From a virus (taxonomy: Duplodnaviria > Heunggongvirae > Uroviricota > Caudoviricetes), in the IMG/VR virus record IMGVR_UViG_3300044535_000502: a stretch of 26,097 nucleotides of DNA; one strand, written 5' to 3'. The position numbers were made by a program, and so were the translations under genes. Below, in pieces: positions 1 to 26,097 of the stretch (its first letter is position 1; every line of letters starts with the position of its first letter). The notes under the pieces are model-generated. The model had not been told where the DNA came from. It was given only the letters and a program-made list of their open reading frames with translations, and made no database searches.

Positions 1-29
1 CATCAGTGGACAAACAGTAAGGATTTATT

Positions 30-947
30 ATGAAGAAAAAATACTATTTTATGGCAGGTTTGCCACGTAGCGGCAGCACAATGCTATCGGCTATCCTAAA
101 CCAAAATCCAAGATTCTACTCTGGTCCTAGTTCGCCGGTGGTTTCTACCATGTTAACTTTGGAACAATCACTGAGCCAAGATGAACTGTTTCTTGCATAT
201 CCAAAGATGGAATTTGGTAAGAATCTAGTTACATCAGTCATTGATCAATACTATGCAGATACAGACAAGCCAGTGGTATTTGAAAAGAATCGCAGTTGGG
301 TAAACAGAATGGATTATATTCAAGGATACTTTGGTATTGAACATCCAAAGATCATCTATCCGGTGCGTGATGTAGCTGAGATTCTAGCATCATTCATCTC
401 AATGATTAAACGCAACCCACACATCGTCAACGACAGGTTAAACTTCATCGACCAATCGCTTGTGCAGCAAGGCATTCCATTGACTGATGAAAATCGTTGC
501 CGCGCTATTGCTGGTCCAGGCATTCTTGGTCAATCGTTTGATGGACTAAAGAAAGCTCTTTCTGAGGGATATAGAACAAGTATTCACTTTGTTGAGTACA
601 AGGATCTTGTAAGTAATCCAAAAGAAACTATGAGACAGATATATAAGTTTCTAGGAGAATCAGAATACAATCATGATTTTAAGAACCTGATAAACCAGCA
701 TCAAGAAGATGATGCTAAAATTTATGGATTCACTGACATGCACGAGGTCCGCAAAGAATTGAAGTCAACTGCTCAAATGCCCGAAGATGTATTACCAAAA
801 GTTATTTTGGATGCAGTTGTTGGTGCGGAGTTTTGGCGAGAACTTGATGATGTGCCATTAACAAACGAAACGGTTGATGATAAGCCAGAAAAGAAGACTA
901 GCTTCTTTGGCGAAGTAATAGACCAAGAAGACACAAGATTTATTTAA
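30..947 (+). CDS. PAPS-dependent sulfotransferase family protein (305 aa)
   Basis: N-terminal 5'-phosphosulfate-binding loop FMAGLPRSGSTMLSAILNQNP; internal EKNRSW; 3'-phosphate-binding motif IIYPVRDVAEILASF; 'VEYKDLVSNPKETMRQIYKFLG' segment typical of the family; AAGGA RBS upstream. Confidence 0.85.
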   Translation: MKKKYYFMAGLPRSGSTMLSAILNQNPRFYSGPSSPVVSTMLTLEQSLSQDELFLAYPKMEFGKNLVTSVIDQYYADTDKPVVFEKNRSWVNRMDYIQGYFGIEHPKIIYPVRDVAEILASFISMIKRNPHIVNDRLNFIDQSLVQQGIPLTDENRCRAIAGPGILGQSFDGLKKALSEGYRTSIHFVEYKDLVSNPKETMRQIYKFLGESEYNHDFKNLINQHQEDDAKIYGFTDMHEVRKELKSTAQMPEDVLPKVILDAVVGAEFWRELDDVPLTNETVDDKPEKKTSFFGEVIDQEDTRFI

Positions 948-959
948 GGAGATTCTATC

Positions 960-1241
960 ATGGAAGAACGAGTAAGAACATTAGACGATATCAAGGGAAC
1001 CATCAAAGCTGCACGGGACAGTGTGTGGGTTATTGGTGATGAGATTGCAAAATTGGCTGCTGGATCACAGGCAAACAATGAAAGAAAAGGCAATATTGAA
1101 CGCAACGTTGCGCATCTGAAAATTGTTGTTTCTGATCAAGCAATTGTTGATTCAGGAGAAGATATCACGGATCTACTAGCAGCTATTACAACAGGCGAAG
1201 CAAAACTAGCCGAAAACATTTGGATAACACAAGGAGAATAA
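960..1241 (+). CDS. Hypothetical protein (93 aa), predicted helical
   Basis: ORF with AGGAG RBS, tightly packed between neighbours, with phage-like codon usage; no catalytic motif recognised. Confidence 0.8.
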   Translation: MEERVRTLDDIKGTIKAARDSVWVIGDEIAKLAAGSQANNERKGNIERNVAHLKIVVSDQAIVDSGEDITDLLAAITTGEAKLAENIWITQGE

Positions 1242-1242
1242 A

Positions 1243-1413
1243 ATGGAAATTACATTGAAACTATCATTAGAACAAGTCAACGGTATCATCTATGCATTGG
1301 GTGAACTACCAGTTAAAACAGGTGCAGCGCAATTGGTCAGCTTGATCCATGAACAAGTTCAACCACAAGTGCCAGAACAGCCAGCAGAACAAACAGAACA
1401 AGCCGCAGAGTAA
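1243..1413 (+). CDS. Small hypothetical protein (56 aa, MEITLKLSLEQVNGIIYALGELPVKTGAAQLVSLIHEQVQPQVPEQPAEQTEQAAE); absent from the ORF track
   Basis: Translated by hand: AGGAG at 1232-1236, ATG at 1243, TAA at 1411-1413. It fills the gap between 1241 and the next RBS. Confidence 0.8.
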   Translation: MEITLKLSLEQVNGIIYALGELPVKTGAAQLVSLIHEQVQPQVPEQPAEQTEQAAE

Positions 1414-1429
1414 TCTAACGGAGTATATT

Positions 1430-2224
1430 ATGCAGAAAATTCTTATTATGGGTCTACCAGGTGCCGGGAAGACTTATCTAGCTCAACACATTTTGGATCA
1501 TTTACAAGCTGATAGAAAACGTGTTGGCTGGTTGAATGCGGATGATGTACGAAAAAAGTTCAACGATTGGGACTTTAGTCATGAGGGTCGTATTCGCCAA
1601 AGTAAACGAATGGCAGAACTTGCTGAGACTCAATATGGTGACATGGATTTTGTAATTTGTGATTTCGTTGCTCCTCTTCAGGAAATGCGAAATAACTTCA
1701 AAGCAGACTGGACAGTATGGGTAGATACCATTGATAAAGGTCGCTTTGAAGACACCAATAAGATTTTCACTCCACCAGAAGTTTACGACTTCAGGATTAC
1801 CGAACAGCATGGTGAAAAATGGGGTGAGTTTATTGCGGCTCATATTCTGGATAATAGACGCAGACCCACATTTGATTGGCAAAAAGAGACTGTTCAGATG
1901 CTAGGAAGATGGCAGCCATGGCACCAAGGTCACAGAGCTTTGTTTGAGAGAGCTATCAGCAAGACTGGCCAGGTTGTCATACAAATCCGAGACTGTCAAG
2001 GCTGGCAAGGATCAAATCCATTTGCCATTGAACAAGTCAAAAGCTATATTAAACGCGATCTTGACACTCTATATCAAGGACAATATGAAATTCAGGTTGT
2101 TCCTAACATCGTGAACATTACCTATGGGCGAGATGTTGGATATAAGATTGAGCAGGAAGTATTTGATGACGCGACACATGCAATAAGTGCTACAAAGATC
2201 AGAAAGTCTATGGGAATCAAGTGA
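1430..2224 (+). CDS. Fusion of an adenylylsulfate (APS) kinase-like P-loop domain and a C-terminal HxGH nucleotidyltransferase domain (264 aa)
   Basis: Walker A GLPGAGKT (1451-1474); LNADDVRK and DFSHEGRIRQ resemble CysC 'LDGDxxR' and 'GFSxxDRxENIRR'. The C-terminal domain has GRWQPWHQGH (1904-1933), NPF and ISATKIR. Start moved from 1349 to ATG 1430 (GGAG RBS at 1420-1423; the upstream extension overlaps the 56-aa gene). Confidence 0.75.
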   Translation: MQKILIMGLPGAGKTYLAQHILDHLQADRKRVGWLNADDVRKKFNDWDFSHEGRIRQSKRMAELAETQYGDMDFVICDFVAPLQEMRNNFKADWTVWVDTIDKGRFEDTNKIFTPPEVYDFRITEQHGEKWGEFIAAHILDNRRRPTFDWQKETVQMLGRWQPWHQGHRALFERAISKTGQVVIQIRDCQGWQGSNPFAIEQVKSYIKRDLDTLYQGQYEIQVVPNIVNITYGRDVGYKIEQEVFDDATHAISATKIRKSMGIK

Positions 2225-2248
2225 TATCCTAGCGGTTGATTTTTGATA

Positions 2249-2256
2249 TATAAGTA
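2249..2256 (+). promoter_or_regulatory. Possible T4-type late promoter variant TATAAGTA upstream of the lipoprotein gene
   Basis: One mismatch to TATAAATA; intergenic, about 25 nt before the ATG at 2282. Confidence 0.4.
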
Positions 2257-2281
2257 CATATACCCTTACCAGGAGCTTAAA

Positions 2282-3001
2282 ATGAAACGATTTTTATCCA
2301 TAGCGGCTTTATTGTCTGTAGCACTTCTTACTGGATGTGCTAGCCAAGATTATAAGATGTACGCAGACGCCCAAAGAGCCATTGCATCAGCAAATGCAAC
2401 CGCAGAAAGTGCAAAATATGCGGCTCTTGCTGAGATTGCAAGAACAGGTGATGCTACAGCTAAGGTAGCGGCTGTTATGAGCATCAACTTTGCTGCCTCA
2501 AACAACACCCGCAATCAACAACAACAAATCTTGCCACCAAAATCTGCTGGTGATATTGCACTGCAATGGACTTCATTGCTGTTGCCTAACTTGACACAGT
2601 TCTATTCAATCAATGCGAACCGTCAAGTTGCTATCACACAAAGCAATAACGCAACTGCATTGGGTATCAAACAGAGTGATAACCAAGTGGCTACAACCAC
2701 TAACACAAACAACACGTTTGCAAACATTGCAGGTGCTGGTCTAACAGCAGTTACTACAACAGCAGGTGCTGGGCTGGCAGCCACAGTTGATGTTGCTAAA
2801 GCTGGTTTAACCGCAACCACAACAGTCAGTGGTCAAGGAAGTGCAGCTTCAGCTAGTATTTCAAAAGATGCGAGTGATTCTATCAAAGCTATTGCCGATG
2901 CCATGGAAAACATTCAGCCTAATGTGACAACCACAAACTCAAACAATACGTCTTATTCATGTCCTGCTGGCCAAACGCTTGTCGCTGGCAGTTGCGTATA
3001 A
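2282..3001 (+). CDS. Predicted lipoprotein (239 aa), Ala/Thr-rich
   Basis: MKRFLSIAALLSVALLTG|C: basic N-terminus, hydrophobic core and lipobox with Cys19 at 2336-2338. AGGAG RBS at 2271-2275 supports ATG 2282 over TTG 2243. Confidence 0.8.
   Translation: MKRFLSIAALLSVALLTGCASQDYKMYADAQRAIASANATAESAKYAALAEIARTGDATAKVAAVMSINFAASNNTRNQQQQILPPKSAGDIALQWTSLLLPNLTQFYSINANRQVAITQSNNATALGIKQSDNQVATTTNTNNTFANIAGAGLTAVTTTAGAGLAATVDVAKAGLTATTTVSGQGSAASASISKDASDSIKAIADAMENIQPNVTTTNSNNTSYSCPAGQTLVAGSCV
2729..2827 (+). repeat. Degenerate 33-nt (11-aa) tandem repeat within the lipoprotein
   Basis: gcaggtgctggt at 2729, gcaggtgctggg at 2762 and gctaaagctggt at 2795, giving AGAGLTAVTTT / AGAGLAATVDV / AKAGLTATTTV. 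Confidence 0.7.
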
Positions 3002-3023
3002 TTTAACTTCAATTGACAATATC

Positions 3024-3046
3024 ACGCCCCTTTAATGGGGCGTTTT
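3024..3046 (+). terminator. Rho-independent terminator after the lipoprotein gene
   Basis: Stem ACGCCCC (3024-3030) / GGGGCGT (3037-3043), 6-nt loop, followed by a T run. Confidence 0.75.
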
Positions 3047-3051
3047 ACCTT

Positions 3052-3059
3052 TATAAATA
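3052..3059 (+). promoter_or_regulatory. T4-type late promoter TATAAATA (gp13)
   Basis: Exact gp55-dependent consensus, 25 nt upstream of the gp13 ATG. Confidence 0.85.
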
Positions 3060-3083
3060 GGTAATAACGATTGGATAAAACAC

Positions 3084-4037
3084 ATGGCAACTCCTAGAAC
3101 AAGATCAGAATTCAAAGAATACTGCTTACGCAGACTTGGACATCCGGTCATTCAAATAAACGTAGATGAAGATCAGCTGGATGATCGTGTTGATGATGCA
3201 TTGGCATTCTACCATGACTATCATTATGATGGTATGGAACAGATGTATTTGAAATATCAAATCACTCAGGAAGATATGGACAGGAGATACATATTCTGTC
3301 CTGATGCAGTCAATTTTGTTACTGGCATTTTACCATTTGACCAGTCAAACTCCTCAGTCAACATGTTTGACTTGAGATACCAACTGAGATTGCATGACCT
3401 TTATGACTTCACATCGGTATCGTATGTTTCATATGAAATAACGATGCAACACATCCGAACATTGAATCTGTTGTTCTCAGGAACACCACAAGTCAGATTC
3501 AATAGGAAGATGAATAGATTGTATCTTGATATTGATTGGACAAGAGATGTTTCTGTTGGAAGCTGGGTCATCGTTGAGTGCTATCGCAGAATAGAACCAG
3601 ATTCCAGAATATCCACAGGCACAGTATCCGTTACTGCCACATCCAACACCGTAATTGGAACAGGCACATCTTTCAATAGTGAGTTGTCTGTCGATGATGA
3701 AATTATCATCAATGGTGAATTCAAGAAAATTGTCTCGATTGCAGGACCAGCATCACTAAACGTGACTCCGCAGTTTGCATCTACAACAACAGGTGCCACA
3801 CTGACACGCCCAGGTTTCTCAGACGTATGGAACGATAGATTCCTGAAGCAATACGCAACAGCAAAGATCAAATATCAGTGGGGAAGCAATCTCAGTAAAT
3901 TCGCAGGTATTCAAATGCCCGGTGGTGTTACACTTGATGGTGTCAGAATAATGCAAGAGGCGGCTGAAGAGATGAAAGAATTAGAAGATGGTTTGATAAG
4001 CACAAACGTACTTCCTGGCGAGATAATGATGGGCTAA
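3084..4037 (+). CDS. gp13: Neck protein gp13 (317 aa)
   Basis: N-terminal 'EFKEYCLRRLGHPVIQINVDEDQLDDRVDDAL' and C-terminal 'WNDRFLKQYATAKIKYQWGSNLSKFAGIQMPGGVTLDG' are typical T4-like gp13; first gene of the neck-terminase-tail cluster. Confidence 0.9.
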   Translation: MATPRTRSEFKEYCLRRLGHPVIQINVDEDQLDDRVDDALAFYHDYHYDGMEQMYLKYQITQEDMDRRYIFCPDAVNFVTGILPFDQSNSSVNMFDLRYQLRLHDLYDFTSVSYVSYEITMQHIRTLNLLFSGTPQVRFNRKMNRLYLDIDWTRDVSVGSWVIVECYRRIEPDSRISTGTVSVTATSNTVIGTGTSFNSELSVDDEIIINGEFKKIVSIAGPASLNVTPQFASTTTGATLTRPGFSDVWNDRFLKQYATAKIKYQWGSNLSKFAGIQMPGGVTLDGVRIMQEAAEEMKELEDGLISTNVLPGEIMMG

Positions 4038-4042
4038 AATAG

Positions 4043-4948
4043 ATGTCCACGAATTTCTATTTCAACAATTTTCCTCAGCACCAAATAACAAGTGAGCAAT
4101 TACTTGTAGAAGATTTGGTGATTGAGGCCATGCAAATCAATGGCATGGATGTATACTATCTTCCTCGCACAAGCCGTGATGAAGTTGATATGCTTTATGG
4201 TGAAGACACCCTGAAACAATATCGCACCGCACATGCTATTGAAATGTACATGGAAAACGTCACCGGTATGGATGGCGAAGGCGACTTCATTTCTAAATTT
4301 GGACTTGAGATTCGTGATGAGGTAACTCTATTAGTTTCAAGACGTAGATTTGCAATGACTGCAAACTTACCTAGAGCGCGAGAAGGCGACCTGATCTATA
4401 TTCCTCTGGTGCAGAACTTCTTTGAAATTACGTTCGTTGAGAACGAAAACGATCAAGCTATGTTCTATACACTAGGTAGAGGGCGTGGCGGAAACGTATA
4501 CGTGTATGCACTGAAGATGAAACAATTTGTGTTCAGTGAAGAAATCATATCTACAGGCGTAGAAGAGATTGACACCCAAGCATTTGCAGAATATAAGAGA
4601 ACAGATATTGCGTTGGCCAACACCACTGTTTATCCAGCTGGTTCAGGTTCTTTTGTTCCTGGCGAAGTCATATACCAAGGCAGTTCAGTTGCAACTGCTA
4701 ATGCGCAAGCTGTCGTTTACTCTTACACACCACACTCAACAATTACTGTCATTCGTGTGCAGGGAACATTTGGTTCAGGAACAGTACGTGGTGAAACCAG
4801 TAACGCAAATAGAAGTGCTATTGCGACAAACACAGATACTCAAGTCGGAAATAATGTTTTCGAGGATATAAACGATAACTTGAGGATACAGTCTGAAGCA
4901 GACGGTATTATTGACTTCACAGAACGTAACCCATTTGGTGAATTTTGA
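4043..4948 (+). CDS. gp14: Neck protein gp14 (301 aa)
   Basis: 'EQLLVEDLVIEAMQINGMDVYYLPR', 'SKFGLEIRDEVTLLVSRRRF', 'REGDLIYIP' and terminal 'IIDFTERNPFGEF'; synteny after gp13. Confidence 0.9.
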   Translation: MSTNFYFNNFPQHQITSEQLLVEDLVIEAMQINGMDVYYLPRTSRDEVDMLYGEDTLKQYRTAHAIEMYMENVTGMDGEGDFISKFGLEIRDEVTLLVSRRRFAMTANLPRAREGDLIYIPLVQNFFEITFVENENDQAMFYTLGRGRGGNVYVYALKMKQFVFSEEIISTGVEEIDTQAFAEYKRTDIALANTTVYPAGSGSFVPGEVIYQGSSVATANAQAVVYSYTPHSTITVIRVQGTFGSGTVRGETSNANRSAIATNTDTQVGNNVFEDINDNLRIQSEADGIIDFTERNPFGEF

Positions 4949-5952
4949 TGCTAAAGAACGATCACTTCTACAATAGAACAATAAGAAAGATGGTTGTCGC
5001 ATTCGGCACACTTTTCAATGACCTCATACTCGTTAGATACAGTACATCGGGTGACCAGGAGTTTGAGCGAATGAGAGTACCACTGTCATTCGGAGCTAAA
5101 GAGAAATATCTAACACGACTGACAAGCGATCCAAATCTAACAAAGTCGATCAATACATATGTGCCTAGGATATCTTTTGATTTGGTAGGATTGACCTATG
5201 ATTCCAGCAGAAAAGTTAACACACTGAATAGAAACTTTGCTGTTGATTCTGCCACAGGTAAATACTCTGCACAACATGCACCAGTGCCATACAATTTCGA
5301 ATTTGATCTGAACATCTATGTCAGAAATCAAGAGGATGGCACACAAATTCTTGAGCAGATTTTACCACTATTTACTCCAGACTTCACGATTACAGTAGAC
5401 TTAATACCAACCCTAGGTAGAAAATATGATATTCCTATCATGTTGAATTCTGTGACACCACAGATAGACTATGAAGGAGACATGTCCACAACTCGTTTGA
5501 TCATTTGGAACTTAACGTTCACAGTTAAGGGCTATATATTTCCAGCAACATCAATTATTGGTGGGCTAATTCGACAAGCAAATACAAACATCTTTGTTGA
5601 CAGCAGATTATCGAGTGATCCACAGAGAGTTTATGTTGACATGGCATCAGGTAATGGTGTCTACACAACAGGTGAAACAATTCGCACAGTCGGATCAGGT
5701 AAAACAGGATCAGTCGCATACTTTGCAAACAATAGTTTAGGCACATTGGTTGTATCTGACATGTCTACACCCCTGCAAGAAAATGATACCGTTGTTGGAG
5801 ACTACTCAAATGCAACGTACACAATCGACACTGTAGATTTGAATCCTATCAAGACAGTTTCAATTGTGGTAAAACCAAATCCACCAACAGCCAATGCAGA
5901 CGATGATTATGGTTTCACAACAACAATAACTGAATTTCCAAACACATTATGA
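4948..5952 (+). CDS. gp15: Tail sheath stabiliser / tail terminator gp15 (334 aa)
   Basis: 'HFYNRTIRKMVVAFGTLFNDL', 'VPLSFGAKEKYLTRL', 'PVPYNFEFDLNIYVRNQEDGTQILEQILPLFTPDF' and terminal 'ADDDYGFTTTITEF'. ATG at 4948 overlaps the gp14 TGA (TGATG). Confidence 0.9.
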   Translation: MLKNDHFYNRTIRKMVVAFGTLFNDLILVRYSTSGDQEFERMRVPLSFGAKEKYLTRLTSDPNLTKSINTYVPRISFDLVGLTYDSSRKVNTLNRNFAVDSATGKYSAQHAPVPYNFEFDLNIYVRNQEDGTQILEQILPLFTPDFTITVDLIPTLGRKYDIPIMLNSVTPQIDYEGDMSTTRLIIWNLTFTVKGYIFPATSIIGGLIRQANTNIFVDSRLSSDPQRVYVDMASGNGVYTTGETIRTVGSGKTGSVAYFANNSLGTLVVSDMSTPLQENDTVVGDYSNATYTIDTVDLNPIKTVSIVVKPNPPTANADDDYGFTTTITEFPNTL

Positions 5953-6332
5953 AAACAGATAAATCATTAGCAGATATCTTTGATATTAATCCTATAGGAA
6001 CACAAAGCCTTCCTGCACCCATTATTGTTCAGAGTGATATTGATTCTGATTTTGAGTTTGCTAGAAAAAATATTCGTGAACTCGCTGAGAAGGGCAAAGT
6101 TGCAGTAGATAACATACTACAAGTTGCATCAGCAACTGATCACCCAAGAGCATATGAGGTCGCAGCAAACTTATTAAAGAGTATGGCCGATATCAACAAA
6201 GACTTGATTGAGTTGCAAAAGAAGAAGCGTGATCTGACGCCACAAAAAGACCAGCCACAAATTACAGTGGATAAAGCTGTGTTTGTTGGTTCAACTTCAG
6301 ACTTGATCAAACAAATAAAGCAGATTAACTAA
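5949..6332 (+). CDS. gp16: Terminase small subunit gp16 (127 aa)
   Basis: 'DSDFEFARKNIRELAEKG', 'HPRAYEVAANLLK' and 'AVFVGSTSDL'; directly upstream of the large terminase. Confidence 0.85.
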   Translation: MKTDKSLADIFDINPIGTQSLPAPIIVQSDIDSDFEFARKNIRELAEKGKVAVDNILQVASATDHPRAYEVAANLLKSMADINKDLIELQKKKRDLTPQKDQPQITVDKAVFVGSTSDLIKQIKQIN

Positions 6333-7969
6333 TGGCATATGCTGGTGGATATAACGGTAACTCAAGTCTGAAACGTGCCGGTGTTGAAATTGAATACACC
6401 CACGATCAGCTAATTGAGATTACCAAATGCATTAAGGATCCTGTATACTTCATTAAGAAGTACGTCAAGATTGTTAACGTTGATCATGGCTTAATGCCAT
6501 TTAACATGTGGCCTTTCCAGGAGGAAATGGTCAAAGGCTTTCATGCGAATAGATTCTCCATCGCAAAAATGCCACGACAGGTCGGTAAGACAACCACAGC
6601 CGCAGGCTACATGTTGTGGTGTGTACTGTTTACGGATGACTATAAGATCGCCATTCTAGCCAACAAGGGTGATCTAGCAAGAGACATTCTCGGTAGAATC
6701 AAATATGCGTTTGAATATCTTCCACTTTGGATGCAACAAGGCATTGTTGAATGGAACAAAGGAAACATTGTTCTTGAAAACGGATCAGAAATATCAGCAT
6801 ATGCAACAAGTGCGGCTGGTGTTCGTGGTGGATCATACAACTTAGTATTCTTGGACGAATTCGCTTTCGTTCCACAGAATATGGCTGTTGAGTTCTTTAC
6901 CTCGACCTATCCAGTTATCTCTTCTGGTAAAACTACCAAAGTTATCATCGTTTCAACGCCACATGGACTGAACATGTTCTACAAGATGTGGACAGATGCG
7001 GTTGAAAAGCGTTCTCTGTATGTTCCGTTTGAAGTTCACTGGTCTATGGTGCCAGGTAGAGATGCTAAGTGGCGAGATGAAACGATACGAAACACAAGTG
7101 AAGAGCAGTTCAGGCAGGAATTTGAATGTGAATTCTTAGGGTCATCTGCAACGTTGATTCCAGGATCAAAATTAAAGACACTGACATTCAACTATCCAAT
7201 ATCCACAGAAGAGTATCTACAAATTTTCGAGGCACCCAAAGCGGGTCACACATACATTGCTGTGGTTGATTGTGCCGAAGGCGTTGGTCTAGACTATTCA
7301 GTATGCTCAGTTATTGATGTTACTGAGTTACCGTACAAACATGTGGCTAAATTCAGAGACAACAAACTGTCTCCTATGTTATTTCCAACATATGTTTATA
7401 ACTTAGCTAATAGATATAACAGAGCTTGGGTTCTGGTTGAAACGAACAGCGTTGGTCAACAAGTTGTGGACATCCTACACTACGATCTTGAGTATGAGAA
7501 CATATTCAGGATCGAGCATCATGAGATAAAGGGCCAGCATATATCATCAGGCTTCAAAAAAGGTGCTGCATATGGTGTAAAAACATCCAAAACAGTCAAA
7601 AAAATTGGTTGTGCTAACTTGAAAACTCTGATTGAAACAGACAAACTCATAACAAATGACTTTGATGCTATCGCAGAACTGAACACATTTGTCAGAGTAA
7701 AGGAGTCTTATGAAGCTGAAGAAGGTAATAATGACGACATTGTGATGACTCTGGTGTTGTTTTCTTGGCTGACAGCACAGTCATACTTCAAGGAAATCAC
7801 AGATTCTGACGTTAGACAGAGATTGTTGGACGAAAGAAGCCTACAGATGGATGATGAGATGTTGCCTGTGGGTGAGCTTGATGATGGTCTACAAGAACAA
7901 AAAGAGTTTGATGGCACCGATCTGTGGACAAACCTAGGTCAGCGAGGCTACATGGCCTCAAGTTTATAA
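6332..7969 (+). CDS. gp17: Terminase large subunit gp17 (545 aa)
   Basis: Walker A MPRQVGKTT, Walker B VFLDEFAF, coupling motif IVSTPHG, and RNase H-like nuclease residues (VVDCAEG, NNDDIVM). Confidence 0.95.
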   Translation: MAYAGGYNGNSSLKRAGVEIEYTHDQLIEITKCIKDPVYFIKKYVKIVNVDHGLMPFNMWPFQEEMVKGFHANRFSIAKMPRQVGKTTTAAGYMLWCVLFTDDYKIAILANKGDLARDILGRIKYAFEYLPLWMQQGIVEWNKGNIVLENGSEISAYATSAAGVRGGSYNLVFLDEFAFVPQNMAVEFFTSTYPVISSGKTTKVIIVSTPHGLNMFYKMWTDAVEKRSLYVPFEVHWSMVPGRDAKWRDETIRNTSEEQFRQEFECEFLGSSATLIPGSKLKTLTFNYPISTEEYLQIFEAPKAGHTYIAVVDCAEGVGLDYSVCSVIDVTELPYKHVAKFRDNKLSPMLFPTYVYNLANRYNRAWVLVETNSVGQQVVDILHYDLEYENIFRIEHHEIKGQHISSGFKKGAAYGVKTSKTVKKIGCANLKTLIETDKLITNDFDAIAELNTFVRVKESYEAEEGNNDDIVMTLVLFSWLTAQSYFKEITDSDVRQRLLDERSLQMDDEMLPVGELDDGLQEQKEFDGTDLWTNLGQRGYMASSL

Positions 7970-7972
7970 AAT

Positions 7973-7980
7973 GATAAATA
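7973..7980 (+). promoter_or_regulatory. Probable late promoter variant GATAAATA (gp18)
   Basis: One mismatch to TATAAATA in the gp17-gp18 intergenic region. Confidence 0.55.
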
Positions 7981-8025
7981 GAATAATACGATTCAGTTCT
8001 ATAAAAATAATAAGGAGAACAAAAT

Positions 8026-9696
8026 ATGGCTTTTCAATTATCACCTGGTGTTAATATCTCAGAAGTAGATTTAACAACAGTTGTTCCATCAGTTGCCACT
8101 ACCATTGGCGCAGTCGCAGGCAATTTTGCTTGGGGACCAGCTAACGAAATCACTATCGTCAACAATGAAATACAATTGGTTGATAGATTCGGCAAACCTG
8201 ATGCAAATACTTACGCAACATTTTACACAGCAGCAAACTTCTTGGCATATGGAAGTGACTTGAGAGTTGTTCGTTCTGTTGGCGCTAATGCAAAAAATGC
8301 TACAGCAAACGCTAACGCAACAACAGTTTTGATAGAAAACAGAATTGATTATGAGCAATCTCATAGCTCAAATACATCATCCGCATTCAATGCAAAATAT
8401 GCAGGTGCTTTAGGCAACTCAATCAGAGTATCGGTTGCAGACTCAAACACATTCACAAGTTGGACATATGCAGGTGAATTTGATTCTGCACCAGCAACAT
8501 CTGAGTGGGCATCAGACAGAAACTCAAGCAATGATGAGTTGCACGTTATTGTTCTAGACAGTAATGGAGCAATTAGTGGTGTCGCAGGAACAATTTTGGA
8601 GAAATATCCATTTGTTTCCAAAGCATCAGATGCTAAAAACTCAGACGGTTCAAGCAACTACTATAAAGAAGCAATCAACACACGTTCGAAGTACTTGTGG
8701 TGGGGCGGTCACCTAGCAGCTAATTGGGGTACAGCGGCAACCGGAGCAGTTGCATATACTTCAATGGCTACTGCACTTACTGCAACACTATCTGGTGGTG
8801 TAGATCATGTTGCAACTGCAGGAAACATCAATTCATCATATGATTTGTTTGCAAATGCAGATTCAGTTGACATTTCACTGATCATGGCAGGTGAAACAAC
8901 AGGAACAACAATTCCAAACCATCTAATTTCTATCGCTGAAACACGTAAAGACTGTTTAGTCTTTGTATCACCAGAGTTTGCTGATGTGGTTGACAACTCG
9001 GGAAGCGAAGCTACTGATATTGCAGCAACAGCAGATTCATACACAAAATCTAGTTTCGCTGTTATGGATTCTGGATGGAAATATCAATATGACAAGTACA
9101 ACGATGTATACCGTTGGGTACCATTGAACGGTGATATCGCCGGTCTATGTGTTCGTACAGACAACGAGAGAGATCCATGGTTCTCACCAGCCGGTCTAAA
9201 TCGCGGTGTGATCAAAAACGTAGTTCGTCTAGCATGGAATCCAACACAAGCCGAGCGTGATGCAATCTACAAGAAGGGTGTAAACTCTGTTGTTACTTTC
9301 CCAGGTGAAGGAACTATTCTGTATGGCGATAAGACTCTACTGAATCGTCCAAGTGCTTTTGATCGTATTAACGTTCGCCGCTTGTTCATCGTTCTAGAAA
9401 AATCTATTGCAAAAGCTGCACGTTCATCTCTATTTGAATTCAATGATGAATTTACTCGCGCTGCGTTTGTAAACTTGGTTGAGCCATACCTACGTAACGT
9501 TCAAGGTCGCCGTGGTATTTACGACTTCCGTGTTGTGTGTGATTCTACCAACAACACAGGTGAAGTAATTGATCAAAATCAATTCGTTGGTGATATCTAC
9601 ATTAAGCCTGCTCGTTCCATCAACTACATCCAACTTAACTTTGTTGCGGTTCGCACTGGTGTGAACTTCTACGAAATTGTTGGTAGCCAAGCGTAA
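8026..9696 (+). CDS. gp18: Tail sheath protein gp18 (556 aa)
   Basis: 'MAFQLSPGVNISEVDLTT', 'WFSPAGLNRG' and 'FDRINVRRLFIVLEKSI...FEFNDEFTR'. Confidence 0.95.
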   Translation: MAFQLSPGVNISEVDLTTVVPSVATTIGAVAGNFAWGPANEITIVNNEIQLVDRFGKPDANTYATFYTAANFLAYGSDLRVVRSVGANAKNATANANATTVLIENRIDYEQSHSSNTSSAFNAKYAGALGNSIRVSVADSNTFTSWTYAGEFDSAPATSEWASDRNSSNDELHVIVLDSNGAISGVAGTILEKYPFVSKASDAKNSDGSSNYYKEAINTRSKYLWWGGHLAANWGTAATGAVAYTSMATALTATLSGGVDHVATAGNINSSYDLFANADSVDISLIMAGETTGTTIPNHLISIAETRKDCLVFVSPEFADVVDNSGSEATDIAATADSYTKSSFAVMDSGWKYQYDKYNDVYRWVPLNGDIAGLCVRTDNERDPWFSPAGLNRGVIKNVVRLAWNPTQAERDAIYKKGVNSVVTFPGEGTILYGDKTLLNRPSAFDRINVRRLFIVLEKSIAKAARSSLFEFNDEFTRAAFVNLVEPYLRNVQGRRGIYDFRVVCDSTNNTGEVIDQNQFVGDIYIKPARSINYIQLNFVAVRTGVNFYEIVGSQA

Positions 9697-9702
9697 TAAA
9701 TA
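9695..9702 (+). promoter_or_regulatory. Probable late promoter variant AATAAATA (gp19)
   Basis: Overlaps the gp18 stop codon; one mismatch to TATAAATA; about 22 nt before the gp19 ATG. Confidence 0.55.
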
Positions 9703-9724
9703 AGAGAGAATAGGAGAATACTAA

Positions 9725-10270
9725 ATGGCATTCAATATTAACGAATTCCGCTCTCAAATGCAGGGAGATGGTGCCCGCCCAAATTTATTTGAGGTGACAC
9801 TACCATTTCCAGCTTTTGCTTTGCCAGGAACAGCACTGACAAAATTGAGCTTCATGTGCAAAACCGCACAGCTACCAGGTTCCACAGTGAACACAGTACC
9901 TGTACAGTACTTTGGACGTGAGCTTAAATTTGCAGGAAACAGAACTTTCGCAGACTGGACAATTACCGTTATTAACGATGAAGATTTCATCATTCGTAAT
10001 GCGTTCGAACGTTGGATGAATGGCATGAACAGCCACTCATTGAACTTGCGTAATCCAGCAGCTACTACACCATCTAGCTACACCGTTGATGGTGAAGTTA
10101 GACAGTATGGTAAAACTGGTGACATCCTGAAGAAATACAAATTCATTGGTCTATTCCCAACTGATGTTGCACCAATTGATGTTGATTGGGGTTCCAACGA
10201 CACAATTGAAGAGTTTACTGTAAACTTGTCGTATCAATGGTGGGAATCCGCCGAAGATTTGGTGGCTTAA
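9725..10270 (+). CDS. gp19: Tail tube protein gp19 (181 aa)
   Basis: 'GDGARPNLFEV', 'YFGRELKFAGNRTFADWTITVINDEDF' and 'DTIEEFTVNLSYQWW'. Confidence 0.95.
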   Translation: MAFNINEFRSQMQGDGARPNLFEVTLPFPAFALPGTALTKLSFMCKTAQLPGSTVNTVPVQYFGRELKFAGNRTFADWTITVINDEDFIIRNAFERWMNGMNSHSLNLRNPAATTPSSYTVDGEVRQYGKTGDILKKYKFIGLFPTDVAPIDVDWGSNDTIEEFTVNLSYQWWESAEDLVA

Positions 10271-10272
10271 TA

Positions 10273-10300
10273 GGACGGGGAGAAATTCTCCCCTCCTTTT
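10273..10300 (+). terminator. Rho-independent terminator after gp19
   Basis: GGA-c-GGGGAGA aat TCTCCCC-TCC followed by TTTT. Confidence 0.8.
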
Positions 10301-10321
10301 CATAATGGAAAGAAAGTACGG

Positions 10322-12001
10322 ATGGCAATAAAATTATTCGGTTTCACGCTAGGTGATAAAGATATCATCAAAAAAGAGGACCCTAAGCAGTCCTCGTTTG
10401 CGCTTCCAACAGAAGCGTTGGATGATGGCGCAGTAACGATAACACAAAACGCACACTACGGCACATACGTAGACTTGGAAGGCTCAGTTCGTAATGAACT
10501 AGAGTTGATCACAAGATATCGTGAAATGTCCAATCATCCTGAGTGTGACCAAGCAATCACTGAGATTGTTGATGAAGCCATTACACACGATAAAGATGGT
10601 AGAGTTGTAGATATCATACTAGATGATTTGAAACAACCAGAGTCCATTAAGAAGAAAATCACAGAAGAGTTTGAAACAATCGTTAAGATGTTGAACTTTT
10701 CCAATCTTGCTGACGATATTTTCCGCAGATGGTACATCGATGGTAGAATTTACTATCATGTCATCGTCAATGAACAAAACCCCAAAGAGGGTATTCAGGA
10801 ACTGAGATACGTTGATCCACGAAAAATTAGAAAAGTTCGTGAAGTCCAGAAGGGGCGCGATCTGAAAACTGGCGCAGACATTATCAAGTCTGTTGCTGAA
10901 TACTATCTTTACAATGATCGTGGTACAACCACACAAGCATTCACAGCAGCAGCTAATGCTGGACTGAGAATTGCACCAGAATCCATCATCAACGTCAACT
11001 CAGGCATGATGGATGCAAAGAACACATTTGTTATTTCGCACCTACACAAAGCAATCAAGCCACTGAACCAGTTGCGCATGATTGAAGATGCTGTGGTTAT
11101 CTACAGAATTAGTCGTGCACCAGAACGTAGAATTTTCTACATTGACGTTGGTAATTTGCCAAAAGGTAAAGCTGAACAGTATCTGCGCGATGTGATGGTC
11201 AAGTATAAGAACAAAATGGTCTATGACGCAAACACAGGTGAGTTGCGCGATGATCGTAAGCACATGTCTATGCTTGAAGACTTCTGGTTGCCTAGACGCG
11301 AAGGCGGTAAAGGTACAGAAATCACAACACTTCCTGCTGGTCAAAACTTAGGTCAGATGGAAGACGTACAGTATTTCCAAAAGAAACTACTACAGTCGAT
11401 GAACGTACCATACTCACGTATGGAGCAACAAAGCGGTGGTATGGTTGGTCTTGGTAGATCAACTGAAGTCACCAGAGATGAATTAAAATTCAACAAGTTC
11501 ATCACAAAGATTCGTAACAAGTTCTCACAAATTTTCGATCACGCACTGAAGACACAGTTGGTTCTAAAAGGAATCTGTACTTCAGAAGAGTGGGACGAGT
11601 TTAGGGATAAGATTTATTATGACTACAAGAAAGACAACAACTTTACTGAGTTGCGTGATGCTGAATTGTGGCAAAATAGATTGCAAATGTTGGGTATGGT
11701 TGATCCATATGTAGGAAGATATTTCTCACAAGAGTGGGTAAAGAAAAATATCTTGCAGTTGACTGACGATGATATCAAAATGATGGATAAACAAATCTCT
11801 AAAGAGCCTGAGCCAACTCCACTTGGACCAGATGGAAGACCACTTCCACCTGATCAAGGACAAGATCAGGAACAAGAGCAAGTGGATCCAGCAGACTTTC
11901 CACCCGAAGACAATATATCAGATCGTGGTTCAAACGAGTCAGATACACCAGAACATGATGCGGTAGTATCAAGATTCAGTAGAGTGCTAAATAGAAAATA
12001 A
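10322..12001 (+). CDS. gp20: Portal vertex protein gp20 (559 aa)
   Basis: 'RRWYIDGRIYYH', 'NQLRMIEDAVVIYRISRAPERRIFYIDVGNLPKGKAEQYL' and 'MLEDFWLPRREGGKGTEITTLPAGQNLG'. Confidence 0.95.
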   Translation: MAIKLFGFTLGDKDIIKKEDPKQSSFALPTEALDDGAVTITQNAHYGTYVDLEGSVRNELELITRYREMSNHPECDQAITEIVDEAITHDKDGRVVDIILDDLKQPESIKKKITEEFETIVKMLNFSNLADDIFRRWYIDGRIYYHVIVNEQNPKEGIQELRYVDPRKIRKVREVQKGRDLKTGADIIKSVAEYYLYNDRGTTTQAFTAAANAGLRIAPESIINVNSGMMDAKNTFVISHLHKAIKPLNQLRMIEDAVVIYRISRAPERRIFYIDVGNLPKGKAEQYLRDVMVKYKNKMVYDANTGELRDDRKHMSMLEDFWLPRREGGKGTEITTLPAGQNLGQMEDVQYFQKKLLQSMNVPYSRMEQQSGGMVGLGRSTEVTRDELKFNKFITKIRNKFSQIFDHALKTQLVLKGICTSEEWDEFRDKIYYDYKKDNNFTELRDAELWQNRLQMLGMVDPYVGRYFSQEWVKKNILQLTDDDIKMMDKQISKEPEPTPLGPDGRPLPPDQGQDQEQEQVDPADFPPEDNISDRGSNESDTPEHDAVVSRFSRVLNRK

Positions 12002-12011
12002 GGAGATAATT

Positions 12012-12218
12012 ATGGATGCAAGACAAGTAATTGACATGTTAGGTGCAGGTCAAAATTCAGAAGCTAAGAGTGCTCTAGAAGAGTTACTATCTGCAAAAGC
12101 ATTTGATGCACTAGAAGCTAAAAAGCAAGACGTTGCTTCAACATTGTTTAACGGCAGAACCGAAGATCAACCTGAAGCTGAAGAACAAATTGAAGCTGAA
12201 GAAACACAAGGCGAATAA
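12012..12218 (+). CDS. gp67: gp67-like prohead core protein (68 aa, acidic tail)
   Basis: Position directly after the portal; helical N-terminus 'IDMLGAGQNSEAKSALEELLSAKAFDALEAKKQDVASTLF' plus a Glu-rich tail, as in T4 gp67. Confidence 0.6.
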   Translation: MDARQVIDMLGAGQNSEAKSALEELLSAKAFDALEAKKQDVASTLFNGRTEDQPEAEEQIEAEETQGE

Positions 12219-12922
12219 TGAAGTCGTTGCAAGAATTCAAGAGTGTAGTTGAGGAAGAAAAGCAGGACTTTTCAAAGTTCGATGCTTTGGTTCGTGCCGG
12301 TCTAGGCAACAAAGCACAGATTCAACGTATGCACCAGATTCTTGCAAAGATGGAAGAAGATCGACCAACTTTTACCCAAGCTGATAGATCAATCATACAA
12401 AATATTTTTGTTAAGATGGTTGATCTAATCACAAACAATCCACAAATTCATCGTCAAGTACGTAAGTCTGTAAAGGAATCTGTTGTTGACACCAGTGATT
12501 TCAAACTGTCAGCTTCAGGTAAAAAAGTCCGAGCACATCGTATTGAATTTGATAAAGAAGTCAAAGAAGAGATTGTGCTGGACGAAAGTTTGGCAAAAGA
12601 ACCTCCTTTCATCCTGATATTGAAAAGGAAAGCAATCAGATTGATTCCTGGTGGCATGAAAGTTGCTGTTTACCATAACGAAAGATTAGGTAAAGATTTT
12701 GCGATTCCATTCACACAAGATGATGCCGGTCCGATTCAATCTGAGCAAATCGAACTTGATACTGGTGATATTGTTGAGCTTGATGAACAAACGCTAGAAG
12801 CATTTCAATCAGTGTATCATAGTTTAACGGAAGAGAATCAACAAAAGTTTGTGGATTTGATTCATACATCACCAGAAACATTTGAGCAAGCTAAAGAATT
12901 TGCACTTAGTAAAGTACAATGA
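12218..12922 (+). CDS. Hypothetical head-cluster protein (234 aa), possible internal/core protein
   Basis: TAATG coupling to the upstream gene; N-terminus MKSLQEF resembles the T4 capsid-targeting sequence MKTYQEFIAE; lies between the portal and the protease. Confidence 0.7.
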   Translation: MKSLQEFKSVVEEEKQDFSKFDALVRAGLGNKAQIQRMHQILAKMEEDRPTFTQADRSIIQNIFVKMVDLITNNPQIHRQVRKSVKESVVDTSDFKLSASGKKVRAHRIEFDKEVKEEIVLDESLAKEPPFILILKRKAIRLIPGGMKVAVYHNERLGKDFAIPFTQDDAGPIQSEQIELDTGDIVELDEQTLEAFQSVYHSLTEENQQKFVDLIHTSPETFEQAKEFALSKVQ

Positions 12923-13350
12923 ACTTCATAGAACTCATATCACAGAATAAACTTAGTGAAGCAAGAGATGTTATCTTTGCTCACATGAACTCTGTTGTTG
13001 CAAAAAGGCTTGAGGAAGAAAAGCGGGCAATTGCGGTAGATATATATGATGTTGCTGAAGATTTATTGGAAGCTAATATTGTAAAGCAGGGCAGAATCCA
13101 AAAGATTCGCAGAAGAATTCGTAGAAACGCTAAAGGAAGAATCGTTGTACAACGAAACGTTAGACGTTCTGCAATCAAAGGCTTTAGAATATCAGGCAAC
13201 ACTGTTAAGAGAATACCAGCAACAGCAAGAATTCAAAAAGCTAGAAAGCTAAAGAGATACTGGAAAACAAAAGGTCGCGCTAGAATGAATAGAACATTGC
13301 TGAAAAGAAAAATGTCAATGCGCCGCCGCAAATCAATGGGAATACGATAA
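12919..13350 (+). CDS. gp68: Prohead core protein with gp67-like N-terminus and gp68-like basic C-terminus (143 aa)
   Basis: Very Arg/Lys-rich C-terminal half ending 'KRKMSMRRRKSMGIR', comparable to the T4 gp68 terminus as recalled; position before gp21. Confidence 0.65.
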   Translation: MNFIELISQNKLSEARDVIFAHMNSVVAKRLEEEKRAIAVDIYDVAEDLLEANIVKQGRIQKIRRRIRRNAKGRIVVQRNVRRSAIKGFRISGNTVKRIPATARIQKARKLKRYWKTKGRARMNRTLLKRKMSMRRRKSMGIR

Positions 13351-13713
13351 ATGCCACAAGAAATTACTAACACACTAAGATCGAAGTCTACGATCCGTGT
13401 AACGGGAAATACAAACACGTTGGTTACGTTGGCACAATTGTCATCTAACACACAGCTTGAAACCGTATCAGCAGCAGCAATCGCACACGTTTCATCAAGC
13501 AGTGATGGCACATGGAAAGTTTATCGTGGTAATGATGCAACAGGAACACTTGTTCTGGAGTTGAATAAGAACCACACGATCAACTTAGAAGATATGGGTA
13601 TTGGAGCAATTGCTAACGGTGCAACATCAAACGTTTTTGTGACAAACGATGGCACAGTCGGCACACTACTTTTGGTCATGAGCAAAACAGCAACATATAG
13701 CAGAGACCTATGA
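13351..13713 (+). CDS. Hypothetical beta-rich protein (120 aa), probably virion-associated
   Basis: ORF abuts the upstream TAA and overlaps gp21 by ATGA; Thr/Ser/Gly/Asn-rich with alternating hydrophobic strands. Confidence 0.75.
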   Translation: MPQEITNTLRSKSTIRVTGNTNTLVTLAQLSSNTQLETVSAAAIAHVSSSSDGTWKVYRGNDATGTLVLELNKNHTINLEDMGIGAIANGATSNVFVTNDGTVGTLLLVMSKTATYSRDL

Positions 13714-14363
13714 AACTAATTACAGAAACAATTGAAGACATAAAGTACTTAACAGAAAGTACTGAAGACGGCAAAAAGAATCTATACATTCAAGGCGTAT
13801 TTCTGGTTGGTGAACAAGCTAACCGTAATCGCAGAATGTATAAGATCGGCACATTGCGTGAAGAAGTTGGACGTTACACACAAGAGTACATCACAACAAA
13901 CCGCGCATTGGGTGAACTTGGACATCCTGATACACCATCAATCAACCTTGAGCGCGTGTGTATCAAGATCGAATCACTTACAGAAGATGATCAGAATAGA
14001 TTTATCGGCAAAGCTAGAGTTTTAGATACACCATATGGCAATATAGTGAAGAACTTTATTGATTGTGGCGTAAGTCTAGGTGTATCTTCAAGGGGTATGG
14101 GTTCACTTGTTCAAGGACGTGACGGTATCAATATTGTTTCCGATGACTTCAGGCTAGCTACTGCTGCTGATGTTGTTGCTGATCCATCTGCACCTGGCGC
14201 ATTCGTCGATGGTATTATGGAAAACAAAGAGTGGTTGTTTGTCGAAGGACGTTTCGTTGAAATGGATATCGATAGAACGAAACAAGCAATTCGAAATGCC
14301 TCAAGAAAAGACATTGAAAAAGTGGCTGCTCGCCTCTTTGAAAATTTTCTAACGAAACTGTAA
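13710..14363 (+). CDS. gp21: Prohead protease gp21 (217 aa)
   Basis: 'MKLITE', 'ALGELGHP', 'LGVSSRGMGSL' (catalytic Ser) and 'ADVVADPSAPGAFV'. Confidence 0.95.
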   Translation: MKLITETIEDIKYLTESTEDGKKNLYIQGVFLVGEQANRNRRMYKIGTLREEVGRYTQEYITTNRALGELGHPDTPSINLERVCIKIESLTEDDQNRFIGKARVLDTPYGNIVKNFIDCGVSLGVSSRGMGSLVQGRDGINIVSDDFRLATAADVVADPSAPGAFVDGIMENKEWLFVEGRFVEMDIDRTKQAIRNASRKDIEKVAARLFENFLTKL

Positions 14364-14367
14364 ATTA

Positions 14368-14375
14368 TATAAATA
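14368..14375 (+). promoter_or_regulatory. T4-type late promoter TATAAATA (gp22-gp23)
   Basis: Exact consensus in the gp21-gp22 intergenic region. Confidence 0.85.
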
Positions 14376-14397
14376 AACAAACAAAGGAGATTCCTAA

Positions 14398-15390
14398 ATG
14401 GCTACTAATAAACTTTTTGAGGCTGCTGCTGAAATCCTTGCTTCAGGCAAGGGAAAGAATGCAATGCCTCCACAAAAGCTGGAAGGCGAGACTACTGACG
14501 CCGGCGGTCCAACACCAGAAAACGCTAAACCAGATGACAACTCACACAAGATGAGTTTCACATCTAAGAGTGCAACTGCACCAACAACTAAAGGATCAGA
14601 TGCATCCAGTAAAGTTGTAGATTCTTTGAAGAAAGAAGAAGTTGAAGAAGAGCAAACCAGCTTTGTATCGGAAGATATCAATGCAATCTTTGCTGACGAC
14701 TCGACCATCTCCGAAGAATTCAGAACAAAAGTTTCCACAATCTTTGAAGCTCGCGTCCTAGACCGCGTTGCTCAGATTGAAGAACAGATCGAAACACACT
14801 ATGCTTCCATGTTGGAAGAAGCTGTTGAATCTGTCAAAGAAGAACTAACAGACAAAGTAAACGATTACCTTTCATATGTTGTTGAGCAATGGATGGAAGA
14901 AAATCAAATCGCTATTGACAATGGTATTCGCTCCGAATTGGCCGAAGACTTTATCAATGGTTTGAAGAATCTATTTGCAGAACACTACATTGATGTTCCT
15001 GCTGAAAAAGTTGATCTCGTTGACGAACTAGCAGCTAAAGTTGAAGAACTAAGCGGCAAGTTGGACGAAGAAGTTGAGCGTTCTATTGAGTACCGTAATG
15101 CACTCTTTGATGCTCACAAAGCTGAAGTGACCCGCGAAGTATGTGAAGGTTTGACCGCGACACAAGTTGAGAAGATCAAAGCACTTGCAGAGAGTGTAGA
15201 CTATTCCACAGAGGAAGAGTACAGAGCTAAACTTGATACTATCCGTGAAAACTATTTCCCTTCCGGTGTAAAGAAGGCTGATGCCACCGCACTTCACGAA
15301 CAAGTAGAAGATGTTGCAGAAAAGAAAGTAGTTTCTGATGCATTCATGAATTCTATCGTTCAGTCAATTTCAAAAACAACCCGAATCTAA
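14398..15390 (+). CDS. gp22: Prohead core scaffold protein gp22 (330 aa)
   Basis: Acidic coiled-coil; 'LSEEF..K..TIFEA'-type segment and 'YLSYVVEQWMEENQIAIDNGIRSELAEDFINGLKNLFAEHYIDVP'; directly before the major capsid gene. Confidence 0.92.
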   Translation: MATNKLFEAAAEILASGKGKNAMPPQKLEGETTDAGGPTPENAKPDDNSHKMSFTSKSATAPTTKGSDASSKVVDSLKKEEVEEEQTSFVSEDINAIFADDSTISEEFRTKVSTIFEARVLDRVAQIEEQIETHYASMLEEAVESVKEELTDKVNDYLSYVVEQWMEENQIAIDNGIRSELAEDFINGLKNLFAEHYIDVPAEKVDLVDELAAKVEELSGKLDEEVERSIEYRNALFDAHKAEVTREVCEGLTATQVEKIKALAESVDYSTEEEYRAKLDTIRENYFPSGVKKADATALHEQVEDVAEKKVVSDAFMNSIVQSISKTTRI

Positions 15391-15412
15391 TTATATAACA
15401 AGGAGATATTAG

Positions 15413-16738
15413 ATGTTTCTTTCCGAACAACTACAACAAAAATGGGCTCCGGTCCTAGAACACGCTGATCTTCCAAAGATCACCGATCCATACAAGCGCG
15501 CCGTTACTGCGGTGGTTCTTGAGAACCAAATCCAAGCGATGCAAAAAGACGCTGGTATGCTAAACGAAACAGCTCCAACTAACTCTGCCGGTACAGGTGG
15601 TTTTGGTGGTGGTGCAACTACTACTGGTCCAGTAGCAGGTTTCGATCCAATCTTGATCAGCTTGGTTCGCCGTTCGCTACCTAACTTGATCGCTTACGAT
15701 ATCTGCGGTGTTCAGCCAATGACTGGACCTACCGGCATGATTTTCGCAATGCGTTCTATGTATGGTACTGATCGTGTTCCATCGACTGGCACTGAGGCTT
15801 TCTACAACGAAGCTAACACTAGCTTCTCCGGTGAAGGCGCACACCAAACATTGTCTATGAAGTCCACAACTTCTGACGGTCCATTCCAGATTTTCAACGC
15901 TAACACAGCAACTGCAATGCCTACAGCTACTGCTGAAGGTCTGACACCAGTTGAAATGGGCTTCTCTATCGAGAAAGTTACCGTTACTGCTAAGACTCGC
16001 GCATTGAAGGCTGAGTACTCAATGGAATTGGCACAAGACTTGAAAGCAGTTCATGGTCTTGACGCTGAAACTGAATTGAGCAACATTCTTTCTAGCGAAA
16101 TTCTTGCTGAAATCAACCGTGAAGTTCTGCGTACTGTTTACACAGTTGCTAAGCCAGGCGCATTGGTTGGTACAACAACAGCTGGTACTTTTGACTTGGA
16201 TACTGACTCTAACGGTCGTTGGATGGTTGAAAAAGTAAAAGGTTTGGCATTCCAAATCGAACGCGAAGCTAACCAAATCGCTAAGTTGACACGCCGTGGT
16301 AAGGGTAACACCCTAATCTGCTCTTCTGATGTGGCTTCCGCATTCGCAATGGCAGGTCTATTGGATTATCAATCCGCTTTGGCTAGCCAAGTTAGCTTGC
16401 AAGTTGACGACACAGGCAACACATTTGCTGGTACATTGTTCGGTCGTATCAAGGTCTATATCGATCCATACTTCCCAACAGCATCCACATCTGAGTTCGC
16501 AGTTGTTGGTTACAAGGGTTCTAACGCATATGACGCAGGTATGTTCTACTGCCCATACGTTCCTTTGCAAATGGTTCGCGCAGTTGACACTAACACCTTC
16601 CAGCCAAAAATTGGCTTCAAGACTCGTTACGGTCTAGTTGCTAACCCATTCGCTGAAGGTACAGCGCAAGGCGCAGGTGCATTGAACGCTGGTAAGAACA
16701 ACTACTATCGCGCATTTAAGATCACGAATATAATGTAA
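15413..16738 (+). CDS. gp23: Major capsid protein gp23 (441 aa)
   Basis: 'FDPILISLVRRSLPNLIAYDICGVQPMTGPTG', 'KTRALKAEYSMELAQDLKAVHGLDAE' and 'YCPYVPLQMVRAV..TFQPKIGFKTRYG'. Confidence 0.97.
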   Translation: MFLSEQLQQKWAPVLEHADLPKITDPYKRAVTAVVLENQIQAMQKDAGMLNETAPTNSAGTGGFGGGATTTGPVAGFDPILISLVRRSLPNLIAYDICGVQPMTGPTGMIFAMRSMYGTDRVPSTGTEAFYNEANTSFSGEGAHQTLSMKSTTSDGPFQIFNANTATAMPTATAEGLTPVEMGFSIEKVTVTAKTRALKAEYSMELAQDLKAVHGLDAETELSNILSSEILAEINREVLRTVYTVAKPGALVGTTTAGTFDLDTDSNGRWMVEKVKGLAFQIEREANQIAKLTRRGKGNTLICSSDVASAFAMAGLLDYQSALASQVSLQVDDTGNTFAGTLFGRIKVYIDPYFPTASTSEFAVVGYKGSNAYDAGMFYCPYVPLQMVRAVDTNTFQPKIGFKTRYGLVANPFAEGTAQGAGALNAGKNNYYRAFKITNIM

Positions 16739-16781
16739 GCATTATGTAAGAAAACAAGTCTACGTTAAGATAGACACCTCC

Positions 16782-16807
16782 AGAGGGAACTTCGGTTCCC
16801 TCTTTTT
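16782..16807 (+). terminator. Rho-independent terminator after gp23 with a cUUCGg tetraloop
   Basis: AGAGGGAAC-TTCG-GTTCCCTCT followed by a T run. Confidence 0.92.
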
Positions 16808-16812
16808 ATTTG

Positions 16813-16820
16813 TATAAATA
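16813..16820 (+). promoter_or_regulatory. T4-type late promoter TATAAATA (gp3)
   Basis: Exact consensus between the gp23 terminator and the gp3 ATG (5 nt upstream, with no clear RBS, so the mRNA may be nearly leaderless). Confidence 0.8.
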
Positions 16821-16825
16821 GTATC

Positions 16826-17362
16826 ATGACAAGTATAGCACTATCAAACACACCGGACAATCAGAATTTTCTACATCCGAACAAGTTTCACTTGACGTTC
16901 AGTAGGGTTCCTAACGTACAGTTCTTTTGTCAATCGGTATCAGTTCCTGGCATTTCATTGGGTGAGATTCCAATTGCAACACCATTTGTGGAGATGTATT
17001 CACCTGGTGAAAAAGCAATATACGATATCATGAACGTGACTTTTGCTATAGATGAAAAGATGTCCTCTTGGCTAGAGATTCATAATTGGATCAGAGGCAT
17101 GACTTTCCCAGAAAACTTTGAGGATTATAAAAATTTATCCAAGCAAAGTAAGTACGCAAACAAAATACAGCCACAGTTTTCGGATGCAACATTGACTGTG
17201 TATTCATCATCGTTTACACCTCTTGTCAGATTCAATTTCTTTGATGCATTCCCAACGTCACTATCATCCTTTGTGCTGTCCACACAAGACACACCAGACA
17301 ATGTATTGACTGCTGATGCTTCAATCAGATTTACCTATTATAACATTGAAAAACTGACCTAA
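16826..17362 (+). CDS. gp3: Tail tube terminator / tail completion protein gp3 (178 aa)
   Basis: 'NQNFLHPNKF', 'VQFFCQSVSVPGISLGE', 'FAIDEKMSSWLEIHNWI' and 'FFDAFPTSLS'; a gp19-like fold protein after gp23, as in cyanophage-type T4-like genomes. Confidence 0.85.
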   Translation: MTSIALSNTPDNQNFLHPNKFHLTFSRVPNVQFFCQSVSVPGISLGEIPIATPFVEMYSPGEKAIYDIMNVTFAIDEKMSSWLEIHNWIRGMTFPENFEDYKNLSKQSKYANKIQPQFSDATLTVYSSSFTPLVRFNFFDAFPTSLSSFVLSTQDTPDNVLTADASIRFTYYNIEKLT

Positions 17363-17374
17363 TTAGTGTAAACT
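17346..17374 (+). promoter_or_regulatory. Putative sigma70-type (early/middle) promoter for uvsY-uvsW
   Basis: TTGAAA (17346-17351), 17-nt spacer, TAAACT (17369-17374), upstream of the AGGAG RBS of uvsY. Confidence 0.5.
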
Positions 17375-17391
17375 CCACTTAGGAGATTATT

Positions 17392-17826
17392 ATGAGCAAA
17401 CTTGATGAAATTATGAATGAGTGGATAAAAGATGCTAACGTTGACAGGACTGAGCCTGGCAAAGCAATGTTAGACATACCTAAGCTCCACGCAAAATACC
17501 TAAACATCTTATCACACCACAAGTACCAACTTCAGGACTTGGAGTTCAAGTACAACCGCATGAAGAAAATCAAGTGGGAATACTATACTGGTAAGATGAG
17601 TAATGAAGACTTGAAGAAACATGGATGGGAACCATTTCCATTCGTATTAAAATCTGATATTGCAACTTACATGGATGCAGACGAAGATATGAACAAGTAT
17701 CTTGCTGCTAGACGTATGAATGAACAGATCATTAGTTACTGTGAGTCTGTTTTAAAAGAACTACATAGTAGAACGTTCCAGCTAAAATCTTTAATTGACT
17801 GGGAGCGATTCATACAGGGTGTATAA
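17392..17826 (+). CDS. uvsY: Recombination mediator UvsY (144 aa)
   Basis: 'IPKLHAKYL', 'KWEYYTGK', 'LKSDIATYMDADED' and 'RTFQLKSLIDWERFIQG'; immediately upstream of uvsW. Confidence 0.88.
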   Translation: MSKLDEIMNEWIKDANVDRTEPGKAMLDIPKLHAKYLNILSHHKYQLQDLEFKYNRMKKIKWEYYTGKMSNEDLKKHGWEPFPFVLKSDIATYMDADEDMNKYLAARRMNEQIISYCESVLKELHSRTFQLKSLIDWERFIQGV

Positions 17827-19295
17827 TGAGTGATCTAATTATTAGTAAAGTGAATGGTGCGTATGTGCATATAAAGTGTGAGCGAAGCCTAGCGCAAGAG
17901 CTATCAGATCACTTTACTTTTTTGGTTCCAGGATATCAGTTTGTTCCAGCATTCAAGAACAAACTCTGGGACGGCAAGATCAGACTCATGGATGTCCGTA
18001 GTAACAAGATTTACTATGGATTGATTCCATACATTCAAAAATTCTGTGATGATAGAGAGTACACCGTCGTGTACGATAAGTCTATAGATGGATTAGAGAA
18101 CTTCTCAATCAAAGAGGCAAAAGACTTCATCGAAACTCTAGGCATCCCAAAGCACCTAGAACAGCGTGATTATCAGATTGATGCGTTTGTTCATGCAATA
18201 CGTAATAAGAGAGCACTTTTACTATCTCCAACATCAAGTGGTAAGTCTTTCATTCTGTATCTGATTATACGCCACATTCAGCAAAATTGCAAGAAGGGTC
18301 TGCTAATTGTTCCTAGAACTTCTCTTGCTGAACAGATGTTTTCTGATTTCAAATCCTATGGTTATGACTCAGATCAATACTGCCACAGACAGTACGCAGG
18401 CAAAGACAAAAGCACAGATAAGTTTTTGACTATCACCACATGGCAATCAATATACAATTTACCTAAAGAGTACTTTGAACAGTTTGATTTTGTTCTAGGT
18501 GATGAAGCGCACGACTTCAAAGCAAAGTCACTGACAACAATCATGTCAAATCTGGAGAACACAGAGTATCGCATCGGTTGTACTGGCACTTTGGATGGCA
18601 CACAGACACACAAGTTAGTCTTAGAAGGACTATTTGGTCCTGTGCTGAAAGTCATTACAACAAAAGAATTGATGGACAATGACCAAGTATCATCATTGAA
18701 AATCAAATGCCTGACCCTGAAATACTCAGATGCCGTATGCAAACTGAGTCGTGATTGGGACTACCAAGCTGAGATAGATTACTTGGTAAAGAATCCACAG
18801 CGAAATGCATTCATCAAAAATCTAGCGTTGTCTCTGAAAGGCAACTCACTGATTTTGTTTCAGCTAGTTGAAAAGCATGGCAAAGAATTGATGCGACTGA
18901 TTGACGCTGAGAAAAAAGATCGTAAGGTATTCTTTGTGCATGGTAGTACAGATGTTGAAACTCGTGAACAGATTCGTCATATCACAGAGAAAGAAAATGA
19001 TGCTATCATCATCGCCTCATATGGCACTTTTTCTACAGGCATAAATATAAAGAATCTACACAATGCGATCTTTGCATCACCATCAAAGTCTCGGATTCGT
19101 AATCTACAATCTCTAGGTCGCGTCTTGCGTAAAGGTGATAACAAAGACTCTGCGACATTATATGATATTGCTGATGATTTTAGAATAGGTAAACATACCA
19201 ATTTTACATTGAAACATTTCGTGGAACGTGTTAAAATATATGAAGAGGAGAAATTCTCTTACAAATTTTACAAGATAGATATAAAAAATGGATAA
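17826..19295 (+). CDS. uvsW: SF2 DNA helicase UvsW (489 aa)
   Basis: 'WDGKIRL', Q-motif RDYQ, Walker A SPTSSGKS, DEAH box, 'GCTGTL' and 'QSLGRVLR'. Confidence 0.95.
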   Translation: MSDLIISKVNGAYVHIKCERSLAQELSDHFTFLVPGYQFVPAFKNKLWDGKIRLMDVRSNKIYYGLIPYIQKFCDDREYTVVYDKSIDGLENFSIKEAKDFIETLGIPKHLEQRDYQIDAFVHAIRNKRALLLSPTSSGKSFILYLIIRHIQQNCKKGLLIVPRTSLAEQMFSDFKSYGYDSDQYCHRQYAGKDKSTDKFLTITTWQSIYNLPKEYFEQFDFVLGDEAHDFKAKSLTTIMSNLENTEYRIGCTGTLDGTQTHKLVLEGLFGPVLKVITTKELMDNDQVSSLKIKCLTLKYSDAVCKLSRDWDYQAEIDYLVKNPQRNAFIKNLALSLKGNSLILFQLVEKHGKELMRLIDAEKKDRKVFFVHGSTDVETREQIRHITEKENDAIIIASYGTFSTGINIKNLHNAIFASPSKSRIRNLQSLGRVLRKGDNKDSATLYDIADDFRIGKHTNFTLKHFVERVKIYEEEKFSYKFYKIDIKNG

Positions 19296-19701
19296 TGTTA
19301 AAATTATTAGGCTCAAAGACGGTGAAGATATCATCGCATCATACCATCTGAATAGCAATGGCATAATAGAGATGTATGATCCAATGACACTCTTCTATAA
19401 GAGAATGTCTGCTGGTAAATCAATGTTGTTAATGTCTCCATGGTTACCTATCGAACTCATTCAAACAAACTCTGCATGTATTTCTATGAGTGAGGTACTT
19501 ACTATTGTTGAGCCTAGATCAGCATTGATTGAATACTATAACAATGCAGTCGTTGAAGCTAATGAAGTCGTTGCGAACTTCAATGATCAGATTGACAATT
19601 CATTACTTGATGAATTTGATTCTGGTGAAGAACTTGATCTAGAAGATGATACAGATGAACTACCTCAAGAACCAAGTACTAATAAACAAACAATACATTA
19701 A
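19288..19701 (+). CDS. Hypothetical protein (137 aa), Sm-like N-terminus and acidic tail
   Basis: 'VKIIRLKDGEDIIA' beta-rich start and 'PWLP'; typical position between uvsW and gp55 in T4-like phages. Confidence 0.7.
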   Translation: MDNVKIIRLKDGEDIIASYHLNSNGIIEMYDPMTLFYKRMSAGKSMLLMSPWLPIELIQTNSACISMSEVLTIVEPRSALIEYYNNAVVEANEVVANFNDQIDNSLLDEFDSGEELDLEDDTDELPQEPSTNKQTIH

Positions 19702-19722
19702 TTCTAAACACCCAACACCCCC

Positions 19723-19752
19723 ATTATATGACAAGTCTCCATGGCATGTCAA
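19723..19752 (-). promoter_or_regulatory. Consensus sigma70 promoter on the minus strand (TTGACA-N18-TATAAT)
   Basis: The + strand reads ATTATA (19723-19728) ... TGTCAA (19747-19752); both hexamers are perfect and the spacer is 18 nt. Confidence 0.6.
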
Positions 19753-19773
19753 GTGATGTTTTAGGTAAACATA

Positions 19774-20337
19774 ATGACAAAAGTGAAACACTACGTAAAC
19801 AATGCGGACTTTCTAGCCGCACTGATCAGTTACAGAGCCGCATGTGATGCAGCCAAAGAAGCAGGTAAAGAAGACCCGATTATTCCAAACTATATCGGTG
19901 AGTGCTTTTTAAAGATTGCGAATCATCTATCCAGGAAGCCAAACTTCATATCATACTCTTTCCGAGAGGAAATGATTTGTGATGGTATCGAAAACTGCAT
20001 CATGTATTTCAGAAACTTTGACCCAACAAAGTCTTCCAATCCATTCGCATACTTCACACAGGTAATTTACTTCGCGTTCCTACGCAGAATCCAAAAAGAA
20101 AAGAAGCAATTGTATGTGAAGTACAAAGCGACTCAACAGTTTGGTATCCTAGACTCTGGTGAGATGTATGAAGACTCGGAAGGTAACATGAAACAGTTCG
20201 TGTTGTATGATAACATTTCGGAATTCATTGAGACTTTTGAGGAAAAGAAGAAGGAAAAGAAGAAAACCAAAGCAAAAGGTCTTGAAAAGTTCATGGAACC
20301 TGATATACTAGAAGACCCATTGCCTGACGAATTATAA
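19774..20337 (+). CDS. gp55: Late-transcription sigma factor gp55 (187 aa)
   Basis: 'HYVNNADFL', 'IPNYIGECFLKIA', 'DGIENC' and 'NFDPTKSSNPFAYFTQVIYFAFLRRIQKEKKQ'. Confidence 0.93.
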   Translation: MTKVKHYVNNADFLAALISYRAACDAAKEAGKEDPIIPNYIGECFLKIANHLSRKPNFISYSFREEMICDGIENCIMYFRNFDPTKSSNPFAYFTQVIYFAFLRRIQKEKKQLYVKYKATQQFGILDSGEMYEDSEGNMKQFVLYDNISEFIETFEEKKKEKKKTKAKGLEKFMEPDILEDPLPDEL

Positions 20338-20340
20338 TTC

Positions 20341-20802
20341 ATGGAGTTCAATATGCTATCTTTACCTGACGACATGACTGGAAAGCCAGTCGGATTCACC
20401 TGTTCCACCTTTGATCTACTACATTCCGGTCACATCCTTATGCTGGCCGAAGCTAAGTCTGTGTGTGATTACCTCATCGTAGGTTTGCAACTGGATCCAT
20501 CCATCGACCGCCCAGATACCAAGAATTCACCTGTGCAATCTGTCGTTGAGAGATTTGTTCAACTGAGTGCAGTCAAATACGTTGATGAAATCATCGTGTA
20601 CCAAACAGAGAAAGATTTGGAAGACTTGTTGATGTTCTTGCCGATCAGCATCCGCATCATTGGTGAAGAGTATGCTGACAAGAATTTCACAGGCAAGAGC
20701 ATCTGTGAACAGCGCAATATCAAAATTTACTACAATCAACGCAGGCACAGTTTTTCAACGACTGAGTTGCGCAATCGTGTTGCGAGTAAAGTTCGCCCAT
20801 GA
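20341..20802 (+). CDS. Cytidylyltransferase-like protein (TagD / glycerol-3-phosphate cytidylyltransferase family, 153 aa; start may be 20353)
   Basis: 'GFTCSTFDLLHSGH' HxGH motif, 'YLIVGL', 'VKYVDEI' and terminal 'SFSTTELR'. Confidence 0.82.
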   Translation: MEFNMLSLPDDMTGKPVGFTCSTFDLLHSGHILMLAEAKSVCDYLIVGLQLDPSIDRPDTKNSPVQSVVERFVQLSAVKYVDEIIVYQTEKDLEDLLMFLPISIRIIGEEYADKNFTGKSICEQRNIKIYYNQRRHSFSTTELRNRVASKVRP

Positions 20803-21866
20803 AAATTGCACTGATAAATGATACTCATGCAGGAGCCAGAGGCGACAGTCTCCTGTTCAACGAATTCTTCTTCAAGTTCTGGGAGAACACATTCTTTCCA
20901 TACCTGAAGCAACATGGCATTACACACATCATTCATCTAGGTGATGTTGTTGATCGCCGCAAGTTCATCAACTATGTTATCCTGAATCAGTGGCGCAAAA
21001 GATTCTTTGACGTTCTGGAGCGTGACGGCATCACCATGGACGTGATCGTGGGCAACCATGATGTGACATACAAGAACACAAATGAAATCAATGCGATGCA
21101 TGAGTTGTTTGATCGCTATACAAACATCAACGTATTCACAACAGCTAAAGACATGACCTATGATGGTCTAAACGTCTTGTTGGTGCCATGGATTAACTCT
21201 AGCAACTATGATCATTCAATGGAGTCTCTGCGAGATACTAAAGCTGAAATCGTCATGGGTCATTTTGAAATTGCTGGCTTTGAAATGGATAAAGGAAACA
21301 TTGCACATGAAGGCTTGGATCGCAAGACTTTTAATCGTTTTGATATGGTACTATCTGGTCATTTCCATCATAAATCTACAGATGGAACCATTACCTACCT
21401 TGGAAATCAATACGAGATCACCTGGATTGATTACGGTGATCAACGAGGATTCCACATCTTTGATACCAACACAAGAGACTTGACATTTGTTGCGAATCCA
21501 TATAAAATGTTTCACAAGATCATATACGATGACACTCAGCAAGATTTTGCTTTTTGGAACGCATATGATTTTGATCAATACGCAAACACTTTCGTGAAGG
21601 TTATCGTTGCTAACAAACAGAATGCATACATGTTTGATACAGTGATTGACAACCTTCATAAAGGTGGTGTCGCAGACGTGGCTGTCGTTGAAGATTTCAC
21701 AGATACAATCATTGACGATGGCGACTTGGTTGATCAAGCTGAGGATACTATGACGATTCTATCAAAGTACATTGATGGATTAGCAACAAACGTTGACTCA
21801 ACAAAGCTAAAAGGTCTTATGCGTGAACTCTACGTTGAGTCACTAAACGTTGAAATTATTGAATGA
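20799..21866 (+). CDS. gp47: Recombination endonuclease subunit gp47 (Mre11/SbcD-like, 355 aa)
   Basis: Metallophosphoesterase motifs DTH, GDVVDR, GNHD, GHF and SGHFH. Confidence 0.95.
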   Translation: MKIALINDTHAGARGDSLLFNEFFFKFWENTFFPYLKQHGITHIIHLGDVVDRRKFINYVILNQWRKRFFDVLERDGITMDVIVGNHDVTYKNTNEINAMHELFDRYTNINVFTTAKDMTYDGLNVLLVPWINSSNYDHSMESLRDTKAEIVMGHFEIAGFEMDKGNIAHEGLDRKTFNRFDMVLSGHFHHKSTDGTITYLGNQYEITWIDYGDQRGFHIFDTNTRDLTFVANPYKMFHKIIYDDTQQDFAFWNAYDFDQYANTFVKVIVANKQNAYMFDTVIDNLHKGGVADVAVVEDFTDTIIDDGDLVDQAEDTMTILSKYIDGLATNVDSTKLKGLMRELYVESLNVEIIE

Positions 21867-23575
21867 TTTTCTTTAGAACAATTAGATTTAAAAACTTCCT
21901 GTCAACTGGCAATTACTGGACAGAAATCAAGTTAGACAATTCTCCAAACACACTGGTTGTCGGCACTAATGGTGCTGGCAAATCCACTATGCTGGACGCA
22001 TTGTGCTATGTGTTGTTTGGTAAAGCATTCCGCAACATCAATAAGCCACAGTTGGTGAACTCCATCAATATGAAAGACTGTGTTGTTGAGTGTGAATTCA
22101 CCATTGGCACAAAGCAATACAAGATTGTACGTGGAATAAAGCCAACAGTCTTTCAGATTTTCGTCAATGGCGAACTGATGAATCAGGATGCAGCATCAAG
22201 AGACTATCAGGAAACACTTGAGAAACAGATTCTGAAACTGAATTACAAGTCGTTCACGCAGATTGTCATTCTTGGATCAGCATCCTTTGTGCCGTTTATG
22301 CAGTTGTCTGCTGCTGATCGTAGAGCAATCATTGAAGACTTGCTGGACATCCAAATCTTCTCCACAATGAACACTGTGCTGAAAGACAAAATCAGCACAA
22401 ACAAAGATTCTATTTCTTCCAACAAGCACAACATTGAACTGACAACTTCAAAATATGACATGCAGAACAGTCATATTTCAAAGTTGAAACAGAACAATGA
22501 TGACATGATTAGTGAAAAGAATCGTGAAATTGGTGTAGTTCTTTTGCAGATGGAGACAGTACAATCTGTCATTGAAACTCTGAATGCTGAGGTTCAACAC
22601 TTGCAAGCTGGAATTGTTGACCGTGATGTTATTGAAGGTAAGATAAAAAAGCTGCACCAGTTTGAAACAAAGATTGAAACCAATCTGAGTAAGCATAAGA
22701 AAGACTTGAAGTTCTTCCATGATAGTGATAGTTGCCCAACTTGCAGACAAGAGATTCAGCAAGACTTCAAAGAGCAACAAATATCCACACTATCTGGTGC
22801 ATCAAAGCAAATGTCTGATGGTCTTGAGAAAATTGCGACTGAGATATCCGAGCAACAAAACAGACTGAATGAAATCATTCGTGTGTCTAACGAGGTTCGT
22901 GTTCGCCAAGTAAGCCTCGCATCAAACAATGCGACAATCATTGAGACAAACAAATACATCAATCGACTTCAAAAAGAGATTGCATCACTCTCCTCAACAA
23001 AGGATGATTTGGATGCAGAGAACTTGAAACTGAATGACTTGCGTAATAAGCTGTCTGCATTGACTGATGAAAAGCAAGCATTGATTGAAGAAAAAACATA
23101 TCTTGATGCCGCATCCGTTCTGTTGAAAGACACTGGTATCAAGACTAAGATCATCAAACAATATCTACCAATCATCAACAAATTGGTGAATAAGTATCTG
23201 GCTTCACTAGACTTCTTTGTCAACTTCAATTTGGATGAGTCATTCAAAGAAACAATCAAGTCTAGGCACCGTGATGAATTTAGTTACGCATCCTTCAGTG
23301 AAGGTGAGAAACAACGAATTGACATGGCACTTATGTTGACATGGAGAGCGGTTGCTAAGTTGAAGAACTCAACAAACACCAACTTACTGATTCTGGATGA
23401 AGTGTTTGATTCATCACTAGATACAAACGGAACAGATTATCTGATGACGATTCTACAGATGCTAGAGGATGTCAATCTGTTTGTTATCAGCCACAAGGGT
23501 GATATTTTACAAGATAAGTTTAGAAATCTTATAAGGTTTGAGAAGGTCAATAATTTTTCGAGGATTGCGAGGTGA
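21863..23575 (+). CDS. gp46: Recombination endonuclease subunit gp46 (Rad50/SbcC-like ATPase, 570 aa)
   Basis: Walker A GTNGAGKST, zinc hook CPTC, signature FSEGEK, Walker B LILDEVFD and ISHK. Confidence 0.95.
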   Translation: MIFFRTIRFKNFLSTGNYWTEIKLDNSPNTLVVGTNGAGKSTMLDALCYVLFGKAFRNINKPQLVNSINMKDCVVECEFTIGTKQYKIVRGIKPTVFQIFVNGELMNQDAASRDYQETLEKQILKLNYKSFTQIVILGSASFVPFMQLSAADRRAIIEDLLDIQIFSTMNTVLKDKISTNKDSISSNKHNIELTTSKYDMQNSHISKLKQNNDDMISEKNREIGVVLLQMETVQSVIETLNAEVQHLQAGIVDRDVIEGKIKKLHQFETKIETNLSKHKKDLKFFHDSDSCPTCRQEIQQDFKEQQISTLSGASKQMSDGLEKIATEISEQQNRLNEIIRVSNEVRVRQVSLASNNATIIETNKYINRLQKEIASLSSTKDDLDAENLKLNDLRNKLSALTDEKQALIEEKTYLDAASVLLKDTGIKTKIIKQYLPIINKLVNKYLASLDFFVNFNLDESFKETIKSRHRDEFSYASFSEGEKQRIDMALMLTWRAVAKLKNSTNTNLLILDEVFDSSLDTNGTDYLMTILQMLEDVNLFVISHKGDILQDKFRNLIRFEKVNNFSRIAR

Positions 23576-23772
23576 GTATGGAAGGAGATTACACCGTGCT
23601 GAAATCTCTTAGTGAGTATAGCAATGGAGCAAAGTCTGCTCAGATTTTTTTAGTCAATGGAAAACATAAGTATATGGTACTTTATTATGATGCAGATACT
23701 GACTATAATCATGCTGAGTATTTTATGAAATATGAAAAAGCCGAAGGATGCGCTGAAGGATGGACACGATGA
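23572..23772 (+). CDS. Small hypothetical protein (64-66 aa; alternative ATG at 23578)
   Basis: Fills the gap between gp46 and def, with overlapping start/stop codons at both ends. Confidence 0.65.
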   Translation: MSMEGDYTVLKSLSEYSNGAKSAQIFLVNGKHKYMVLYYDADTDYNHAEYFMKYEKAEGCAEGWTR

Positions 23773-24341
23773 ATGACAATGACGTTATAACAATTAATAC
23801 CAATTCACCAACAAAAGTTGTTGAAGAGGTTGTTTCAATTTTGCCCATACTAGCTGAGGGACATCCTAAGCTATCACAGGTCATGCCTGATTTTGATATC
23901 ACTCAAATCATGCAACCAGGCATACAAAAATTTATTCGCCAACTGCAAAAGACACAAGCCGCATATAGTGGTCTTGGTTTGTCTGCGAATCAAGTCGGCA
24001 TCGGCTTTAGGGTGTTCGTGATTGGTGATGGTATCGTGTGTTTCAATCCAAAGATTGTTGCCACGCAAGGTGAAGAGATTCGTAAACCTGAAGGTTGCCT
24101 ATCATTTCCTGGCTTGAATTTAAACGTTCCTAGATATGGTAGTATTGATGTTGAGTACTATGATGAAAAAGCAAACTTAGTTACTACACATTTTGAAGGT
24201 CTGACAGCACAAGTTTACCAGCATGAGCTTGACCATATGAACGGTGTAGTGTATACTCAGCATGTTAAACCTGTAGCACTACAAATGGCAAGAAAGCGCC
24301 AAGCTAAGGTAATCAAGAAACACGTTCGGAGAAACAAATGA
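23769..24341 (+). CDS. def: Peptide deformylase (190 aa)
   Basis: All three PDF motifs are present: GLGLSANQVG, EGCLS and QHELDH. Start 23769 is preferred over 23760 (ATGA overlap; AAGGA at 23756-23760). Confidence 0.93.
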   Translation: MNDNDVITINTNSPTKVVEEVVSILPILAEGHPKLSQVMPDFDITQIMQPGIQKFIRQLQKTQAAYSGLGLSANQVGIGFRVFVIGDGIVCFNPKIVATQGEEIRKPEGCLSFPGLNLNVPRYGSIDVEYYDEKANLVTTHFEGLTAQVYQHELDHMNGVVYTQHVKPVALQMARKRQAKVIKKHVRRNK

Positions 24342-24700
24342 CAGATAAAAAAGTTGAAGAAACAACTGAATATGAAAGTTGCCTAGACTTTCAAGCCGAA
24401 GATTACATCGATGTTACCAAATTCATTGATGGTGGTGTGCAAGAAAATTTGATTGCTGAACCAGACGACTCTCTGCTGACTCGTGATCAGATTTGGAAGA
24501 AGCACTGGAAAGGCATGCCGACATATGATCAGAATGATAACCCTCCTTGGAGACAAATCTATCTGAACTTTCGCAGTGAGGAAGACTATAATGAATTTGC
24601 AAAACTTGTTGACCAGAAACTCACTGACAAAACAAAAAGCATCTGGTATCCTAAACTTGAAATTGAAGACAACTCATTGACTCGTTGGATTGTAGAATGA
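24338..24700 (+). CDS. Hypothetical protein (120 aa) coupled to the glycosyltransferase gene
   Basis: ATGA overlaps at both ends; motifs 'WKGMPTYDQ', 'FRSEEDY..FA' and 'KTKSIWYP'. Confidence 0.75.
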   Translation: MTDKKVEETTEYESCLDFQAEDYIDVTKFIDGGVQENLIAEPDDSLLTRDQIWKKHWKGMPTYDQNDNPPWRQIYLNFRSEEDYNEFAKLVDQKLTDKTKSIWYPKLEIEDNSLTRWIVE

Positions 24701-25602
24701 TCATCAACCCAAAACATCCCGTTTACATTATCTCTAAAGGTCGCCATGAATCCATGCTGACCTCTAGGTCTTTGGCTAGAATGAAAGTGCCACACTTCAT
24801 TGCAATTGAGCCACAAGATGAAGAAAATTATGAGAAAGCACTTGATGCATTTGGTATTCGCCCATATGTCACCTTGTTGATTGCACCATTCAGTAATCAT
24901 GGTGATGGTCCAGGTCGTGCAAGAAACTGGTGTTGGGATCATGCGATTTCGATTGGTGCCGAAAAGCATTGGGTTCTTGATGACAACATCACAGACTTCT
25001 ACCGTCTGCAACAAAACAAGCGATATCGTGTTGAGTCTGGAGCTATCTTCAAAGCTGCTGAGGACTTTGTTGATCGTTATGAAAACGTACCAATCTCAGG
25101 CTTTCAATATCGTTTCTTTATTGCACCGAATTCTAAATATCCACCATACGTCACAAACACACGAATCTATTCCTGTTTGTTGATTTCAAATGATTGCAAG
25201 CACCGTTGGCGTGGCCGCTACAATGAAGACACTGATATCTGCTTGCGTGTGTTGAAAGATGGTGATTGTACCATCCAATTCAATGCATTCTTACAAGGTA
25301 AGGCTGCTACACAAACTGTCAAGGGTGGAAACACCGAAGAATTCTACCACAAAGAATTCGCTGATGAGGATGAAAACTTCAAAAAGACTGGCTATAATAG
25401 TAGCGGTACAATCAACAAATCTAAGATGCTTGAGGAAATGCATCCAGACGTTGCAAGAGTTGTTTGGCGCTATGGTAGATGGCACCATTACGTTGACTAC
25501 AATCCATTCAAAAAGAATGAACTGAGATTCAAGCCTGGTGTGGTTCTTCCGGAAGGTGATAATGAGTACGGAATGAAACTGACTCGCAATTGGAAGCCAT
25601 GA
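24697..25602 (+). CDS. GT-A fold glycosyltransferase, TAGT/GREB1-like (candidate DNA base glycosyltransferase, 301 aa)
   Basis: 'PVYIISKGR', 'GPGRARNWCWDHA', DxD-like 'HWVLDDNI', 'YSCLL', 'WRGRYNEDTDICL' and 'GGNT'. Start is ATG 24697 (ATGA overlap), not TTG 24685. Confidence 0.7.
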   Translation: MIINPKHPVYIISKGRHESMLTSRSLARMKVPHFIAIEPQDEENYEKALDAFGIRPYVTLLIAPFSNHGDGPGRARNWCWDHAISIGAEKHWVLDDNITDFYRLQQNKRYRVESGAIFKAAEDFVDRYENVPISGFQYRFFIAPNSKYPPYVTNTRIYSCLLISNDCKHRWRGRYNEDTDICLRVLKDGDCTIQFNAFLQGKAATQTVKGGNTEEFYHKEFADEDENFKKTGYNSSGTINKSKMLEEMHPDVARVVWRYGRWHHYVDYNPFKKNELRFKPGVVLPEGDNEYGMKLTRNWKP

Positions 25603-25639
25603 ACTGTTGTTTTTTAGTGAATTAATACTTTTTTAGTAC

Positions 25640-25667
25640 TTGACATTCTTCCTGCACCTGATATAAT
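25640..25667 (+). promoter_or_regulatory. Consensus sigma70 (early-type) promoter TTGACA-N16-TATAAT with extended -10 TG
   Basis: TTGACA at 25640-25645, TG at 25659-25660, TATAAT at 25662-25667; T-rich UP-like region upstream. Confidence 0.8.
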
Positions 25668-25692
25668 TGATCCTGTTGATAGAAAGAATGTC

Positions 25693-26097
25693 ATGAATTT
25701 TTCCCAAGAATCTAAGTCGCAGTTGGCCAAGTTGATGGCTACTGAAAACATCCGAGTTGAACACCGCAAGATGCAAACTGCGGCTTTTGACTTGAAGAAT
25801 CGCACACTTTACTGCCCTATCTGGACTGATATGTCTGGTGAACTTTATGATCTATTGCTTGGTCATGAAGTTGGTCACGCATTGGAAACACCTGAAGAAG
25901 GTTGGCACAATGCCGTAACAAGCAAAGACAAAAAGATCAGCCGCAACTTCAAGCATTTTCTGAATGTGGTTGAAGATGCCCGCATCGAAAAGAAAATCAA
26001 GCGCCGCTTTCCTGGTCTCCGTAATTCATTCGTCAAAGCATATGGCGAATTGTTGTCCCGTGACTTTTTCGGTCTCGGTGACCGTGATATCAATACC
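25693..26097 (+). CDS. HExxH metallopeptidase-like protein (CobT/VWA-associated type of T4-like phages), 3'-truncated by the window edge; absent from the ORF track
   Basis: Hand translation MNFSQESKSQLAKLMATENIRVEH...LYDLLLGHEVGHALETP...FLNVVEDARIEKKIKRRFPGL..., open to the window end (135 codons). Confidence 0.8.
   Translation, partial: MNFSQESKSQLAKLMATENIRVEHRKMQTAAFDLKNRTLYCPIWTDMSGELYDLLLGHEVGHALETPEEGWHNAVTSKDKKISRNFKHFLNVVEDARIEKKIKRRFPGLRNSFVKAYGELLSRDFFGLGDRDINT

What the first reader, a model, noticed from the sequence alone, without database searches (positions are those of the whole stretch)
30..2224. Candidate self-sufficient phage sulfation module: sulfotransferase plus a putative PAPS-making enzyme
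Seen: a sulfotransferase (GLPRSGST; RDVAEILASF) and, 483 nt after its stop, an APS-kinase-like protein carrying an extra nucleotidyltransferase domain. Only two small ORFs lie between them, and no strong terminator was seen. Established: these sulfotransferases need PAPS, which is made by ATP sulfurylase (an HxxH nucleotidyltransferase) and APS kinase. Inference: the phage encodes sulfate activation and transfer in one unit and sulfates a substrate such as a virion glycan or protein, a host surface polymer (receptor masking), or a modified DNA base. The block lies just upstream of the neck genes, which favours a late or virion-related target.
Basis: partly seen in the sequence, partly recalled or inferred. 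Interest (0 to 1): 0.85.

Follow-up and report, generated by a model that had tools for sequence, protein, structure and literature searches.

The report
Phage sulfation module, mini PAPS synthase
A T4-like phage carries, in one late operon beside its tail-fibre, sugar-transferase and neck genes, a sulfotransferase and a 264-residue two-domain enzyme that probably makes the sulfate donor PAPS, using a tiny, so far uncharacterised stand-in for ATP sulfurylase that ocean bacteria lacking the normal enzyme also carry.

Summary
A Sulfotransfer_3/1 gene lies at 30-947. Two small conserved ORFs follow, and 483 nt after the sulfotransferase (ST) stop comes a fusion gene at 1430-2224, here called KNT. 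All four genes have their own Shine-Dalgarno sites, and no convincing terminator appears before 3024.

The N half of KNT (K) is an APS kinase with a shortened lid: the 50 best PDB fold matches are all APS kinases. The C half (NT) is a 115-residue HxGH nucleotidyltransferase. It is closest to archaeal NMNAT and is not a member of the ATP-sulfurylase family PF01747.

Comparative evidence supports PAPS synthesis:
- The same NT domain is fused, in reverse order, to a canonical CysC in marine bacteria.
- SAR86 chromosomes carry ST-K-NT operons.
- Among 121 SAR86-order genomes, NT and ST co-occur (51 both, 3 NT only, 10 ST only, 57 neither), while Sat was found in 1 and CysD in 2.
- 31 to 47 of 80 related phage loci have an ST within 8 kb of KNT.

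ATP-sulfurylase activity of NT is inferred, not shown, and the acceptor is unknown. A near-identical relative places the module after tail-fibre and glycosyltransferase genes.

This scan reached the same reading earlier on other DNA. I found no paper describing it.

The parts
30..947 (+). Sulfotransferase (ST), 305 aa, PAPS-dependent type
   Evidence: Sulfotransfer_3 61 bits and Sulfotransfer_1 53 bits, both above their cut-offs. phrog_27463 E 7e-68. Family-invariant PRSGST (5'-phosphosulfate-binding) and R113...S121 (3'-phosphate-binding) motifs. Closest solved relatives by profile are protein-tyrosine sulfotransferases, E 2.4e-13, and the CurM ST.
960..1241 (+). Conserved small ORF (93 aa), function unknown
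   Evidence: AAGGAG 8 nt upstream. Homologues at 59-69% identity in the same position in L084-L086, and present in L156. No Pfam or PHROG match.
1243..1413 (+). Conserved small ORF (56 aa) directly upstream of KNT, function unknown
   Evidence: AAGGAG upstream. Cluster C64 lies directly or one gene upstream of KNT in L009, L010, L018, L084 and L085. No family match.
1430..1849 (+). K domain of KNT: APS-kinase-like P-loop kinase with a shortened lid
   Evidence: PF01583 E 4e-12, profile positions 5-94 of 152 only. TIGR00455 35.5 bits against a cut-off of 138.7. Sequence hits in the PDB are all APS kinases. Model pLDDT 95, and the Foldseek top 50 are all APS kinases. Family-conserved K14, D38, R41, F49, R54, Q57 and R87.
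1865..2224 (+). NT domain of KNT: minimal HxGH nucleotidyltransferase, candidate ATP sulfurylase
   Evidence: Invariant GRxQPxHxGH, YGRDVGY and ISATxIR across both fusion orders. Profile against the PDB: archaeal NMNAT E 2.4e-12, over the first 80 residues only. VIA Z: NMNAT 10.4, PPAT 10.3, Thermus ATP sulfurylase 8.8. Fused to a canonical CysC in the P0216 family.
2282..3001 (+). Lipoprotein-like gene (lipobox LLTGC), last gene of the unit
   Evidence: ORF and signal sequence MKRFLSIAALLSVALLTGC. A 238-aa gene is called at the same place in L156. No family match.
3024..3043 (+). Terminator-like hairpin closing the ST-to-lipoprotein unit
   Evidence: 7-bp stem with 6 GC pairs, followed by a T-rich tail. 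It is the only strong + strand site in 1-3200.

Best explanation
The window holds a late-operon sulfation module of a T4-like phage. KNT (1430-2224) would act as a compact PAPS synthase. In this reading its C-terminal 115-residue HxGH nucleotidyltransferase adenylylates sulfate (ATP + sulfate gives APS + PPi). Its N-terminal APS kinase, which has a shortened lid, then phosphorylates the 3'-OH of APS to give PAPS. The sulfotransferase (30-947) would pass the sulfate to an acceptor, most likely a glycan or protein made or assembled late, such as a virion fibre or a host envelope polymer.

Shown here: the domain identities, gene order, conservation, fusions and co-occurrence. Inferred: both catalytic activities of KNT, above all the ATP-sulfurylase step, and the acceptor.
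For: (1) ST is a bona fide Sulfotransfer_3/1 member with both PAPS-binding motifs.
(2) K domain: sequence and fold matches are exclusively APS kinases. The best-conserved positions of the family are D38, R41, F49 and R54. In the alignments these fall on the DGDxxR and GFSxxDR motifs of solved APS kinases.
(3) Rosetta-stone fusion: the same NT domain (42-48% identical, same invariant motifs) is fused in the reverse order to a full canonical CysC in the P0216 family. TIGR00455 scores 233.6 bits against a cut-off of 138.7, and PF01583 scores 212 bits. The family has 310 clusters and occurs in OCS116 and PS1 marine bacteria.
(4) In SAR86 chromosomes, on contigs up to 0.9-1.2 Mb, K and NT are separate adjacent genes. 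In at least 22 genomes an ST sits within 1.5 kb upstream on the same strand, the same order as in the window.
(5) Phyletic pattern in 121 SAR86-order genomes: NT and ST 51, NT only 3, ST only 10, neither 57 (Fisher p 4e-20, not corrected for phylogeny). Sat was found in 1 of 121 and CysD in 2 of 121, both of the latter NT-negative.
(6) Five further genomes with NT-CysC or K-NT (OCS116, Marinimicrobia, MGIII) gave no Sat and no CysD. Four have STs, two of them on the same contig 7-15 kb away.
(7) Phages: 31 of 80 KNT loci have a confirmed ST within 8 kb, 14 of them directly adjacent, from at least two ST lineages (window type and a 589-aa type) placed upstream or downstream. The count rises to 47 of 80 with three probable ST families.
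(8) The NT domain has the motif order RxxPxHxxH, then GRD, then (I/L)S(G/A)TxxR, the same order as in real Sat sequences. Against NMNAT it has about 25 fewer residues in the second half, which would fit a very small second substrate.
(9) All genes from 30 to 3001 are tightly packed on one strand with no strong terminator before 3024.
Against: There is no biochemical evidence for any member of the KNT or NT family.

NT gives no PF01747 match. By sequence it is closest to NMNAT, and hhalign aligns only the HxxH stretch with Sat (41% probability). Fold scores do not separate NMNAT, PPAT and ATP sulfurylase.

K is far below the curated CysC cut-offs and lacks most of the lid.

Three complete jumbo-phage genomes with KNT have no Sulfotransfer_3 match, and 33 of 80 loci have no detected ST within 8 kb. 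In many phages KNT instead sits among genes that look like 7-deazaguanine genes, or next to an RfaE-II-like transferase. In Xylella phage Sano its neighbour is a NADAR-domain gene.

Many of the cellular genomes are incomplete MAGs or SAGs, and the SAR86 association is not corrected for shared ancestry.
Confidence: 0.6

Rival explanations
1. Only the kinase half serves sulfation. K phosphorylates APS supplied by the host's own ATP sulfurylase. The NT domain does something else, for example a regulatory nucleotide-binding role, or adenylylation of an unrelated small phosphate compound.
For: NT is not a Sat-family member and is closest to NMNAT. Fold scores do not discriminate. Canonical CysC alone is a commonly reported viral auxiliary gene (papers listed).
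Against: NT stays coupled to APS kinases in both fusion orders and as an adjacent gene. In SAR86 there is no host Sat or CysDN to supply APS: 1 and 2 of 121 genomes respectively. The HxGH, ISxTxxR and two extra arginines of NT are invariant, as expected of an active enzyme.
Confidence: 0.17
2. KNT is a NadR-like NAD salvage enzyme, a ribosylnicotinamide kinase plus NMN adenylyltransferase. In that case it would be unrelated to the sulfotransferase and might restore NAD+ during infection.
For: The best sequence and fold matches of NT are NMNAT, NadM and NadR. A NADAR-domain gene precedes KNT in Xylella phages Sano and Bacata.
Against: The K domain matches APS kinases only; the window's K gives no AAA_28/NadR-kinase hit. 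The same NT is fused to an equivalog-level CysC. NT scores 25 bits against the 181-bit archaeal NMNAT cut-off, and against NMNAT it has about 25 fewer residues in the second half. There is strong ST linkage in phages and SAR86.
Confidence: 0.07
3. KNT activates a sugar or polyol phosphate (a kinase plus a nucleotidyltransferase, as in HldE, or CDP-glycerol synthesis) for the neighbouring glycosyltransferases. The ST would then draw on host PAPS.
For: Glycosyltransferase, heptose-pathway-like and UDP-galactopyranose mutase genes surround KNT in many phage loci. An RfaE-II-like transferase sits directly upstream of KNT in 26 of 84 loci.
Against: The K fold and motifs are those of APS kinase, not of pfkB or GHMP sugar kinases. 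There is a fusion to a canonical CysC. The minimal NT lacks any obvious sugar-binding subdomain. The SAR86 operon holds ST, K and NT, and NT tracks ST across genomes.
Confidence: 0.08
4. KNT is a CoA-synthase-like enzyme: a phosphopantetheine adenylyltransferase plus a 3'-kinase acting on dephospho-CoA.
For: PPAT ties with NMNAT in fold score (Z 10.3). Some JGI records name homologues PPAT. The chemistry is formally parallel: adenylylation, then 3'-phosphorylation of the adenosine.
Against: K matches APS kinases, with no dephospho-CoA kinase among the 50 best fold matches. The gene is present in only 54 of 121 SAR86-order genomes and tracks ST, which does not fit an essential CoA pathway.
Confidence: 0.03

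Closest known systems
Bifunctional PAPS synthases (animal PAPSS1/2, with APS kinase N-terminal and ATP sulfurylase C-terminal; Aquifex aeolicus Sat-CysC, PDB 2gks)
   Same: Two domains in one chain, with the kinase at the N terminus as in PAPSS. The kinase half matches these proteins' APS kinase domains in sequence and fold. The proposed chemistry is the same: sulfate to APS to PAPS.
   Different: The second domain has about 115 residues against roughly 200 for the Sat catalytic domain, which in those enzymes also comes with an N-terminal beta-barrel domain (from general knowledge). It gives no PF01747 match and is related to NMNAT instead. The kinase lid is shortened. The whole protein is 264 aa, against 546 for 2gks and about 620 for PAPSS.
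APS kinase CysC (PF01583, TIGR00455)
   Same: P-loop, the D..R motif, the F/R motif, the FxxP..R motif and the overall fold. The top 50 PDB fold matches are all APS kinases.
   Different: Only profile positions 5-94 of 152 match. The score is 35.5 bits against the 138.7-bit equivalog cut-off. The lid segment between the fourth strand and the FTGID-like motif is much shorter.
Archaeal-type NMN adenylyltransferase (MJ0541, PDB 1f9a; NadM, PDB 2qjt)
   Same: The GRFQPFHxGH motif, the NPF motif, the first three strand-helix units and the closing SxTxIR motif. Profile E 2.4e-12 and VIA Z 10.4.
   Different: Scores are far below the family cut-offs (25 against 181 bits). About 25 fewer residues lie between the PNI strand and the GY motif. 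It has the family-specific invariant arginines of the VR and YGRDVGY motifs. It is always coupled to an APS kinase.
Homo-oligomeric ATP sulfurylase Sat/MET3 (PF01747)
   Same: The same nucleotidyltransferase superfamily fold (Thermus Sat Z 8.8 over 116 of 119 residues). The same order of three motifs: PxHxxH, GRD, (I/L)SxTxxR. Genomic coupling to APS kinase.
   Different: No significant sequence match beyond the HxxH stretch. About half the size. The spacing between motifs differs: 68 and 19 residues here, against about 91 and 62 in Sat.

Membership tests
PAPS-dependent sulfotransferase (Sulfotransfer_1/3 clan) | Profile match above the curated cut-off | tested here: met
   PF13469 61.2 bits (cut-off 27) and PF00685 52.8 bits (cut-off 22).
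PAPS-dependent sulfotransferase (Sulfotransfer_1/3 clan) | 5'-phosphosulfate-binding loop and 3'-phosphate-binding R...S motif | tested here: met
   PRSGST is invariant, and R113 and S121 are invariant, in 12 family members. The role of these motifs comes from general knowledge of the family.
PAPS-dependent sulfotransferase (Sulfotransfer_1/3 clan) | Sulfate transfer from PAPS to an acceptor | not testable with these tools
   Needs an enzyme assay. The acceptor is unknown.
APS kinase CysC (PF01583 / TIGR00455) | Full-length match above the equivalog cut-off | tested here: not met
   TIGR00455 35.5 bits against 138.7. PF01583 46.9 bits is above the Pfam cut-off but covers profile positions 5-94 of 152 only.
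APS kinase CysC (PF01583 / TIGR00455) | APS kinase fold, with the P-loop and the D..R and F..R substrate motifs | tested here: met
   The Foldseek top 50 are all APS kinases, TM by target 0.56-0.76. K14, D38, R41, F49 and R54 are conserved in at least 90% of 47 homologues and align with LDGDxxR and GFSxxDR of solved APS kinases.
APS kinase CysC (PF01583 / TIGR00455) | Phosphorylation of APS at the 3'-OH | not testable with these tools
   Needs an enzyme assay.
ATP sulfurylase Sat (PF01747) | Profile match to the catalytic domain | tested here: not met
   No PF01747 match in the protein or in the contig. hhalign against 10 Sat sequences aligns 28 columns around HxxH only, at 41% probability.
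ATP sulfurylase Sat (PF01747) | HxxH, GRDHAG and SGTxxR motifs, in that order | tested here: inconclusive
   HQGH, YGRDVGY and ISATKIR are present in the same order but with different spacing. The motifs were compared by eye with Sat sequences.
ATP sulfurylase Sat (PF01747) | Formation of APS from ATP and sulfate | not testable with these tools
   Inferred only from fusions, operons and phyletic pattern.
NMN adenylyltransferase, archaeal/NadM type (TIGR01527) | Full-length match above the equivalog cut-off | tested here: not met
   TIGR01527 25.2 bits against 181.2. The match covers the first roughly 70 residues of the domain only.
HxGH nucleotidyltransferase superfamily (CTP_transf_like) | Rossmann-like fold with an N-terminal HxGH and a C-terminal SxTxxR | tested here: met
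   Model pLDDT 93.7. VIA Z 8-10.4 to NMNAT, PPAT, NadR, Sat and cytidylyltransferases. The motifs are invariant. The Pfam score of the window's protein itself is just below the cut-off (19 against 21).

The most novel reading that the evidence does not exclude
The 115-residue NT domain would be a third, previously unrecognised class of ATP sulfurylase. It would be derived from NMNAT-type nucleotidyltransferases and would be the sole route to APS and PAPS in SAR86, OCS116 and some SAR11, CPR and archaeal lineages that lack Sat and CysDN. Phages would have captured it, fused to a lid-shortened APS kinase, to sulfate glycans or proteins on their own tail fibres. That would be a virion modification not described for any phage.
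Probability: 0.3. Interest if true: 0.88.

Novelty: new variant of a known kind. Interest (0 to 1): 0.72.

Why it matters
If KNT makes PAPS, three things follow.

- **A new enzyme class.** Sulfate activation would have a third enzyme solution, beside Sat and CysDN, that is only about 115 residues long.
- **A gap closed in marine bacteria.** Abundant streamlined marine bacteria encode sulfotransferases but no known ATP sulfurylase. In the 121 SAR86-order genomes searched here, Sat was found in 1 and CysD in 2. KNT would explain how they obtain PAPS.
- **Self-sufficient phage sulfation.** Many uncultured phages would be able to sulfate a target without relying on the host's sulfate-activation enzymes. 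More than 8,000 90%-identity clusters of close KNT homologues were retrieved. Sulfated virion or host-surface structures could affect adsorption, receptor masking or defence.

A 264-residue one-chain PAPS synthase would also be a handy tool for enzymatic sulfation.

Tried and rejected
- **Nucleotide search.** A megablast of 1-3100 against GenBank phages found nothing.
- **hhalign of NT against Sat.** It aligned only the HxxH stretch, so it cannot settle homology of the GRD motif.
- **Fold searches of NT.** They cannot tell NMNAT, PPAT and Sat apart; the Z scores lie within 1.6 of each other.
- **Odd-length KNT homologues.** Scanning them for informative fusions gave the useful NT-CysC case. 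It also gave uninformative ones: DUF4118+KNT, and the kinase joined to PF00483 NTP_transferase.
- **Candidate ST families.** hhalign did not support clusters C23 and C59 as STs. Language-model look-alikes did, so I count them only as probable.
- **Xylella phage Sano gp33.** It looks ST-like by motif and by a sub-threshold Sulfotransfer_4 hit (E 4e-4), but hhalign was not significant.
- **Rfam scan of 1-3200.** No match.
- **Literature searches.** Searches on phage sulfotransferase with APS kinase, SAR86 sulfotransferase, novel ATP sulfurylase, and SAR11 with ATP sulfurylase found no description of this family.
- **Upstream of the ST.** The window and its contig end there, so upstream context came only from the near-identical contig L156.
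Full report
**What is in the window**

The window is a fragment of an uncultured T4-like myovirus; it matches an IMG/VR record of 33.5 kb, about 19% complete. All genes discussed lie on the + strand.

| Coordinates | Feature |
|---|---|
| 30-947 | Sulfotransferase (ST), 305 aa |
| 960-1241 | Small ORF, 93 aa |
| 1243-1413 | Small ORF, 56 aa |
| 1430-2224 | Two-domain gene, here called KNT |
| 2282-3001 | Lipoprotein-like gene |
| 3024-3043 | Terminator-like hairpin |
| 3084 onward | gp13, gp14, gp15, small and large terminase, sheath, tube, portal, prohead protease, scaffold, gp23, UvsY, UvsW, gp47/46-like nuclease, peptide deformylase, TET-associated glycosyltransferase |

The ATG at 1430 lies 483 nt after the ST stop. 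It is the start used by all homologues and by the gene caller on a near-identical contig. orf93, orf56 and KNT each have an AAGGAG or GGAG site at the right distance. No convincing terminator lies between ST and KNT.

**The sulfotransferase**

It passes both Pfam sulfotransferase models. Across 12 relatives it keeps the PRSGST loop and the R113...S121 motif invariant. By profile, its nearest solved relatives are protein-tyrosine sulfotransferases (E 2.4e-13) and the CurM sulfotransferase. That does not identify the acceptor. The family has about 2,000 clusters at 90% identity in metagenomes.

**The kinase half of KNT**

- Pfam, NCBIfam and PDB sequence searches hit APS kinases only, and only over the first 90 residues. 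Scores are far below the curated CysC cut-offs.
- A 47-sequence alignment gave a model with mean pLDDT 95.
- The 50 best Foldseek matches in the PDB are all APS kinases.
- The most conserved positions are K14, D38, R41, F49, R54, Q57 and R87. In the pairwise alignments with solved APS kinases they fall on the P-loop, the DGDxxR motif, the GFSxxDR motif and the SPxxxxR motif.
- From memory of the APS kinase structures, those arginines and the phenylalanine hold APS. I did not test this here.
- The segment that forms the mobile lid in CysC is much shorter.

I therefore call this domain an APS kinase with a shortened lid, not a canonical family member.

**The nucleotidyltransferase half of KNT**

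- This 115-residue domain keeps GRxQPxHxGH, an invariant arginine after the second strand, NP, PNI, YGRDVGY and ISATxIR.
- By sequence it is nearest to archaeal-type NMNAT (profile E 2.4e-12), but only over its first 80 residues. Between the PNI strand and the GY motif the NMNAT chain has about 34 residues where this domain has 9.
- The domain model (pLDDT 93.7) scores Z 10.4 with NMNAT, 10.3 with PPAT and 8.8 with Thermus ATP sulfurylase over 116 of 119 residues. The fold confirms the superfamily and nothing more.
- There is no PF01747 match. hhalign against ten real Sat sequences aligns only the HxxH stretch.
- Those Sat sequences carry QTRNPMHRxH, GRDHAG and LSGTxxR in the same order as the three motifs here. 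That is a resemblance, not a demonstrated homology.

**Why I still read it as sulfate activation**

1. *Fusion to a canonical APS kinase.* An exhaustive search found proteins in which the same NT domain comes first and is followed by a full canonical APS kinase. The NT domains are 42-48% identical with the same invariant residues. P0216 scores 233.6 bits on TIGR00455 (cut-off 138.7) and 212 bits on PF01583. This family has 310 clusters and lies in OCS116 and PS1-clade marine bacteria, several with sulfotransferases 7-15 kb away.

2. *Cellular homologues in the window's order.* Homologues in K-NT order, 50-60% identical to the window's protein, occur in cellular genomes: SAR86 on contigs up to 0.9 Mb, Woeseiaceae, Paceibacterota and Saccharibacteria. 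Some Pelagibacteraceae loci also carry both halves, while others match the NT domain alone. In SAR86 the two halves are separate adjacent genes.

3. *Phyletic pattern in SAR86.* I searched 121 genomes of the SAR86 order.
   - The NT gene is present in 54 and Sulfotransfer_3 in 61.
   - Both are present in 51, NT alone in 3, ST alone in 10 and neither in 57. Fisher p is 4e-20, not corrected for shared ancestry.
   - In at least 22 genomes an ST lies within 1.5 kb upstream on the same strand, the window's order.
   - Canonical Sat was found in 1 of the 121 and CysD in 2, both of the latter NT-negative.
   - So sulfotransferase-bearing SAR86 genomes almost never show a known ATP sulfurylase, but almost always carry K and NT.

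4. *Related phage loci.* Among the 80 best IMG/VR loci with KNT:
   - 31 have a confirmed ST within 8 kb, 14 of them directly adjacent. They come from at least two lineages and lie upstream or downstream.
   - Three further neighbour families are probable STs: one by hhalign at 88% and two by language-model look-alikes. They raise the count to 47 of 80.

**What speaks against it**

- Nothing here is biochemical.
- Three complete jumbo-phage genomes with KNT have no Sulfotransfer_3 match, although one has a probable Stf0-like ST next to KNT.
- 33 of 80 loci show no ST within 8 kb.
- In many phages KNT sits among genes whose N-termini look like FolE, QueD and QueE, or directly after an RfaE-domain-II-like transferase. 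The Que-type names were not HMM-tested.
- In Xylella phages its neighbour is a NADAR-domain gene.
- KNT may therefore also serve uses of PAPS other than a phage ST, such as host sulfur assimilation. Alternatively the NT domain may have a different substrate.
- Many cellular genomes used are incomplete.

**Context and acceptor**

The window starts at the ST. A contig with a 98%-identical ST and the same gene order shows what lies upstream. In order, it has a 1,012-aa protein with a Peptidase_S74 tail-fibre chaperone domain, three further proteins including one of 1,484 aa, and three glycosyltransferase-like genes. Of those three, one has a GT2 match and one shows a methyltransferase domain in a relative. 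Then come ST, orf93, orf56, KNT, the lipoprotein and gp13.

The module is thus embedded in the late structural region next to fibre and sugar-transfer genes. That fits a sulfated glycan on a virion fibre or on the host envelope, but it proves neither. A DNA-base target is not excluded; the phage also has a TET-associated glycosyltransferase 22 kb away.

**Novelty**

I found no paper describing this fusion, a minimal NMNAT-like ATP sulfurylase, or phage sulfation of this kind. This scan has reached the same reading at least eight times before on other DNA. Those notes are unchecked AI notes and are not independent evidence.

I file the finding as a new variant of a known kind: a PAPS synthase whose sulfurylase half is replaced by a different, much smaller nucleotidyltransferase.

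**Verdict**

- My confidence is about 0.6 that KNT makes PAPS with NT as the sulfurylase, about 0.75 that K acts on APS, and about 0.9 that the ST is PAPS-dependent.

Noticed in passing
window:2282-3001 and 3024-3043: A lipoprotein-like gene (signal peptide with lipobox LLTGC; Ala/Thr/Asn-rich; no family match) is the last gene of the ST-KNT unit. The only strong terminator-like hairpin of the region follows it. The gene is conserved at the same place in the near-identical contig L156.
   Followed up: partly
window:20341-20802: A stand-alone RfaE-domain-II-like adenylyl/cytidylyltransferase (CTP_transf_like E 1e-11; TIGR02199 81 bits, below its cut-off). It is 61% identical to a gene that sits directly upstream of KNT in 26 of 84 other phage loci. 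This suggests a recurrent link between the two genes whose meaning is unknown.
   Followed up: partly
window:24685-25602 and 23760-24341: A TET-associated glycosyltransferase (PF20691, E 1.6e-45) hints at glycosylated hydroxymethyl-cytosine DNA. No TET gene was seen in the part of the window I scanned. A peptide deformylase gene lies just upstream.
   Followed up: no
L004, L007, L008, L026, L042 and similar loci, around position 8000: In many uncultured phages, including complete genomes of 343-525 kb, KNT lies among genes whose N-termini look like GTP cyclohydrolase I, QueD and QueE (7-deazaguanine synthesis). A probable Stf0-like sulfotransferase is sometimes inserted right after KNT. The Que-type names were not HMM-tested.
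   Followed up: partly
L001:4963-6732 (Xylella phage Sano gp33-gp35): In cultured Xylella, Xanthomonas and Stenotrophomonas siphophages a KNT homologue (36-39% identical) follows a NADAR-domain gene. Before that lies a 195-aa protein with sulfotransferase-like motifs (LPRSRS, HRPAREVAHS; Sulfotransfer_4 E 4e-4, below its cut-off). These phages could serve as experimental systems.
   Followed up: partly
L069, L070, L073, L076: upstream of position 8000: Tandem arrays of six or seven RCC1-repeat proteins lie directly upstream of KNT in one group of phage contigs (PF00415 E 6e-74 for one representative).
   Followed up: no
L004-L083 against window:1430-5952: KNT is 83-87% identical between phages whose neck proteins gp13, gp14 and gp15 are only 34-58% identical. 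KNT is therefore either far more constrained than the structural genes or exchanged between phages.
   Followed up: no

Follow-up and report, generated by a model that had tools for sequence, protein, structure and literature searches.

The window, that is the whole 26,097-nucleotide stretch of DNA that was analysed (IMG/VR record IMGVR_UViG_3300044535_000502, Caudoviricetes), contains a block of five genes on the plus strand, in the order sulfotransferase, two small ORFs, kinase-nucleotidyltransferase fusion and lipoprotein, closed by a terminator. The first gene (30..947, +) encodes a sulfotransferase of 305 aa, matched by Pfam Sulfotransfer_3 (2e-16), Sulfotransfer_1 (5e-14) and PHROG 27463, in whose translation a 5'-PSB-like LPRSGST and a 3'-PB-like VRDVAEILAS motif can be read; this protein is likely the consumer of PAPS. 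It is followed by an ORF of 93 aa (960..1241, +), without family match in Pfam or PHROG and with a homologue at the equivalent position in locus L081, and by another of 56 aa (1243..1413, +) which occupies the gap ahead of the fusion gene. The latter, a candidate PAPS synthase, is an uninterrupted reading frame of 264 codons plus stop (1430..2224, +), with a GGAG ribosome-binding site (1420..1423, +) located 6 nt 5' of the ATG at 1430; the homologues start at the Met encoded at this position rather than at the ATG at 1349, which is in frame. The last gene (2282..3001, +) encodes a predicted lipoprotein of 239 aa, rich in Ala, Thr and Asn and provided with a signal peptide and an LTGC lipobox, for which Pfam and PHROG searches gave no family match. 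A hairpin resembling an intrinsic terminator (3024..3043, +; 7 bp, 6 of them GC, with a T-run) ends the block ahead of the neck gene gp13. More than 8000 homologues of the fusion were found in metagenomes and the stretch recurs near-identically in 20 lake-water sequencing runs, and thus the fusion is neither a product of chance nor an assembly artefact. The carrier is a lake phage; a megablast search of the first 8 kb of the window against cultured phages gave no match.

The N-terminal domain of the fusion (residues 1-147; 1430..1870, +) is more than a generic P-loop protein and belongs by sequence and fold to the APS-kinase family. Residues 4-92 match Pfam APS_kinase (PF01583) with 47.1 bits, the gathering cut-off being 21.1, in an alignment that ends at profile position 94 of 152. 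The top match of this half in a sequence search of the PDB is the APS kinase 2yvu (4e-9), the PAPS synthase structures 2pey and 1x6v being also retrieved, and in a Foldseek search with the AF2 model (pLDDT 91) the top 34 structures are without exception APS kinases, with TM-scores to the target of 0.6-0.73. The P-loop GLPGAGKT (residues 8-15; 1451..1474, +) is conserved across 63 homologues: no variation is seen at G8, L9, G13 and K14, whereas P10, G11 and T15 are present in at least 90%. Furthermore, the segments LNADDVR, FSHEGRIRQ and DFVAP align with LDGDxxR, FSxEDRxxN and SFISP of the APS kinases, and among the counterparts of the positions that bind APS or phosphosulfate D38, R41 and F49 do not vary in the same 63 homologues, at least 90% of which also keep R54, Q57 being invariant only within an alignment of six sequences.

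The domain departs from canonical CysC (PF01583, TIGR00455), with which it shares the fold, the P-loop and the positions of the APS-site motifs, in several respects. It is shorter (about 145 aa versus about 180-200) and it fails the TIGR00455 equivalog test for APS kinases in NCBIfam (35.5 against a cut-off of 138.7), the top NCBIfam match of the fusion protein being PRK05541. The absence of the RDPKGLYK mobile lid, already pointed out in an earlier reading of this DNA made from the sequence only, was confirmed in the translation and in the Pfam match. Both aspartates of the DGDN motif are required in human PAPSS1 (PMC11697783); the phage protein reads LNADD in place of LDGDN, with asparagine for the first aspartate in over 90% of the family members and the invariant D38 for the second. 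Kinase-only homologues occur in the phages phiRSL1 and RsoM2USA, and in the family P0271 the partner of the lid-less kinase is an NTP_transferase of the sugar type, joined to it in one chain.

The C-terminal domain (residues 148-264; 1871..2221, +) is a small HxGH nucleotidyltransferase of about 115 aa, hereafter mini-NT, which we propose as a putative ATP sulfurylase; its AF2 model has a pLDDT of 88. The fusion of a P-loop kinase to an HxGH domain, as described in the sequence-only reading, was verified with all its motifs in the translation. The nucleotide-binding HxGH motif GRWQPWHQGH (residues 159-168; 1904..1933, +) has R160, Q162, P163, H165, G167 and H168 invariant among the homologues, as are N196 and P197 of NPF (residues 196-198; 2015..2023, +), and ISATKIR (residues 252-258; 2183..2203, +), corresponding to ISxTxIR of NMNAT and to SGTxxR of Sat, has I252, S253, A254, T255 and R258 conserved in at least 90% of the sequences. 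A further loop, YGRDVGY (residues 232-238; 2123..2143, +), with G233, R234, V236 and Y238 invariant, has no counterpart in NMNAT and is possibly analogous to the GRD loop of Sat, which binds ribose and sulfate (PMC3779200). Nine of these invariant residues, R234 among them, hold over 39 to 100% identity and also in a stand-alone NT gene of 124 aa.

Judged by its sequence, the mini-NT is a relative of NadM and the archaeal NMNATs (2qjt, 1f9a, 1ej2; TIGR01527), sharing with them GRxQPxHxGH, NPF, ISxTxIR and the first three strand-helix units, and not a Sat-type sulfurylase, as had been anticipated. A profile search of the PDB retrieved NadM (2qjt, 1e-10) and MJ0541 (6e-9) and no Sat, and PF01747 gave no match. 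The scores for the NadM/NMNAT families are far below their cut-offs (27.9 against 127 in the TIGR01527/PRK01153 set, 25.2 against 181.2), only residues 157-225 align, and the match of the fusion protein to PHROG 3462 (NMNAT) is weak. In comparison with the smallest NMNATs the domain is shorter by about 50 aa in all, approximately 25 aa being missing from the stretch that leads from the third strand to the GY strand and approximately 30 from the C-terminus, and residues about 74-107 and 137-168 of MJ0541 have no counterpart. In NMNAT these parts belong to the NMN side of the site. The reduced size would be consistent with a very small second substrate. Unlike NadM, the mini-NT is always paired with a kinase of the APS-kinase type, and its contexts are related to sulfur and not to NAD.

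A direct homology between the mini-NT and Sat was rejected, since hhalign against 30 Sat catalytic domains gave a probability of 7.8%, out of register and not significant, and Foldseek with the model placed no Sat among the top 50 matches. In the structural comparison with Sat, NadM and PPAT, which the earlier reading had proposed, the HUP fold was matched and the three families were not separated: the VIA Z-scores were 9.4 for PPAT, 9.3 for NadM and 8.2 for Sat 1v47 (rmsd 3.3, 112 residues), and the match with Sat is not discriminating because all of them lie within about 1 Z unit. What is common to the mini-NT and Sat (PF01747; 1v47, 1j70, 2gks) is the HUP/HxxH fold, the HxxH and the C-terminal S-x-T-x-x-R; each also contains a loop with G-R-D (PMC3779200), and the two loops may be equivalent. 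Sequence homology is not detected beyond the superfamily motifs, the domain is a third as large as the catalytic region of Sat, and the QxRN (RNP) loop ahead of HxxH is not found, GRWQP taking the place of QxRNP.

The same mini-NT is found elsewhere with different partners. In P0220, an abundant marine protein family with at least 120 full-length clusters at 90% identity, its fusion partner is a canonical CysC, a kinase half which reaches 233.6 for TIGR00455 (cut-off 138.7) and displays the complete RDPKGLYK lid; for one carrier of this NT-CysC fusion (G322), matches were found in 2 of 10 relatives, a survey too small to build on. The lid-less kinase is the partner in phages, Alphaproteobacteria and SAR11, where both domains are either fused or translationally coupled. 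In P0196 they occur in reversed order, and in 23 of 80 cellular loci examined, nearly all Pelagibacter or Pelagibacteraceae by title, kinase and NT are encoded by two genes that share an overlap of 4 nt.

The genomic neighbourhood of the fusion was explored in 80 related phage loci. A sulfotransferase-like gene is located within 6 kb in 45 of them, immediately upstream in 20, and is missing in the other 35, 14 of which have an incomplete upstream sequence. Genes of the GT25, GT2 and GT1-like types are often found nearby, as are those for methyltransferases and epimerases, and some copies of the fusion lie within FolE-QueD-QueE clusters. In cellular genomes, a TPR-sulfotransferase adjoins the fusion in SAR116, and a Bradyrhizobium locus presents C39-ABC, HlyD and two TPR-sulfotransferases followed by the fusion. 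The Sano-like phages, which carry a NADAR gene directly upstream of the fusion, and DLP6 have no sulfotransferase at Pfam level, and a search for Pfam Sulfotransfer_3 in the genomes of Sano, DLP6 and Bacata was negative; Sano gp33, two genes upstream, is sulfotransferase-like only on weak Pfam and PDB matches at the 3'-PB motif and shows no similarity to the window sulfotransferase in BLASTP. Among the papers searched, nothing was retrieved on sulfotransferases of phages or on an ATP sulfurylase of a novel or alternative type.

In SAR11 the mini-NT is present in 162 of 201 genomes, and Sat in 7 of the same 201; in five genomes that were checked neither Sat nor CysD was found, and four of these five contain genes of the sulfotransferase family. 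Most SAR11 are without ATP sulfurylase although aprAB is core, and the fate of APS in these bacteria is an acknowledged gap (PMC10356861, PMC12636525). AprA was detected in 20 of 25 NT-positive genomes versus 3 of 20 NT-negative ones (Fisher p = 2e-5, kinship being ignored). In three genomes (G137, G139 and G164) no more than about 400 bp separate the mini-NT gene from aprA, and in the one locus of these that was annotated (G137) the kinase-NT pair is directly beside aprB-aprA. In SAR11 the pair is near-core, sulfotransferases occur only sporadically, and sulfation is not necessarily the principal function of the pair. The replacement of CoA synthase, following a PPAT plus DPCK logic, was rejected because Pelagibacter has canonical CoaD (176 bits) and CoaE. 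The additional APS_kinase matches in two Pelagibacter genomes proved to lie inside MeOPN-like clusters (Cj1415/1416/1417/1418-like) and are not CysC.

Four independent contexts, namely the CysC fusion, the pairing with the lid-less kinase, the sulfotransferase neighbours and the link with AprA in SAR11, tie the mini-NT to APS. The suggestion made in the sequence-only reading that an NMNAT-like fold might serve as a small ATP sulfurylase in a miniature PAPS synthase gains support from the CysC fusion, the sulfotransferases in the block and in the related loci, and the APS reductase link. Thus, we propose, as somewhat the better bet, that the fusion is a bifunctional PAPS synthase of compact size, with the mini-NT as a new class of ATP sulfurylase, and that it feeds the phage sulfotransferase. 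In this mechanism the C-terminal domain would act as a minimal ATP sulfurylase, converting ATP and sulfate into APS and PPi, and the lid-less kinase would then phosphorylate the 3'-OH of APS with formation of PAPS, a step that would pull the thermodynamically unfavourable first reaction forward; PAPS would finally serve as the donor for the sulfotransferase, whose gene lies in this block three genes upstream. What was observed directly is which families the domains belong to, that residues of catalytic type are conserved, and that genome context and fusions link the protein with APS enzymes; sulfate as the nucleophile and APS as the substrate of the kinase are inferred. With its own supply of PAPS in the block, the phage would therefore perform sulfation without dependence on the sulfate activation of the host.

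The closest architectural parallel to such an enzyme is found in the metazoan PAPSS1/2, in which an HxxH-type adenylyltransferase also follows the kinase, the kinase domains are homologous (2pey/1x6v) and the two-step chemistry is the one proposed here. The metazoan enzymes have about 620 aa, compared with 264 aa for the phage fusion, whose kinase has neither the lid nor the first aspartate of DGDN, whose second domain is NadM-like, and in which a PUA-like domain, a QxRN loop and a match to PF01747 are all missing. At the level of gene clusters, the rax system of Xanthomonas comprises the sulfotransferase RaxST, type I secretion by RaxA/RaxB and PAPS synthesis by RaxP/RaxQ. The Bradyrhizobium locus resembles it, the fusion occupying the place of the PAPS supply; in rax, however, PAPS is provided by CysD/CysNC-type enzymes, and the phage block is devoid of secretion genes.

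Several observations run against the PAPS synthase. The nearest relatives of the mini-NT are NMNATs, no relation to Sat is seen at sequence level and the fold search is indecisive; the kinase is devoid of the lid, mostly has asparagine for the first aspartate of DGDN and scores far below the NCBIfam APS-kinase cut-offs; the pair is near-core in SAR11, where sulfotransferases are not; and there are the phage loci without a sulfotransferase-like gene, the copies inside FolE-QueD-QueE clusters, the Sano-like phages and DLP6, and the P0271 fusion. The last of these would equally suit an enzyme that makes a PAPS-like donor other than PAPS, in which the NT joins an NMP to another small anion such as phosphoramidate and the 3'-phosphate is then put on by the kinase. 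A pairing of this kind, between an enzyme of the APS-kinase family and a nucleotidyltransferase, is known from Campylobacter jejuni, where Cj1415 and Cj1416, a CysC-like 3'-kinase and a cytidylyltransferase, build a 3'-phosphorylated activated donor of O-methyl phosphoramidate (3'-phospho-CDP-amidate). The Cj1415-1418-like clusters of the two Pelagibacter genomes and the top match to PRK05541, the subfamily whose threshold is passed by the kinase of a Cj1415-like cluster, point in the same direction. On the contrary, the nucleotidyltransferase of the MeOPN pathway is of the NTP_transferase type and that of the phage of the HxGH type, and the glutamine kinase and amidohydrolase required by that pathway have no counterpart beside the fusion in the window, where the neighbours are the sulfotransferase, the two small ORFs and the lipoprotein. 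The identifiable neighbours are Pfam sulfotransferases, the kinase-NT pair adjoins APS reductase, and the P0220 kinase passes the APS-kinase equivalog cut-off, which the Cj1415-like kinase fails; we thus regard this donor as unlikely, albeit the least so among the alternatives. Improbable, in our opinion, is that only the kinase half matters, converting APS of the host into PAPS, with the HxGH domain as a nucleotide-binding, regulatory or oligomerisation module comparable to the non-catalytic APS-kinase-like domain of fungal Sat. Many bacteria make APS without having CysC, kinase-only homologues exist in phiRSL1 and RsoM2USA, and the mini-NT gives no Sat-specific sequence signal; nevertheless its nine invariant residues (R160, Q162, P163, H165, G167, H168, N196, P197 and R234) and the ISAT positions are maintained even in the separate 124-aa gene, it is retained in SAR11 genomes where neither Sat nor CysD was found, and it has been fused independently to two types of APS kinase.

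Just as improbable is that the NT consumes APS in the dissimilatory direction (APS + PPi to ATP + sulfate, or APS + Pi to ADP + sulfate), completing the oxidation of sulfite by AprAB, with the kinase-like domain in a structural or regulatory role. The co-occurrence with AprA, the adjacency to aprBA, the near-core status of the pair and the gap in the literature on the fate of APS in SAR11 would all be accommodated, whereas the phage copy co-transcribed with a sulfotransferase, the canonical CysC fusion, the intact P-loop and the conserved APS-site residues of the kinase would be left without explanation. Since the chemistry is the same and only reversed, this possibility and the PAPS synthase are not exclusive across hosts. 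The glycosyltransferase, methyltransferase and epimerase genes frequent in phage loci could also indicate that kinase and nucleotidyltransferase activate a sugar or another small molecule for nearby glycosyltransferases, following an HldE-like logic. This appears quite improbable, the kinase being by sequence and fold of the APS-kinase family and not a sugar kinase, the NT being fused elsewhere to a true CysC, and the SAR11 pair being linked to AprBA with no glycosyltransferases nearby. Finally, the sequence-only reading had offered as an alternative a reversed NadR-like enzyme of NAD salvage (ribosylnicotinamide kinase plus NMNAT), which in phages could counter NAD-depleting host defences; NadR has the NMNAT first and the RNK-type kinase second. 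The kinship of the NT with NadM/NMNAT, the weak PHROG 3462 match and the NADAR gene of the Sano-like phages speak for it, but we find it very improbable: about 50 aa present in all solved NMNATs are absent, among them the segment after the third strand, the NMNAT scores stay at 25-28 bits against cut-offs of 127-181, and the CysC, sulfotransferase and AprBA contexts do not fit. Moreover, the kinase gives no match to AAA_28, presumably the family to be expected for the RNK domain of NadR, at E <= 0.01, and matches APS kinase instead.

Returning to the PAPS synthase, a wider proposal, which we hold to be about as likely as not, is that the NadM-derived domain of about 115 aa constitutes a third, hitherto unrecognised class of ATP sulfurylase beside Sat and CysDN, always accompanied by an APS-kinase partner. 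Being near-core in SAR11, it would account there for the fate of the APS made by AprAB and for the interconversion of sulfate, APS and PAPS in "sulfate-blind" bacteria, and it would have been captured together with diverse sulfotransferases by freshwater and other phages as a self-contained sulfation module. If true, a central reaction of the sulfur cycle would have a new enzyme family, about one third of the size of any known sulfurylase, and a single-chain PAPS synthase of 264 aa would be a handy tool for enzymatic sulfation. It would also represent a direct answer to the gap in SAR11, in which the core aprAB is under strong selection and mostly no known ATP sulfurylase is present. Abundant lake phages would carry their own pathway of sulfate activation and sulfation, and consequently there would be sulfated molecules of the phage or of the host surface that nobody has looked for.

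An uncultured T4-like phage is the source of the window, a genome fragment in which neck, sheath-stabiliser and other structural genes run from 3084 onward, and near-identical copies of the stretch were found in 20 lake-water metagenome runs. The gene of the fusion (1430-2224, + strand, 264 aa; a GGAG site precedes its start by 6 nt) is the fourth of a close-packed block lying on a single strand. It is preceded by a sulfotransferase gene (30-947, +; Sulfotransfer_3 2e-16, Sulfotransfer_1 5e-14) and by ORFs of 93 and then 56 aa, and the block is closed by a predicted lipoprotein gene (2282-3001, +), 3' of which lies a strong terminator-like hairpin (3024-3043, +). The lipoprotein begins MKRFLSIAALLSVALLTGCAS..., is rich in Ala, Thr, Asn and Ser and gave no family match; it may serve as a target of sulfation or act in superinfection exclusion.

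Every motif named by the sequence-only reading is present in the translation of the ORF, at the position assigned to it. Residues 1-147 are an APS kinase-family domain (PF01583, 47.1 bits against a Pfam gathering cut-off of 21.1). The closest PDB sequence is the APS kinase 2yvu (4e-9), with an alignment spanning the P-loop and the LDGDxxR, FSxEDRxxN and SFISP motifs, whose counterparts in the fusion are LNADDVR, FSHEGRIRQ and DFVAP; the best 34 Foldseek matches of the AF2 model (pLDDT 91.2) are all APS kinases. The description of an APS kinase-like domain without the CysC lid is confirmed. The domain is atypical and degenerate in two canonical features: it has no lid, and Asn replaces the leading Asp of the DGDN motif in >90% of the lid-less kinase family. 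It does not reach the NCBIfam APS-kinase equivalog cut-off.

The rest of the protein, residues 148-264, is an HxGH nucleotidyltransferase of minimal size, the mini-NT. A profile built from 65 sequences and run against the PDB matched NadM 2qjt (1e-10) and MJ0541 (6e-9), over the first two thirds of the domain only, and gave no match to Sat; when its profile was aligned with that of 30 Sat catalytic domains, again nothing significant was found. The mini-NT therefore descends from a NadM-like domain by truncation, not from Sat, in agreement with the NadM/NMNAT signature recognised earlier. The domain-only model (pLDDT 88) gave Z scores of 9.4 for PPAT, 9.3 for NadM, 8.9 for MJ0541 and 8.2 for the Thermus ATP sulfurylase 1v47, and Foldseek agreed. 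The structural comparison with Sat, NadM and PPAT that had been proposed settled the superfamily and failed to discriminate the substrate, which the predicted fold cannot name because all these Z scores lie within 8.2-9.4. With respect to the smallest NMNATs, ~25 aa are missing after the third strand and ~30 aa at the C-terminus. Over homologues down to 39% identity, R160, Q162, P163, H165, G167, H168, N196, P197, N226, G233, R234, V236 and Y238 are invariant.

Homologues of the fusion number >8000 at least in a word-index search, and a representative search gave 2224 matches at E <= 1e-3 and 122 at E <= 1e-30. They occur in hundreds of IMG/VR contigs, in cultured phages sharing 36-39% identity (Xylella phages Sano, Salvo and Bacata; Stenotrophomonas phages Suzuki, Bhz60 and DLP6; Clavibacter 33; Xanthomonas Seregon and AhaSv) and in many Alphaproteobacteria, including Bradyrhizobium, Inquilinus, Acetobacteraceae and Hyphomicrobiaceae, as well as Pelagibacteraceae. 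Of the 80 cellular loci retrieved, 23, almost all of them under Pelagibacter or Pelagibacteraceae titles, carry kinase (136 aa) and nucleotidyltransferase (124 aa) as separate genes overlapping by 4 nt, so that the mini-NT exists as a protein in its own right. In the homologue P0220 (311 aa) the partner of the mini-NT is a fully canonical CysC with the RDPKGLYK lid (TIGR00455, 233.6 against a cut-off of 138.7), an architecture found full-length in at least 120 clusters at 90% identity, mostly from marine samples, and P0196 has the order nucleotidyltransferase-kinase with a lid-less kinase; thus, two kinds of APS kinase have each become fused to the mini-NT independently. Another homologue, P0146, carries a DUF4118 membrane domain in addition to the kinase-NT fusion. 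Three marine bacterial loci with the NT-CysC fusion (L171, L173, L174) share an MFS/PTR2 transporter, TPR and 2OG-Fe(II) oxygenase proteins, a 655-aa protein without family and a 1660-aa RTX (HemolysinCabind) protein.

A Sulfotransfer_3-type gene is present in 35 of 80 related phage loci and small viral sulfotransferase-like proteins in another 10, such a gene being the immediate upstream neighbour of the fusion in 20; no sulfotransferase was found in the other 35, 14 of which end early upstream. A TPR-sulfotransferase adjoins the fusion in a SAR116 genome, and in Bradyrhizobium macuxiense (L100 442-8768) the order is C39-ABC exporter, HlyD, two TPR-sulfotransferases (140 and 153 bits) and fusion. 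This and the other Rax-like loci (L107, L129, L115) suggest that a secreted peptide or protein is sulfated; downstream in L115 is a 1446-aa protein. In Xylella phage Sano (L001 4963-6732) the 195-aa gp33, whose 3'-PB motif gives weak sulfotransferase signals, lies two genes upstream of the fusion and is followed by a NADAR-domain protein (6e-26) and the fusion, gp35, with overlapping stop and start codons; the NADAR gene is immediately 5' of the fusion in Sano-like phages. Recurrent phage neighbours are multi-copy RCC1-repeat proteins, glycosyltransferases and methyltransferases, which suggest modification of glycoconjugates or proteins of the virion or cell surface. The RCC1-repeat (beta-propeller) paralogues, ~374 aa and up to five in tandem, adjoin the sulfotransferase and fusion genes in many loci (e.g. 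L021, L022, L049, L069). In five IMG/VR loci (L006, L010, L015, L016, L019) the fusion is flanked by FolE and a CTP_transf_like gene on one side and by QueD, QueE, a GT1-like gene and an epimerase on the other, a cluster of the 7-deazaguanine type in which no sulfotransferase is visible.

Among 201 Pelagibacterales genomes at least 85% complete, the mini-NT occurs in 162 and Sat in 7. Neither Sat nor CysD was found in five isolate-grade SAR11 genomes, in three of which the mini-NT partner is the sole APS-kinase homologue and in four of which sulfotransferase-family genes are present. AprA accompanies 20 of 25 NT-positive and 3 of 20 NT-negative genomes (Fisher p = 2e-5, uncorrected for phylogeny and with some genomes incomplete), and the distance between aprA and the mini-NT gene is no more than ~400 bp in three genomes. 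In one of the Pelagibacterales, G137, aprB, aprA and a 116-aa ORF face convergent NT and kinase genes on the opposite strand; this ORF (L213 6911-7261) has no family match. A Pelagibacter core locus (L165 7134-12903) holds the split pair amid glycine-betaine/C1 genes (OpuAC, Rieske oxygenase, BHMT, DMGDH), a HalD/WelO5-like oxygenase, enoyl-CoA hydratase, a CoA-binding protein and two Sulf_transp (YeeE/YedE-like) membrane proteins. Replacement of CoA synthase was ruled out, as Pelagibacter has canonical CoaD and CoaE.

In HxGH enzymes an oxyanion attacks the NTP alpha-phosphate with release of PPi. Sat is a member of this superfamily (PMC3779200). We propose, with slightly more confidence than doubt, that the mini-NT makes APS, the kinase converts it to PAPS and the phage sulfotransferase uses it. 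The mini-NT would take sulfate as the oxyanion, in an ATP sulfurylase reaction, and in the phage the PAPS would go to the co-encoded sulfotransferase. The parts missing from the mini-NT serve the large second substrate in NMNATs, and their loss fits a small nucleophile. The sulfurylase equilibrium is very unfavourable; this would account for the near-constant pairing of the mini-NT with an APS kinase, by fusion or translational coupling, among the cases examined. The fusions, the sulfotransferase neighbours and the SAR11 distribution together tie the mini-NT to APS.

Against this proposal, the kinase is degenerate and the mini-NT shows no Sat-specific sequence signal; that the nucleotidyltransferase is non-catalytic and the kinase alone matters, to be set beside the invariant residues, seems improbable. 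The 35 phage loci without sulfotransferase and the copies in FolE-QueD-QueE clusters also count against it, as does the NADAR gene of Sano-like phages. A reversed NadR-type NAD salvage enzyme, which that gene would favour, is very improbable. The lid-less kinase is joined in one instance (P0271) to a sugar-type NTP_transferase (PF00483), a further point against the proposal. Sugar activation is quite improbable. In SAR11 the pair is near-core and sulfotransferases are sporadic, which likewise counts against the proposal. A purely dissimilatory role, from APS to ATP, which the AprA association would favour, is unlikely. By analogy with C. jejuni Cj1415/Cj1416, the pair might make a PAPS-like donor other than PAPS, a small but real chance favoured by clusters of that type in two Pelagibacter genomes. 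The Pelagibacter surface-polysaccharide clusters L209 (G005:C1:794000-812000) and L210 (G004:C2:16000-23173) contain a CysC-like kinase, proteins of ~760 and ~205 aa and an NTP-transferase, resembling the O-methyl phosphoramidate genes Cj1415-Cj1418; L209 has sulfotransferase-like genes close by as well.

The fusion lies outside the Sat family and the NMNAT and CysC equivalogs because their defining features were tested and not found in it, and no enzyme of the fusion or mini-NT type was described in the literature searched. It shares the kinase-first order with animal PAPSS and on balance is a candidate to work like a PAPS synthase; a known pathway would then have a new enzyme family for its first step. 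Published work reports that ATP sulfurylase is missing from most SAR11 despite the AprAB route, and that Pelagibacteraceae, whose sulfate pathways are incomplete, keep aprAB in their core genome under strong purifying selection (PMC10356861, PMC12636525). It is this link to SAR11 that chiefly makes the fusion of interest.

Follow-up and report, generated by a model that had tools for sequence, protein, structure and literature searches.

A two-gene TAGT-family glycosyltransferase cassette with a candidate adaptor subunit in a T4-like phage lineage

Introduction

The Pfam family TAGT (PF20691) includes the beta-glucosyl-HMC-alpha-glucosyltransferase of phages T2 and T6, as stated in two papers (PMC13216743, PMC13390438). 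The TET/5mYOX-associated glycosyltransferases, which share their family name and Pfam core with the enzyme described here, are post-replicative DNA glycosylation enzymes. According to a 2026 paper, over a third of the phage genomes that bear a TAGT (288 of 753) have neither an alpha- nor a beta-glucosyltransferase, and the acceptor of these 'solitary' enzymes is given there as unknown (PMC13216743). A TAGT-like domain also exists in animals, where GREB1, whose glycosyltransferase domain is homologous to TAGT, acts as a cytoplasmic protein O-GlcNAc transferase (PMC7968844); it is not a close relative of the glycosyltransferase (GT) under study. A precedent for a clamp-tethered DNA glycosyltransferase is the T4 alpha-glucosyltransferase, which co-purifies with gp45, the sliding clamp (Sommer et al. 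2004; PMC13216743), and a phage DNA dioxygenase has been found to need a ParB-like activator in order to act on dsDNA (O'Toole et al. 2026, PMC13229309).

The stretch of DNA analysed here (the window) comprises 26,097 nucleotides of IMG/VR record IMGVR_UViG_3300044535_000502, from a contig of 33.5 kb whose genome is only ~19% complete; its relatives include a complete 162-kb genome (G001) with a 91%-identical GT and an 85%-complete one (G002). No nucleotide-level relatives were found among cultured phages with megablast. The window carries a TAGT-family GT gene preceded by a gene for a 120-residue protein (ORF1), and we lean, on balance, towards reading the two as a single two-part enzyme, in which an adaptor would tether a DNA glycosyltransferase to the replisome through gp45. 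The cassette belongs to the same group as the solitary TAGT homologues. In the available part of PMC13216743 no description was found of the partner module, of its occurrence either split from the enzyme or fused to it, or of its ParB_N fusions, all of which are worked out below.

The T2/T6 enzyme (T6 YP_010067197.1) resembles the one in the window in its Pfam family, its GT-A fold, its occurrence in a T4-like phage and its translational coupling to an upstream gene. It is, however, a 279-residue short form that reaches 38 bits on PF20691 as opposed to 156 bits here, it is undetected by an HMM built from the window's clade, and its 30-kb neighbourhood holds no ORF1-type module. Moreover, its start overlaps the end of the gp42 hydroxymethylase gene and it needs the alpha-glucosyltransferase for its glucosyl-hmC substrate, whereas gp42 and the alpha- and beta-glucosyltransferases are missing from the window's lineage. 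An earlier note on this DNA, made from the sequence alone, had spoken of a 'non-T4 enzyme', which is misleading given that PF20691 includes this T2/T6 enzyme, distant, short and devoid of the partner module as it is.

The T4 alpha-glucosyltransferase gene occupies the same gp55/gp47/gp46 neighbourhood as the cassette, but its product, a GT-B enzyme, binds the clamp directly, while here a separate adaptor would carry the putative clamp motif. The 5mYOX176/ParB176 pair, too, consists of a DNA-modifying enzyme and a dedicated, co-encoded accessory protein, and ParB_N-bearing TAGT partners carry the same module as ORF1; the enzyme of that pair is a dioxygenase rather than a GT, and ORF1 has an acidic arm with linear motifs in place of ParB_N.

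Gene organisation and genomic context

The two-gene unit proposed in the earlier note was confirmed, with both ORFs on the plus strand. ORF1 (24338..24700) encodes 120 residues and the GT gene (24697..25602, stop codon included) 301 residues from its ATG. They are coupled by an ATGA stop/start overlap (24697..24700, plus strand), in which the TGA stop of ORF1 overlaps the ATG at 24697 (GAATGATC), and the same junction exists in most relatives. Because of this overlap, and because every homologue aligns from this ATG, the GT most likely starts at 24697, from which its residues are numbered below; a TTG at 24685 (305 residues) was set aside as start on the same two grounds. Among 80 related IMG/VR loci, all 80 have an ORF1 homologue upstream of the GT, mostly with the overlap kept. 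An assembly error or frameshift that split one gene into two was considered and is ruled out, since the split and the ATGA are retained across relatives in which ORF1 identity ranges from 36 to 94%.

Upstream of the cassette lies an unbroken chain of overlapping genes on the plus strand (20341..24341), encoding a nucleotidyltransferase, gp47, gp46, a 66-residue ORF and peptide deformylase, so that the cassette forms the tail of the gp55/gp47/gp46 gene chain. Since no TATAAATA late promoter was found in 19-26 kb, the cassette is probably co-expressed with the recombination genes at early or middle times. Directly after the GT stop, the unit is bounded on its 3' side by a perfect extended sigma-70-type promoter (25640..25667, plus strand; TTGACA, 16-nt spacer and TATAAT, with the TG extension; all 12 of 12 positions match). 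The genes for gp45 and gp44 follow ~5.5 kb downstream of the cassette on the same contig, that for gp45 at L002:2401-3135 on the minus strand. The upstream RfaE/TagD-like nucleotidyltransferase was also considered as a dedicated donor-maker and dismissed as not specific, being found in many phages without a TAGT. Another putative GT-A, which is Anp1-like, and what may be a sulfation pair lie elsewhere on the contig.

The neighbourhood varies among other phages. In T6 the alpha-gt gene lies in the same gp55/gp47/gp46 region, in Vibrio phage henriette 12B8 and in GD1 the TAGT gene is found among replication genes, and in Vibrio phage 1.076.O the fused gene has the portal gene on one side and head-morphogenesis genes on the other. 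Some relatives have extra enzymes inserted between ORF1 and GT, namely a GT-B, a second TAGT, and FkbM or class-I methyltransferases. We know of no precedent in DNA glycosylation for such sugar O-methyltransferase inserts.

The catalytic subunit

The GT matched the Pfam TAGT profile (PF20691) with an E-value of 1.6e-45 and 156 bits (cut-off 27.5) over profile positions 2-205 of 205, a result repeated in a six-frame search, and phrog_842 with an E-value of 2.6e-48. Membership in PF20691 is thus given by a score above the gathering threshold over the whole domain, together with the presence of a DxD-type motif and the catalytic signature; the genomic association with TET/JBP (5mYOX) genes, after which the 'TET-associated' enzymes are called, was not found in the contig or in five long relatives. 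Homologues in phages of Aeromonas, Tenacibaculum, Vibrio and Pectobacterium are 44-53% identical. The five GT-A motifs singled out in the earlier note are all present and coincide with alignment columns in which 23 divergent homologues, both split and fused, show no variation: YIISKGR (S13-K14-x-R16), ARNWCWDH (R76-N77), WVLDDNI (D95-D96-N97), GRYNEDTD (R174-Y-N-E-D-T179) and GGNT (G210-G-N212). A C-terminal extension (W..GRWHH.VDY) is conserved as well.

A sequence search of the PDB with the GT gave no match. Fold comparison was made with the predicted structure of P0033, a fused homologue (57% identical), of which residues 163-465 gave a VIA Z of 9.5 to GnT-I (1fo9; rmsd 4.8 over 184 residues) and of 8.7 to both 2bo4 and 5ggf, and Foldseek returned weak GT-A matches. 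From these comparisons the GT is predicted to have a GT-A fold. The earlier assignment to a TAGT-type GT-A enzyme not homologous to the GT-B enzymes of T4 was correct, and the PF20691 score of 156 bits answers the profile check that went with it.

The partner module

The C-terminal part of ORF1 is a conserved module (24494..24697, plus strand) with the consensus W.KHW.GMPE..NPP..h.h.FR..EDY..FAKL..Q.LT.KTKSIW.P...L.RW, in which W57, M60, P61, F78, R79, F87, K100, W103, P105, R116 and W117 are invariant. No named family was found for ORF1 in Pfam (a 14-bit chance match only), PHROG, NCBIfam or the ESM Atlas, and a profile search with ORF1 retrieved 2,943 cluster representatives. The AF2 model of ORF1 alone (pLDDT 61) is unusable for a fold search, whereas in the model of the fused P0033 each copy of the module is predicted as a beta-alpha-beta unit with a pLDDT of 92-95; the fold searches covered residues ~163-465 of that model.

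ORF1 is fused N-terminally to TAGT in Aeromonas phages Aeh1 and 65, Tenacibaculum phage PTm1, GD1, 1.076.O, POP12 and Kuja, as well as in P0033, P0055 and P0070; such fusions make up 7 of the 10 longest matches of the ORF1 profile and are found in all cultured carriers. In an independent set, a TAGT gene lies directly downstream in all 28 module-bearing loci and is absent at two ParB homologues that lack the module. The window thus shows the long-form, partner-dependent architecture, i.e. W.GMPE and a beta-alpha-beta module fused to TAGT or encoded directly upstream of it. Judged from these comparisons, ORF1 is in all probability the detached accessory domain of long-form TAGTs and a dedicated partner of the GT.

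In other lineages, ParB_N or HTH-like domains stand in place of the N-terminal arm of ORF1. Specifically, in P0108 the module follows a ParB_N domain (30.1 bits against a cut-off of 26.3); ORF1 itself contains no ParB_N, which occurs only in the partners of other lineages. P0111 had also been read by eye as ParB-like, but the reading was abandoned when Pfam and the PDB gave no confirmation, and P0111 has no relatives among viral contigs.

The acidic arm and a candidate clamp motif

In the window's lineage the N-terminal arm of ORF1 is strongly acidic and contains two short motifs on the plus strand. Motif A (24353..24388) follows the pattern V-x-E-[ST]-[TS]-x-Y-[ED]-[SN]-h-h-[GD], with E8 and Y12 invariant in an alignment (A1) of 32 sequences. 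Motif B (24410..24430), a candidate docking motif for the sliding clamp gp45, reads DVTKFID here and [ST]-L-x-[DE]-F-[LM]-[GD] in relatives, and hydrophobic residues make up 97% of each of its columns 43, 46 and 47 in the alignment, within an acidic region of high entropy. It resembles the C-terminal tails of the lineage's gp43 (NSLDAFF, NSLDDFF, NLLGFF), those of gp43 from Aeh1, 65 and henriette, and the tail of the window's own gp55 (GLEKFME). On this resemblance, Motif B may bind gp45, whose T4-type clients are marked by a short clamp-binding peptide of hydrophobic and acidic residues, as in the tails of gp43, gp55 and gp33. The motif is short and internal rather than terminal, and the version in the window (V-T-K-F-I) is weaker than those of relatives. 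About 2 chance matches to the strict pattern are expected per proteome, a count that conveys the chance rate alone, because the strict expression missed the gp43 tail and the ORF1 of G001.

Since the fused long forms of 65, GD1 and 1.076.O are without an acidic arm, docking on the clamp cannot be what the module does in all phages. Of the earlier suggestions for the small gene, that of a partner was supported, and that of targeting or clamp binding is backed indirectly, by fusions and by the likeness of Motif B to gp43 and gp55 tails.

Proposed mechanism and the case for a protein acceptor

In the preferred model, the 301-residue GT-A subunit would be the catalyst, using a nucleotide-sugar donor, and the 120-residue protein its dedicated adaptor. 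The C-terminal beta-alpha-beta module of the latter presumably docks on the enzyme or completes it, and the acidic arm carries short linear motifs, one of them like the clamp-binding tails of DNA polymerase and the late sigma factor. By tethering the GT to gp45, the adaptor would cause newly made phage DNA to be glycosylated during or just after replication, and the enzymes inserted in relatives may elaborate the sugar. Family membership, the conserved catalytic motifs, the link by fusion and adjacency, the fold of the module and the lack of known acceptor pathways come from the analysis itself, whereas docking of ORF1 on the GT, binding to the clamp, DNA as the acceptor and expression of the cassette at early or middle times are all inferred. 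An adaptor that acts as replisome tether would parallel both the T4 alpha-glucosyltransferase bound to gp45 and the ParB-type partners of phage DNA-modifying enzymes. Points that count against the model are the lack of an acceptor-base pathway (see below), the missing arm in some fusions, the shortness of Motif B, the position of the 1.076.O gene near head genes, the action of GREB1 on a protein, the sugar O-methyltransferase inserts and the poor folding of ORF1 alone.

Alternatively, the pair may glycosylate proteins, either virion proteins of capsid or tail or a phage or host protein in host takeover, with ORF1 as the substrate-recognition subunit. This alternative, which we regard as unlikely though less so than the others below, draws on the lack of an acceptor-base pathway in a complete relative, on the position of the 1.076.O gene, on GREB1, a TAGT-family relative that O-GlcNAcylates ER-alpha (PMC7968844), on the inserted GT-B, second TAGT and methyltransferase genes, which are typical of glycan-building loci, and on the Anp1-like putative GT-A and possible sulfation pair of the contig. 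It fits poorly with a cassette that is part of the early/middle chain of recombination genes and has no late promoter, with the fusion of the partner module to ParB_N in other phages, with the action on DNA of the characterised phage members of the TAGT family, and with the likeness of Motif B to clamp-binding tails of the replisome.

Search for an acceptor-base pathway

A DNA acceptor raises the matter of the base. No match to the thymidylate-synthase superfamily (PF00303) was found in the window's contig (G000) or in G001-G005, nor in the complete G001 together with nine partial relatives, and the same search detects T6 gp42 at 56.2 bits. TET/JBP (PF12851) gave no match in the contig and five long relatives, the complete genome among them, in a search run without a positive control. 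Alpha-glucosyltransferase (PF11440) had no match above the cut-off in ten relatives (T6 control, 859 bits), and beta-glucosyltransferase (PF09198), again without a positive control, had none in relatives. In G001, searches for PF00303, PF12851, PF00145 (C5-methylase), PF01702, PF00709, PF11440, PF09198 and PF13640 were all negative; the one candidate for an oxygenase there, a PF13759 gene, lies ~67 kb away from the cassette and has no counterpart in G002. Two other routes were rejected: a 2-aminoadenine (Z-genome) system, hinted at by a PF18909 pyrophosphohydrolase, for lack of PurZ, and a 7-deazaguanine route for lack of TGT/DpdA. The complete relative therefore contains no known route to a glycosylatable base. 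In contrast to the TET/5mYOX-associated systems, neither the contig nor this relative has a 5mYOX/TET/JBP match or a C5-methylase.

The earlier note had proposed 5hmC or 5hmU as acceptor, to be given up if the genome held no hydroxymethyl-base pathway. Indeed, the hunt that it called for beyond the window brought up neither a thymidylate-synthase-superfamily gene nor a TET/JBP gene in the 33.5-kb contig or the complete 162-kb relative; what was found, in G001 and relatives, was ThyX. By these profile searches, the acceptor is probably neither 5hmC nor 5hmU of the classical kind, whether produced by a thymidylate-synthase-type hydroxymethylase or by a recognisable TET/JBP enzyme. A hydroxymethylating enzyme could still be encoded elsewhere or be too divergent (e.g. 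the PF13759 2OG-Fe(II) oxygenase, or a repurposed ThyX), and here the ~19% completeness of the window's genome, the uncontrolled TET/JBP search, the overlap of the T6 TAGT start with the end of gp42 and the frequent association of 5mYOX clades with glycosyltransferases all lend some support. It is nonetheless decidedly improbable, given (i) the controlled PF00303 search, (ii) the lack of a C5-methylase to feed a TET and of an alpha- or beta-glucosyltransferase to supply a first sugar, (iii) the remoteness of the PF13759 gene and its absence from G002, and (iv) the cultured long-form carriers, in each of which at most one thymidylate-synthase gene scores high and no second copy is clearly gp42-like (none in 1.076.O, a stop-interrupted 37-bit copy in PTm1, a second match below the cut-off in Aeh1).

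A bolder and doubtful extension of the DNA model is that a very widespread, partner-dependent TAGT branch glycosylates phage DNA by a chemistry for which no hydroxymethyl or hydroxy pyrimidine has to be installed beforehand. The sugar would then go onto a canonical base, another position of the DNA or the product of an unrecognised enzyme, and interchangeable adaptors (a sliding-clamp-docking arm in T4-like phages, ParB_N clamps in others) would deliver the enzyme. If true, abundant aquatic myoviruses would modify their DNA in a way that forms a hypermodification class of its own, not described before.

What is new is a TAGT branch that appears to be a two-part enzyme, with an adaptor domain that has no Pfam family despite its 2,943 cluster representatives and that seems to be combined, from one phage lineage to another, with different devices for targeting DNA or the replisome, alongside a complete genome of the lineage in which every known route to a glycosylatable base is missing. 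Cultured carriers such as Aeh1, 65 and henriette now make the 'orphan' GT accessible to experiment. Should its target be DNA, T4-like phages that abound in fresh water and in the sea have a DNA modification not described so far, with bearing on restriction and CRISPR evasion, virome sequencing bias and enzyme tools.

Very improbable, finally, is that ORF1, rather than being an adaptor, supplies the other half of the catalytic fold or acts as a chaperone, with a module that the GT needs for stability and an arm of unrelated role (e.g. as anti-defence decoy or DNA mimic). In favour of this are the direct fusion of module and GT in many phages that have no arm, the poor folding of ORF1 alone as opposed to the two confident beta-alpha-beta units within the fusion, the extra small module-like ORFs after the GT in Aeh1 and POP12, and the strong acidity of the arm. 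Against it, ParB_N or HTH-like domains replace the arm elsewhere, which points to a docking module that has gained a function in targeting, and what is conserved in the arm is two discrete linear motifs, A and B, not acidity in general. Fusions with HNH (P0146, read by eye) and LAGLIDADG (P0082) domains were also encountered and were discounted as probable homing-endonuclease insertions.

A two-gene TAGT cassette

The glycosyltransferase gene (plus strand, 24697-25602, with an alternative start at 24685) matches the Pfam TAGT family PF20691 over the whole of its 205-position profile (E 1.6e-45; 156 bits against a cut-off of 27.5 bits), as the family call of the earlier note would have it, and also matches phrog_842, ‘beta-glucosyl-HMC-alpha-glucosyltransferase’. 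It follows ORF1, a gene for a 120-aa protein on the same strand (24338-24700). Since the ATG at 24697 overlaps the TGA stop of ORF1 (GAATGATC), and all homologues align from that position, the enzyme is most likely a protein of 301 aa that starts at 24697 and is joined to ORF1 by a classic ATGA overlap. The glycosyltransferase motifs previously quoted are all present, and 23 divergent homologues show no variation in the columns concerned (S13-K14-x-R16, D95-D96-N97, R174-Y-N-E-D-T179 and G210-G-N212); the same alignment has a conserved C-terminal extension, W..GRWHH.VDY. The observation of a two-ORF TAGT unit is confirmed.

The idea that this is a ‘non-T4 enzyme’ fares less well, as the T-even phages T2 and T6 themselves carry a PF20691 member: the enzyme whose addition of a second glucose yields gentiobiosyl-hmC belongs to this family (PMC13216743; PMC13390438), which T-even phages thus also possess. 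The T6 protein stands apart: it is a short form of 279 aa, its start overlaps the gp42 end, it reaches only 38 bits on PF20691, and an HMM of the TAGT clade found here misses it. No ORF1-type module turned up within 30 kb of it with a module HMM that recovered 8/8 long-form carriers as positive controls. PMC13216743 also describes ‘solitary’, distantly related TAGTs of unknown function in 288 of 753 phage genomes, and it is to this group, as described there, that the cassette belongs.

The small protein as a detached accessory domain

ORF1 has no family in Pfam, PHROG or NCBIfam, and the ESM Atlas yields no named relative. With tblastn, several cultured phages were found to have its homologues directly upstream of a TAGT match and under one gene annotation with it, among them the Aeromonas phages Aeh1, Ah1 and phiAS5 and the Tenacibaculum phage PTm1, the fused protein being 399 aa long in Aeh1 and 471 aa in PTm1. 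When distant stand-alone modules served as queries, only TAGT loci were matched (phage 65, avDM6, henriette, 1.076.O, 1.124.O). A profile built from 32 ORF1 homologues and searched against 1.84 billion representative proteins (E at most 1e-3) gave 2,943 matches, mostly stand-alone proteins of 80-125 aa; seven of the 10 longest matches examined are fused to a TAGT domain. As a partner of the glycosyltransferase the small gene holds up well, for besides these fusions an ORF1 homologue lies upstream of the enzyme in all 80 related IMG/VR loci, where ORF1 evolves faster (36-94% identity, against 76-98% for the enzyme). In an independent set of loci, seeded with a protein that carries ParB_N plus the module (P0108), the module was detected in 28, and in all of these a strong TAGT ORF follows directly (E 1e-103 to 1e-144); two ParB-like homologues in the set have neither the module nor a TAGT. 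On sequence grounds, the fusions and the constant adjacency identify ORF1 as a dedicated accessory domain of TAGT enzymes that here stands detached.

Small ORFs immediately 3′ of fused TAGTs also match the module HMM, namely Aeh1p092 (Aeh1 locus L003:6879-7091, E 6.7e-5) and POP12_147 (POP12 locus L111:5837-6034, E 3.5e-7), a sign that in Aeh1 and POP12 the fused enzyme may come with an additional, free beta-alpha-beta unit.

In the alignment, ORF1 starts with an acidic, high-entropy arm that holds motif A, V-x-E-[ST]-[TS]-x-Y-[ED]-[SN]-h-h-[GD], in which E8 and Y12 are invariant, and motif B, [ST]-L-x-[DE]-F-[LM]-[GD] (DVTKFID in the window), with three hydrophobic positions conserved at 97% each; the conserved module runs from W53 to the C-terminus. 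Modelled alone, ORF1 gave a poor result (pLDDT 61). A natural ORF1-glycosyltransferase fusion (P0033), whose enzyme part is 57% identical to that of the window, was modelled with fused, ORF1-only and glycosyltransferase-only alignment rows (mean pLDDT 69.8). There the module core is predicted as a beta-alpha-beta unit in two copies (residues 31-63 and 109-140, pLDDT 92-95), placed before a GT-A core that resembles GnT-I (Z 9.5), mannosylglycerate synthase and POMGnT1 (both Z 8.7); neither Foldseek nor sequence search found a close solved relative. The window ORF1 has a single beta-alpha-beta unit, which may therefore find its partner in a second copy or in the glycosyltransferase.

Candidate acceptors

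The earlier interpretation is partly supported. The reading that we favour, by a little over even chances, is that a two-part, partner-dependent TAGT would act at the replisome and glycosylate phage DNA on an acceptor made by no known route. Its main rival is a protein acceptor, for which GREB1 provides a precedent (PMC7968844) and which we consider unlikely, if still worth weighing.

The proposed 5hmC or 5hmU acceptor is considerably more doubtful, as neither the window's own contig (about 19% of a complete genome) has a match to the thymidylate-synthase superfamily or TET/JBP, nor does a complete relative (G001; 162,299 bp, direct terminal repeats, CheckV 100%, glycosyltransferase 91% identical) have one to PF00303 (thymidylate synthase/hydroxymethylase) or PF12851 (TET/JBP, searched without a positive control). 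The complete genome likewise has no match to PF13640 (2OG-Fe(II) oxygenase), PF11440 (alpha-GT), PF00145 (C5-methylase), PF01702 (TGT/DpdA), PF00709 (PurZ) or PF09198 (beta-GT, again without a positive control); the positive controls in T6 were recovered, with gp42 at 56 bits, alpha-GT at 859 bits, and the td gene in its intron-split form. G001 does carry ThyX, and its single PF13759 oxygenase gene lies about 67 kb away from the cassette; an 85%-complete relative (G002) lacks that gene. With no hydroxymethyl-base pathway found, one of the refuting conditions that the earlier note itself had set, the hydroxymethyl-pyrimidine model is unsupported for this lineage. The cultured long-form carriers have only one high-scoring thymidylate-synthase gene each, except 1.076.O, which has none in its partial, 48-kb record; PTm1 has an additional copy (37 bits) interrupted by a stop, and Aeh1 a second match under the cut-off.

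A candidate clamp motif and other targeting devices

The C-terminal tails of the polymerase and gp55 are established clamp-binding peptides in T4 and RB69. The gp43 tails of this lineage end in ...KTNSLDAFF, ...KTNSLDDFF or ...KSNLLGFF, those elsewhere in ...ASLSDLFGDM (Aeh1), ...VSLEDLFDF (65) or ...ASIDAFFG (henriette), and gp55 of the window in ...GLEKFMEPD.... Motif B of ORF1 (STLDAFLSE, ASLADFLDE, PTLEDFIE and ATLSEFFGE in relatives; DVTKFIDG in the window) appears to follow the same pattern, which makes it a lead as a candidate clamp motif. A clamp-tethered DNA glycosyltransferase has a precedent, because gp45 co-purifies with T4 alpha-GT (PMC13216743). However, motif B is short, its strict pattern being expected about twice by chance per 49,600-residue proteome, and it lies inside ORF1, not at a terminus. 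Moreover, the arm is absent altogether from the fused long forms of 65, GD1 and 1.076.O. For these reasons the arm would seem to be a targeting device, particular to this lineage, added to a docking module that is universal. In other lineages its position is taken by ParB_N (P0108, 30.1 bits) or by HTH-like regions, recognized by eye only (P0040, P0053). A phage thymine dioxygenase needs a ParB-like accessory protein before it can act on dsDNA (PMC13229309), which offers a close analogy in function.

Modularity and genomic context

In several relatives another gene is inserted between ORF1 and the glycosyltransferase. L039 has a GT-B glycosyltransferase there, L060 an FkbM methyltransferase and L073 a class-I methyltransferase; L062, L066 and L085 have a second, divergent TAGT, and L069 has a protein of 351 aa without a Pfam match. 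Judged by these inserts, this is a variable glycan-building cassette. Elsewhere the setting varies: the gene lies among replication genes in henriette and GD1, and is flanked by portal and head-morphogenesis genes in 1.076.O. Kuja (Ackermannviridae) has two tandem long forms near SSB and ribonucleotide reductase genes (452 and 446 aa, L110:4608-7296), with a module in each and a ‘DNA end protector’ gene beside them.

The window holds the core of a T4-like myovirus, both structural and replicative, with homologues of gp13 to gp23 (13, 14, 15, 16, 17, 18, 19, 20, 21, 22 and 23), UvsY, a UvsW-like helicase, gp55, gp47 and gp46. Its major capsid protein shares 62-64% identity with its counterparts in the cyanophages P-RSM6 and S-H38 and in the pelagiphage HTVC008M. 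The source record of the window, an IMG/VR fragment of 33.5 kb, is about 19% complete; 504-26097 maps to G000:C1:7926-33519 in it, and bases 1-503 fall beyond its end. The cassette is at the tail of a continuous chain of overlapping genes (20341-25602) in the order nucleotidyltransferase, gp47, gp46, 66-aa ORF, peptide deformylase, ORF1 and glycosyltransferase; T6 keeps its alpha-gt in the same gp55/gp47/gp46 neighbourhood. T4-type late promoters (TATAAATA) at 3052, 14368 and 16813 are found only ahead of structural genes. The nucleotidyltransferase between gp55 and gp47 (20341-20799, 153 aa, RfaE-domain-II/TagD-like; TIGR02199, E 8e-23, far below cut-off) is not cassette-specific, as many Streptomyces, Synechococcus and Vibrio phages without a TAGT have homologues.

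The contig (L002) extends 7.9 kb beyond the window, encoding CobT-like, CobS-like AAA ATPase, Anp1-like putative GT-A and PF18909 dATP/dGTP-pyrophosphohydrolase-type proteins, together with the sliding clamp gp45 and the clamp loader gp44. After the glycosyltransferase stop stands a perfect extended sigma-70 promoter (25640-25667), which the cobT/cobS-like pair has as its own. This pair, typical of cyanophage-type myoviruses, consists of a 776-aa HExxH protein (25693-26097 on to L002:6000-8330, minus; phrog_459 ‘peptidase’, faint CobT match) and, following it, a 403-aa AAA_5/CobS-like ATPase (L002:4730-5941, minus; phrog_249). About 4 kb past the window end, a 271-aa phrog_1574 protein (L002:3469-4284, minus) has a sub-threshold match to Anp1, a GT-A mannosyltransferase, and ESM-Atlas neighbours named ‘putative Anp1 / nucleotide-diphospho-sugar transferase’; located beside the PF18909 gene and gp45, it is a second candidate glycosyltransferase. 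The PF18909 domain itself (116 aa, L002:3119-3469, minus; E 1.2e-37; phrog_801) is encoded directly upstream of the gp45 gene; a 2-aminoadenine system was rejected for it because PurZ is absent from relatives.

Within the window, a second gp19-like tail-tube paralogue (16826-17362; phrog_45, E 8.5e-32) is encoded after the major capsid protein, with a TATAAATA late promoter to itself at 16813. Directly upstream of the gp13 block lie genes for a 305-aa protein (30-944, its ORF, 30-947, crossing the 503/504 boundary of the record mapping; phrog_27463) with an N-terminus that weakly matches NoeE sulfotransferase (E 4.6e-6), and for a 291-aa fusion (1349-2221) of an APS-kinase-like P-loop (PF01583, E 4e-12) with an NMNAT/cytidylyltransferase-like domain; with these two the phage may encode a pair for PAPS synthesis and sulfation.
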